Shown here: positions 1-8,909 of the stretch, piece after piece
How positions within the stretch are numbered: the first letter of the stretch is position 1
How the letters are laid out: every line of letters begins with the position of its first letter
Virus genome (UHGV): UHGV-2009704
Length of the DNA stretch: 8,909 nucleotides
Reading direction: 5' to 3' (one strand)
Source of the DNA: a virus
Translations under genes and position numbers: made by a program
Notes under the pieces: model-generated
The model's database searches: none
The model's input: only the letters and a program-made list of their open reading frames with translations
What the model was told of the DNA's origin: nothing

Positions 1-188
1 TAACGTGAAGACTTCATTACCGACAGATTTTCCGGAGAACGTGGTGACGGCAGTTGAAACCAATGTGTTGAGGTTGCACTGTCGCTTAAGCCGAGAATAC
101 GGTATTAAGTAAGATATGGGGTTTGGCCGTTGTTAATGAGCAGGACAATCATGACCGCCAACGACTGGATTCTCCCTTGGTTTATGTT

Positions 189-221
189 GGTGCGCATAAT
201 GTACGACTCGTTATGTTGAAA
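189..221. other. attL: degenerate dif-like site (XerC arm GGTGCGCATAA, 11-nt central region TGTACGACTCG, XerD-like arm TTATGTTGAAA)
   Basis: The first 15 nt are identical to the perfect dif at 8506-8520. The central region is 11 nt instead of 6, and the XerD-like arm matches TTATGTTAAAT at 9 of 11 positions. Confidence 0.7.
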
Positions 222-222
222 A

Positions 223-254
223 GGCCGCTGCGAAAATAGAATCCCGCAGCGGCC
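223..254 (-). terminator. Rho-independent terminator of the minus-strand accessory operon
   Basis: Perfect 10-bp GC-rich stem GGCCGCTGCG / CGCAGCGGCC with a 12-nt loop. On the minus strand it is followed by TTTTCAACATAA, 32 nt past the stop of the 286-990 CDS. Confidence 0.6.
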
Positions 255-285
255 TCTTTAGCATAACGTCATTGTGCGAACCAAT

Positions 286-990
286 TCATAATGCTGCGGG
301 AGCCACGTAATAGACAATCACAAATACAGCTAATGCTCCACCTGCTCTTACCCAGTTTGATATTTTGACTTCTATAAACCCGGGTATAAATGAGACTACC
401 CCAGCAACTGCTGCTGAAAGAATTATTCGAAAGAAAGTGTATTGAAAGTTCGTTGGATTAGGTATAAATATTGCGATTATTATAAAAAGAATAACAAGTA
501 AAATGCCAAAGCTAAATGCCGCTATTCTCTCGTGTGCTTTTGTCAATTTTTCTTTTCCTTTATTGTCAAATCCATATACTGGCATATCTTCATTAACGAA
601 AAGATTCCTTATTTCTTTTGCAGAACGTTTGTCATGGGCTTTTACTATCCTTTGCATTGAAGCAAAAGCAGTGGAGCTTGGTTTAATACTATTATCATTC
701 ATTACCTCTCTATATTTTTTGTAATGAGCTAAGATAAGGTGAAGAACATCAATGCATGTTTCTGCAAGCCATTGATTCCATTGAGTATTATTTAATTCAT
801 CTACTGTTCTGTTATGTGCAGCGCAGTGTTCTAAATAGCCGAAAAAACTGTCTCCACATGAATTCACGGTATCAAAATCACATTTACCAGATAGGTAACA
901 CTCTAATGACTCAGTATATTTTTCATATAAACGCTCAATTTCTTTTTTTTGATTATCAATGATACCGTGAACATCCATATCTGATTTCAC
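286..990 (-). CDS. Hypothetical protein (234 aa) with Cys-rich N-terminal soluble domain and 2-3 C-terminal transmembrane helices; accessory (moron) gene
   Basis: Long ORF from the six-frame track. The C-terminal 70 aa form hydrophobic stretches (IAAFSFGILLVILFIIIAIFIP, FFRIILSAAVAGVVSFIPGFI, ALAVFVIVYYVAPAAL). The start is either GTG at 988-990, overlapping the upstream stop (TAGTG), or ATG at 976-978. A terminator lies downstream. I recognise no homolog. Confidence 0.6.
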   Translation of the reverse strand: MKSDMDVHGIIDNQKKEIERLYEKYTESLECYLSGKCDFDTVNSCGDSFFGYLEHCAAHNRTVDELNNTQWNQWLAETCIDVLHLILAHYKKYREVMNDNSIKPSSTAFASMQRIVKAHDKRSAKEIRNLFVNEDMPVYGFDNKGKEKLTKAHERIAAFSFGILLVILFIIIAIFIPNPTNFQYTFFRIILSAAVAGVVSFIPGFIEVKISNWVRAGGALAVFVIVYYVAPAAL

Positions 991-1265
991 TATCTTTTTT
1001 GTTGAGTGTTATTTGACTGGGATTGAATTTTTGCCAATAGCGAACTTGCTTTCGATGTATTCAATCCATTACAAATCATTCTTGTAATCGGTTTTTTGTA
1101 AATTCGATGAACGATATTTTCAACTTCAGTGATGCTTTCATTGCCACTGAGTTTTTTTATCTCATTGAACATCTCCTCCAATTGTTCATTTGTTGGATGC
1201 CATTTGATTATATCTAATTCTTCCTCTAATGCTTTTTTAAAAAGGAAAACCTGAAAAGATAACAT
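990..1265 (-). CDS. Hypothetical small protein (91 aa) with conserved C-terminal tail GLNTSKASSLLAKIQ
   Basis: ATG at 1263-1265 is preceded by the strong RBS AAGGAAAG. The stop overlaps the start of the 286-990 gene. The C-terminal tail is homologous to that of the upstream small ORF, with synonymous third-position differences. Confidence 0.55.
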   Translation of the reverse strand: MLSFQVFLFKKALEEELDIIKWHPTNEQLEEMFNEIKKLSGNESITEVENIVHRIYKKPITRMICNGLNTSKASSLLAKIQSQSNNTQQKR

Positions 1266-1266
1266 A

Positions 1267-1563
1267 TTACTTTCCTTGTGTTGGTTTAGTAGTGGATTGT
1301 TGAGCTTTTTCTAAAAGCCTTTTTGCTTTAGATGTGTCCAAACCATCTTGGGCAAAGCCTTGTTGCTTATCATTCTGTTTTTGTTCACTTTTTTTTGGCG
1401 TATTCATCAGTATATACTTTGACTCGTTTTGTTTATCTCGATGACTTACTTTTTGTTTAAGTTTTGCACAAACTAGAACGTGCAGTGTTGGTAATACTGC
1501 ACGTTTGTACCATTCGTGGTACTTAATCCTTTTGTTTGGCAGACATGAGATCTTCTGCTGCAT
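1267..1563 (-). CDS. Hypothetical Lys/Gln-rich small protein with conserved C-terminal tail GLDTSKAKRLLEKAQ; start uncertain
   Basis: The ORF ends with TAA at 1267-1269, 1 nt before the next gene's ATG. The C-terminal 20 codons are supported by paralogy with the 990-1265 tail. Alternative starts are TTG 1581, ATG 1563 (overlaps the upstream ORF by about 40 nt) or ATG 1407. Confidence 0.4.
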   Translation of the reverse strand: MQQKISCLPNKRIKYHEWYKRAVLPTLHVLVCAKLKQKVSHRDKQNESKYILMNTPKKSEQKQNDKQQGFAQDGLDTSKAKRLLEKAQQSTTKPTQGK

Positions 1564-1705
1564 CTTTAGAGTAGTTATCAATCAGATAACCTAAAATCTC
1601 TGTCCATGTAATTGTTTTTCCTAGTTTTACACTGGCATTTATAGCCAGTCGTTCTAGTTTCATTTTTCTTTCTTCCGTCACGTTATAAGTCGTGCGCTTT
1701 GCCAT
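1523..1705 (-). CDS. Putative small DNA-binding regulator (60 aa, possible ribbon-helix-helix fold), first gene of the divergent accessory operon
   Basis: Its N-terminus, MAKRTTYNVTEERKMKLERLAIN, has a beta-strand then helix pattern typical of RHH (Arc/CopG-like) proteins. It sits directly next to the divergent control region upstream of gII. The RBS is weak. Confidence 0.45.
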   Translation of the reverse strand: MAKRTTYNVTEERKMKLERLAINASVKLGKTITWTEILGYLIDNYSKDAAEDLMSAKQKD

Positions 1706-1874
1706 TTTTTACGCTCGTTCAATGCAATATTTGAAGTGAGTATACATGCTCATGAACTCATATCATCCAAGCCTCTTGAACTCACTAGCTCACTGATGTA
1801 ATGTTAAAACACTAATGAACTACTGAACTCATGTGTTAGTAAGTCGTCATTTTTGCAATTTTGAGGATTTATTC
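1706..1874. promoter_or_regulatory. Divergent control region between the accessory operon and gII, with repeated TGAACT(C/A) motifs (candidate operators or iterons)
   Basis: TGAACTCA occurs at 1753-1760, 1777-1784 and 1824-1831, and TGAACTAC at 1816-1823. CTCACT is duplicated at 1781-1795. Possible gII promoter: -35 TTGAAC 1776-1781, -10 TAATGT 1799-1804. Possible minus-strand -10: TATACT at 1744-1739. Confidence 0.5.
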
Positions 1875-2927
1875 GTGATCGATTGGCTTACCGGGATTTT
1901 CCCTTGCACACACAAACCGCTTCCGGCGGGGAGTGTTGTCAGCGTTGATGCTGACGGTGCAATTGAGTGGGAAACCGTTAAGCGACTGACTGTTCGCGGC
2001 TCGCATGAAGCAACGATGAAAGTACGATCGATAGGATCTAATGGCGAAGGTAAAGCGACACATTTGTACATTGATGGTAATCCGTCCAAGTTTTTGCAGG
2101 GGCATTCTGTTGTTGGGTCGGATGATATACAAGGGCTCATGTTGACGGTCTATGCCAGGATTTTATCCTTATTGAATATTCCTCATGATTTAGCGTCTTA
2201 TAAAGCTGTTATAGCAGGTCAGTATAAAATTTCACGTGTTGACATTAATTACATGTATTCATTATCTACGCTAGAAAATGTCAGATCATGGCTTTATGCC
2301 GCCGAATTTAAAGCTAAAACACGCCATGGTCGCGCATGTGGGAAAGGCGGTACAGTTTATTTAGGTAAAAACTCCCGTCGATGGAGTCTGAAATTTTATT
2401 CAAAATATGATGAACACGTTTCGGGTAAAAAAGGGCACCAGATAGCCGAAGATTTTGTACGAGCCGGGTTACTGGACTGGACGAAAGATAAATTACGTAT
2501 TGAATTAACATTAAGAACAACTGAGCTTATTGATTTAAATTTAACGCTTGGCGCTAACTGGAATATGAAAACACCACGTCAATTATTCTCTGAATATGTA
2601 GGGAGAATAGAAATGAATCAGAATGCTATTTTAAGTGATGAAAAAATAACGAAACTGCCAAGAAAAATACAGTCAACTTATTTACTTTGGAAACAAGGGG
2701 CTAACATGAAAGAAATGTTACCTCATAACACTTTTTATCGCCATAGAAGAGAATTGCTTTCGTTCGGTATCGATATTAATTTCTATTGTGATTCACCAGA
2801 CTCTAATAACGTTGTTCCGCTAATAAGAACGCTGGAAGCCAAGCCAGTGGAAATCCCCTTATGGATTTATGAGAAAGGTTTTATTTTCGATTACAACCGT
2901 ATTTCGCACGCCAGTAGCTGGCATTAA
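1875..2927 (+). CDS. gII: Replication initiation protein pII (rolling-circle nickase)
   Basis: Recalled similarity to M13 pII: N-terminal MIDWL vs MIDML, KFLQGHSVVG vs KVLQGHNVFG, and C-terminal SNNVVPLIR vs CNNVVPLVR. GTG at 1875 has the RBS GAGGA 7 nt upstream. The track ORF starts at GTG 1833, which has no RBS. Confidence 0.85.
   Translation: MIDWLTGIFPCTHKPLPAGSVVSVDADGAIEWETVKRLTVRGSHEATMKVRSIGSNGEGKATHLYIDGNPSKFLQGHSVVGSDDIQGLMLTVYARILSLLNIPHDLASYKAVIAGQYKISRVDINYMYSLSTLENVRSWLYAAEFKAKTRHGRACGKGGTVYLGKNSRRWSLKFYSKYDEHVSGKKGHQIAEDFVRAGLLDWTKDKLRIELTLRTTELIDLNLTLGANWNMKTPRQLFSEYVGRIEMNQNAILSDEKITKLPRKIQSTYLLWKQGANMKEMLPHNTFYRHRRELLSFGIDINFYCDSPDSNNVVPLIRTLEAKPVEIPLWIYEKGFIFDYNRISHASSWH
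2613..2927 (+). CDS. gX: pX, in-frame internal initiation product of gII (104 aa)
   Basis: Internal ATG at 2613 is preceded by GGGAGAA. Its position and N-terminal MN match the M13 gX start within gII. Called by analogy with Ff. Confidence 0.5.
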   Translation: MNQNAILSDEKITKLPRKIQSTYLLWKQGANMKEMLPHNTFYRHRRELLSFGIDINFYCDSPDSNNVVPLIRTLEAKPVEIPLWIYEKGFIFDYNRISHASSWH

Positions 2928-2938
2928 AGGAAAGTAAT

Positions 2939-3256
2939 ATGTCTAATTATGGTCTTTTCGTTAAGGGTAAAATGTTGGGAGCCCGCCAACGTAATAAAGT
3001 TAATGGTCAGGGCTATTATAATGAAATTGGTATTGGCCTTGAAATACCTGATGGTTTTGGTGGTACAAAGCAGGATCAAATTATTATTCGAGTTTCTCAG
3101 ACTCTCGTTAACGCAGGTCTAATGAACCAGGCGAATGCTTTCATTGGGAAATTAGTTCAAATTCCTGTCTATGTCCGTGCGTGGTCAATGGAGGGTAGGG
3201 AAGGTGTAACTTATAATGTTTCTTCCGATGGTGGCATCGCAGAGATCAAAGGTTAA
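2939..3256 (+). CDS. gV: Putative ssDNA-binding protein pV (105 aa, divergent)
   Basis: Sits at the canonical gV position, immediately after gII, with the strong RBS AAGGAAAG. Sequence resemblance to the Ff gV OB-fold is only weak (GQGYYNEIGIGLEIPDG vs GKPYSLNEQLCYVDLGNEYP). Confidence 0.6.
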   Translation: MSNYGLFVKGKMLGARQRNKVNGQGYYNEIGIGLEIPDGFGGTKQDQIIIRVSQTLVNAGLMNQANAFIGKLVQIPVYVRAWSMEGREGVTYNVSSDGGIAEIKG

Positions 3257-3258
3257 AT

Positions 3259-3345
3259 ATGGACGATGTTATTCAAATTTTGATAGCGTCTGGCATCGTT
3301 ATTTCTTTTGGCCTCGGCGCGATTACTGCGGGGGTCTTTCGTTAA
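3259..3345 (+). CDS. gVII: Minor coat protein pVII (28 aa)
   Basis: Small hydrophobic ORF MDDVIQILIASGIVISFGLGAITAGVFR in the Ff gVII position, with RBS AAAGG. Its stop overlaps the gIX start (TAATG). Confidence 0.6.
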   Translation: MDDVIQILIASGIVISFGLGAITAGVFR

Positions 3346-3440
3346 TGTATATCGTTTATTTCTTCGGGGCTTATACCTTTGGTTTTGCCCTTTTCTATGC
3401 GGTCGGTTCATTTAAATCATTTTCTGACCGATTAATGTAA
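3345..3440 (+). CDS. gIX: Minor coat protein pIX (31 aa)
   Basis: MYIVYFFGAYTFGFALFYAVGSFKSFSDRLM resembles M13 pIX, including the C-terminal RLM motif. It is translationally coupled to gVII. Confidence 0.6.
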   Translation: MYIVYFFGAYTFGFALFYAVGSFKSFSDRLM

Positions 3441-3459
3441 CCTTAATGGAGTTATTCCT

Positions 3460-3702
3460 ATGAAAATTCTGTCTACTGTTAAATATAAAGTTGCTCTGGC
3501 TTCAACTGCGCTTTTTGTTTCTGCAAGTTCTTTTGCGGCTGAAGGCGCTACAGGTGGTACTGATTATGCAGGTCAGGCAATGGATGCTTTGTTGACTCAG
3601 GCAAATGATCTCATTGGTAAAGTATGGCCTGTTGTTGTGGCTGTGGTTGGCGCTGGGCTTGCCATTCGTATTTTCAAAAAATTCTCTTCAAAAGCGGTTT
3701 GA
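3460..3702 (+). CDS. gVIII: Major coat protein pVIII precursor (80 aa)
   Basis: Signal peptide ending SSFA, then mature AEGATGG...[25 protein letters not shown]. This closely matches the IKe/Ff major coat protein, including the C-terminal basic [11 protein letters not shown] is GGAG. Confidence 0.9.
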
Positions 3703-3711
3703 ATTTCACTC

Positions 3712-3735
3712 AGGGGCACTCGTTGCCCCTTTATT
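3712..3735 (+). terminator. Rho-independent terminator downstream of gVIII
   Basis: 7-bp stem AGGGGCA / TGCCCCT with a 5-nt loop, followed by TTATT. This is the same position as the strong terminator after gene VIII in Ff phages. Confidence 0.7.
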
Positions 3736-3748
3736 AAAGCGGGTTACT

Positions 3749-5029
3749 ATGAAAAGGAAAATATTAATTCTTTCCGCTGTCCTCATTTCTCCTTTTTCAC
3801 ATGCTGAGTCATGGGAAAGCATTACTAAATCCACTTATCAAAGCTCTGCCTACGCTGAAAGTAAGCAAATAACCAATCAGGATGGCTCTAAGTCAACGGT
3901 TTACTATATTGATGCTGCTATGCAGGCCTCCGCTTGTCAGGGTGCTAAATCCAGTGCTCAGAGTGTATTTACTCAGGTTAAACCAACTTATGAGGGTATC
4001 TGGCCTGATTCTGAATTCCGTCTTGTTTTTACTGGTGATTGTACTTACAGCGATTCACCAGGGCAGAAGGATAAATATTGGTCTTTAACGGCTTATATTG
4101 TTGGTGATATTCAGCGTTCTGTTCCTGATGAAAAACCTACTGACCCGACACCAGAAGAAATTTGTGAAGCGAAGCCGCCAGAAGAAGGTGTATTTAATAA
4201 TGTTGATTCATATGATGGTGGTCGTTATATCTACTATAACGGCTGTGAATATGAGGCTACTGGTGTCATTGTTTGTCAGGGTGATGGTACTGTTTGCGCT
4301 GCAACATGGAAGCCTACAGGTACTGTAGCTGACCCCTCTGATAAACCCTCAACCCCCCAAAATGGTGGTGGTGAGTCTGGCGGTGGTGAGTCTGGCGGTG
4401 GTGAGTCCGGTGGCGGTAGTTCTGGCGGTGGTGAGTCCGGTGGCGGTAGTTCTGGCGGTGGTGAGTCCGGTGGCGGTAGTTCTGGCGGTGGCTTTAGTGG
4501 TTCCAGTCTTTCTAAAGGTGATATTCAGTCTGCTATCGAAGGTGCTTCACCCAAAATAGCCAGCGATATTCATGATAAATTAACGGAGAAAGACACTTCA
4601 TCAGATGATAAAAAAAATGCCGATGAACAAACTAGGAATAATATAAATCGTCTTGACGATTCCATTAACAATCTTACGCGGGGGGCTGGCCGTTTTGCTG
4701 ACCCTTCAGGTGGTGATTCTCGTTATGGAAAGGGCGACTCTGAATTAGATGGCGCTTCTACTTTGGCTGATTCTGAATTGGGAATTGAAAAGGATTCTCA
4801 CGGTGCTTTATGGGAAGCATTTTTAAATAAAGGTGCTATGCTGCCTAATTTACCCAATGGTAACGGCTGCTCTGATTTTATTATTTTTCCCGGAGAGGTT
4901 TATCAGATTGATATTGGTTGCGATAAATTACTGACTATTAAAGATGTTCTTTCATGGGTTTTTTATTGCCTTACGTTCTGGTATGTCTTTACTTCTTTAA
5001 CTTCATTGCTTCGCAAAGGGGGTGAGTGA
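3749..5029 (+). CDS. gIII: Minor coat / host-attachment protein pIII (426 aa)
   Basis: Signal peptide [19 protein letters not shown], a Gly-rich linker of ([10 protein letters not shown]) repeats, and a C-terminal membrane anchor IGCDKLL...[17 protein letters not shown] resembling IKe/Ff pIII. Its stop overlaps the gVI start. Confidence 0.9.
4367..4486 (+). repeat. Tandem coding repeats in the gIII glycine-rich linker
   Basis: Two 15-bp units GGTGGTGAGTCTGGC (4367-4396) are followed by three perfect 30-bp units GGTGGTGAGTCCGGTGGCGGTAGTTCTGGC (4397-4426, 4427-4456, 4457-4486). Confidence 0.9.
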
Positions 5030-5370
5030 TGCCTTTATTATTAGGTATTCCTGCATTGTTGCGTTTTCTTATTGGTCTTGTTCCTTTGTTTATTGGCTAT
5101 GTGGCGAGTTTTTTAGCTCGACTTGCTACCAGAACAGGATTAATCGCCTTTGCATTGGTCGCATTAATTACAACAACTGTTACGCTTTTAATGCAGTACC
5201 TTGCTGAGGTCATGTATAACGGTTTACCTGCTGATTTCTCCCATTTAATGGCGTCTGTATTGCCTGACCATTTTCAGGCGTGTGTTAACGTTATTATGGT
5301 TACTCGTATCAGTGTTTTTGTTTTCGATTTAAAACAAAAATTTCTTGATTATGCAAACAGGGTGATTTAA
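5029..5370 (+). CDS. gVI: Minor coat protein pVI (113 aa)
   Basis: [24 protein letters not shown] resembles M13 pVI (MPVLLGIPLLLRFLGFLLV). The ATG overlaps the gIII stop, and the stop abuts the gI ATG. Confidence 0.85.
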   Translation: MPLLLGIPALLRFLIGLVPLFIGYVASFLARLATRTGLIAFALVALITTTVTLLMQYLAEVMYNGLPADFSHLMASVLPDHFQACVNVIMVTRISVFVFDLKQKFLDYANRVI

Positions 5371-6465
5371 ATGGCGGTTCATGTAGTAACAGGCAAATTA
5401 GGCTCAGGCAAGACACTTGTTAGTGTTTCCAGAATACAGGAAAGACTTGCTAAGGGTTGTCCTGTTGCCACTAATCTTGATCTTAAATTGCATAATATGC
5501 CTATGGTTGGGCGTTATGCGAAAAAAACGCGCGTTATTCGCATTCCTGACAAGCCTTCATTAAATGATTTACTTGCTATTGGTATTGGGAATACATCTTA
5601 CGATGAATCCCGTAATGGCCTCCTTGTACTTGATGAATGTGGTACTTGGTTTAATTCCCGCTCATGGGGTGATAAAGACAGACAACCTGTTATTGACTGG
5701 TTTTTACATGCCAGAAAATTAGGCTGGGATATTATATTTTTGATTCAGGATATTTCGATAATGGATAAGCAAGCTCGTCTGGCGCTTGCTGAGCATGTTG
5801 TTTATTGTCGCCGTTCAGATAAATTAAACATTCCTTTTGTTGGCTCCATTATGAATTTGGTTTCAGGGGCGCGATTTTCTTTACCAAAGGTACACTTTGG
5901 CATTGTCAAATATGGTGATAACGTTAATTCAATTACTGTTGATAAATGGATATACACCGGAAAATCATTATATTCCGCCTACAATACAAAACAGGTTTTT
6001 ACTGATAACTATCCGCATGGTGCTTATTCGCTTTTGCCACCATTTATCACGCACGGTCAATTTTCTGTTCACAGAGGATTTAATTATTATATGCGCCTCA
6101 CGAAAATTTATTTTCGCAAATCGAACCGTCTTATATTAATGCTTTCTTTTTTGGCGCTGGGGCTTGCGCTTGGTTTCTGGCTCCAGTCTGGAAAGAATGT
6201 TGATGAAATCTCCGCTATTAAATCTGCTTATGCTGAACAGGCGAGGGCGGTAACGCCTGATTCGTCCAGTGACTTACCCCGACTTTCTATTAATTCTTTT
6301 TCACAACTTGGCTTTGACGTTTCCGTTACGTTTGTTGATGCAAAAGGTACGAAATATCAGTATTTTGATTTGATTAAAGATGGTTATTCCGTTGATATTA
6401 AAGATGCCTGTCGTGTTGTTATTAGAAAAGGCCGTTATTTACAGACTGTTATCTGTCAGGAGTAA
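5371..6465 (+). CDS. gI: Assembly protein pI (Zot-like P-loop ATPase, 364 aa)
   Basis: MAVHVVTGKLGSGKTLVSV carries a Walker A motif, and there is extensive recalled similarity to M13 pI (LLVLDECGTWFN, IDWFLHARKLGWDIIFL, ALAEHVVYCRR). A transmembrane segment lies near residue 255. Confidence 0.9.
   Translation: MAVHVVTGKLGSGKTLVSVSRIQERLAKGCPVATNLDLKLHNMPMVGRYAKKTRVIRIPDKPSLNDLLAIGIGNTSYDESRNGLLVLDECGTWFNSRSWGDKDRQPVIDWFLHARKLGWDIIFLIQDISIMDKQARLALAEHVVYCRRSDKLNIPFVGSIMNLVSGARFSLPKVHFGIVKYGDNVNSITVDKWIYTGKSLYSAYNTKQVFTDNYPHGAYSLLPPFITHGQFSVHRGFNYYMRLTKIYFRKSNRLILMLSFLALGLALGFWLQSGKNVDEISAIKSAYAEQARAVTPDSSSDLPRLSINSFSQLGFDVSVTFVDAKGTKYQYFDLIKDGYSVDIKDACRVVIRKGRYLQTVICQE
6091..6465 (+). CDS. 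gXI: pXI, in-frame internal initiation product of gI (124 aa)
   Basis: Internal ATG at 6091 begins MRLTKIYFRK, which aligns with the M13 pXI start MKLTKIYLKK. An AGAGGA lies upstream. Called by analogy with Ff. Confidence 0.5.
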   Translation: MRLTKIYFRKSNRLILMLSFLALGLALGFWLQSGKNVDEISAIKSAYAEQARAVTPDSSSDLPRLSINSFSQLGFDVSVTFVDAKGTKYQYFDLIKDGYSVDIKDACRVVIRKGRYLQTVICQE

Positions 6466-6472
6466 TATTATT

Positions 6473-7738
6473 ATGCGCTCTGTTATTGTTGCTTTTTTAT
6501 TTGCCTGTTCATTCTGCGTTTCTGCTGAAACTGTTAATTTAAACAATTCATCTGTTCGCTCATTTGTTCAGTGGTATTCTTCAAAAACTGGCAAGCCTGT
6601 TATTGTTAATCCTGATATTAAAGGAAACGTAACCGTATTTAATGCTGATGTTAATCCAACAAATATTGATGATTTCTTTAAGTCTGTTCTGAATGCTAAC
6701 GGTTTTGTCATGCTTTCTGGCAATCCTGCGGTAGTCTCTTTGCCGTCTAAATTACCTTCACAGATGGTTTCGGATTCCGATGATTCTGATAACCAGTCTT
6801 ATGATACTTTTCCTTCTGAGCCATCTTACCAGCCAGTACCTGTGGCGCTTACGGTCAGAAATTTTAAGCTGACAAAAGTTAGATCGTCCGATGTTCAGCA
6901 ACTGATTAAAATTTATCTTGATTCTAATGGTGGTGGTAATGTCGTGGATTATCCAGGCAATAACTCGCTGATTGTTTCTGCGCCTGACGAGCTGCTGCCG
7001 GTTCTGTCCGATTTTATCAATTCTGTGGATGTTGCCCGCGATCAGGTTCTCATTCAGTCGCTGATGTTTGAAACCAGCTTGTCTGATGGCGTTGATTTAT
7101 CGTTTGCGGCAGGTTCTGCATCCGGTCATAAGGTTGCGGGGGGCTTTAATACTTCTGCACTGGGTAGCGCTCTTTCTACGGCGGGCGGTTCTTTTGGTAT
7201 TTTTGATGGTAACGTGTTGGCGCTGTCTCTGCGTGCTGTCCAGAGTAATTCACGCTCTAAGGTGATTTCAACGCCGCGTATTCTTACTCAGTCTGGTCAG
7301 ACTGGTTACATTTCCGTAGGTAAGAATGTGCCGTTTATCACCGGAAAGGTAACGGGCGAATCTGCCGGGGTAAATAATCCGTTTCAGACTATCGAGCGTC
7401 ATGATGTTGGCGTTTCTCTCAAGGTAACGCCTGTTGTCATGGGTAACGGGCAACTAGTTCTGACTATCGACACTCGCGCTGATTCAATCAGCAATGATGA
7501 TCAGGCATCCGATATTATTACTAATCAGCGCCAGATTCAGACGACAGTCCAGATTAAGGATGGTCAGACGTTGTTATTGGGGGGGCTTATCGATTCATCG
7601 TTTAGCAATGCTGAGCGTTCAGTTCCAGTTATAAGTAAAATTCCTCTTATAGGCTGGATTTTCAGTAGCAAGGCAGACAGCAATGAACAGCGTATTATGT
7701 ATATTTTGCTTACAGCACATATCATTCGTCCACTTTGA
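6473..7738 (+). CDS. gIV: Outer-membrane secretin pIV (421 aa)
   Basis: Signal peptide MRSVIVAFLFACSFCVSA and strong recalled similarity to M13 pIV (SFAAGS, GGSFGIF, PRILT, VPFITGKVTGESAGVNNPFQTIER, GQTLLLGGL, SKIPLIG). RBS is AGGAG. Confidence 0.9.
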   Translation: MRSVIVAFLFACSFCVSAETVNLNNSSVRSFVQWYSSKTGKPVIVNPDIKGNVTVFNADVNPTNIDDFFKSVLNANGFVMLSGNPAVVSLPSKLPSQMVSDSDDSDNQSYDTFPSEPSYQPVPVALTVRNFKLTKVRSSDVQQLIKIYLDSNGGGNVVDYPGNNSLIVSAPDELLPVLSDFINSVDVARDQVLIQSLMFETSLSDGVDLSFAAGSASGHKVAGGFNTSALGSALSTAGGSFGIFDGNVLALSLRAVQSNSRSKVISTPRILTQSGQTGYISVGKNVPFITGKVTGESAGVNNPFQTIERHDVGVSLKVTPVVMGNGQLVLTIDTRADSISNDDQASDIITNQRQIQTTVQIKDGQTLLLGGLIDSSFSNAERSVPVISKIPLIGWIFSSKADSNEQRIMYILLTAHIIRPL

Positions 7739-7779
7739 TGGATAGCGGGTAGGTGCGTGAGCCCTGCTCGCTATCCATC
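7737..7779. other. Imperfect hairpin immediately after gIV (candidate packaging signal or ssDNA structural element)
   Basis: GATGGATAGCG (7737-7747) pairs with CGCTATCCATC (7769-7779), with further imperfect pairing inward and a 9-nt loop. No T-tract follows, so it is not a canonical intrinsic terminator. Confidence 0.5.
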
Positions 7780-7807
7780 AAATGGACATTATTGATTGGG
7801 GTAACTA

Positions 7808-8116
7808 ATGGATTCTTATGGGATTTTATCTGCTCTGGCAGAACGAACGATTACAGCGGAAGAAGCAAAAACAATGACACTTGCAGCCAGAAGTTCTTCG
7901 GCTCAGGTAAATGAAGCATCACTTGCTCTGTTACTGATTGATAATACTCTGGATGCGATCAAAGCAGCTGCCAGTGAAGGGAAAGGATACACTTTACTTC
8001 CTTCTTATGAGATTTCTTTAAAAGCCATTGATTTAGCAGAAGAATTTTTAAGGAAACAATGCGGCTATGTTATTGATAACCAGAATGGCGTAAGGACGGT
8101 CTATTGGTTTATATGA
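7808..8116 (+). CDS. Hypothetical protein (102 aa), accessory ORF downstream of gIV
   Basis: ORF from the six-frame track with a possible weak RBS (GGGGT). It has no transmembrane segment and I recognise no homolog. It lies inside the prophage between gIV and attR. Confidence 0.5.
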   Translation: MDSYGILSALAERTITAEEAKTMTLAARSSSAQVNEASLALLLIDNTLDAIKAAASEGKGYTLLPSYEISLKAIDLAEEFLRKQCGYVIDNQNGVRTVYWFI

Positions 8117-8117
8117 T

Positions 8118-8162
8118 AACCCCGGACAGTGACAAAACTTGCTTTTGTTAGTGTCCGGGGTT
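8118..8162. other. Long imperfect hairpin (about 20-bp stem) between the two distal accessory ORFs; candidate origin or packaging-signal structure
   Basis: AACCCCGGACAGTGACAAAA (8118-8137) pairs with TTTTGTTAGTGTCCGGGGTT (8143-8162), with one mismatch and one G-T pair, and a 5-nt loop. It starts 2 nt after the stop of the 7808-8116 ORF. A T-run follows at about 8183-8190. Confidence 0.55.
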
Positions 8163-8233
8163 GGCCAAGCCGAACAATTCTGTTTTTTTAGCGTTATTGC
8201 TGATTCGGCGCGGCAGCATTACGAGGAGATAAA

Positions 8234-8467
8234 ATGCAATTTTTCACATCCAGCGATACTGTAATGTTATGTGCGAAGACCTGCGATCGCTGTGGTCGCC
8301 ATGCGAAGACGGTGGTAGATGACATTGAGTTCAATGAGTTTCTGTCTGTTAATCACTTAGCTGGATACGGTTCAATTTTTGGTGACAGTAATCGCTTAAA
8401 ACTGGATTTATGCCAACATTGCCTGAAAGACGTCCTGGGCCAGTGGATTACGGTCTGTGACCAATGA
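8234..8467 (+). CDS. Hypothetical small protein (77 aa) with two CxxC pairs (possible zinc ribbon)
   Basis: Strong RBS GAGGAG 5 nt upstream of the ATG. Cys pairs are CDRC (residues 17-20) and CQHC (60-63). It ends 38 nt before the dif site. Confidence 0.6.
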   Translation: MQFFTSSDTVMLCAKTCDRCGRHAKTVVDDIEFNEFLSVNHLAGYGSIFGDSNRLKLDLCQHCLKDVLGQWITVCDQ

Positions 8468-8505
8468 CGGCACCGGTAACGCCAGTTCCCACCATCCTTA
8501 CCATT

Positions 8506-8533
8506 GGTGCGCATAATGTATATTATGTTAAAT
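8506..8533. other. attR: canonical 28-bp dif site (XerC arm GGTGCGCATAA, central TGTATA, XerD arm TTATGTTAAAT)
   Basis: Exact match to the enterobacterial dif core sequence as I recall it. It is a direct repeat of the left dif-like site. Confidence 0.85.
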
Positions 8534-8909
8534 ATGGTGGGTTTGTTCTTAAGTTCATGTGTTCCGCTCTTTCAGTAGCTTAACTGATGAATCAGTCAGC
8601 AGCTTTTGCCGTGCAAGCTACGCGGCGGTTCGTACCAGATTGGCCACCTCCATCTCCTGGTTCGCTTTCCCCTCCCCCCGGTAAACCTCACCCAACGTTA
8701 ATTAATGATGTCAGTATGTGGGCGCTATCCTTGTATGTAAAATCCACTGACGATTACGCCCATCTGTGAAAAAAAACTCACAATGCCATTCGATGCATCT
8801 CCATACCGAACGAGGCGTTATCGTCTTTATCGCCCCGTAGTGGATATCAGAAAATCAATCAGGGCCTTCACTCTTTTCGTTTTACCCGCGTTTTTGGGGT
8901 AATAGAGAT

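Follow-up and report, generated by a model that had tools for sequence, protein, structure and literature searches.

A solitary UPΦ-type inovirus prophage at the Escherichia coli dif site, with an inverted pair of dif-like sites that points to CTXΦ-type integration

Working Xer sites have central regions of 6-8 nt (6 in dif and 8 in cer). Elements of the CTXΦ type integrate as folded single-stranded DNA, in a reaction that has been described as irreversible (PMC3089051, PMC4246890, PMC4266046), and in CTXΦ itself, where the centres of attP1 and attP2 measure 12 and 7 nt, the integrated state comprises one functional dif plus two sites that are non-functional (PMC3089051). YpfΦ has inverted pairs of XerC/XerD sites, and its integration restores an intact dif at the 3' end and leaves the other junctions with an imperfect site (PMC4266046). 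Both YpfΦ and CUS-1Φ have been listed as CTX-type, irreversible elements (PMC4246890), an assignment that is itself sequence-based. In E. coli, the UPΦ viruses form tandem arrays, and the prophage of strain ECONIH2, which was given the name UPΦ, has served as a case study (PMC7307601; Shapiro & Putonti 2020, Virus Evolution).

Here we analysed a stretch of 8,909 nt (the window) which carries, at the dif site of E. coli, a solitary 8,317-bp copy of this previously described type of inovirus prophage. It is 99.8% identical at the nucleotide level to the ECONIH2 prophage and, like other UPΦ viruses, integrates at dif and carries IKe/I2-2-related core genes I-VIII, with two ORFs, probably h1 and h2, behind gIV. 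A preliminary description of the window had proposed a filamentous prophage at dif, and both the inovirus gene set and the empty locus of strain 746 bear this out, but the phage type was already known. The dif that holds the insertion has hipA on one side and a LysR-family gene on the other. The same hipA-dif-LysR flank has no insert in E. coli strain 746 (empty site at L002 11973-12000), where it equals window positions 1-203 joined to 8521-8909, both of them host sequence; the insert therefore spans 204-8520, or equivalently 200-8516 when counted from the XerC cleavage position, and the crossover falls within the 15 nt common to both junctions, GGTGCGCATAATGTA. This comparison, which the preliminary description had set as its own refutation test, found positions 204-221 absent from the uninterrupted locus, so that they are not host sequence. 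The left flank (1-188, plus strand) contains hipA's 3' end, as far as position 112, followed by the native DNA that precedes dif; it agrees with the RefSeq annotation of strains 16843 and 746 and is colinear with the empty site. The right flank (8534-8909, plus strand) is intergenic and runs into the 3' end of the minus-strand LysR-family regulator gene. With host sequence on both sides, this copy stands alone, while a check for arrays found tandem and heterologous ones in other E. coli genomes; insertion at dif was seen in E. coli, Y. pestis, Klebsiella and Phytobacter.

At the right junction, attR (8506-8533, plus strand) is a perfect 28-nt dif, GGTGCGCATAA-TGTATA-TTATGTTAAAT, which joins a phage XerC arm to a centre and a XerD arm from the host. 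The uninterrupted strain 746 locus has an identical dif, and in the window this site alone matches dif when as many as 3 mismatches are allowed, with 0 matches expected; the proposal that one dif is regenerated at this end thus holds at the level of a perfect sequence. The phage right end (8496-8520, plus strand) comprises ccttaccatt, the phage-borne XerC arm and TGTA. It recurs identically in a tandem-prophage junction of strain 16843 (L001 11508) and in a circular 9.6-kb episome (L049), each of which carries an attP rebuilt from window positions 8496-8520 and 204-282.

Between the att sites lies a full inovirus set, all on the plus strand: gII, the rolling-circle replication initiator (1875-2927; PF05144 3e-70, PF05155 5e-29; 85% amino acid identity to YpfΦ and 56% to I2-2); gV, the single-stranded DNA-binding protein (2939-3256; PF17426 7e-51; 93% to YpfΦ); the minor coat proteins gVII (3259-3345; the 3259-3440 pair is placed and sized as in I2-2, with the RefSeq name 'tail virion protein G7P-2') and a candidate gIX (3345-3440), so called from its position; gVIII, the major coat protein (3460-3702; PHROG 1646; 55% to I2-2); gIII, the attachment protein (3749-5029; PF21443 pilus-binding domain 6e-26, PF05357), in which 4363-4491 encode a linker of Gly/Ser/Glu repeats (tandem repeat period 15/30); gVI, a minor coat protein (5029-5370; PHROG 1944; 53% to I2-2); gI, the Zot-family assembly ATPase (5371-6465; PF05707 3e-40; 64% to I2-2); and gIV, the secretin (6473-7738; PHROG 1012 2e-153; 73% to I2-2). 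Two accessory ORFs follow on the same strand, probably h1 (7808-8116; PHROG 4115; placed as in PMC7307601) and h2 of UPΦ (8234-8467; PHROG 5435; two CxxC pairs; PMC7307601). They are separated by a non-coding block (8117-8220, plus strand) with a strong hairpin at 8118-8162 (fold z = -5.2), which keeps 82-88% nucleotide identity to YpfΦ, Brenneria and Klebsiella phages despite unrelated flanking genes and is a candidate origin, packaging signal or terminator.

The minus strand carries four ORFs between the left att site and gII. Nearest the junction is a variable cargo ORF of 230-234 aa (286-978; PHROG 5814, unknown function), which matched no Pfam or PADLOC family, shows by eye a C-terminal hydrophobic segment and is swapped for other genes in related prophages. 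A second variable cargo ORF of 91 aa (990-1265; PHROG 6502) and a small ORF (1267-1581; PHROG 6875; called at 1267-1407 in RefSeq, L001) come next. The fourth, a conserved 60-aa ORF divergent from gII (1523-1705; PHROG 2503; 98% amino acid identity in a Brenneria phage), is a candidate regulator by virtue of its position, which is that of rstR in CTXΦ, and between it and gII (1749-1831, plus strand) the motif CTnnTGAACT(CA), a candidate operator, occurs three or four times in direct orientation. All substantial ORFs of the insert could thus be assigned to inovirus functions or to small families without known function. As had been proposed, the phage has no integrase of its own: there is no tyrosine or serine recombinase among the insert ORFs, and no Phage_integrase, Resolvase or Recombinase match in Pfam or PHROG.

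The left junction, attL (189-221, plus strand), is a hybrid site, also seen in the tandem junction and in L049, and the counterpart of CTXΦ attP1. Its layout is exactly as first described: a perfect host XerC arm GGTGCGCATAA (189-199), an 11-nt centre TGTACGACTCG (200-210) and a phage XerD-like arm TTATGTTGAAA (211-221) with 2 mismatches to the XerD arm. The first 4 nt of the centre (TGTA) are common with dif, after which the two diverge, and the identity is thereby confined to the XerC side. Taken alone, the XerD-like arm does not stand out from chance, with 11 matches where 7.75 are expected. A scan for composite dif-like sites (XerC arm with up to 2 mismatches, spacer of 4-13 nt, XerD arm with up to 3 mismatches) found 3, against 0.007 expected from 300 dinucleotide shuffles. 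Missed at first reading was an inverted site at 256-282 on the minus strand, GGTTCGCACAA-TGACG-TTATGCTAAAG, with a 5-nt centre, the counterpart of CTXΦ attP2. At the sequence level there is thus a perfect dif at the right and a pair of dif-like sites at the left. The non-canonical spacing noted for the left site is real, but the earlier reading was incomplete in that the site is more than a degenerate junction, being the phage's attP1-like site with an inverted partner.

The two sites are joined by an apex stem-loop (222-255, from DNA folds; GGCCGCTGCG, 12-nt loop, CGCAGCGGCC). A hairpin at 223-254 had been recorded as a terminator; it is present, yet that reading is incomplete, since it forms the apex of a 94-nt forked hairpin predicted for the (+) strand at 189-282, our candidate attP(+). 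The inverted XerD- and XerC-like arms lengthen the helix to 35 pairs, and the predicted fold (-32.1 kcal/mol, z = -7.96) was equalled by 0 of 200 shuffles; the reconstructed circular junction folds at -31.2 kcal/mol. In the free phage, the 5' XerC arm of attP(+) comes from 8506-8516. The unequal centres, over-long on one side (11 nt) and short on the other (5 nt), imply a folded site with a partly unpaired centre, and the att sites sit on the strand that is coding-sense and packaged. The apex is not flagged as a terminator by the consensus scan, since a 12-nt loop is longer than the scan allows; the stem-loop may also terminate the minus-strand gene ending at 286.

The inverted dif-like site is kept in YpfΦ (L005), Phytobacter (L010), Brenneria (L004, L041) and IMG/VR relatives. 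YpfΦ of Y. pestis has the same pair, long on top and short below, in a block 99% identical to ours, and the divergent relatives L006 and L007 retain the inverted partner with a 6-nt centre where the apex sequences are unrelated. Centres in relatives measure 11 or 10 nt with 5 nt, 9 with 6 (L006) or 11 with 6 (L007), and the inverted arms persist alongside other cargo genes and other apex sequences. Across 14 variants, 93.9% of hairpin pair cells are paired, against at most 52% in slid controls, the T12-G13-T14 of the centre never varies, and compensatory change is seen at 4 pairs, a modest covariation support because most variants are nearly identical. The attP1-like site shares its strand with gII-gIV, the packaged strand, in every relative, and the XerC arms of the Brenneria phage, GGTTCGCATAA, agree with a dif arm recorded for a genome of the Pectobacteriaceae (PMC2731167).

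Because the attP1-like site pairs with an inverted attP2-like site in a forked hairpin, we place the element in the CTXΦ type and consider it likely that it entered dif as folded (+) single-stranded DNA through catalysis by XerC, with replication finishing the reaction, and that the step is in effect irreversible. The phage, having no recombinase, would employ host XerC/XerD. On the packaged (+) strand, the attP1-like and attP2-like sites would anneal into the 94-nt forked hairpin, providing a XerC arm and a XerD arm around a short centre that is partly unpaired. XerC would then exchange one strand pair with dif; the TGT(A) that both centres have on their XerC side would stabilise this step, and replication would turn the resulting pseudo-Holliday junction into a prophage. 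The left product would consist of the host XerC arm, the attP1 centre, the XerD-like arm, the hairpin apex and the inverted attP2, and the right product of the phage XerC arm followed by host centre and XerD arm, giving the perfect dif, which would keep serving dimer resolution and be able to accept further elements. Xer excision is not expected, because the double-stranded left-hand sites both lack workable spacing. The stable lysogeny previously suggested from spacing alone agrees with the literature on CTXΦ-type irreversibility, for a more specific reason. The junctions, the sites, the predicted fold with its conservation, the lack of an integrase and the identity of the phage come directly from the data, whereas the single-stranded substrate, catalysis by XerC only and irreversibility are inferred; a search of the literature found no experiment showing single-stranded integration of a UPΦ virus, which counts against the model.

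The best-surviving alternative is that a double-stranded replicative form recombined with dif through the 189-221-type site alone, as in VGJΦ, with XerC strand exchange resolved by replication; integration would then have no need of the inverted site and hairpin, and the reaction could run backwards to excise the prophage. The end structure, in which the XerC side has 15 nt in common and dif is regenerated, is equally compatible with this, and the fact that double-stranded integration by XerC would give an identical prophage structure counts against our main model. So does the bottom-strand centre: at 5 nt it falls short of CTXΦ attP2 (7 nt) and of Xer sites known to work (6-8 nt). An episomal double-stranded form exists (L049), the copy number of YpfΦ arrays is dynamic (PMC4266046), and superinfecting YpfΦ is reported to insert preferentially at the imperfect site between resident copies (PMC4266046), which the simple CTX model can accommodate only if homologous recombination plays a part. 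We nevertheless regard double-stranded entry as unlikely: an 11-nt centre is outside working Xer spacing, the 12-nt attP1 of CTXΦ being described as non-functional (PMC3089051); the inverted partner, kept where the apex has been replaced (L006, L007), would be left unexplained; and reviews group YpfΦ and CUS-1Φ with CTXΦ, not VGJΦ.

Much less probable still is that the 223-254 hairpin is merely an intrinsic terminator of the minus-strand cargo gene, next to dif-like arms that are incidental. The GC-rich stem does lie about 30 nt past the stop codon at 286 on the minus strand and is followed by TTTTC. Against this, the consensus scan is silent, the loop has 12 nt and the T run is short, and the XerD-/XerC-like arms, which extend the helix to its full length, persist with different cargo and apex; a dual role as attP apex and terminator is possible. 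An origin of the left site as native host DNA or by chance likeness, with entry by homologous recombination or a recombinase encoded elsewhere, can be dismissed, as it has nothing in its favour except the weak significance of the XerD-like arm alone and is refuted by the absence of 204-221 from the empty locus and its presence in free circular phage DNA (L049), as well as being at odds with dif insertion in four host groups.

Returning to CTXΦ-type integration, its cassette, comprising the folded attP hairpin, gII and gV, may be a portable module exchanged in Enterobacterales between two inovirus backbones that are unrelated in other respects, YpfΦ/CUS-1 and the IKe/I2-2-like UPΦ viruses, with XerC arms tracking the host dif, a proposal to which we give an even chance. 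If it is true, non-integrating, conjugative-pilus Lineavirus-type phages could turn, in one recombination step, into stable residents of the chromosome of extra-intestinal E. coli. Among complete E. coli genomes, the YpfΦ/CUS-1-type module occurs in 99 and that of the window type in 49.

The likeness to UPΦ extends to dif integration that repeats only the first 15 bases of dif (PMC7307601), two novel ORFs after gIV, reverse-oriented ORFs beside dif, a variable glycine-rich g3p linker, and gII and gV as the only genes common with YpfΦ; the UPΦ901 query is 7,560 bp against 8,317 bp for this copy, and PMC7307601 stresses tandem arrays, whereas the window holds a solitary copy. The published description covers the shared gII and gV and omits the shared attP hairpin: 'attP' and 'hairpin' have 0 occurrences in the text of PMC7307601, where attP was not analysed. 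New relative to that paper is the attP block (window 187-286), 99% identical to YpfΦ/CUS-1Φ and, judging by its sequence, with a CTX-type inverted pair. Accessory genes at both ends are a further likeness to YpfΦ, to which alignment is limited to the attP block, 1454-1533 (reverse-strand ORFs), gII-gV (80% at nucleotide level) and 8115-8220; the gVIII-gIV module is unrelated at nucleotide level, the structural proteins are unrelated or 27% identical (gIV, 27%), and the accessory ORFs are others. Assignment to CUS-1Φ or YpfΦ proper was rejected, as nucleotide identity of about 99% does not extend over the 7.1-kb core.

By contrast, gVIII, gIII, gVI, gI and gIV keep the order of I2-2/IKe with 52-73% protein and about 68% nucleotide identity, and g3p has the same N-terminal pilus-binding domain followed by a Phage_Coat_A domain; I2-2 and IKe differ in being non-integrating and without accessory genes beside dif (PMC7307601). 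The morphogenesis genes thus appear Lineavirus-like (IKe/I2-2) and the gII-gV-attP module YpfΦ/CUS-1-like. Two further classes of element that exploit Xer do not match: the VGJ type, since no phage site in direct orientation exists besides the one with an 11-nt centre, against a workable 6-7 bp or so (PMC3089051), and the TLC type, whose attP lacks a proper XerD arm, since the identity in the centre is on the XerC side and not the XerD side; no TLC-type Xer activation factor was found among ten proteins compared with Pfam, where only the gII, gV, gIII and gI families scored above the curated cut-off.

The mechanism is experimentally proven for CTXΦ only, and the likeness here lies in att sites and gene order. 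The hairpin is about 150 nt there and about 94 nt here, with sites about 90 bp and 34 nt apart, respectively. Common to both are an inverted dif-like pair with one over-long centre (12 nt there, 11 here) and one shorter centre (7 there, 5 here), an attP1 XerC arm identical to the host dif arm, a centre in which only TGT(A) is common with dif, an attP1 XerD arm that starts TTATGTTGA, and the prophage order of attP1, attP2, reverse gene block, replication and morphogenesis genes and functional dif (PMC3089051).

[quoted passage not shown] At the left end, an exact second copy of the XerC arm (189-199) is followed by the 11-nt centre TGTACGACTCG and by TTATGTTGAAA, a XerD arm with two mismatches, again as described. 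The XerD-like arm by itself does not occur above chance (11 matches against 7.75 expected). Composite sites, defined as a XerC-like arm, a 4-13-nt spacer and a XerD-like arm, lie far above it, with three found against 0.007 expected from 300 dinucleotide-preserving shuffles. The third of these, previously overlooked, is on the minus strand at 282-256 and reads GGTTCGCACAA-TGACG-TTATGCTAAAG.

On the left the insert is bordered by the 3' end of hipA; the flanking DNA on the right extends into a LysR-family gene. In E. coli strain 746 the locus is uninterrupted (hipA ... ttggtttatgtt-GGTGCGCATAATGTATATTATGTTAAAT-atggtgggt ...), and since this empty site is colinear with 1-203 and 8521-8909 of the window, the insert can be set at 204-8520 (8,317 bp). 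The 18 nt at 204-221 are absent from the host sequence, and the left junction is therefore not native host DNA, the reading that the preliminary description had itself named as contrary to its proposal. Alignment places the crossover somewhere within the 15 nt common to both ends, GGTGCGCATAATGTA, the place of XerC cleavage. Strain 16843 has a second, related prophage directly after the first, joined to it by ccattGGTGCGCATAATGTACGACTCGTTATGTTGAAAaggcc, and a 9,565-bp circle from E. coli TUM14759 (NZ_CP128883.1) holds one copy of the same attP arrangement; because both carry it, the attP rebuilt from 8496-8520 and 204-282 can be taken as a real sequence in free phage DNA. The circle, deposited as an untypable E. 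coli plasmid though it is a phage genome, is an episomal CUS-1/YpfΦ-type filamentous phage with its attP hairpin intact.

The two phage-borne dif-like sites (189-221, plus strand; 256-282, minus strand) are inverted on either side of a GC-rich stem-loop at 223-254. As single-stranded DNA, 180-295 is predicted to fold into one long forked hairpin (-32.1 kcal/mol; z = -7.96; 0 of 200 shuffles fold equally well), and the rebuilt circular junction is predicted to fold in the same way (-31.2 kcal/mol). Within this predicted structure, the helix of the XerC arms contains a single mismatch and a single G·T pair, TG(T)ACG of the centre pairs with CGTCA, leaving ACTCG (206-210) bulged on the top strand, and the helix of the XerD-like arms contains one mismatch and two G·T pairs. 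The apex is the 223-254 stem-loop, which had been described as a terminator: the hairpin is present, but a consensus terminator scan did not flag it, because its loop is 12 nt, and a secondary terminator role is possible for the minus-strand gene that stops at 286. On the predicted fold, the left site would be half of a CTX-type folded attP with the hairpin as its apex, and the 'pseudo-dif' on the left should be read jointly with the hairpin and the inverted 256-282 site as the remnant of such an attP. With this one refinement, the observation of a prophage at dif with asymmetric att sites is confirmed and its interpretation supported.

In CTXΦ, attP1 (AGTGCGTATTA-TGTGGCGCGGCA-TTATGTTGAGG, 12-nt centre) and attP2 (AATGCGTATTA-TACGCCA-TTATGTTACGG, 7-nt centre) stand in inverted orientation and form attP(+) by folding of the (+) single strand; XerC then exchanges a single pair of strands, and replication completes the process (PMC3089051). 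The attP regions of CUS-1Φ and YpfΦ show features of single-stranded integration, according to the statement in PMC3089051 that cites Val et al. 2005, and for YpfΦ an intact dif restored at the 3' end, an inverted pair of XerC/XerD binding sites, and tandem arrays with an imperfect dif between copies have been reported (Derbise and Carniel, PMC4266046). Both phages are listed as CTX-type, in which XerC acts first, replication completes the reaction and integration is irreversible (Das, PMC4246890). Given this literature on CUS-1Φ, YpfΦ and CTXΦ, the asymmetric att sites in the window are the expected, published signature of the CTX type.

Among loci retrieved using gII, the same architecture is found in Y. 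pestis YpfΦ, with 99% identity over the block that corresponds to 187-286 of the window, in Phytobacter, in two Brenneria-type phages and in many IMG/VR contigs. The diverged Brenneria phages have GGTTCGCATAA-TGTGCCACACG-TTATGT(A/T)GAAA as the top site and GGTTCGCATAA-TAACG-TTATGC(A/T)AAAG as the inverted one, with XerC arms that pair perfectly with each other; because GGTTCGCATAA also appears in PMC2731167 as the XerC arm of dif in Erwinia carotovora subsp. atroseptica, the comparison suggests that the XerC arm of attP tracks the host dif. In two more distant relatives, Klebsiella spallanzanii L006 and L007, the apex sequences are unrelated, and the top-strand centre is still long (9 or 11 nt) and accompanied by an inverted dif-like site whose centre is 6 nt. 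In a set of 14 distinct variants, pairing is kept in 93.9% of pair cells, against 52% or less with slid partners; four pairs show compensatory change and the TGT that opens the centre is invariant, a covariation signal that is modest because most of the variants are nearly identical. In every locus compared, the site with the long centre is carried by the gII-sense strand, which is the one that inoviruses package. At the Y. pestis YpfΦ locus, the XerC arm of the leftmost junction (993) is GGTGCACATAA and that of the tandem junction (9735) is GGTGCGCATAA, a single-base difference that is at most suggestive of a natural crossover marker; if GGTGCACATAA were the native host arm, it would mark the crossover at the XerC side, and the 'dif' reported for strain CO92 would carry a phage-derived arm.

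It is close to certain that Xer recombination put this UPΦ prophage into dif. The sites enclose all the genes expected of an inovirus, namely gII (PF05144, PF05155), gV (PF17426), gVII, a gIX-like ORF, gVIII, gIII (PF21443 pilus-binding domain and PF05357), gVI, gI/Zot (PF05707) and gIV (a secretin), with neither integrase nor resolvase among the genes, in keeping with the proposal of a phage that lacks its own integrase. As to how it entered, architecture, conservation and analogy make a CTX-type route the best-supported model and, in our judgement, a probable one: the (+) strand attP would fold, XerC alone would catalyse integration of this single-stranded DNA, and Xer-mediated excision would be absent. 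The main rival, which we consider unlikely, is that the double-stranded form integrates through the 11-nt-centre site, as in VGJ-type elements; this would yield the same prophage ends, but it leaves unexplained both the conserved inverted partner and the unworkable spacing of that site. Under CTX-type integration, by analogy with CTXΦ, a solitary copy would yield no progeny via rolling-circle replication across a tandem junction and should be locked in and poorly productive, which bears on whether uropathogenic E. coli prophages of this kind still spread.

Accessory ORFs, four on the minus strand beside the left end and two small ones after gIV, all fall in PHROGs of unknown function, and PADLOC assigned none of them to a defence-system family (the lone match, Csx27 at E = 0.006, was taken as noise). 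At 286-1265 on the minus strand, between the attP2-like site and a conserved 60-aa ORF, the two to three ORFs form a swappable cargo slot: compared with 11605-12810 of the strain 16843 locus and 8355-9109 of the E. coli-like contig L003, in near-identical prophages of other E. coli it is occupied by very different genes, whose annotations include an ECs_2282-family zinc-binding protein, a death-on-curing toxin and a PD-(D/E)XK nuclease. Neither of the cargo proteins in the window (234 and 91 aa) has a match to a Pfam or PADLOC family, and the slot is worth watching for fitness or defence genes. In L003, which is E. coli-like although its label is that of a Nanosynbacter MAG, hipA is separated from the UPΦ prophage by a 3.4-kb island of non-phage DNA (4811-8257). 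The left junction of this island consists of a dif-like site whose centre is 8 nt, AGTGCGCATAA-TGTGTTGA-ACATGTTAAAT, and at its right end ~25-47 nt of native dif-upstream sequence is repeated before the next XerC arm; the island resembles a distinct Xer-exploiting element that forms an array with the phage. L003 and L007 are binned as Candidatus Nanosynbacter and Aerococcus MAGs and carry enterobacterial dif-region prophages, with hipA also in L003; these assignments are probably binning errors.

The non-coding block at 8117-8220 includes a strong hairpin (8118-8162; fold z = -5.2). Blocks with 82-88% identity to it are present between unrelated ORFs in the YpfΦ, Brenneria and Klebsiella phages, and it is a candidate origin for gII or packaging signal; the 1706-1874 region is a further candidate for the nick site of gII. 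An Rfam search of the window gave no match. An Ff-type (+) origin at TTTAGTAGTGGATTGTTG (1285-1302), which resembles the f1 nick site, was rejected because the motif is confined to loci with the same cargo module; it is missing from relatives with near-identical gII. Three to four direct copies of CTnnTGAACT(CA) at 1749-1831, in the divergent promoter region that separates gII from the 60-aa ORF, may be operator sites. In g3p (3749-4280) the N-terminal pilus-binding domain, PF21443, precedes a Phage_Coat_A domain; this order is probably that of the IKe/I2-2 type, which suggests a conjugative pilus as receptor for this chromosome-resident prophage. Alignments to other E. coli copies break at a 15/30-nt tandem repeat (4363-4491) encoding the g3p linker, in agreement with the linker variability published for UPΦ and IKe.

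That the phage is CUS-1/YpfΦ itself was rejected, as alignment is limited to attP, gII-gV and two short blocks. With YpfΦ it aligns over the attP block, a reverse-strand ORF stretch (1454-1533), gII-gV (80% at the nucleotide level; 85% and 93% in amino acids) and the non-coding 8115-8220, whereas its morphogenesis proteins are 52-73% identical to those of Lineavirus I2-2. Megablast of the whole window against a phage collection gave IKe and PEar fragments only, with no deposited phage genome that is nearly identical. The structural module of the window type occurs in 49 of 5,426 complete E. coli genomes, and the module of YpfΦ/CUS-1 type in 99 of them. Discovery value is small, since the hijacking of XerCD at dif by filamentous phages is textbook knowledge and both the UPΦ group and the att asymmetry of YpfΦ/CUS-1 relatives are already published; the practical value is annotation. 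[quoted passage not shown] The case-study strain of that paper, ECONIH2, is among the best matches here (99.8%), and its text leaves attP structure aside, with no instance of the words 'attP' or 'hairpin'. To gII and gV, the sequence comparison makes one small addition: the predicted CTX-type attP hairpin is also common to UPΦ and YpfΦ.

What the first reader, a model, noticed from the sequence alone, without database searches (positions are those of the whole stretch)
286..1705. AT-rich four-gene accessory operon divergent from gII, ending in a membrane protein: candidate undescribed phage-borne system
Ff-type phages normally have only the intergenic region upstream of gII. Here a tightly packed minus-strand operon occupies that space: a putative RHH-like regulator (1523-1705), two small proteins (1267-1563 and 990-1265), and a 234-aa protein with a Cys-rich soluble N-domain and 2-3 C-terminal TM helices (286-990), followed by a strong terminator (223-254). 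Genes are separated by 1 nt or overlap their stop and start codons. The region is visibly more AT-rich than the phage core, with long A/T runs, which suggests a horizontally acquired moron. A regulator plus small proteins plus a membrane-anchored effector resembles superinfection-exclusion, abortive-infection or toxin-antitoxin-like modules, or a virulence moron. dif-integrating filamentous prophages of E. coli K1 and Yersinia pestis are known to carry accessory genes, but I cannot confirm any match from the sequence alone.
Basis: partly seen in the sequence, partly recalled or inferred. Interest (0 to 1): 0.8.

Follow-up and report, generated by a model that had tools for sequence, protein, structure and literature searches.

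The report
Swappable defence-like cargo in filamentous prophage
The AT-rich block next to the integration site of this E. coli filamentous prophage is a swappable three-gene cargo cassette (two small related proteins plus a membrane protein). It belongs to a widespread, unnamed gene system that sits in anti-phage defence islands in other bacteria, so it is most likely a phage-borne defence module rather than part of the phage life cycle.

Summary
The window is a CUS-1/YpfPhi-type prophage integrated at dif next to hipA. The "four-gene operon" is two things. (1) The 60-aa regulator (1523-1705) is a core phage gene, identical in every cargo variant. (2) A ~1.16-kb cassette (~291-1453, 33.5% GC vs 41.2% core) holds three genes: 46 aa (1267-1407), 91 aa (990-1265) and a 230-aa protein (286-978) with a helical N-domain and three TM helices. 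The 98/104-aa ORF3 reading crosses the swap boundary and is not supported. The "terminator" is the tip of the CTXphi-like attP hairpin. Near-identical prophages carry at least four other cargoes in this slot (AbiJ-like, Fic/Doc, ECs_2282 Zn protein, a divergent allele of the same system). The same system (1-4 tandem small paralogues plus the N-domain protein) occurs in a P2-like phage and in chromosomal islands of Pseudomonas, Paraburkholderia and Proteus, next to Gabija, Hachiman, Olokun, PifA and others. The effector half is swappable (3-TM module or lipase-like hydrolase). No Pfam, NCBIfam, PADLOC or PDB match exists. Best reading: an uncharacterised abortive-infection-type defence cassette in an inovirus accessory hotspot. 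Function is inferred, not shown.

The parts
189..216 (+). attL: hybrid dif/attP site GGTGCGCATAATGTACGACTCGTTATGTTG. It has a chromosomal XerC-type arm and a longer central region than dif.
   Evidence: Regex and direct reading. Conserved in all cargo variants. Pairs with 255-282 in the ssDNA fold.
222..253 (.). GC-rich hairpin (GGCCGCTGCG, 12-nt loop, CGCAGCGGCC). It is the tip of the attP fork and could also act as a weak bidirectional terminator.
   Evidence: Not called as a terminator (loop of 12 nt, tail TTTTC). The same hairpin follows the cassette in L011, L031 and L032.
255..282 (-). Second, inverted dif-like site (GGTTCGCACAATGACGTTATGC on the minus strand).
   Evidence: Together with 189-216 it gives a CTXphi-type attP architecture.
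291..1453 (-). Swappable cargo cassette of ~1.16 kb at 33.5% GC.
   Evidence: blastn against prophages with other cargo: homology ends at 284-290 and resumes at 1454-1466. GC. Present in 22 of 5426 E. coli genomes, against 48 with the core.
286..978 (-). 230-aa protein (alternative GTG start at 990 gives 234 aa). It has a cytoplasmic all-helical N-domain (~1-145) and a conserved 3-TM module (~146-230, motif FG..F...IPNPT.FQY..FRI.L..A.AG...IPGF......W.RAGGALAVF).
   Evidence: N-domain pLDDT >90; 2650 cluster representatives at E<=1e-3. No Pfam, NCBIfam, PADLOC or PDB sequence match.
990..1265 (-). 91-aa small protein, the 'long' paralogue. It has the N-terminal W.PT..QL motif and the C-terminal GLNTSKASSLLAKIQ helix.
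   Evidence: family of >=223 clusters, no Pfam domain. The database label 'S-(hydroxymethyl)glutathione dehydrogenase' is evidently erroneous.
1267..1407 (-). 46-aa small protein, the 'short' paralogue. It consists essentially of the shared C-terminal motif FAQDGLDTSKAKRLLEKAQ.
   Evidence: RefSeq annotation. Conserved in Dickeya, Proteus, Cedecea and L031. 14 synonymous against 8 non-synonymous codon changes. Seen on 959 contigs.
1454..1522 (-). Conserved core flank downstream of the regulator, with two RNA hairpins (main arms at 1477-1489 and 1493-1505). It is a candidate terminator or attenuator and marks the right recombination boundary.
   Evidence: -22.7 kcal/mol, z = -4.1.
1523..1705 (-). 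60-aa core regulator (WP_001335098.1), the probable homologue of YPO2273. It is not part of the cargo.
   Evidence: The identical protein precedes at least 5 different cargoes. The literature calls YPO2273 RstR-like, untested (PMC4266046). No Pfam or PDB hit.
1706..1832 (.). Divergent promoter region between the regulator and gII, with 3-4 direct repeats of TGAGTTCA (minus strand) as candidate operators.
   Evidence: 1749-1760, 1773-1784, 1812-1831. Promoter-like site at 1766-1739.
8506..8533 (+). Perfect E. coli dif (GGTGCGCATAATGTATATTATGTTAAAT), the right end of the prophage.

Best explanation
Window 291-1453 is a horizontally exchanged cargo cassette. It sits in the accessory-gene hotspot of a CUS-1/YpfPhi-type dif-integrating filamentous prophage, between the phage attP and the phage's own 60-aa regulator.

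The cassette encodes a conserved, unnamed multi-gene system. One or more small paralogous proteins (here 46 aa and 91 aa) share a C-terminal amphipathic helix, G(L/I/V)D(N/T)S(D/K)..LL. They are followed by a protein whose cytoplasmic helical N-domain is joined to a swappable effector, here a 3-TM membrane module.

Proposed mechanism (inferred):
1. The small proteins bind the N-domain through their shared helix and keep the effector silent, or they act as the sensor.
2. Infection by another phage perturbs this complex.
3. The 3-TM module then compromises the inner membrane, aborting the infection.
4. This protects the lysogen population and, indirectly, the prophage.

Shown here: cassette boundaries and swapping; conservation of the gene set; co-variation of the small proteins with the N-domain; effector modularity; defence-island context.
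Inferred: protein-protein binding, membrane toxicity, the trigger, and the anti-phage phenotype.
For: (1) Hotspot behaviour. Identical flanks and an identical regulator accompany unrelated cargoes: this cassette; 140 aa + ECs_2282 Zn protein + 159 aa; Fic/Doc; 140 aa + AbiJ_NTD4/DUF7014; and a 37%-identical second allele of the same system on a 98-100% identical phage core.
(2) The same pair (85 aa + 233 aa; E 8e-5 and 7e-34) occupies the slot between the tail-fibre-assembly and sheath genes of a P2-like phage.
(3) In 24 further loci the membrane gene is preceded by 1-4 tandem small paralogues with the same motifs.
(4) Independent chromosomal copies lie next to known defence systems:
- AbiTii, gop-beta-cII and Gabija (L018-20)
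- Olokun OloA (L014)
- PifA (L021)
- Hachiman HamB (L023)
- PDC-S73/nSTAND3 (L004)
.
(5) Modularity typical of conflict systems. The N-domain also occurs with a 1-TM lipase-like alpha/beta-hydrolase, and those genes too have the small paralogues upstream. The 3-TM module occurs in >1500 cluster representatives with other partners, for example CHAT protease and DUF4019.
(6) Some small paralogues are fused in tandem, which suggests they work as a pair.
(7) The AT-rich composition fits horizontal acquisition.
(8) Precedent: Vibrio filamentous prophages have a border-proximal, regulator-flanked accessory hotspot enriched in defence and TA systems (PMC11630473), and Pf phages carry the KKP defence module (PMC11341870).
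Against: - There is no experimental evidence of phage protection, toxicity or protein interaction.
- No system protein matches any PADLOC, Pfam or NCBIfam model, so the defence call rests on context alone.
- Only about 5 of ~12 independent chromosomal loci have a recognisable defence neighbour. Three Pseudomonas loci are one island and count once.
- The structure of the 91-aa protein is low-confidence (pLDDT 61.6), and a complex prediction could not be run.
- Transcription of the cassette in the lysogen is untested.
Confidence: 0.55

Rival explanations
1. Toxin-antitoxin or addiction module. The membrane protein is a toxin, the small proteins are labile antitoxins, and the main role is to stabilise the unstable episomal or tandem prophage (post-segregational killing) rather than to stop other phages.
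For: The gene order (small genes first, membrane protein last) resembles TA operons. A Fic/Doc 'death-on-curing' toxin occupies the same slot in other prophages. YpfPhi is reported to be unstable as an episome (PMC4266046). Pf phages carry the PfiAT TA module (cited in PMC11630473).
Against: Many copies are chromosomal, in defence islands without any mobile replicon to stabilise. One to four paralogous 'antitoxins' per toxin is atypical. The effector swap to a lipase-like hydrolase is more typical of defence systems. TA and abortive-infection roles are not mutually exclusive.
Confidence: 0.17
2. Superinfection exclusion aimed specifically at filamentous phages. The membrane protein interferes with TolQRA- or pilus-dependent entry of related inoviruses, giving the resident phage exclusive occupancy.
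For: It is an inner-membrane protein encoded next to the immunity-type regulator. Resident YpfPhi gives partial protection against superinfection (PMC4266046). Tandem prophages with different cargoes coexist.
Against: The same system occurs in a tailed P2-like phage and in chromosomal islands of bacteria without adjacent inoviruses. Variants have a hydrolase effector instead of the 3-TM module. Half of the near-identical prophages lack it.
Confidence: 0.1
3. Host-directed virulence or fitness factor of ExPEC and Yersinia, i.e. a classic lysogenic-conversion moron.
For: CUS-1 and YpfPhi are epidemiologically and experimentally linked to modest gains in in-vivo fitness (PMC4266046). Carriers here are mostly human ExPEC isolates.
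Against: Homologous systems are found in Methylobacter, Paraburkholderia, soil Pseudomonas and MAGs from Acidobacteria and Actinomycetes. No secretion signal or eukaryote-directed domain is present. The cargo is absent from about half of the prophages, including the O18:K1-type UM146 copy.
Confidence: 0.05
4. Phage life-cycle function: regulation, replication control or Xer-mediated integration helper.
For: It is adjacent to attP and to the regulator. In Enterobacterales the cassette is always directly followed by an attP-like site.
Against: It is replaced by unrelated genes in 98-100% identical phages that are otherwise intact. Non-enterobacterial copies have no attP. No DNA-binding or recombinase-like domain is detected.
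Confidence: 0.05

Closest known systems
Variable attL-adjacent accessory ORFs of YpfPhi (YPO2271/YPO2272) and CUS-1 (orf1/orf1a)
   Same: Same phage group, the same slot between attL and the regulator (YPO2273 homologue), and the same minus-strand orientation. These ORFs are described as unrelated between phages and of unknown function (PMC4266046, PMC7307601).
   Different: I could not establish whether this window's cargo equals either published pair. At least five cargo types exist. The literature did not recognise the slot as a multi-allelic hotspot, and did not link any cargo to a wider gene system or to defence islands.
Accessory-gene hotspot of Vibrio filamentous and tailless prophages (PMC11630473)
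   Same: A border-proximal variable locus, often flanked by a transcriptional regulator, in dif-integrated prophages. It is enriched in defence and TA systems and is thought to be exchanged by recombination between identical flanks.
   Different: A different host and phage lineage. The cargo here is not recognised by defence-finding models.
Pf (Pseudomonas inovirus) accessory modules KKP and PfiAT (PMC11341870, PMC12328805)
   Same: Inovirus-borne accessory modules near the regulatory region that affect defence against other phages and/or prophage maintenance.
   Different: The proteins are unrelated (kinase/phosphatase and a classic TA pair). Neither has a membrane effector or tandem small paralogues.
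P2-like phage accessory and defence loci (old/tin hotspot; tail-gene accessory slot) (PMC9122126, PMC13586616)
   Same: A homologous 85-aa + 233-aa pair sits between the tail-fibre-assembly and sheath genes of a P2-like phage. From my own knowledge this is the Z/fun position. PMC13586616 reports a defence hotspot within the P2 tail genes.
   Different: The P2 copy lacks the short 46-aa gene and any attP. This pair is not among the systems named or tested in those papers, as far as I could read them.
Abortive-infection systems with membrane effectors (e.g. the hydrolase + TM and TIR + TM systems of Rousset et al.; CBASS and Pycsar TM effectors)
   Same: The logic is the same: a soluble sensing or regulatory part is coupled to a small multi-TM effector, the effectors are swappable, and the systems sit in defence islands.
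   Different: There is no nucleotide-signalling enzyme and no match to the S-2TMbeta or SLATT Pfam models at E<=1. The regulatory part consists of tandem small paralogues of a novel family.
Juk (JukA/JukB) anti-jumbo-phage system

Membership tests
Inovirus accessory-gene (defence) hotspot | Different gene content between conserved flanks in otherwise near-identical prophages. | tested here: met
   Flanks 187-290 and 1454-3000 are 95-99% identical, while the interior is unrelated in L006, L007 and L009. At least five cargo types were seen.
Inovirus accessory-gene (defence) hotspot | Located near a prophage border and flanked by a regulator gene. | tested here: met
   The cassette lies between attP/attL (189-282) and the 60-aa regulator (1523-1705).
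Inovirus accessory-gene (defence) hotspot | Cargo enriched in defence or TA functions. | tested here: met
   The alternative cargoes are AbiJ_NTD4+DUF7014 (PDC-S32), Fic/Doc (PDC-S23) and ECs_2282 (PDC-S64, E 5e-7).
Known or candidate anti-phage defence systems (PADLOC-DB v2) | A significant match of the system's proteins to a defence-system model. | tested here: not met
   The only hit is a weak Csx27 match (E 0.006) for the membrane protein. The small proteins and the P2 homologues have no hit.
Anti-phage defence system (operational definition) | Recurrent location next to known defence systems in unrelated genomes. | tested here: met
   Neighbours are Gabija, gop-beta-cII and AbiTii; Olokun; PifA; Hachiman; and PDC-S73/nSTAND3, in five independent loci out of about 12. 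No formal background statistics were computed.
Anti-phage defence system (operational definition) | Confers resistance to phage infection when expressed. | not testable with these tools
   This needs plaque or efficiency-of-plating assays with the cloned cassette.
Type II-like toxin-antitoxin module | A toxic protein neutralised by a co-encoded small protein. | not testable with these tools
   Only the gene order (small genes upstream of the membrane protein) is compatible.
CTXphi-type attP / IMEX integration site | Two inverted dif-like XerC/XerD sites that fold into a forked hairpin in the (+) ssDNA. | tested here: met
   The sites lie at 189-216 and 255-282. The ssDNA fold is -30.5 kcal/mol, z = -7.4, with 0 of 200 shuffles folding as well. 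The literature reports the same for YpfPhi (PMC4266046).
CTXphi-type attP / IMEX integration site | XerCD-dependent integration. | not testable with these tools
   Only the location at dif, next to hipA and with a perfect dif at 8506-8533, is shown.
   The stem is present, but the loop is 12 nt and the tail is TTTTC. The scan did not call it. A weak terminator function cannot be excluded.
Ribbon-helix-helix regulator (60-aa protein) | Detectable RHH or MetJ/Arc-type domain. | tested here: inconclusive
   There is no Pfam, NCBIfam or PDB sequence hit. The sequence pattern (basic N-terminal strand, then two helices with a G-K-T turn) and the direct repeats in the promoter are compatible. The literature calls YPO2273 RstR-like (PMC4266046).
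Juk system | A JukA (YaaW) sensor encoded with the effector. | tested here: not met
   No such gene is in the cassette, and there is no sequence similarity to JukB.

The most novel reading that the evidence does not exclude
The cassette represents a new family of anti-phage systems. In it, tandem small paralogues with a shared C-terminal helix gate a modular effector protein (3-TM pore-like module or lipase-like hydrolase). In Enterobacterales the cassette plus its own attP-like site also forms a minimal XerCD-mobilised element (a mini-IMEX), able to sit at dif alone (Proteus, Cedecea) or to be captured by different filamentous phages. This would be a new route by which defence genes move between phages through the chromosome dimer-resolution site.
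Probability: 0.2. Interest if true: 0.75.

Novelty: new member of a known kind. Interest (0 to 1): 0.55.

Why it matters
The function of the accessory ORFs at the ends of CUS-1/YpfPhi has been an explicit open question for the plague and ExPEC K1 prophages. These analyses recast the attL-side ORFs as alleles of a defence-type hotspot rather than candidate virulence genes, and they give a concrete, testable system.

The cargo itself belongs to a widespread gene system: about 90 full-length cluster representatives below E 1e-30, and more than 1500 proteins sharing its 3-TM module. The defence and family databases queried here (PADLOC v2, Pfam, NCBIfam) do not cover it, so confirming it would add a new defence family and a new membrane-effector module.

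The strict attP adjacency in Enterobacterales also suggests how small dif-integrating elements may shuttle such cargo.

Tried and rejected
- **Family scans.** Pfam, NCBIfam and PADLOC scans of all four proteins gave no significant family. PHROGs gave only 'unknown function' families.
- **AFDB Foldseek.** The library was unavailable.
- **91-aa structure.** The AF2 model was too low in confidence (pLDDT 61.6) to fold-search.
- **PDB profile searches.** Searches with the small-protein family and with the regulator gave nothing meaningful.
- **Rfam.** No RNA family was found in the window.
- **98/104-aa ORF3.** Rejected because this reading crosses the swap boundary.
- **Rho-independent terminator.** Rejected as the primary reading of 223-254 in favour of the attP fork.
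- **P2 gpA-gpQ hotspot.** I first assumed the P2 homologue sat in the main Rousset hotspot. The paper places that hotspot between gpA and gpQ, so the P2 copy is in the tail-gene accessory slot instead.
- **Match to published cargo.** I could not determine whether the window's cargo equals YPO2271/2272 or orf1/orf1a. The Gonzalez 2002 paper is not held, and no Y. pestis record was reachable.
- **Accession searches.** Literature searches with the protein accessions found nothing.
Full report
**What the window is.** The window is a dif-integrated filamentous prophage of the CUS-1/YpfPhi group.
- Bases 1-112 are the 3' end of hipA.
- A hybrid dif-like site lies at 189-216, and a perfect dif lies at 8506-8533.
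- Between them lie gII (Phage_CRI/G2P), gV, gVII, gVIII, gIII, gVI, gI (Zot) and gIV, as annotated in E. coli strain 16843.
- 44 of 5426 complete E. coli genomes carry at least 80% of the window at 98.6-99.9% identity.

**Checking the observation.** The four minus-strand ORFs exist, and each hits a PHROG of unknown function almost end to end (E 1e-34 to 1e-144). The block is AT-rich: 33.5% GC for 291-1453 against 41.2% for the core, and no core window of equal length falls below 37.1%. The last protein has three hydrophobic segments behind a soluble N-domain. Several details need correction.
- *Start of the membrane gene.* Homologues and RefSeq start it at ATG 978 (230 aa).
- *ORF3.* The 98/104-aa reading runs across the point where homology to prophages with other cargo resumes (1454-1466). 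Only the 46-aa gene (1267-1407) lies inside the cassette. That short gene is annotated in RefSeq and is conserved in Dickeya, Proteus, Cedecea and a viral contig. Against Dickeya it shows 14 synonymous and 8 non-synonymous codon differences.
- *The 'terminator'.* The hairpin at 223-254 has a 12-nt loop and only a TTTTC tail, and the terminator scan did not call it. It is flanked by two inverted dif-like sites (189-216 and 255-282). As single-stranded DNA the whole 185-290 stretch folds into a forked hairpin of -30.5 kcal/mol (z = -7.4; no shuffle folds as well). This is the CTXphi-type attP architecture that the literature infers for YpfPhi (PMC4266046).
- *'Cys-rich'.* This does not hold: one of five cysteines is conserved.

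**Regulator versus cargo.** In strain 16843 a second, tandem prophage copy carries the identical 60-aa protein (WP_001335098.1) followed by a different gene set. The regulator plus gII segment occurs in 48 genomes, while this cassette occurs in only 22 (37 places, all at least 99% identical). The other cargoes sampled are:
- 140 aa + ECs_2282 zinc-binding protein + 159 aa (UM146);
- a Fic/Doc 'death-on-curing' protein (KFu015, SCU-118);
- 140 aa + a protein with AbiJ_NTD4 and DUF7014 domains (Res13);
- on a viral contig whose core is 98-100% identical to the window, a 37%-identical second allele of the same system.

The shared flanks are 187-290 (the attP region) and 1454 onwards. The 60-aa gene is therefore a constant core gene, and ~291-1453 is a swappable cassette. 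Two RNA hairpins (1477-1505 and a neighbour; -22.7 kcal/mol, z = -4.1) lie between the regulator's stop and the cassette, so a single four-gene transcript is not established. The divergent promoter region holds 3-4 TGAGTTCA direct repeats that could be operators. I could not confirm an RHH fold for the regulator.

**A conserved multi-gene system.** A P2-like phage carries an 85-aa + 233-aa pair homologous to the 91-aa + 230-aa pair, between its tail-fibre-assembly and sheath genes. In Dickeya, Proteus, a metagenome contig and 24 further loci, the membrane gene is directly preceded by one to four tandem small ORFs. These loci include Cedecea, seven Pseudomonas species, Paraburkholderia, Methylobacter, Parazoarcus, MAGs from Acidobacteria and Actinomycetes, and five viral contigs. 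The small ORFs form one family: the proline in W.P(T/S)..QL is invariant, and the C-terminal helix G(L/I/V)D(N/T)S(D/K)..LL is near-invariant. The family has at least 223 clusters, no Pfam domain and no name apart from a propagated, evidently wrong 'S-(hydroxymethyl)glutathione dehydrogenase' label. The enterobacterial form is a short (46-55 aa, essentially motif-only) plus a long (88-92 aa) paralogue. A few relatives are tandem fusions of two copies.

I tested one prediction. If the small proteins act through the N-domain, the hydrolase-effector variants should also have them. Both variants examined do (87 aa; 87 + 81 aa, each with the DNSDL motif).

**Context.** In P. salmasensis and two related Pseudomonas genomes the system lies between AbiTii, a gop-beta-cII-type beta/cII pair and Gabija. 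In Paraburkholderia it is followed by Olokun OloA, in P. frederiksbergensis it is preceded by PifA, and in P. sediminis it lies next to Hachiman HamB. In Proteus it lies beside a full-length PDC-S73/nSTAND3 protein. That gives five independent defence neighbourhoods among roughly a dozen independent chromosomal loci. I did not compute a formal background rate. Three further pieces of evidence point the same way: the defence/Abi-like nature of the other cargoes in the same slot, the recurrence of the system in accessory slots of two unrelated temperate phage types, and the swappable effector. Together they make an abortive-infection-type defence role the best-supported reading. None of the system's proteins matches PADLOC v2, Pfam or NCBIfam, so it is not a member of any catalogued system.

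**Mechanism (inferred).** Topology follows from the hydropathy profile and the positive-inside rule: a cytoplasmic N-domain, TM1, a short PNPT periplasmic loop, TM2, a short cytoplasmic beta-hairpin loop containing K and R, then TM3. I propose that the small paralogues, probably as a pair, dock their shared amphipathic C-terminal helix on the N-domain and hold the effector off, or act as the sensor. A phage cue would release or rearrange them, and the 3-TM module would then damage the membrane. Only the genetic architecture, co-variation and modularity are shown. Binding, toxicity and the trigger are not.

**Rivals.**
- An addiction/TA role. It is compatible with the Doc cargo and with YpfPhi's instability, and overlaps with the abortive-infection reading.
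- Inovirus-specific superinfection exclusion.
- A virulence factor. This is disfavoured by the environmental distribution.
- A life-cycle function. This is disfavoured by free replacement of the cassette in near-identical phages.

**Mobility.** In every enterobacterial locus the membrane gene's stop is followed within about 5-15 nt by a dif-like arm and a GC hairpin, in two different attP types. In Dickeya the cassette with its own attP-like site lies outside the resident prophage's attP. In Proteus and Cedecea (and in L017, where the dif-like arms are degenerate) no inovirus core gene lies within 6 kb. The cassette plus attP may therefore be a minimal dif-integrating unit, or a remnant. The Pseudomonas and Paraburkholderia copies have no such site.

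**Comparison with the literature.** The variable attL-side accessory ORFs of CUS-1/YpfPhi are documented as being of unknown function and with no homologues (PMC4266046, PMC7307601). Vibrio filamentous prophages are reported to have a border-proximal, regulator-flanked accessory hotspot enriched in defence and TA systems (PMC11630473), and Pf phages carry KKP (PMC11341870). The kind of feature is thus known. What is new here:
- the slot in this phage group is recognised as multi-allelic;
- this cargo is linked to a widespread unnamed system found in defence islands;
- the gene model is corrected.

**Verdict.** The feature is real, and its anatomy is partly corrected. It is a new member of a known kind (defence-type cargo in an inovirus hotspot). 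Its function is not yet demonstrated. Interest is moderate.

Noticed in passing
window 7808-8116 and 8234-8467 (+ strand): Two further accessory ORFs (102 aa and 77 aa) lie between gIV and dif, at the positions where the literature places YPO2280a/YPO2281. They hit only PHROGs of unknown function (4115, 5435) and have no PADLOC hit. The 77-aa protein has CxxC...CxxC zinc-ribbon-like motifs.
   Followed up: partly
L001 (E. coli 16843) 4001-16522; compare window 1-8533: Two tandem prophage copies with near-identical cores but different attL-side cargo sit side by side at dif. The junction repeats the 187-290 attP region. The cassette occurs at up to 3 places per genome and the core at up to 15, which points to active tandem integration and recombination.
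   Followed up: partly
L003 (Dickeya zeae) 7113-7205 and 8700-8820; L004 (Proteus) 8702-8815: A second type of attP-like structure (GATTCGCACAATG ... hairpin ... CATTATACGAACC) directly follows the cassette. In Dickeya it is additional to the resident prophage's own attP.
   Followed up: partly
L004 (Proteus mirabilis) 5490-6617 and 9245-10372: Two 375-aa ORFs with no Pfam or PADLOC hit flank the cassette on both sides. They could be a duplication or part of a larger mobile unit. I did not compare them with each other.
   Followed up: no
L004 7480-7530 (upstream of the Proteus short ORF): A direct repeat CCCCCGTAGTAC x2 is followed by a GC hairpin and a T-run, immediately upstream of the unannotated 50-aa small ORF.
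   Followed up: no
window 990-1265; proteins P0195, P0199, P0200: The 91-aa protein is labelled 'S-(hydroxymethyl)glutathione dehydrogenase' in several NCBI and UniRef records. This label is implausible for a 91-aa protein with no dehydrogenase domain and looks like a propagated annotation error.
   Followed up: partly
L006, L009 2990-3412; L032 5155-5577; L003 6691-7107: A ~140-aa ORF directly downstream of the regulator is shared by cargo types B and D and by the divergent-allele contig, but is absent from this window and from the Doc type. The hotspot therefore has sub-structure. Whether the Dickeya 138-aa ORF is related was not tested.
   Followed up: no
window 4350-4480 (gIII): A glycine-rich [10 protein letters not shown] repeat tract in the gIII attachment protein explains the local GC peak (0.55). 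Matches to other genomes break into pieces here, and gIII length varies between prophages (1251-1305 nt in annotated copies).
   Followed up: no
L037 vs L038 (Vibrio coralliilyticus) 3300-5900: A protein carrying only the 3-TM module sits next to DUF3800 and, in one strain, a TIR_2 protein that is replaced by an unrelated 324-aa gene in the other. This is another small variable island.
   Followed up: no

Follow-up and report, generated by a model that had tools for sequence, protein, structure and literature searches.

Two small proteins sharing a selected C-terminal motif in a cargo module of a filamentous Escherichia coli prophage: a candidate docking helix for a membrane protein

The rexAB genes of phage lambda are transcribed together with cI and constitute a prophage exclusion operon. 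In moron and defence systems, membrane proteins are usually presumed to act as effectors. Among filamentous phages, members of the CUS-1/YpfPhi type contribute to virulence. The ORFs adjacent to attL in these prophages (orf1/orf1a in CUS-1; YPO2271/YPO2272 in YpfPhi) are variable and have been described as being of unknown function (PMC4266046). Phage hotspots that accommodate defence cargo are treated by Rousset et al. 2022 (PMC9122126). We describe here a locus found in a stretch of 8,909 nucleotides of the UHGV virus genome UHGV-2009704, referred to as the window. The features of the window that are used below are the following.

189-221, plus strand: attL, a dif-like hybrid site GGTGCGCATAA-TGTACGACTCG-TTATGTTGAAA at the left end of the prophage (read from the sequence)
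209-268, minus strand: strong hairpin, then UUUU, on the downstream side of the membrane-protein gene (inverted repeat I1, RNA fold)
286-978, minus strand: membrane protein of 230 aa (PHROG 5814, AF2, relatives)
about 289-540, minus strand: residues 147-225 of the membrane protein, three transmembrane (TM) helices (AF2)
544-978, minus strand: residues 1-145 of the membrane protein, a 5-helix bundle predicted to be cytoplasmic (AF2)
990-1265, minus strand: gene A, 91 aa (PHROG 6502, homologues, AF2 model)
1023-1070, minus strand: motif in A, N66-Q81, NGLNTSKASSLLAKIQ (codon table, conservation, AF2)
1267-1407, minus strand: gene B, 46 aa, MNTPKKSEQKQNDKQQGFAQDGLDTSKAKRLLEKAQQSTTKPTQGK (PGAP, homologue lengths, end of DNA homology, PHROG 6875)
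1300-1347, minus strand: motif in B, D21-Q36, DGLDTSKAKRLLEKAQ (BLASTP, codon table, profile alignment)
1408-1453, minus strand: leader of the cargo module (BLASTN)
1523-1705, minus strand: 60-aa protein at the position of an RstR-type regulator, first gene of the minus-strand operon (PHROG 2503)
1766-1739, minus strand: promoter-like site ahead of the operon (promoter scan)
8506-8533: canonical 28-nt dif GGTGCGCATAATGTATATTATGTTAAAT at the right end, where an intact dif is rebuilt

In this filamentous E. coli prophage, which is integrated at dif, the interval of about 293-1453 (1.2 kb) is an exchangeable cargo module. Indeed, BLASTN alignments with prophages that carry a different cargo (L018, L020 and the second copy in L001) resume at position 1454, the junction with the conserved backbone, and a second cargo type was found on a backbone that is otherwise 98-99% identical. 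The inovirus nature of the element is visible from its matches to Phage_CRI and G2P_X_C (Rep) and to Putative_G5P, and the identical E. coli locus, which adjoins hipA, is annotated with Zot, secretin and major coat genes. The prophage is apparently of the CUS-1/YpfPhi type. A DNA search of the region against the phage collection, in both near and distant modes, returned no match, and the sole match in a single-protein scan of genome contigs was a contaminant-like contig of 536 bp.

The module consists of three genes placed nearly end to end in the same orientation, B, A and the gene of the 230-aa membrane protein, directly downstream of the 60-aa regulator gene and oriented as it is. In YpfPhi, the corresponding position is occupied by YPO2273, which has been called homologous to the CTXphi repressor RstR (PMC4266046); it is by this position that the 60-aa protein is likened to an RstR-type regulator. 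At the other end of the operon, the hairpin at 209-268 (-39.4 kcal/mol, z=-7.2) is probably the terminator and overlaps the XerD-arm-like sequence of attL. The variable ORFs of CUS-1 and YpfPhi share with this cassette both their location, between attL/dif and the gene at the repressor position, and their swappable character; neither the 46-aa gene nor the motif described below is mentioned in the review of these phages (PMC4266046). The arrangement also recalls lambda rexA/rexB, in which the genes likewise lie directly downstream of the gene at the repressor position and in its orientation, combine cytoplasmic small protein(s) with a polytopic membrane protein as presumed effector, and are accessory cargo dispensable for phage growth. 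On the basis of the same placement, the cassette is expected to be expressed in the lysogen, where it would be functionally analogous to rexAB. The two systems are nevertheless unlike in both sequence and fold: the membrane protein of the cassette combines a predicted cytoplasmic bundle of 145 residues with three TM helices, and its one to four small proteins share a docking-type motif that Rex lacks.

The ORF first listed at 1267-1563 is over-extended, and its product is not a protein of 98-104 aa. The DNA homology to two independent cassette relatives breaks off precisely at the ATG of positions 1405-1407, the backbone of the phage resumes at 1454, and the PGAP annotation, like the homologues in Dickeya and L012, is 46 aa long. 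The real gene B is thus 1267-1407, and its exact 46-residue product is encoded on 959 contigs. Its stop codon precedes the start of A (ATG) by 1 nt, and the Shine-Dalgarno sequence of A (AAGGA) sits within the end of B. The peptide itself is little more than the motif element, bordered on either side by polar, low-complexity flanks, and it lacks the N-terminal domain of roughly 60 residues found in A. In A, the AF2 model (pLDDT 70.6) places an alpha/beta mini-domain at residues 1-62 and a motif helix at 70-84, the latter being a separate C-terminal helix that follows a low-confidence linker (pLDDT <50). Residues K10, E14, I19, W22, P24, Y56, G67, L68 and L77 of A are invariant, and the A family counts 31 representative clusters. 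Neither small protein has a signal peptide.

The proposal that the tails of A and B are related was confirmed by BLASTP (E=2e-4), by shuffling and by profile-profile alignment. The Smith-Waterman score of 49 was reached by none of 20,000 shuffles of B and by one of 20,000 shuffles of A, and hhalign aligned the profile of A (18 sequences) with that of B (13 sequences) over 33 columns with a probability of 94.9% and E=4.4e-8. The gapless motif common to both proteins, [DN]-G-L-[DN]-T-S-K-A-x-x-L-L-x-K-x-Q, holds 10 identical residues out of 16 and takes the form [DNEK]-G-L-[DN]-T-S-x-A-x-x-L-L-x-x-[IAV] over the cassette family. It had been located in the last 16 or so residues of each protein; it begins in fact 26 codons before the stop in both, and 9 polar residues follow it. 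In A it can be divided into a GL anchor, an N/T/S helix cap and a hydrophobic face made of A73, L76, L77 and I80; in the 13 B-type sequences, D-G-L-D-x-S ... L is invariant. The motif is the most constrained part of both proteins. Calling A and B tandem paralogues is correct insofar as they are homologous, but the homology is limited to some 33 C-terminal columns and the N-terminal domain of A has no counterpart in B. A separate idea, that the E. coli B gene is a B1/B2 chimera produced by recombination between motif repeats, is not supported: its 5' part and motif are B1-like (67-83% versus 25-71% identity), and its 3' tail is too diverged to be assigned (46% versus 41-46%).

The four synonymous codon pairs that had first suggested purifying selection on a protein motif instead of a non-coding repeat (GGA/GGT, TCG/TCT, CTA/CTT and TTG/TTA) are all present in the codon table, and substitution rates support the same conclusion for paralogues and orthologues alike. 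Between the paralogues, pS within the motif is 0.46-0.88 versus a pN of 0.16-0.36, and the DNA of the two 26-codon tails is identical at just 46 of 78 positions. Between the E. coli and Dickeya orthologues, the motif of A shows a pS of 0.72 and a pN of 0.05 (against a pN of 0.27 in its N-domain), and that of B a pS of 0.48 and a pN of 0.00. Synonymous sites close to saturation together with almost no amino-acid change across genera indicate that selection acts on the protein. Stops and frameshifts within the tails do occur, but only in cassettes with two pairs of which one has been lost (a stop inside the motif of A1 in L004, frameshifted B2 and A2 in L005) and in a few rare E. coli variants (P0002 and P0008); intact A and B are each found on about 950-1000 contigs.

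The AF2 model of the membrane protein is of higher confidence (pLDDT 86.4, above 95 in the N-domain). The bundle is read as cytoplasmic because a K/R-rich segment precedes the first TM helix and a signal peptide is absent. An alternative GTG start at 990 would give a protein of 234 aa. Within the bundle, W67, E73, L79 and R110 are invariant throughout the family. Among the 318 relatives that were found, the same 3-TM module occurs in other architectures (L034, L036 and L038), and a search with the A and B HMMs beside the TM-module proteins of these architectures gave no match. The 3-TM module is a conserved membrane module that is missing from Pfam, NCBIfam and PADLOC.

Sequence comparison also shows that A, B and the membrane protein form a mobile, self-contained and undescribed gene cassette. 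It is distributed over Enterobacterales, Vibrio and Pseudomonas, with a layout that can be summarized as zero to two B genes, one or two A genes and the membrane-protein gene, which lies downstream of the A/B-type genes in all cassettes examined; every small protein carries the motif. The arrangements observed are B1-A1-B2-A2-TM (L006, L014, L015 and L027), B-A1-A2-TM (L016 and L021), B-A-TM (L023 and L041), A-A-TM (Vibrio L030 and Pseudomonas L033) and A-TM (the P2-like phage L040). Genes are joined by 4-nt ATGA overlaps or by TAA-N-ATG, a tight packing that makes translational coupling likely. A was never found without the N-domain of the membrane protein, and the A and B HMMs had no match outside these cassettes. 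Their locations include other filamentous prophages, plasmids and islands beside Abi/toxin genes, the neighbours comprising AbiJ, Abi_2, ParE, PLD, RES and a toxin deaminase. In L014, L019 and L027 the cassette lies downstream of cI-type HTH repressor genes, and in L006 and L023 it is flanked by transposase genes, presumably of an IS481-like family. In the P2-like phage, the pair formed by A and the membrane protein is inserted between the tail-fibre-assembly and sheath genes, a position that we take to be the P2 Z/fun moron site; this location likens it to the moron or defence cargo of that site and of other phage hotspots, from which it differs in not being recognised by PADLOC 2.0. The Z/fun site is distinct from the hotspot analysed by Rousset et al. 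(PMC9122126).

The three proteins correspond over their full length to PHROG families 6502 (A, E=1.3e-63), 6875 (B, 4.8e-67) and 5814 (membrane protein, 5.7e-144), the whole profiles being covered. These families represent the same proteins and are all annotated as 'unknown function'; since they are three separate entries, nothing in this scheme shows that 6502 and 6875 are related. When the four proteins of the operon were scanned against Pfam, NCBIfam and PADLOC, nothing emerged beyond sub-threshold noise (CheA P2 domain, ENOD93, RecX and Csx27); in PADLOC-DB 2.0, A, B and the regulator had no match and the membrane protein matched just Csx27 (E=0.0057, 15 bits). Alignments of A and of the membrane protein, used as profile queries on PDB sequences, found nothing, and no paper turned up when the literature was searched with protein accessions and PHROG ids.

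It had been suggested that the tails of A and B contact a common partner, either the downstream membrane protein or the regulator. A common partner remains the most economical reading. The regulator is effectively excluded for this role, because the motif proteins and the membrane protein co-occur without the 60-aa protein, which is absent from most contexts (P2-like phage, plasmid, island). We infer that the partner is most likely the N-terminal cytoplasmic domain of the membrane protein: its bundle is the best candidate site, as no component other than the membrane protein is always inherited together with A and B. The motif would then be a docking helix, amphipathic and N-capped, with a hydrophobic face formed by A/LL/I, by which A and B would bind the same site. 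A would tether its own small domain, acting as a sensor or a regulator, to the membrane protein, and B, as a version devoid of this domain, would occupy or compete for the site and so tune the membrane protein. From its contexts, the cassette is probably a conflict module, of the exclusion or defence type, that would be expressed from the lysogen. It would serve superinfection exclusion, abortive infection or addiction, and the 3-TM module would be its effector. A cargo module with a shared docking helix on the membrane protein, and probably a conflict function, is the best explanation of the data, with a probability of about one half. A more specific version can be advanced only tentatively: an undescribed and widely mobile exclusion or defence system in which A proteins would be sensors or adaptors, B proteins decoys on the same docking helix, and the membrane protein an effector whose highly conserved 3-TM module recurs in many other architectures.

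The motif helix might instead belong to the fold of A itself or to an A-A or A-B interface, the membrane protein not being contacted through it. The partner of the tails would be the N-terminal domain of A, or the tails would pair with each other, and B would be a mimic that complements or displaces the C-terminal strand-helix of A. The alignment of B with A does extend to hydrophobic residues before the G, for 33 columns in all, every B gene directly precedes an A gene, the stop codon of the one overlapping or abutting the start codon of the other, and the short strands predicted by AF2 in A (19-21 and 61-62) could accept a swapped segment. The motif is however kept in cassettes that have no B at all (P2-like phage, Vibrio and Pseudomonas), the AF2 model shows no confident docking of the helix on the N-domain (pLDDT 40-63), and A always occurs together with the N-domain of the membrane protein. 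We regard this arrangement as unlikely.

Docking on the membrane protein could also serve addiction or stabilisation, the membrane protein being a toxin and A and B labile neutralisers that retain an unstable prophage or plasmid. The resemblance to type II toxin-antitoxin modules lies in the small genes placed upstream, whose products have a C-terminal segment of predicted flexibility that could fold onto a partner, in the tight packing with overlapping or abutting stop and start codons ahead of the larger membrane-protein gene, and in the carriage by mobile elements, plasmids included. Furthermore, where two pairs are redundant, one can degenerate with the membrane gene remaining intact, and this phage group has been described as easily lost as an episome (PMC4266046). 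In contrast to type II systems, the presumed toxin is a membrane protein that lacks any known toxin fold, a single motif is borne by two to four antitoxin-like proteins and no DNA-binding domain is detectable. No similarity to any known toxin-antitoxin family was seen in Pfam, NCBIfam or PADLOC, and a location at the P2 Z/fun site and next to Abi genes agrees no less well with defence. We hold a toxin-antitoxin-like function to be rather improbable.

A third possibility, that the motif is half of a helix-hairpin-helix (HhH) or SAP-like element and that A and B are small DNA-binding phage regulators, was rejected and has very little probability left. The spacing G-h-x-x-x-x-A-x-x-h-h, read from the sequence, fits the HhH consensus, and 3 of 18 A-type proteins gave sub-threshold matches to HHH_7 (best E=0.01); no Pfam HhH or SAP model reached its gathering score, however, and the required flanking helix is missing, the hairpin being preceded in the AF2 model of A by strand or coil and the first helix being absent altogether from B. 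Distant members are moreover acidic in the motif and tail (e.g. EGLDNSDLxTLL and ...VVDEED), and the cassette is also found outside phages. Finally, chance, low complexity or a DNA/RNA-level repeat (a recombination or regulatory site) might be invoked for short proteins rich in K, Q, S and T that match over just 16-26 residues or so, but this is refuted by the shuffles (p of about 5e-5 or less), the profile-profile E value, the near-saturated synonymous sites with conserved amino acids and low DNA identity, the recurrence of the motif throughout Enterobacterales, where a single cassette can hold up to four small proteins that carry it, and its presence in A-type proteins from Vibrio and Pseudomonas in a form that is acidic and more diverged.

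What the terminal ORFs of the YpfPhi and CUS-1 prophages do was raised as an open question in the review of these phages (PMC4266046). At the matching position on the attL side of the present prophage, a unit of three genes is now delimited, one gene model is corrected and two small proteins are linked by a selected motif. This cassette sits where phages and plasmids usually carry defence or exclusion genes, and neither its conserved membrane module nor its two families of small proteins are represented in Pfam, NCBIfam or PADLOC. If it serves defence or addiction, the system would be new and its logic unusual, one docking helix being used by several mini-proteins. Should the exclusion or defence role prove true, it would provide a function for the long-unexplained attL-side ORFs of these prophages, in the form of a system tuned by the number of small proteins bearing one docking motif, and the same system would be carried by dif-integrating filamentous prophages, by P2-like phages at Z/fun and by plasmids.

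The C-terminal parts of the two adjacent small proteins A and B resemble each other, and this resemblance is real and significant. The genes and sites of the window are the following.

189-221: dif-like hybrid site (attL), left boundary of the prophage
209-268: strong hairpin and U-run, probable operon end
286-978, minus strand: 230-aa membrane protein
990-1265, minus strand: A, 91 aa
1267-1407, minus strand: B, 46 aa
1523-1705, minus strand: 60-aa regulator
1766-1739: promoter-like site, probable operon start
7808-8116 and 8234-8467: attR-side ORFs, PHROG 4115 and 5435
8506-8533: canonical 28-nt dif, perfect copy, right end of the prophage

The gapless common stretch, on the minus strand, is NGLNTSKASSLLAKIQ in A (N66-Q81) and DGLDTSKAKRLLEKAQ in B (D21-Q36). 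It begins 26 codons before the stop in both proteins, and 10 of its 16 residues are identical, four of them using different synonymous codons, exactly those listed in the original prediction. BLASTP aligns A and B with E=2e-4, no shuffled B (of 20,000) and a single shuffled A (of 20,000) attained the observed Smith-Waterman score, and profile-profile comparison gives a probability of 94.9% (E=4.4e-8, 33 columns). The motif had been described as the last 16 or so residues; it lies near the C-terminus, yet nine polar residues come after it in each protein. The term tandem paralogs is justified for the tail and not for the remainder of the proteins.

The purifying selection proposed for this motif is confirmed. 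Substitutions between paralogous motifs are biased toward synonymous sites (pS 0.46-0.88 vs pN 0.16-0.36). No other part of the protein is as constrained between orthologs as the motif: for E. coli vs Dickeya, the motif has a pN of 0.05 in A (N-domain pN 0.27, pS about 0.7-0.8) and of 0.00 in B at a pS of 0.48. Since, moreover, the two 26-codon tails of the window share only 46/78 nucleotides, the conserved entity is the peptide and not a nucleic-acid repeat.

The gene model of B required correction. The long frame initially assigned to it at 1267-1563 (98 aa from ATG 1563; 104 aa from TTG 1581) was rejected as a gene. B is 46 aa long according to PGAP, and its Dickeya zeae homolog is a 46-aa ORF without upstream extension. 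In BLASTN comparisons of the window with two independent cassette relatives (L002, L012), homology stops exactly at 1407, the ATG of the 46-aa B. Homology to prophages carrying a different cargo on the same backbone restarts at 1454, and in the database protein P0010 the other cargo is joined to the same 36 N-terminal residues. Hence the long ORF begins with backbone sequence, read in a frame overlapping the regulator gene. The exact 46-aa B occurs on 959 contigs; A, with at least 1000, and the membrane protein, with 948, have matching counts.

An AF2 model of A (6-sequence alignment, mean pLDDT 70.6) predicts a small domain (helix 2-16, strand 19-21, helix 26-37, helix 45-56, strand 61-62), a linker at 64-69 with pLDDT below 50, and a helix at 70-84 that corresponds to the motif. 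In our interpretation of the sequence, GL would be a hydrophobic anchor, [DN]-T-S a helix N-cap, and A73, L76, L77 and I80 one hydrophobic face of the helix. B has the motif alone, between flanks that are polar and probably disordered. The membrane protein (63 sequences, pLDDT 86.4) is modeled with an N-terminal five-helix bundle (pLDDT above 95) followed by TM helices at 147-171, 177-197 and 207-225. Because no signal peptide is present and TM1 is preceded by a K/R-rich segment, this bundle is placed in the cytoplasm, the same compartment as A and B. Fold and sequence searches with A and the membrane protein returned no informative relative.

The 3-TM module of about 85 residues (window 289-540, residues about 147-230) has the consensus ER..AF.FGV.F...LL.A...P.P..FQY..FR.VL.LA..G.....PGFIEV....W.RAGGA.A.F..VY...PA and no entry in Pfam. 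It recurs with 53-60% identity in proteins of unrelated architectures (P0096, P0098, P0109, P0112, P0113, P0115, P0130), and this degree of conservation points to a module with a function in the membrane, not just an anchor. Proteins of 363-401 aa carry it N-terminally, and some of them have collagen-like Gly-rich regions; in others it lies beside ankyrin repeats or behind other N-domains.

Searches with A, B and the 230-aa membrane protein, followed by the fetching of the loci, recovered about twenty distinct cassettes. Their gene order is constant: none to two B-type genes (42-65 aa), one or two A-type genes (81-112 aa, apart from one call of 132 aa) and, last, the membrane protein (TM, 228-267 aa).

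Gene arrangement in individual cassettes
L006, L014, L015, L027: B1-A1-B2-A2-TM
L016, L021: B-A1-A2-TM
Window, L012, L023, Dickeya L002, Cronobacter plasmid L041: B-A-TM
Vibrio L030, Pseudomonas L033: A-A-TM
P2-like phage L040: A-TM

The motif is carried by every small protein of the cassettes, as GL[DN]T[SG]xAxxLL in Enterobacterales and in a drifted form, EG[LIMQ]D[NQY]S[DN]xxxLLx[LM]A, in distant members. HMMs of A and B gave no other match anywhere in the window or the fetched loci, and the A-type family is small (31 representative clusters among 1.84 billion). Several NCBI records name A-type proteins (P0001, P0005, P0006, P0172) S-(hydroxymethyl)glutathione dehydrogenase, evidently a propagated annotation error for a 91-aa protein without such a domain. 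Stops and frameshifts in the tails do exist. Apart from rare frameshifted E. coli variants (P0002, P0008), decay is confined to cassettes with duplicated pairs: a stop interrupts the motif of A1 in Prodigiosinella (L004, 5165-5377), and B2 and A2 are lost by frameshift on a Pantoea plasmid (L005, 5480-5873), the membrane gene being intact in both. Judging from this, a single B-A pair, such as the window has, seems to suffice.

The tails had been proposed to contact a common partner, either the membrane protein or the regulator. Docking on the membrane protein, whose cytoplasmic domain is the favored partner, is given a probability of about one half. The N-terminal bundle is present in every cassette; three 3-TM-module genes of other architecture had no A or B neighbors, so that the 3-TM module is not enough by itself. 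On the rival explanations, the tails would contact the domain of A itself, or one another. A role of B as a decoy is held with lower confidence than docking on the membrane protein, and B is not the primary partner because the motif is kept where B is absent. The regulator, confined to filamentous-prophage contexts, cannot be the conserved partner and was dropped.

The window contains one complete filamentous (inovirus) prophage, adjoined by hipA. It encodes a Rep protein (Phage_CRI and G2P_X_C) and a G5P-type ssDNA-binding protein; major coat, DUF5455, Zot-domain and secretin genes are annotated in the identical E. coli locus. A 474-aa ORF, hypothetical in the E. coli record, contains at least eight tandem 15-nt units (4348-4512) and is located where a pIII-type adsorption protein would be expected. 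Such proteins typically have a glycine-rich linker, which the repeat units resemble. In gene order, and in integration at dif with restoration of an intact dif at the right end, the prophage matches the CUS-1/YpfPhi group as described in a review (PMC4266046). The review also mentions unexplained ORFs of the YPO2280a/YPO2281 type, probably the counterparts of the two attR-side ORFs, of which the 77-aa one has a CxxC...CxxC zinc-ribbon-like pattern. The central region of attL is 11 nt long, and the XerD-arm-like half of attL also forms one arm of an inverted repeat of 24 nt (209-232/245-268). This repeat also looks like the cargo-operon terminator (-39.4 kcal/mol) and may at the same time belong to the folded single-stranded attP known from this phage group.

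In the window, the cassette is the exchangeable cargo that separates attL from the regulator gene. As the cargo genes lie directly downstream of the latter in the same orientation, and no terminator-like site was found in the interval on that strand, we infer a single operon. The region with the shared motif is present in 22 of 5,426 complete E. coli genomes, always chromosomal, 100% identical and annotated as three hypothetical proteins. Alternative cargos occupy the same position on the same backbone (98-99% identical from window 1454 onward; L001 17605-19081, L018/L020/L028 3143-4789): one consists of three genes, for proteins of 140 aa, 91 aa (ECs_2282 family, putative zinc-binding) and 159 aa. 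Another lacks B and encodes a four-TM protein of 140 aa, an A-type protein of 98 aa and a relative (262 aa) of the membrane protein. Some E. coli genomes contain tandem prophages with different cargos. In the Dickeya zeae prophage L002, the segment homologous to the att/hairpin region (5434-5528; window 187-282) precedes B and separates the cassette from an additional 138-aa gene, its window counterpart being downstream of the membrane-protein gene; this B-A-TM unit may have the att site on its opposite flank, or form a small dif-associated element of its own.

In other settings, the cassette comes after cI-type HTH repressor genes, or stands between the tail-fiber-assembly and sheath genes of a P2-like phage, which is the Z/fun moron site. 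It is also found on a Cronobacter plasmid, on a Pantoea contig with IncFII-type plasmid replication genes, and, in L006 and L023, flanked by IS481-family-like transposase genes (family assigned by reading the sequences). On a metagenomic contig (L012/L013, 1532-3170), which represents a further type of carrier element, a cassette with a 91% identical membrane protein is preceded by two genes for proteins with repeated HTH units of Myb/SANT-like and sigma-70 region-4-like type, in place of a filamentous-phage backbone. Neighbors of the cassettes include AbiJ, Abi_2, ParE, PLD, RES, a toxin deaminase and Hcp; PADLOC gave no match to the cassette proteins. This distribution is what would be expected of a candidate exclusion, defense or addiction module. 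Such a context adds interest to the shared motif, which belongs to an unannotated mobile cassette of three to five genes with an unusual design.

Follow-up and report, generated by a model that had tools for sequence, protein, structure and literature searches.

Phased 8-bp boxes upstream of gII as probable operators of a small RHH-like repressor in a UPphi901-like filamentous prophage

The control region upstream of the replication gene gII in UHGV virus genome UHGV-2009704 (8,909 nucleotides, the whole of which was analysed and is called the window) was found to contain four closely spaced copies of a TGAACT-type 8-mer, and the question raised by this locus was what such repeats are for. The initial annotation had offered two answers: that they are operators for a small putative RHH regulator encoded divergently from gII, or that they are iterons associated with the nicking origin of pII. 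The repeats were found to co-occur with homologues of the 60-aa regulator and not with a pII type, and this result, like every other computational test applied, supports the operator reading. We put the probability at roughly 0.8 that the repeats are operators of an RHH repressor in a UPphi901-like filamentous prophage and form part of a lysogeny or copy-control switch, a reading drawn from sequence comparison and structure prediction.

The window corresponded to an Escherichia coli chromosome segment located between hipA and a LysR-family gene, at dif, and was bounded by a degenerate and a perfect dif copy (Table 1). At least 80 % of the element was present in about 44 of the 5426 complete E. 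coli genomes, many of which contained several copies. Judged by gene content and similarities, the window fits a filamentous prophage of the UPphi901-like (UPphi) type. It was found to share with the UPphi901 group (Shapiro & Putonti 2020) the integration at dif, gII and gV genes about 85 % identical to those of YpfPhi, a remainder resembling I2-2/IKe, two unknown genes after gIV, and reverse ORFs beside dif; no analysis of the regulator, operators or origin is contained in that study. The gV product of the window was of the Putative_G5P type (Pfam), and its pII was found to be 56 % identical to the pII of phage I2-2 and 85 % identical to that of CUS-1/UTI89. The start of gII was placed at GTG 1875, the Pfam Phage_CRI alignment beginning there at position 1, and the mechanical 364-aa ORF starting at 1833 was dropped in its favour. 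Because gII starts at this GTG, the divergent intergenic region that separates it from the minus-strand 60-aa ORF extends over positions 1706-1874. A DNA search with positions 1500-2000 against the phage collection gave no match. In strain FDAARGOS_1256 (L001, 3377-4428), gII was annotated as frameshifted in a prophage otherwise 99.8 % identical, and that prophage copy is therefore probably replication-defective.

Table 1. Positions of known and predicted features in the window
Feature	Position	Strand	Sequence or remark
Degenerate dif copy	189-216		XerC arm and part of centre kept; prophage boundary
Origin-like hairpin, 33 nt	1476-1508	+	GAACGTGCAGTGTTGGTAATACTGCACGTTTGT (hairpin also written GAACGTGCAGTGTTGGTAATACTGCACGTT)
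Inverted repeat after hairpin	to ~1525	+	GTACCAttcgTGGTAC
Gene for 60-aa putative RHH repressor	1523..1705	-	starts MAKRTTYNVTEERK...; predicted DNA-reading strand at residues ~3-10
Predicted -10 of repressor gene promoter (Preg)	1739..1744	-	TATACT; promoter scan
O1 (candidate operator)	1745-1760		CATGCTCA (half box nnnnYTCA) and TGAACTCA, adjacent; fills the 16-bp Preg spacer
Weak -35-like element of Preg	1766-1761	-	ATGATA; not conserved
Unit in O1/O2 register	1769-1776		AAGCCTCT; right half CCTCT (1772-1776) invariant in 9 lineages
Predicted gII promoter	1776..1804	+	-35 TTGAAC 1776-1781, 17-nt spacer, -10 TAATGT 1799-1804; read from sequence
O2 (candidate operator)	1777-1792		TGAACTCA (O2a, invariant) and CTAGCTCA; overlaps the predicted gII promoter (-35 and most of its spacer)
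Weak third O2 unit	1793-1800		CTGATGTA
O3 (candidate operator)	1816-1839		TGAACTAC, TGAACTCA and TGTGTTAG in tandem; ~+6 to +29 of predicted gII transcript
gII ribosome-binding site	1863-1867	+	GAGGA; upstream of GTG 1875
gII, replication initiator pII/X	1875..2927	+	Pfam Phage_CRI 3e-70, G2P_X_C 5e-29
Perfect 28-bp dif	8506-8533		other prophage boundary

The four 8-mers described earlier as lying within 80 bp were confirmed at their exact positions, with TGAACTCA at 1753-1760, 1777-1784 and 1824-1831 and TGAACTAC at 1816-1823, all on the plus strand. The motif TGAACTMM was found to occur six times on the two strands of the window against 1.05 occurrences expected, a number reached by none of 200 shuffles. 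Four of the six copies fell inside 79 bp, for which about 0.009 copies would be expected (from 1.05 per 8909 bp), and the clustering is therefore not due to chance. The earlier description was right in position but incomplete: the copies were found to extend to 12-mers of the form CTnnTGAACTCA, the 8-mer was found to be a pseudo-palindrome, TGA-RY-TCA, and not a directional repeat, and weaker units were found to adjoin the strong ones in 8-bp register (CATGCTCA at 1745, AAGCCTCT at 1769, CTAGCTCA at 1785 and TGTGTTAG at 1832). The consensus unit TGARYTCA of 8 bp was present in at least seven units in three arrays with 8-bp steps (O1, O2 and O3). Same-register units also occupied positions 1761-1776 and 1793-1800, giving seven consecutive 8-bp units over 1745-1800, and O3 was found to be out of register with O1 and O2. 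The CCTCT directly upstream of the -35 and O2a does not belong to a full box; it may serve as an upstream promoter element, or as a half box (YTCW) contacted by a flanking dimer.

Beyond the control region, TGARYTCA was matched perfectly at 8326-8333 (TGAGTTCA, within a 77-aa ORF, codons E-F-N-E-F) and at 859-866 (TGAATTCA, an EcoRI site), and these lone matches are probably due to chance. A 23-nt direct repeat, 78 % identical, was found at 1686-1708 and 1840-1862, the former copy encoding M-A-K-R-T-T-Y of the regulator and the latter lying in the gII leader (minus-strand ATG ACG ACT TAC TAA). It may be a duplication vestige or chance; it was rejected as an operator element because the former copy belongs to the start of the regulator's coding region and 78 % identity between two copies may arise by chance. 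By eye, the O2 region was also considered as a TrpR-like (CTAG) or LexA-like site; both ideas were rejected, as the relatives do not keep those bases.

The boxes were found to lie on two divergent promoters which, together with their start sites, we infer from the sequence. In the predicted -10 of Preg, A1739, T1743 and A1744 were invariant in nine lineages. The predicted gII transcript would start near 1811, and TTGAAC, TGTA (1797-1800) and T1804 of its promoter were invariant or nearly so across lineages. The TTGAAC at 1776-1781 had been described as part of one repeat copy, and it does overlap the second copy (1777-1784); O2 as a whole spans -34 to -19 of the predicted gII promoter. A role of O2a in the -35 alone could suffice for its invariance. 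The gII promoter is weak in the window and escaped the promoter scan, because its -10 matches at only 3/6 positions, and several relatives were found to contain a better gII -10 than the TAATGT of the window, for example TATTAT or TAGTAT.

The 60-aa protein was found to belong to phrog_2503, a family with no assigned function. The AlphaFold2 model (41 aligned sequences, pLDDT 93.5) contained an extended N-terminus at residues 1-10 followed by helices at residues 11-28 and 34-59, and the predicted monomer thus shows the N-terminal beta-strand and two helices of the RHH fold. Residues R4-T10 were found to contain an alternating polar/hydrophobic pattern in this monomer prediction, compatible with an antiparallel major-groove ribbon. 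Membership in a curated RHH family was not found, a Pfam search at E <= 10 with 17 family members giving nothing relevant, and the 60-aa protein had no HTH family match in Pfam. Foldseek against the PDB gave no match, and a PDB sequence search from a shallow profile returned noise alone. With the family profile, the top PDB sequence was ParG, at an E of 0.41 (hmmsearch), and hhalign against ParG (sequence verified as 1P94) gave a probability of 69 % and an E of 4.3e-5 for a single comparison, with alignment from the ribbon to helix B. A profile search of 1.84 billion representatives recovered 64 clusters of the family (50 % identity), which differ in their N-terminal strand. Phage I2-2 (L017, X14336) was found to contain an unannotated 60-aa homologue, 43 % identical, on the minus strand at 2720-2918 in its 'intergenic region', divergent from gII; it is split by a frameshift in X14336, and an intact 65-aa version (P0117) was found in a metagenome contig (L027).

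Related loci were collected by a profile scan of genome contigs with the family alignment, which gave four loci, and by exact-protein look-ups for the others, and those encoding homologues of the 60-aa protein were turned to the orientation of the window. The same layout was found in 11 lineages (Escherichia, Salmonella, Brenneria, Phytobacter, Scandinavium, Citrobacter/Enterobacteriaceae, Providencia and metagenomes). Relative to the invariant -35 box (window 1777), the strong O1 unit (TGAACTCA, TGAGTTCA or TGAGCTCA, depending on lineage) stood at -24, or at -25 in a single clade, with a half box nnnnYTCA before it; a second box was present at +8 and the tandem three at about +37/39, +45/47 and +53/55. 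The three O3 units stood at 8-bp steps in 11/11 lineages. The 8-bp phasing, the box number and the 24-bp O1-O2 spacing were kept in every relative with a 60-aa homologue, even where pII was almost unalignable. Over 13 related loci, the density of perfect TGARYTCA was 20.5 per kb within the 150 nt that precede the regulator gene and 0.036 per kb in the remainder. The columns of the boxes were conserved at 1.6-2.0 bits, while those of the 11 nt that separate O1 from O2 averaged 0.77 bits; the positions over both predicted promoters and the phasing were conserved and the sequence between was not, which favours the operator reading.

Boxes at the same position were found to switch between TGAACTCA and TGAGTTCA or TGAGCTCA from lineage to lineage, the centre being AC, GT or GC with the TGA..TCA arms kept. 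The central O3 unit flipped between TGAACTCA and TGAGTTCA even between regulators that are 92 % identical (L021/L023 against the window), and the O2 pair of L014 was found to form a perfect 16-bp palindrome, TGAACTCATGAGTTCA. Flips of the centre with the arms kept are expected of a symmetric dimer, and not of a directional signal or of an RNA or ssDNA structure.

The sequence of the boxes was also found to shift with the N-terminal strand of the protein, which, with the modelling of the protein as RHH, speaks for the operator reading. Ribbons that keep TYN were accompanied by TGARYTCA boxes (KRTTYNVT in the window, KRATYNVT in L014 and RRTTYNID in L025). The ribbon KRTTVSVT (L026) was accompanied by TGAGTAAC/GTTACTCA boxes of the TGAGTAAM type at intergenic positions 37, 61, 69 and 107/115/123, in the layout of the window with 24-bp O1-O2 spacing and a triple tandem O3. 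The intact I2-2-type locus (L027, SRTTASIT) contained four tandem 8-bp units around GTATACAC directly upstream of the gII ribosome-binding site, and a marine contig (L028, PRTTISLS) contained TAGGTGAA and TTCACCTA joined as a 16-bp palindrome, followed by the presence of two further copies. A cross-count of the four box types over the intergenic regions gave an almost diagonal matrix, which is anecdotal, as it covers four types and ignores kinship. Anecdotal as it is, this covariation of ribbon and box is the strongest indirect evidence that the 60-aa protein reads the boxes.

As iterons or binding repeats of a pII rolling-circle origin, the boxes would be well placed directly upstream of gII, since Ff pII binds repeats beside its nick site, and TGAACT is superficially like the Ff repeat TGGAAC; they would then be expected to go with pII, and this was not found. 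In CUS-1/UTI89, a pII 85 % identical to that of the window was accompanied by a 148-aa HTH regulator (RstR-like, YPO2273 type) and an unrelated intergenic region in which no TGARYTCA was present, the homology with the window ending exactly at the gII start codon and restarting at the hairpin beyond the 3′ end of the regulator gene. Six loci (L007, L009, L010, L011, L014 and L016) were found to contain a pII barely alignable with that of the window (E > 1e-4), a regulator 59-86 % identical and the full box layout, and some loci with an unrelated pII contained a different gV family as well and yet the boxes. Because of these dissociations the boxes can be said to travel with the gene for the 60-aa protein and not with pII, although the regulator gene adjoins the boxes and their co-occurrence is hence partly linkage. 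What did follow the pII type was the element at 1476-1525, located between the regulator gene and the accessory ORFs, 250 bp from the boxes. It was found to align with the M13 (+) origin core (GAGTCCAC-GTTCTTTAATA-GTGGACTC, then GTTCCAaacTGGAAC) in 23 invariant columns that include the TAATA nick loop, followed by GTTCCA..TGGAAC; it was identical or nearly so in all loci with the pII type of the window, CUS-1 and I2-2 included, and absent from the loci with other pII types. In ssDNA folding against shuffles, positions 1465-1520 gave a z of -4.3 whereas the box region was no better than shuffles (z +0.85 and +0.57). The features of an Ff-type (+) origin (TAATA-loop nick hairpin, adjacent inverted repeat and co-inheritance with pII) were thus found at 1476-1525 and not in the box region. 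The pII-specific cis element is most likely this M13-like core, and it would contain the putative nick site of pII; the iteron reading of the boxes, put forward earlier as the alternative, is almost certainly wrong. CUS-1 (UTI89, L002) was found to contain a 27-nt inverted repeat of its own at 2047-2103 (ATGCTCATTTCTGAC.../...GTCAGATCTGAGCAT), with a third partial copy at 2126-2150, and these are presumably operators of its HTH regulator.

Three further explanations leave pII aside. The boxes may be sites of a host transcription factor, or plain conserved promoter elements, with the 60-aa protein unrelated to them; O2a overlaps the -35 hexamer, all hosts are Enterobacterales with global regulators in common, and the gII promoter of YpfPhi is bound by host RovA (PMC4266046). 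This is decidedly unlikely, as it leaves the three phased boxes past the start site and the orientation flips unexplained, would not give the change of box with the ribbon of a phage protein (L026, L027 and L028), and is at odds with CUS-1, in which the same species, dif site and pII were found without boxes. No factor of E. coli is known to us whose site consists of TGARYTCA units in tandem, one every 8 bp. In Ff, pV represses translation of gII via the leader, and O3 lies in the predicted gII 5′ UTR, where it might be an RNA element such as a pV translational operator, or else an ssDNA structure. O3 nevertheless persisted alongside gV genes of two unrelated families (Putative_G5P and Phage_DNA_bind), the same box was present in O1 and O2 outside the transcript, the folding energy was no better than that of shuffles, and an Rfam search gave no match. 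The orientation flips moreover make or break hairpins, the units being direct repeats in the window but forming palindromes in L014, so that no O3 structure is conserved, and an RNA or ssDNA role of O3 is extremely improbable. It is also very improbable that the array is mainly a centromere-like or copy-control site of the replicative form, coated in the manner of ParG, and not a transcriptional operator: ParG, a centromere-binding protein, is the best PDB sequence relative, and the seven one-register units over 1745-1800 are as in ParG arrays, yet the arrays lie exactly on two divergent promoters, and the 60-aa protein is without the long N-terminal tail of ParG. No gene for a ParA/ParF-type ATPase partner was found in the window or the related loci, the sole Walker-type protein being the Zot/pI assembly protein.

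The operator reading finds its nearest parallels among known RHH systems. ParG is known to bind degenerate ACTC boxes that lie 4 bp apart, point either way and form arrays at the promoter, and MetJ to bind tandem 8-bp palindromes (PMC3413123). With ParG and the OF operator/parH centromere of plasmid TP228, the present system was found to share a small RHH-type protein, a ribbon that starts with KR (KRVNVNFD in ParG, KRTTYNVT here) and short degenerate boxes with an 8-bp period at the promoter, which in ParG are cooperatively coated (PMC3413123), and the box here contains ACTC (TGAACTCA). It differs in that the sequence similarity is marginal, as the hhalign and hmmsearch values given above indicate, in that no ParF partner and no long tail are present here, in that the palindromic TGA..TCA with the central RY is most conserved and not ACTC alone, and in that it would be an inovirus replication switch and not a plasmid partition system. 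The met boxes of E. coli likewise consist of an 8-bp palindromic unit (AGACGTCT in MetJ) placed head to tail at 8-bp steps, each bound by one RHH dimer with dimer-dimer cooperativity; MetJ, however, is a host-encoded protein of 105 aa that requires S-adenosylmethionine and has no sequence relationship to the 60-aa protein. The heptad arrays of the Omega repressor (pSM19035) differ in their period of 7 bp, in the box and in serving a plasmid global regulator.

In the arrangement of genes, the locus was found to resemble RstR/ig-2 of CTXphi and YPO2273 of YpfPhi/CUS-1, in which the replication gene and a small repressor gene are transcribed away from each other, with repeated operators between them, and the whole module is swapped between otherwise similar phages. 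The divergent repressor gene and the repeated sites in the shared intergenic region correspond to an inovirus immunity module, and the homology break between the window and UTI89/CUS-1, which have gII and the origin hairpin in common but not the regulator and the intergenic region, shows that such modules are exchanged as a unit. The cassette holds the place of RstR/ig-2 in CTXphi and of YPO2273 in YpfPhi/CUS-1. RstR and YPO2273 both belong to the helix-turn-helix class and their operators are unrelated to the boxes here, whereas the protein here was predicted to be RHH-like and showed no HTH homology; the role of YPO2273 is itself unproven (PMC4266046).

Short phased pseudo-palindromic boxes placed over a promoter, direct or inverted, are the mark of RHH operators, and the three TGARYTCA arrays conform to it. 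For the operator reading, we infer the binding, its cooperativity and the direction of regulation as follows. Each dimer of the 60-aa protein would read an 8-bp TGARYTCA box through a two-stranded beta-ribbon (KRTTYNVT) inserted in the major groove, and neighbouring dimers on boxes 8 bp apart would bind cooperatively in the manner of MetJ and ParG, with TGAACTACTGAACTCA as candidate target of a dimer of dimers. Occupation of O1, in the spacer of the repressor's own promoter, would give autoregulation, and occupation of O2, over the -35 and spacer of the gII promoter, would exclude RNA polymerase. O3, just past the gII start, may act as a roadblock or as a cooperative partner, its role being a guess. 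The net effect would be that pII is limited, and therefore rolling-circle replication and virion production as well, probably with immunity against phages that carry the same boxes. The repressor-operator cassette is uncharacterised so far, yet of a conventional RHH type.

Prophages of the UPphi type are often found in urinary and bloodstream E. coli, Salmonella, Klebsiella and Citrobacter. For the control of their production, the present comparison names the likely repressor, resolves its candidate operator to single bases and puts the probable replication origin at a distance of 250 bp. Regulator and operator are swapped together, as one cassette, between inoviruses whose replication proteins are unrelated. 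The four pairs of ribbon and box may serve as a test set for RHH recognition rules and as a route to predicting superinfection-immunity groups from sequence. Phage I2-2, a textbook phage classically regarded as 'non-temperate', is revealed to contain an overlooked regulator gene. On a wider reading, which we regard as unlikely, the 60-aa protein would represent a ParG-related family so far overlooked (64 clusters), whose members build phased nucleoprotein filaments over the control regions of inoviruses. Its function would then go beyond transcriptional repression, the filaments serving the replicative form as a centromere-like or copy-control complex, and a simple ribbon-to-box code (TYN with TGARYTCA, VSV with TGAGTAAC, ASI with GTATACAC and ISL with TAGGTGAA) would set immunity or incompatibility groups, I2-2 included.

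Away from the control region, gIII of the window was found to contain Gly/Ser-rich tandem repeats at 4362-4490, the region in which UPphi phages reportedly vary most (Shapiro & Putonti 2020). A very stable hairpin was present at 7735-7781, immediately 3′ of gIV (ssDNA z -7.4), and at 7747-7767, 20/21 bases were found to match the annotated morphogenetic (packaging) signal of I2-2.

Follow-up and report, generated by a model that had tools for sequence, protein, structure and literature searches.

The packaged (+) strand of this filamentous prophage may carry, between gene IV (gIV) and gene II (gII), four separate hairpin elements that keep the order found in the Ff phages and are spaced out by accessory genes. 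In the proposed scheme, to which we assign a probability of roughly 0.6, a hairpin at the end of gIV (hairpin 1) would serve in packaging, a second hairpin (hp2) would act as the minus-strand origin, a folded attP of the CTX type would follow, and the plus-strand origin would lie at 1477-1522, with ORF102 and ORF77 as cargo. All of these cis-element assignments are drawn from homology, position and distribution. An earlier sequence-only reading had proposed that the two hairpins distal to gIV represent the packaging signal and replication origin, split around an inserted ORF and possibly rearranged relative to Ff. That reading was partly right: the packaging signal and the splitting of the elements are supported, but a plus-strand origin in this interval and a rearrangement are not. 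The putative packaging signal, minus-strand origin and plus-strand origin precede gII as they do in Ff, and it is the spacing alone that differs, stretched by the accessory genes and the CTX-type attP.

A UPphi-type prophage at dif

The window, an 8,909-nucleotide segment of Escherichia coli chromosome, contains a UPphi-type filamentous prophage integrated at dif (approximately 187-8520). The same prophage adjoins hipA in 44 E. coli genomes, an identical prophage in strain F11 carries RefSeq annotation, and a circular copy of 7,938 bp, a replicative form, is present in Salmonella (L002). UPphi phages, including UPphi901, were described by Shapiro and Turner in 2020 (PMC7307601), and the features of the prophage agree with the description of UPphi901. 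Both have IKe/I2-2-like structural genes, YpfPhi-like gII and gV and integration at dif, and both have two unknown genes where IKe has intergenic DNA, along with reverse-oriented accessory genes after dif. UPphi is a chimera of IKe/I2-2-like morphogenesis genes and a YpfPhi/I2-2-like gII-gV module. Gene IV (6473..7738, + strand), which encodes the secretin, has matches to Pfam Secretin, GspD N0 and Secretin_N and is annotated as such in the F11 prophage; its product is ~71% identical in amino acid sequence to the pIV of IKe (L025).

Phages of the UPphi and YpfPhi/CUS-1 types occur commonly in uropathogenic E. coli, Salmonella, Klebsiella and Yersinia pestis, and their cis-acting sites have so far been unmapped. 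According to a recent preprint, little is known of the packaging signals of filamentous phages that integrate. The terms packaging signal, origin of replication, hairpin and stem-loop each have zero occurrences in the UPphi901 paper (PMC7307601), and the map of cis-acting elements given here is an addition to it. This map, which places the packaging signal, the candidate minus- and plus-strand origins and attP(+) by homology, provides exact fragments for phagemids and mobilisation tests, and also explains the sites at which these phages accept cargo genes.

The hairpin at the end of gene IV

Hairpin 1 (7728..7788, + strand) has a core of two 20-nt arms, 7734-7753 and 7763-7782, that are 90% complementary, and both non-Watson-Crick positions are G.T wobbles. 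Two extra pairs at the apex and a 5-bp outer extension, in which 7728-7732 pairs with 7784-7788, bring the total to 27 pairs, and the apex has the form GG-T(bulge)-GC-GTGA-GC-CC. A 17-bp stem at 7737-7779, starting at the gIV stop codon, had been described previously; the hairpin is indeed present, but its stem is longer, and the stop codon (TGA, 7736-7738) falls within the 5' arm. Folded as DNA, the 61-nt hairpin has an energy of -21.4 kcal/mol (z = -8.7), with 0 of 200 shuffles as good. At 69-70 nt the value is -24.5 kcal/mol (z about -8), compared with -18.2 for the corresponding hairpin of IKe, -25.8 for that of I2-2 and -29.6 for that of f1. When the whole window was scanned in sliding 70-nt segments, hairpin 1 came first and hp2 second on the + strand, bearing out their description as strong hairpins; hairpin 1 scores -24.5 on the + strand and -21.1 on the - strand, and hp2 -21.7 and -18.6, respectively. 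The fold of hairpin 1 is specific to the + strand because of its T.G and G.T wobbles. Both are surpassed by the folded attP, a distinct element whose longer structure spans 108 nt at 183-290 and reaches -30.7 kcal/mol.

Hairpin 1 is a homologue of the annotated morphogenetic signals of IKe (6141-6196, gIV stop at 6151) and I2-2 (2260-2330, gIV stop at 2273), both labelled in their own records. Like these signals and the hairpin A of Ff, it is a long, imperfect viral-strand hairpin at or overlapping the gIV stop. Its apex, which has a 22-nt match to the IKe intergenic region, is nearly identical to those of IKe and I2-2 (GGGTAGGTGCG..AGCCCTGC), and the three share the form GG-T-GC-GNNA-GC-CC. 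A strong hairpin is found at the gIV stop in every relative, with pIV identities from 100% down to ~48%, and in relatives with pIV identity of at least 70% the apex is common with IKe and I2-2. The lower stem, by contrast, is wholly different in sequence from those of IKe, I2-2 and Ff, and has been preserved through compensatory changes alone. Among 14 relatives, 15 of 22 pairs have changed on both sides and 90.9% of cells are paired, compared with 35-47% in slid controls; a register shift of a single base collapses the pairing. These values come from an alignment anchored on the apex, which was adopted because MAFFT and RNAalifold produced a poor consensus from unanchored hairpin 1 sequences. 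Finally, a CGGGT..GGTG motif, credited to Russel and Model as quoted in a later paper, occurs on the ascending limb of both hairpin 1 (GCGGGTAGGTG, 7745-7755) and f1 hairpin A (GCGGGTGTGGTG), and the IKe version is CCGGGTAGGTG.

By analogy with IKe and f1, hairpin 1 probably functions in packaging, and here homology, position, motif and covariation all favour the role proposed for it from the sequence. It would stay paired in the pV-coated single strand and mark the end engaged by the pVII/pIX/pI assembly machinery. Taken alone, this assignment is ordinary. The phage that carries hairpin 1 differs from IKe, I2-2 and Ff in integrating at dif, and what comes next after the hairpin is not a minus-strand origin, as in IKe and Ff, but an accessory gene, ORF102 (7808..8116, + strand). 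ORF102 belongs to PHROG 4115, a family of unknown function, and has no match in Pfam, NCBIfam or PADLOC. In relatives, the same site is occupied by an unrelated ORF of 82 or 103 amino acids or by nothing; in two of them (L015 and L019) only ~130-140 nt separate the two hairpins, and this space holds no credible ORF. ORF102 is variable cargo inserted between hairpins 1 and 2, and the idea that Ff-type cis-acting elements have been parted by an inserted ORF holds.

The second hairpin in phages and plasmids

The ~20-bp hairpin reported at 8118-8162 proved exact. In hp2 (8118..8162, + strand), the arms 8118-8137 and 8143-8162 are 90% complementary and enclose a 5-nt loop, and the fold has an energy of -20.3 kcal/mol (z = -5.9), with 0 of 200 shuffles as good. 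It is followed by a 3' tail (8163..8220, + strand) of the form GGCCAAGCCG...T-rich...GATTCGGCGCGGCAGC, in which 8164-8174 and 8204-8214 form a second, weak stem. An alignment of 18 hp2 copies from phages and plasmids (alignment A2) has 93.3% of its cells paired and changes on both sides in 7 of the 20 pairs; none of 500 shuffles reaches this value, slid registers give 36-50%, and the G.T wobbles of hp2 are conserved. In the hp2 stem of the Salmonella replicative form, a C has changed to A with no compensating change in its partner.

The block containing hp2 and its tail (8115-8220) is 88% identical to a block in CUS-1 (L052, 15335-15438) despite differing flanking ORFs, and although pIV of CUS-1/YpfPhi is only ~27% identical. 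More broadly, the hp2 block is present in inoviruses with at least four morphogenesis modules and several Rep types, including Klebsiella inoviruses (pIV identity 23%, no pII match), an Izhakiella phage (L099, no pII match) and an If1-like phage (L033). Among the loci examined, hp2 and the IKe-type minus-strand origin are mutually exclusive, and two integrative relatives (L021 and L024) have neither in their examined DNA. Where hp2 lies close to the packaging signal (~130-140 nt beyond it in L015 and L019, ~65 nt in L059), its placement equals that of the IKe minus-strand origin. A search of hp2 against 50,697 phage records, including known phage minus-strand origins, returned no match.

It might be supposed that hp2 is a second packaging signal, that of the CUS-1/YpfPhi lineage, brought in by recombination of the gII-gV-attP region and now vestigial or used for cross-packaging. 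Its length and + strand specificity are indeed like those of packaging signals, and it travels with the part shared by UPphi and CUS-1 (hp2, attP, the plus-origin hairpin and gII-gV). However, in CUS-1 and the Klebsiella phages the canonical position at the gIV end is taken by a strong hairpin of their own, the strongest they have; because of this, hp2 is ruled out as their packaging signal. A packaging signal should also co-vary with pVII/pIX/pI, whereas hp2 accompanies at least four unrelated morphogenesis modules. In addition, compensatory changes in hp2 have occurred within the UPphi lineage itself (L014 and L019), and hp2 is therefore under selection alongside hairpin 1. A second packaging signal is thus quite unlikely.

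A role in complementary-strand synthesis fits hp2 better in several respects. It is a conserved viral-strand hairpin 3' of the packaging signal and independent of phage-encoded proteins; like the Ff/IKe minus-strand origin, it is the next conserved viral-strand hairpin after that signal, and with its tail it forms two adjacent stems that need no phage protein and whose distribution excludes that of the IKe-type origin. Hairpin 2 and its tail (8118-8220) would then be the site on the entering single strand at which the host makes a primer for the complementary strand, with RNA polymerase, DnaG or the PriA primosome as candidate enzymes. We regard it as probably a host-dependent priming site of this kind, and it is as a minus-strand (complementary-strand) origin only that hp2 is plausible as a replication origin. 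It differs from the Ff/IKe minus-strand origin (hairpins B and C, where host RNA polymerase makes the primer) in being shorter and in having no detectable sequence similarity to it. No sigma-70-like -35/-10 hexamers occur at 8100-8230 in a consensus scan of the linear duplex, which a promoter on folded single-stranded DNA could escape, and the hp2 copies compared have no CTG start site for primase in common.

Isolated copies of hp2, approximately 50 nt in length, are also present on F-like plasmids. There, the phage-(+) sense lies on the template strand of the tra and leading-region genes, which is the transferred strand. This is the case in IncFIA/FIB plasmids (L053 and L090) and in the IncFII plasmid NZ_CP024167.1, which amount to only two independent contexts, and agreement of strand between two contexts could arise by chance about one time in four. 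Few plasmids have a copy (30 of 72,556 records), and only 2 records were matched when the IncFII copy was used as the query. On single-stranded DNA that enters a cell, elements of the ssi/Frpo type serve to prime the complementary strand or to start transcription (PMC11541004). The hp2 copies resemble the ssi/Frpo elements of F-like plasmids in strand and context, as strand-specific hairpins on the transferred strand, but they are located outside the leading region, not adjoining ssb or psiB, and have no promoter hexamers. It may be that hp2 and its tail represent a previously undescribed, portable complementary-strand signal that has replaced the Ff/IKe minus-strand origin and has been captured by F-like plasmids, a tentative reading to which we give somewhat less than even odds. 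Under this reading, hp2 would be a single-stranded DNA element dependent on host enzymes and shared by at least four morphogenesis lineages of enterobacterial inoviruses that integrate at dif, and some F-like conjugative plasmids would carry it on their transferred strand. Phages and conjugative plasmids both enter cells in single-stranded form, and if the reading is true, hp2 would be a modest case of a host-directed single-stranded DNA element that has moved between two kinds of mobile DNA.

A different possibility is that both hairpins act as RNA, as terminators, processing sites or stabilisers of 3' ends that insulate ORF102 from gIV and ORF77. They stand directly after the stop codons of gIV and ORF102 in the mRNA sense, the IKe record also labels its hairpin 'pot. 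transcription termination', and one plasmid copy of hp2 is directly 3' of hicB in the same sense. However, the observation that the first hairpin lacks a T-tract is true of both; neither is a G+C-rich stem followed by a T-tract, as an intrinsic terminator would be, and the closest T-run (8185-8191) is 22 nt beyond hp2. When 7650-8560 was scanned with promoter and terminator consensus patterns, no terminator-like site and no match at the hairpins emerged, and neither hairpin has an Rfam match at E <= 1. On the IncF plasmids the tra genes that flank hp2 have the opposite sense to it, and both hairpins are kept in relatives that have no intervening ORF. An RNA-level role for the pair is therefore unlikely, and for hairpin 1 such a role would be compatible with packaging.

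Variable ORFs flank hp2 on both sides, and a recombination or mobility site, whether a cassette junction, an attC-like site or a site acted on by a strand-specific recombinase, would explain both the variety of the cargo and the isolated plasmid copies, some of which adjoin toxin-antitoxin genes on a Yersinia plasmid. With AAC...GTT at its boundaries and an ORF immediately before it, the stem has a likeness to integron attC sites that we take to be superficial. Typical attC sites are far less similar to one another in sequence than are the hp2 copies, at 80-88%, and there is no associated recombinase and no repeated cassette array. Nor is a Xer site consistently nearby: an Xer-like half-site is located ~70 nt upstream of hp2 in one plasmid only (L055), is ~3.9 kb away in a second (L054) and was not found in a third (L053). 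Variation in cargo could equally result from homologous recombination between co-infecting phages at conserved cis-acting elements. An attC-like or Xer-related site was rejected on these grounds, and a recombination function for hp2 is very unlikely; the complementary-strand priming site remains the preferred reading.

Candidate plus-strand origin, attachment sites and cargo

Gene II (1875..2927, + strand; Pfam Phage_CRI and G2P_X_C) encodes a rolling-circle initiator of the I2-2/YpfPhi type, with 56% identity to I2-2 pII, 85% identity to YpfPhi/CUS-type pII and no IKe match. The candidate plus-strand origin (1477..1522, + strand) consists of a hairpin, AACGTGCAGT-GTTGGTAAT-ACTGCACGTT (1477-1505), next to a palindrome, GTACCA-TTCG-TGGTAC (1507-1522). 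This block is 91% identical to the I2-2 intergenic region over 34 nt and 90% identical to CUS-1 over 41 nt, and is the sole non-coding block near gII common to all phages with this type of pII. Of 22 loci with an I2-2-type pII, 19 have the hairpin, and no locus without such a pII has it; in L099, an ORF60 homologue is present, and both such a pII and the hairpin are absent. The loop of the hairpin, GGT/AATA, is similar to TTT/AATAGTGGAC, the region in which the Ff/IKe nick lies. The association with pII type suggests that the plus-strand origin nicked by pII is at 1477-1522, far outside 7737-8233. The hairpin is located just 3' of ORF60 (- strand), and could also serve as a terminator for that gene.

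In Ff and IKe, both origins are in the intergenic region after gIV, and the full sequence-only reading had accordingly looked for replication origins, including a plus-strand origin nicked by pII, within 7737-8233. That interval has no nick-site-like motif, hp2 accompanies unrelated Rep proteins, and the conserved hairpin linked to pII is the one at 1477-1522, making this placement extremely improbable. When the IKe and f1 intergenic regions were compared with the window, using an f1 sequence other than the database record (the record itself was used for the f1 hairpin and motif), the apex of the packaging signal was the sole match, and there is therefore no Ff/IKe-type minus- or plus-strand origin in the window. 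A match to the Ff/IKe nick consensus TTTAATAGTGGACTCTTG at 1285-1302 (3 mismatches, chance expectation 0.01) was rejected as an origin because it has no flanking inverted repeat, lies in variable cargo (285-1462) and is missing from the circular Salmonella replicative form.

Repeats at 1706-1874 had been suggested as another location for the origin. The divergent spacer between ORF60 (- strand) and gII (1706..1832) contains four TGAACT(C/A)(A/C) repeats, at 1753, 1777, 1816 and 1824. The spacer has no match in CUS-1, where another regulator gene is present, although pII is 85% identical; this argues against an origin, and the spacer is probably a promoter/operator region instead.

The right end of the prophage, attR (8506..8533, + strand), is an intact E. 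coli dif, GGTGCGCATAA-TGTATA-TTATGTTAAAT, and matches to other prophage-carrying genomes stop at 8520-8533. The left end, attL (189..283, + strand), is the phage attP, with two inverted dif-like sites that form a long forked hairpin (-30.7 kcal/mol, z = -7.7). In this it resembles attP(+) of CTXphi, which likewise has two inverted dif-like sites in a forked + strand hairpin with an unpaired central region. The attP junction is identical in the circular Salmonella copy, and the attP block is 99% conserved in CUS-1; YpfPhi and CUS-1 have been classed as CTX-type (PMC4246890). In the circular phage genome, the folded attP would comprise 8506-8520 joined to 204-283 and would follow hp2, as an element separate from hairpins 1 and 2 and a third single-stranded DNA structure in the gIV-to-gII stretch.

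Between hp2 and attP is ORF77 (8234..8467, + strand; PHROG 5435), which encodes a small CxxC...CxxC protein. No informative family is assigned to ORF102, ORF77 or the reverse-strand ORFs by Pfam, PHROGs, NCBIfam or PADLOC, and ORF77 has a weak zinc-finger match under the Pfam cut-off. ORF102 and ORF77 may be exchangeable cargo amid fixed cis-acting elements. A homologue of ORF77 is located 3' of hp2 in Klebsiella inoviruses and in one Klebsiella plasmid.

Organization of the prophage

The window is a piece of E. coli chromosome, beginning with the end of hipA and continuing into a filamentous prophage inserted at dif. At least 80% of it is present in 44 complete E. coli genomes at 98.6-99.9% identity, and the carriers, F11 among them, come chiefly from human and urinary sources. 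A Salmonella enterica 'plasmid', a circle of 7,938 bp, represents a close relative in its replicative form, and comparison with this circle sets the phage limits at approximately 187-8520. The core common to both comprises 1463-8520 plus 187-284. The remaining DNA, 285-1462, is variable cargo that encodes ORF234, ORF91 and part of ORF104 on the reverse strand, with no function known for any of them; the Salmonella circle has in its place a gene for a Doc-family (death-on-curing) toxin. The left attachment site, attL (189-221), equals attP of the circular form, and attR (8506-8533) is an intact dif.

The forward strand carries gII (with Phage_CRI and G2P_X_C domains), gV, gVII, gVIII, gIII, gVI, the Zot-like gI and gIV (6473-7738), which encodes a secretin; the reverse strand has four ORFs. 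The pIV protein is ~71% identical to that of IKe. The pII protein has no match in IKe; its identity is 56% to I2-2 pII and 85% to pII of the YpfPhi/CUS type. Precisely this chimeric composition has been published for the UPphi phages, which integrate at dif and have two unknown genes where IKe has intergenic DNA, along with reverse-oriented accessory genes past dif (PMC7307601). The terms 'packaging signal', 'origin of replication', 'hairpin' and 'stem-loop' do not occur in that paper. In gene III, near-perfect 15- and 30-nt repeats at 4360-4480 (repeated GTGGTGAGTCC) encode a Gly/Ser-rich linker; the length of this region differs among relatives, and the F11 gIII is annotated as frameshifted.

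The hairpin at the end of gIV

The sequence-only reading had described two strong hairpins distal to gIV. Both are real, as judged from inverted repeats and DNA folding, and they are the two most stable plus-strand folds when the whole window is scanned in 70-nt steps of sequence. In hairpin 1 (7728-7788), the arms 7734-7753 and 7763-7782 align over 20 positions, 18 of them Watson-Crick pairs and two G.T wobbles, with two further apical pairs past a bulged T and an outer 5-bp extension; the gIV stop codon lies inside the 5' arm. The arms of hairpin 2 (8118-8137 and 8143-8162) agree with the coordinates first reported. The folding energies are -21.4 kcal/mol (z = -8.7) for hairpin 1 and -20.3 kcal/mol (z = -5.9) for hairpin 2, against shuffled means of approximately -6 to -7, and in the 70-nt scan both are weaker on the minus strand because of the G.T wobbles. 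No T-tract follows either hairpin, and a terminator scan found nothing at either.

Hairpin 1 had been proposed as a packaging signal, and several lines of evidence support this. In the IKe record, 6141-6196, which overlaps the gIV stop, is annotated as a 'morphogenetic signal', as is 2260-2330 in the I2-2 record. When the IKe intergenic region is compared with the window, the hairpin 1 apex, CGGGTAGGTGCG..AGCCCTGC, is the only significant match (20/22 positions). Among the 47 fetched loci that encode pIV relatives, from 100% down to ~48% identity, a strong hairpin starts at the gIV stop in every one with enough downstream DNA. Relatives with at least 70% pIV identity share the apex GG-T(bulge)-GC-GNNA-GC-CC, and If1-like relatives have another, CTGC-GCA-GCGGGG. 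When 14 distinct sequences are aligned on the apex, standard pairs fill 90.9% of cells and both sides have changed in 15 of the 22 pairs, and the covariation score is higher than in any of 500 shuffles; registers slid by 1-3 bases pair at just 35-47%. The ascending limb also bears GCGGGTAGGTG, the 'CGGGT closely followed by GGTG' motif that a citing paper attributes to Russel and Model (1989), and the f1 record has GCGGGTGTGGTG in the same place. By homology, hairpin 1 is a packaging signal of the IKe/I2-2/Ff type, and a new member of that known family; its packaging function is presumed from IKe and f1.

Strong hairpins at the end of gIV also occur in CUS-1 (L052, 14855-14924), a Klebsiella inovirus (L059, 6301-6370) and If1-like loci (L027-L035). 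These have a different shared apex (CCGCAGCG / CTGC-GCA-GCGGGG), and may represent a second packaging-signal family.

Hairpin 2 as a candidate minus-strand element

Hairpin 2 is a distinct and portable element, retained in UPphi-lineage relatives despite variable DNA between it and hairpin 1. In the window this interval contains ORF102 (7808-8116); L011 and L018 have an unrelated ORF of 82 aa, L012 and L013 an ORF of 103 aa, and L015 and L019 ~130-140 nt without a credible ORF. ORF102 is therefore cargo between two fixed sites, and the earlier suggestion that an inserted ORF splits the cis-acting elements holds. The block 8115-8220, comprising hairpin 2 and its tail (GGCCAAGCCG...GATTCGGCGCGGCAGC), is 88% identical in CUS-1 (UTI89) and YpfPhi (Y. 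pestis), in which pIV is just ~27% identical to that of the window and the ORFs beside the block differ. Hairpin 2 is also found in Klebsiella inoviruses, which have 23% pIV identity and lack a pII homologue, in an Izhakiella phage with UPphi-like structural genes and no pII homologue, in a Brenneria phage and in the If1-like phage L033. Isolated copies of ~50 nt (80-86% identity), with no other phage DNA nearby, are present on IncFIA/FIB plasmids between traT and traD, on an IncFII Salmonella plasmid and on a Yersinia plasmid. Across 18 distinct copies, 93.3% of cells are paired and both sides have changed in 7 of 20 pairs, values reached by 0/500 shuffles; slid-register controls pair at 36-50%. 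The fold is specific to the plus strand owing to two conserved G.T wobbles that lie side by side.

A 448-nt block on a Klebsiella IncFIB plasmid (L055, 4001-4450) contains hairpin 2 together with a homologue of ORF77 (8234-8467 in the window) and is 91% identical to 6414-6861 of the Klebsiella inovirus L059; no other phage DNA was detected in this stretch. The ORF77 homologue in a related locus, L095, has 56% amino-acid identity to that of the window.

A packaging role for hairpin 2 is unlikely, since the element is independent of the morphogenesis module and, in CUS-1 and the Klebsiella phages, the strongest hairpin is a separate one at the gIV end. The independence of hairpin 2 from Rep type likewise rules out a plus-strand origin; the proposal of a replication origin here is plausible for the minus strand only. 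No consensus terminator or promoter was found at hairpin 2, and no Rfam family matches it. As the next hairpin element past the packaging signal, it sits where IKe has its minus origin, and none of the loci examined has both it and the IKe-type minus origin. On the plasmids, in two independent contexts, its phage plus-strand sense lies on the template strand of tra and leading-region genes, which in F transfer is the strand that is transferred. This independence, position, mutual exclusivity and plasmid strand all fit a host-dependent site for priming the complementary strand, a reading to which we give roughly even odds (about 0.5). Against it, hairpin 2 has no similarity to any known minus origin and no recognisable RNA-polymerase or DnaG start motifs, the plasmid contexts number just two, and the Salmonella replicative form has an uncompensated stem mismatch. 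The PriA-site hexamer, presumably AAGCGG, resembles AAGCCG at 8167-8172, which is a lead only. If the priming role holds, hairpin 2 is a new variant.

Two integrative relatives with the attP block, L021 and L024 (pIV 71-72% identical), have neither hairpin 2 nor an IKe-type minus origin within the locus DNA examined, so there may be a third type of minus-strand element.

The candidate plus-strand origin and attP

The plus-strand origin, expected within 7737-8233, is absent there; a conserved hairpin linked to pII is located instead at 1477-1505 (AACGTGCAGT-GTTGGTAAT-ACTGCACGTT). Window 1476-1508 has ~90% matches in both the I2-2 intergenic region and CUS-1. The small palindrome that follows, GTACCA-TTCG-TGGTAC, reads GTCTCA-TTCC-TGAGAC at the same place in CUS-type phages, a compensatory difference. 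Of the 22 loci with an I2-2-type pII, 19 have this candidate plus-origin hairpin, and no locus without such a pII has it. In two of the three exceptions the locus DNA is truncated on the upstream side of gII; in the third, L096, the stretch lies inside the locus, yet the search pattern is unmatched. L099 has an ORF60 homologue and lacks both the I2-2-type pII and the hairpin. In the candidate hairpin, the loop GGT/AATA is similar to TTT/AATAGTGGAC, the nick region of Ff and IKe.

The spacer between ORF60 (reverse strand) and gII, 1706-1832, contains four TGAACTCA-like repeats, TGAACT(C/A)(A/C), at 1753, 1777, 1816 and 1824. It is not conserved in CUS-1, where an HTH regulator gene sits instead; the spacer is thus more likely an operator, and the repeats are probably sites for the small ORF60 protein. 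A match to the Ff/IKe nick-site consensus with three mismatches at 1285-1302 (TTTAGTAGTGGATTGTTG; chance expectation 0.01) was rejected. It has no flanking inverted repeat, lies in cargo missing from the circular relative and is probably due to chance. Directly downstream of the conserved hairpin resembling a plus origin, the annotated 'intergenic region' of I2-2 contains an unannotated partial ORF60 homologue (L051 2799-2903, minus strand; E = 1e-4, 43% identity across 35 aa).

A third single-strand structure lies in block 187-284, for which conservation in CUS-1 and the Salmonella circle is 97-99%. The attP block (window 183-290 at attL; 8506-8520 joined to 204-284 in the circular phage; 2026-2133 in L002, the Salmonella circle) contains a pair of dif-like sites in inverted orientation, GGTGCGCATAA...TTATGTTGAAA and, on the opposite strand, GGTTCGCACAA...TTATGCTAAAG. 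Through these sites the plus strand folds as a forked ~95-nt hairpin with an unpaired centre (-30.7 kcal/mol, z = -7.7), like CTXphi attP(+). A published list of Xer-exploiting elements places YpfPhi and CUS-1 in the CTX type (PMC4246890).

The circular viral strand runs gIV, packaging signal, ORF102 (cargo), hairpin 2, ORF77 (cargo), attP(+), reverse-strand cargo, putative plus-origin hairpin, ORF60 (reverse strand), putative operator and gII. The Ff order is kept, stretched by accessory genes and the integration site.

The G+C-rich tip of attP (223-254) looks like a bidirectional terminator, and the spacing of the XerC- and XerD-like arms in a linear duplex is 11 nt, not 6. At 8488-8541, a 17-nt inverted repeat (CCCACCATCCTTACCAT / ATGTTAAATATGGTGGG, 82% complementary) flanks the restored dif on both sides, with one arm in phage DNA and the other partly chromosomal; the repeat may be a chance occurrence.

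Follow-up and report, generated by a model that had tools for sequence, protein, structure and literature searches.

In the filamentous Ff phages, the DNA that follows gene IV (gIV) is an intergenic region with no genes, which holds the packaging hairpin A and the minus-origin hairpins B and C. The locus studied here raises the question of what this same place contains in a related prophage where two small open reading frames (ORFs), of 102 and 77 amino acids, lie between gIV and the right attachment site (attR): whether these frames are genes, whether they belong together, what their products may do, and what becomes of the structured DNA around them. The locus was recognized in a stretch of 8,909 nucleotides of the virus genome UHGV-2009704, referred to in its whole length as the window. 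An earlier note made from its letters had described the two ORFs as unlike any Ff protein and separated by a long hairpin, and had taken the smaller one, with two CxxC pairs and a strong ribosome-binding site, as a zinc-ribbon-like protein. In this work, we present sequence, structure-prediction and comparative analyses of the ORFs (ORF102 and ORF77), of the DNA structures that accompany them, and of their relatives in phages, plasmids and bacterial genomes. The features of the segment are collected in Table 1.

Table 1. Position of the features found at the right end of the prophage (window numbering).
Feature	Position	Strand	Remarks
gIV (secretin)	6473..7738	+	RefSeq annotation of identical prophage; Salmonella relative matches Pfam Secretin families
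Hairpin A	7730..7785	+	Overlaps the gIV stop; single-stranded DNA fold -21.8 kcal/mol, z -7.15
ORF102, cargo slot 1	7808..8116	+	ATG start, 102 aa, acidic orphan, phrog_4115
Hairpin 1 of the two-hairpin module	8118..8162	+	45 nt; stem of 18-22 bp, invariant G.T wobble
Hairpin 2	8164..8214	+	Sequence varies between phages, position conserved
Shine-Dalgarno AGGAG of ORF77	8224..8228	+	Read from sequence; conserved in loci L002 and L034
ORF77, cargo slot 2	8234..8467	+	77 aa, acidic protein with predicted treble-clef-like zinc finger, phrog_5435
attR	8468..8533	+	Phage-derived attP arm and reconstituted dif (8506-8533); exact dif match

Results

Identity and ends of the prophage

The window contains an inovirus (filamentous phage) prophage inserted in dif, the chromosome dimer-resolution site of Escherichia coli, with hipA as its left neighbour and a LysR-family pseudogene as its right one. 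A perfect 28-bp E. coli dif (GGTGCGCATAATGTATATTATGTTAAAT, exact match) closes the right end, and at the left junction (~189-285) two inverted dif-like sites enclose a GC-rich hairpin. This layout also constitutes the attP of a circular replicative form of 7,938 bp deposited as a Salmonella 'plasmid', in which the attR junction sequence recurs (L014, 1995-2050) and both ORF102 and ORF77 are included. This arrangement of the left junction and attP is the CTX-type layout of YpfPhi, as proposed for that phage (PMC4266046).

On the plus strand, the genes follow the order gII, gV, g7, g8, g3, g6, g1 and gIV, preceded by a short leftward regulatory/cargo arm. The last core morphogenesis gene, gIV, bounds the cargo segment on its left side. 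Variation is just as marked in the left arm of the phage, which has a 234-aa membrane protein here and a Fic/Doc protein in the Salmonella episome. With the CUS-1-type prophage of strain UTI89, gII and gV share 85-93% identity, whereas the identity of the assembly genes is only ~22%, and the phage is therefore a mosaic relative of CUS-1/YpfPhi. Of 5,426 complete E. coli genomes, 49 carry the whole end region with at least 99% identity, and it is also present in Salmonella, Klebsiella and Citrobacter.

Coding status of ORF102 and ORF77

Spurious ORFs of 60-100 aa are numerous in the window, and such a length is not rare by chance; since ORF length is thus uninformative, the reality of ORF102 and ORF77, both labelled as hypothetical proteins in RefSeq, rests on conservation. 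The dN/dS ratio of ORF102 is 0.13 when compared with its homologue in a Salmonella phage (60-61% amino acid identity), and that of ORF77 is 0.06 against a homologue on a metagenomic contig (71% amino acid identity); in more distant homologues of ORF77, the synonymous sites are saturated and the protein is kept. An AGGAG sequence is located five bases 5' of the ATG of ORF77, in agreement with the strong ribosome-binding site proposed at first sight. These comparisons confirm that both ORFs are real genes under purifying selection, conserved as coding sequence in related elements and standing where the earlier note had placed them, between gIV and attR.

The opposite reading, in which the ORFs would be chance frames in a non-coding intergenic region whose true content is the hairpins only, draws on the lack of genes at this place in Ff and on the many spurious ORFs of similar size in the window. 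We regard its chance of being right as negligible, as it is already refuted by the conservation pattern: in addition to low dN/dS ratios with saturated synonymous sites, there are hundreds of diverged protein homologues of ORF77 with invariant residues, as well as a confident structure model.

Family searches

ORF102 was assigned to phrog_4115 (E 2.9e-68 over 1-102/102) and ORF77 to phrog_5435 (E 4.5e-46 over 1-77/96), both annotated as 'unknown function'. In Pfam, NCBIfam and PADLOC, only sub-threshold noise was obtained for the two proteins: there was no significant Pfam/NCBIfam match with the core proteins of Ff and other inoviruses (pI-pXI), nor anything significant among the PADLOC profiles of defence and candidate defence systems. 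Searches by tblastn and blastn of 50,697 deposited phage records gave no match for either ORF. The view that neither resembles an Ff protein was thereby upheld, and extends to the structural and replication proteins of other inoviruses. In the literature, searches with the accessions of ORF102 and ORF77 and their PHROG identifiers, and for functional studies of YPO2280a/YPO2281, returned nothing.

ORF102, a fast-evolving orphan

ORF102 also lacked matches in the PDB, and when 1.84 billion representative proteins were searched exhaustively with its profile, seven sequences were retrieved, all but one of them corresponding to the same gene or its fragments. In every case with available context, the gene immediately follows gIV in a phage of this lineage. 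When the window is compared with the Salmonella phage, ORF102 is 60% identical and g3 52%, whereas gII, gV, g7, g8, g6, g1 and gIV range from 80 to 93%; judged by these identities, ORF102 diverges about as fast as the receptor-binding g3, with its changes clustered among residues 1-35. ORF102 is an acidic protein (pI 4.7) that lacks membrane segments. Its AlphaFold model, obtained from an alignment of 6 sequences, is of moderate confidence (pLDDT 73) and displays three helices followed by a beta-alpha-beta-beta unit. The reading to which we commit is that ORF102 would be a lineage-specific host- or phage-interaction factor.

ORF77 and its widespread family

With ORF77 as a single-sequence query, only 14 close relatives were found, while a profile built from six relatives reached at least 1,656 cluster representatives, which constitute a family with no name and no Pfam model. 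According to genome and IMG/VR scans, its hosts include Gamma- and Betaproteobacteria, Desulfobacterota, Bacteroidota, Thermotogota, Nitrospirota, Chloroflexota and some archaeal bins. In IMG/VR the family occurs in viral contigs of all sizes, one lineage carrying it between the terminase and portal genes of a tailed phage; in ~50,000 deposited phage genomes it was absent, also with a diverged family member as query.

Among 81 sequences, residues C20, E35, D51, C60, Q61 and C63 are invariant, and C17, D18, E32, G44, S47, F49, G50, D58, L59, H62, L68 and W71 are conserved in at least 90%, giving the signature CDRCG ... E.xE ... AGYGSxFGDG ... DLCQHC..xLG.W; in one small clade (P0008), Ser replaces C17. 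The AlphaFold (AF2) model of ORF77 (pLDDT 88) consists of a beta-hairpin knuckle with the first CxxC pair (CDRC, 17-20), two more strands, and a helix that starts from the second pair (CQHC, 60-63). Of the initial zinc-ribbon-like description, the four conserved cysteines and the knuckle-plus-helix arrangement were sustained, and the fold is better termed treble-clef-like. This confident model would contain a zinc site of that type, and ORF77 is very probably a zinc-binding finger. The core domain is net-negative in 90% of the 81 members (mean charge -3.3), which argues for protein binding over nucleic-acid binding.

Long forms of the family (100-255 aa) bear a C-terminal extension, and some extensions correspond to parts of antitoxins, namely Xre_MbcA_ParS_C/NF049845 (PF09722), a segment of the HI1420 antidote (dnstrm_HI1420), and DUF4926. 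PF09722 was present in 3 of 120 among the ORF77-family matches listed, and in 2 of the 20 long forms scanned. Several long forms belong to two-gene operons, in which the downstream gene overlaps or adjoins them and encodes an SNase-like protein or proteins of 97 and 111 aa. In 94 non-redundant loci, no partner family of ORF77 was recurrent except inovirus pI and pIV. The toxin-binding PF09722 domain is absent from ORF77 itself, being seen in longer relatives only, and no toxin gene adjoins ORF77 in the window, where its neighbours are ORF102 and attP; for these reasons we assign ORF77 to no antitoxin family. By comparison with its long relatives, ORF77 may be read as the bare 'head' of a family whose domain commonly forms the N-terminal module in antitoxin-like proteins. 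The antitoxin-type link comes from a minority of fused relatives, and constitutes the sole functional lead. The N-terminal domain of the zinc-finger antitoxin MqsA/YgiT was also considered as a relative and rejected (hhalign probability of 0.8%).

Regarding genome context, at least five non-redundant loci have the inovirus genes for pI (Zot) and pIV upstream and ORF77 as the last gene before attP/dif. Such cases are the phage of the window, a Phytobacter phage whose secretin is of the CUS-1 type, a Klebsiella inovirus that uses a Rep_trans initiator, one decayed copy on virulence plasmids of Klebsiella, and another IMG/VR lineage. Stand-alone homologues are carried by small plasmids of Proteus and Providencia, and a SIR2 gene adjoins one of those in Proteus. 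Adjacency to a Xer site was discarded as a trait of the family, being true of the inovirus copies only. A role as an anti-defence gene of plasmid leading regions, suggested by the appearance of locus L002, was likewise dismissed: this locus carries the inovirus hairpin module, and no general link to leading regions was found.

Conserved hairpins flanking the two genes

Hairpin A is kept in the Salmonella relative through a compensatory change from A-T to C-G, and in the Klebsiella inovirus this position is taken by a different hairpin. From this location, hairpin A is the best candidate for a packaging signal or a terminator.

The long hairpin noticed beforehand between the two ORFs is hairpin 1, and the fold of the segment that contains it (8105-8235) stands out from shuffled sequences with a z of -5.2. 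Hairpin 1 is formed by 18 pairs with 93% of the alignment cells paired, and compensatory changes were found in 7 of the 18, as compared with 0-1 in slid controls. All eight aligned sequences (8/8) have the G.T wobble, and since it is invariant, the plus strand, unlike its complement, favours the structure. A second hairpin follows one base after hairpin 1 in the folds of the window and of loci L007, L012, L019 and L010. Hairpin 1 occurs in at least five inovirus backbones, independently of the ORF that follows. The two-hairpin module is found in every dif-integrated backbone examined, whatever ORF follows it or when none does, and it is therefore a cis element of the phage and not merely the leader of ORF77. 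Between 7600 and 8600, a scan for sigma-70 promoters and intrinsic terminators gave one promoter-like site, inside dif, and no terminator, and Rfam gave no family at E up to 1. The contrast initially drawn with Ff was accordingly right in part: two genes are present where Ff is non-coding, but conserved hairpins of the intergenic type are still there.

A homologue of hairpin 1 was located just downstream of traT in ~4,485 F-type plasmids, with 82% identity over 58 nt including flanks. In the F copy, the inovirus plus-strand orientation corresponds to the transferred T-strand and not to the tra mRNA, as derived from the order traD-traT-traS-traG on the opposite strand together with the established polarity of F transfer. 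Folding of the F-plasmid hairpin is stronger in the T-strand sense (-19.6 kcal/mol) than on the other strand (-14.5 kcal/mol). With a single common origin for these copies, their orientation is as an argument hardly better than a coin toss. To our knowledge, the hairpin shared by F and inoviruses is not among the single-strand initiation (ssi) elements that can be named.

By analogy and strand logic, the two-hairpin module would most likely be a plus-strand signal of single-stranded DNA, serving as complementary-strand (minus) origin; plasmid ssi signals are functionally comparable to single-strand origins, as stated in a review (PMC7690428). The module may instead have a terminator-type role, as the F copy lies at the reported traT terminator site, the title of Jalajakumari 1987 (cited in PMC7690428) referring to terminator activity in the traS/traT region.

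Independent exchange of the two genes

The Salmonella relative, with a core 80-93% identical except for g3, keeps ORF103 and the hairpin module and has no slot-2 gene, with ~400 non-coding bases extending from the module to dif. Conversely, the Klebsiella and Phytobacter inoviruses and the Klebsiella plasmid remnant carry an ORF77 homologue without ORF102. In CUS-1 the slots hold ORFs of 82 and 65 aa, unrelated to ORF102 and ORF77 (homology was rejected, as BLASTP yielded no alignment or E = 1.0), and phage A28 has an occupied slot 2 only, with a 60-aa fragment similar to the N-terminal portion of HI1420-type antidote proteins; its homology to our ORFs was rejected by comparison as well. Since each gene is found without the other and is absent or replaced in close relatives, they would be exchangeable passenger genes for which an essential phage function is unlikely, and their independent occurrence rules out a toxin-antitoxin pair formed by these two. 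On the basis of these gene contents, we consider it quite probable that ORF102 and ORF77 are separate genes in a cargo architecture, and we infer from the natural variation that neither is essential.

Discussion

Taken together, the best overall explanation of the segment from gIV to attP, and a probable one in our judgement, is that of a cargo region with two accessory slots among cis-acting DNA structures. The two slots would be independent of each other and interleaved with the phage structures. The first would house ORF102, a fast-evolving acidic cytoplasmic protein confined to the lineage, and the second ORF77, a stand-alone copy of a widespread zinc-stabilised domain with four cysteines that travels on phages, plasmids and integrative elements. 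Neither gene would be needed for replication, assembly or secretion, and both would be dispensable for virion production. ORF77, probably translated from its own strong ribosome-binding site 3' of the two-hairpin module, may be a small acidic binding module whose target is a partner protein, as for inhibitors and antitoxins, and not DNA. The hairpins would take on packaging and the minus-origin function, for which Ff has a single intergenic region without interruption. Any specific mechanism for ORF77 or ORF102 is proposed tentatively, at clearly less than an even chance. Architectures with two ORFs at the end of the genome were already described for YpfPhi/CUS-1, thus the one reported here is only moderately new: the YpfPhi review (PMC4266046) places two ORFs, YPO2280a and YPO2281, next to attR in these phages, where CTXphi has ctxAB, and the slots of our phage would be their positional equivalents.

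Regarding the activity of the products, ORF77, ORF102 or both could be anti-defence or host-takeover factors which bind a conserved component of the host, for example a defence effector, a toxin or a signalling nucleotide. Both are small, acidic and carried by mobile elements with a wide host range and no conserved partner gene; ORF102 evolves fast, in ORF77 the strong conservation of the Gly-rich loop points to a site for a ligand or partner, and a homologue of ORF77 stands beside a SIR2 gene on small Proteus plasmids. This support is purely circumstantial, and it is set against the lack of any match with PADLOC or known anti-defence proteins, the lack of enrichment of defence genes among the neighbours in 94 loci, and the absence of the ORF77 family from the deposited phage genomes searched; we consider this reading unlikely, with a small yet appreciable chance. 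More doubtful is a regulatory role of ORF77 through sequence-specific DNA binding, in which a zinc finger would replace the helix-turn-helix (HTH) of Xre-type antitoxins or repressors and act on phage or host promoters, for instance at attP or the left arm. The prevalence of acidic cores in the family speaks against it, as does the location of the strongest conservation in the Gly-rich loop and acidic residues, and not on a basic surface; moreover, fused forms of 235-255 aa have an HTH-like stretch (seen by eye, unscored) besides the zinc domain.

An addiction pair of toxin and antitoxin that stabilises the prophage would agree with two small adjacent genes at its end, with the toxin-antitoxin modules often present in inoviruses, which according to a large survey commonly carry these and other host-interaction cargo, and with the antitoxin-type fusions of ORF77 relatives. 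This is improbable, as natural relatives carry either gene alone, the structured spacer of 117 nt between them is conserved even when the flanking ORFs differ, and no toxin family matches ORF102. Slightly less credit still is given to ORF77 as an accessory factor of Xer recombination similar to XafT, aiding integration or excision at dif, even though several inovirus backbones that integrate at dif have it as the nearest gene to attP, at 38 nt from dif: no match with DUF3653 (XafT) or any other Pfam family was found for ORF77 at E up to 1, most members of the family have no Xer site nearby (tailed phages, two-gene operons, and small plasmids with a cer-like site kilobases away), and the dif-integrated L007, CUS-1 and A28 lack ORF77. 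Returning to the cargo region, its most ambitious joint form would make ORF77 the founding example of a mobile-element zinc-finger inhibitor (an 'antitoxin head') directed against a conserved host toxin or defence component, and the hairpin module a priming signal common to enterobacterial inoviruses and the F T-strand; in this combined form the proposal is rather doubtful.

The interest of such end regions goes beyond classification. Prophages of the CUS-1/YpfPhi type integrated at dif are reported to make E. coli K1 and Y. pestis modestly fitter in animals, and the review on YpfPhi (PMC4266046) points to the ORFs at the end of the genome as the place to seek the cause. Here, that end comprises two exchangeable cargo slots flanked by conserved structured DNA. 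Two leads stand out. One is the breadth of the ORF77 family, with more than 1,600 clusters across many bacterial phyla and repeated joining to antitoxin modules, which offers a testable handle on a common, little-studied protein of mobile elements; the other is the hairpin common to thousands of F plasmids, a candidate shared signal of single-stranded DNA.

Comparison with known systems

With respect to antitoxins, some relatives of ORF77 carry C-terminal segments of the Xre/MbcA/ParS (PF09722) or HI1420-antidote type, or are arranged in two-gene operons, and ORF77 itself is small and acidic like antitoxins; unlike those of type II, it would be a bare zinc domain, as predicted, with no toxin-binding module, adjacent toxin or family-wide partner. 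As to the hairpins, the one downstream of traT in F plasmids differs from that of the inoviruses in lying at a reported terminator site and in the opposite transcriptional sense. The Ff intergenic region bears no sequence similarity to the segment described here, whose elements are interrupted by two genes and whose hairpin functions are candidates; both nonetheless share a hairpin directly after gIV, followed by an adjacent hairpin pair, which is plus-strand-specific in our phage.

Concerning the cargo, ORF102 and ORF77 differ from ctxAB of CTXphi in that they are not toxins, have no homology to them and no known virulence role, but in both phages passenger genes are located at the end of the genome, beside a CTX-type attP formed by two inverted dif-like sites. 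The closest parallel is offered by YPO2280a and YPO2281 of YpfPhi/CUS-1: these ORFs have no sequence similarity to ORF102 and ORF77, and the morphogenesis genes of the phages are as distant, and gII and gV as close, as given above. In both cases, an enterobacterial inovirus integrated at dif has two small ORFs in the interval from the secretin gene to attR, and these flank the same conserved hairpin module.

The two-hairpin module and its association with ORF77-type genes

The two-hairpin module between ORF102 and ORF77 was found to be common to at least five dif-integrating inovirus backbones, and a homologue of its first hairpin (82% over 58 nt) is present in approximately 4,485 F-type plasmids, just 3' of traT, where its orientation places the inovirus plus-strand version on the transferred T-strand. 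Another copy, followed by an ORF77 homologue and then by an unrelated 77-aa coiled-coil ORF, was identified in L002, a plasmid-like metagenomic contig encoding ParM/StbA, UmuDC and ParB. No inovirus genes were found near the module and ORF77 homologue of this contig, and therefore the hairpin module and the ORF77-type gene can move together as a single unit.

In the tandem inovirus A28, which carries unrelated ORFs in the cargo slots, the slot-2 gene is a 60-aa fragment whose match to the HI1420-type antidote protein is restricted to the N-terminal 43 positions of that protein (E 8e-5, below the Pfam threshold); a betaproteobacterial protein (L040) carries the same antidote segment as a fusion C-terminal to an ORF77-type domain. 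Contig L033 (JARKOR010000214.1), labelled as a Candidatus Nanosynbacter MAG, harbors an ORF77 with 100% identity, together with ORF102 and a perfect copy of the E. coli dif; its presence in a Saccharibacteria MAG almost certainly reflects mis-binning of enterobacterial DNA.

A distinct strong hairpin (z -7.15) overlaps the gIV stop codon and is retained in the Salmonella relative through a compensatory change, being a candidate packaging signal or terminator.

Coordinates of the features described
Feature	Sequence	Position	Strand	Content
attL	window	189-285		
attP	L014	2030-2125		
Left-arm cargo	window	286-1705	minus	234-aa protein with C-terminal membrane segments; 91-aa ORF
Left-arm cargo, Salmonella episome	L014	2138-2872		244-aa Fic/Doc-family protein
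g3 glycine-rich linker	window	about 4300-4500		
Hairpin at gIV stop	window	7730-7785		
Two-hairpin module / first-hairpin homologue	window	8118-8214		
Two-hairpin module / first-hairpin homologue	L013	8001-8058		
Two-hairpin module / first-hairpin homologue	L144	2501-2573		
Module, ORF77 homologue	L002	3962-4458		
A28 slot-2 gene	L011	9118-9300; 17655-17837		60-aa fragment
gII fusion, decayed prophage	L146	2807-3142		
gII fusion, decayed prophage	L145	386-703		

Variable regions, decayed prophages and the attachment site

The window and the Salmonella episome (L014), otherwise near-identical phages, carry different left-arm cargo, and no obvious antitoxin for the Fic/Doc-family protein was found in the episome. 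The g3 glycine-rich linker also varies in length, being 45 nt shorter in the otherwise identical BH100N prophage. In two decayed prophages (L146 and L145), every morphogenesis gene was deleted and the left arm retained, as was ORF77 in L146; in these remnants an in-frame fusion links the gII N-terminus with the C-terminal portion of either ORF102 (Citrobacter) or ORF77 (a common Logan contig, in a cluster of 70 sequences).

Regarding attP, the layout is CTX-like: a GC-rich hairpin has on one side a dif-like site whose central region is enlarged and on the other a second dif-like site in inverted orientation. On the minus strand this hairpin also looks like an intrinsic terminator serving the leftward genes.
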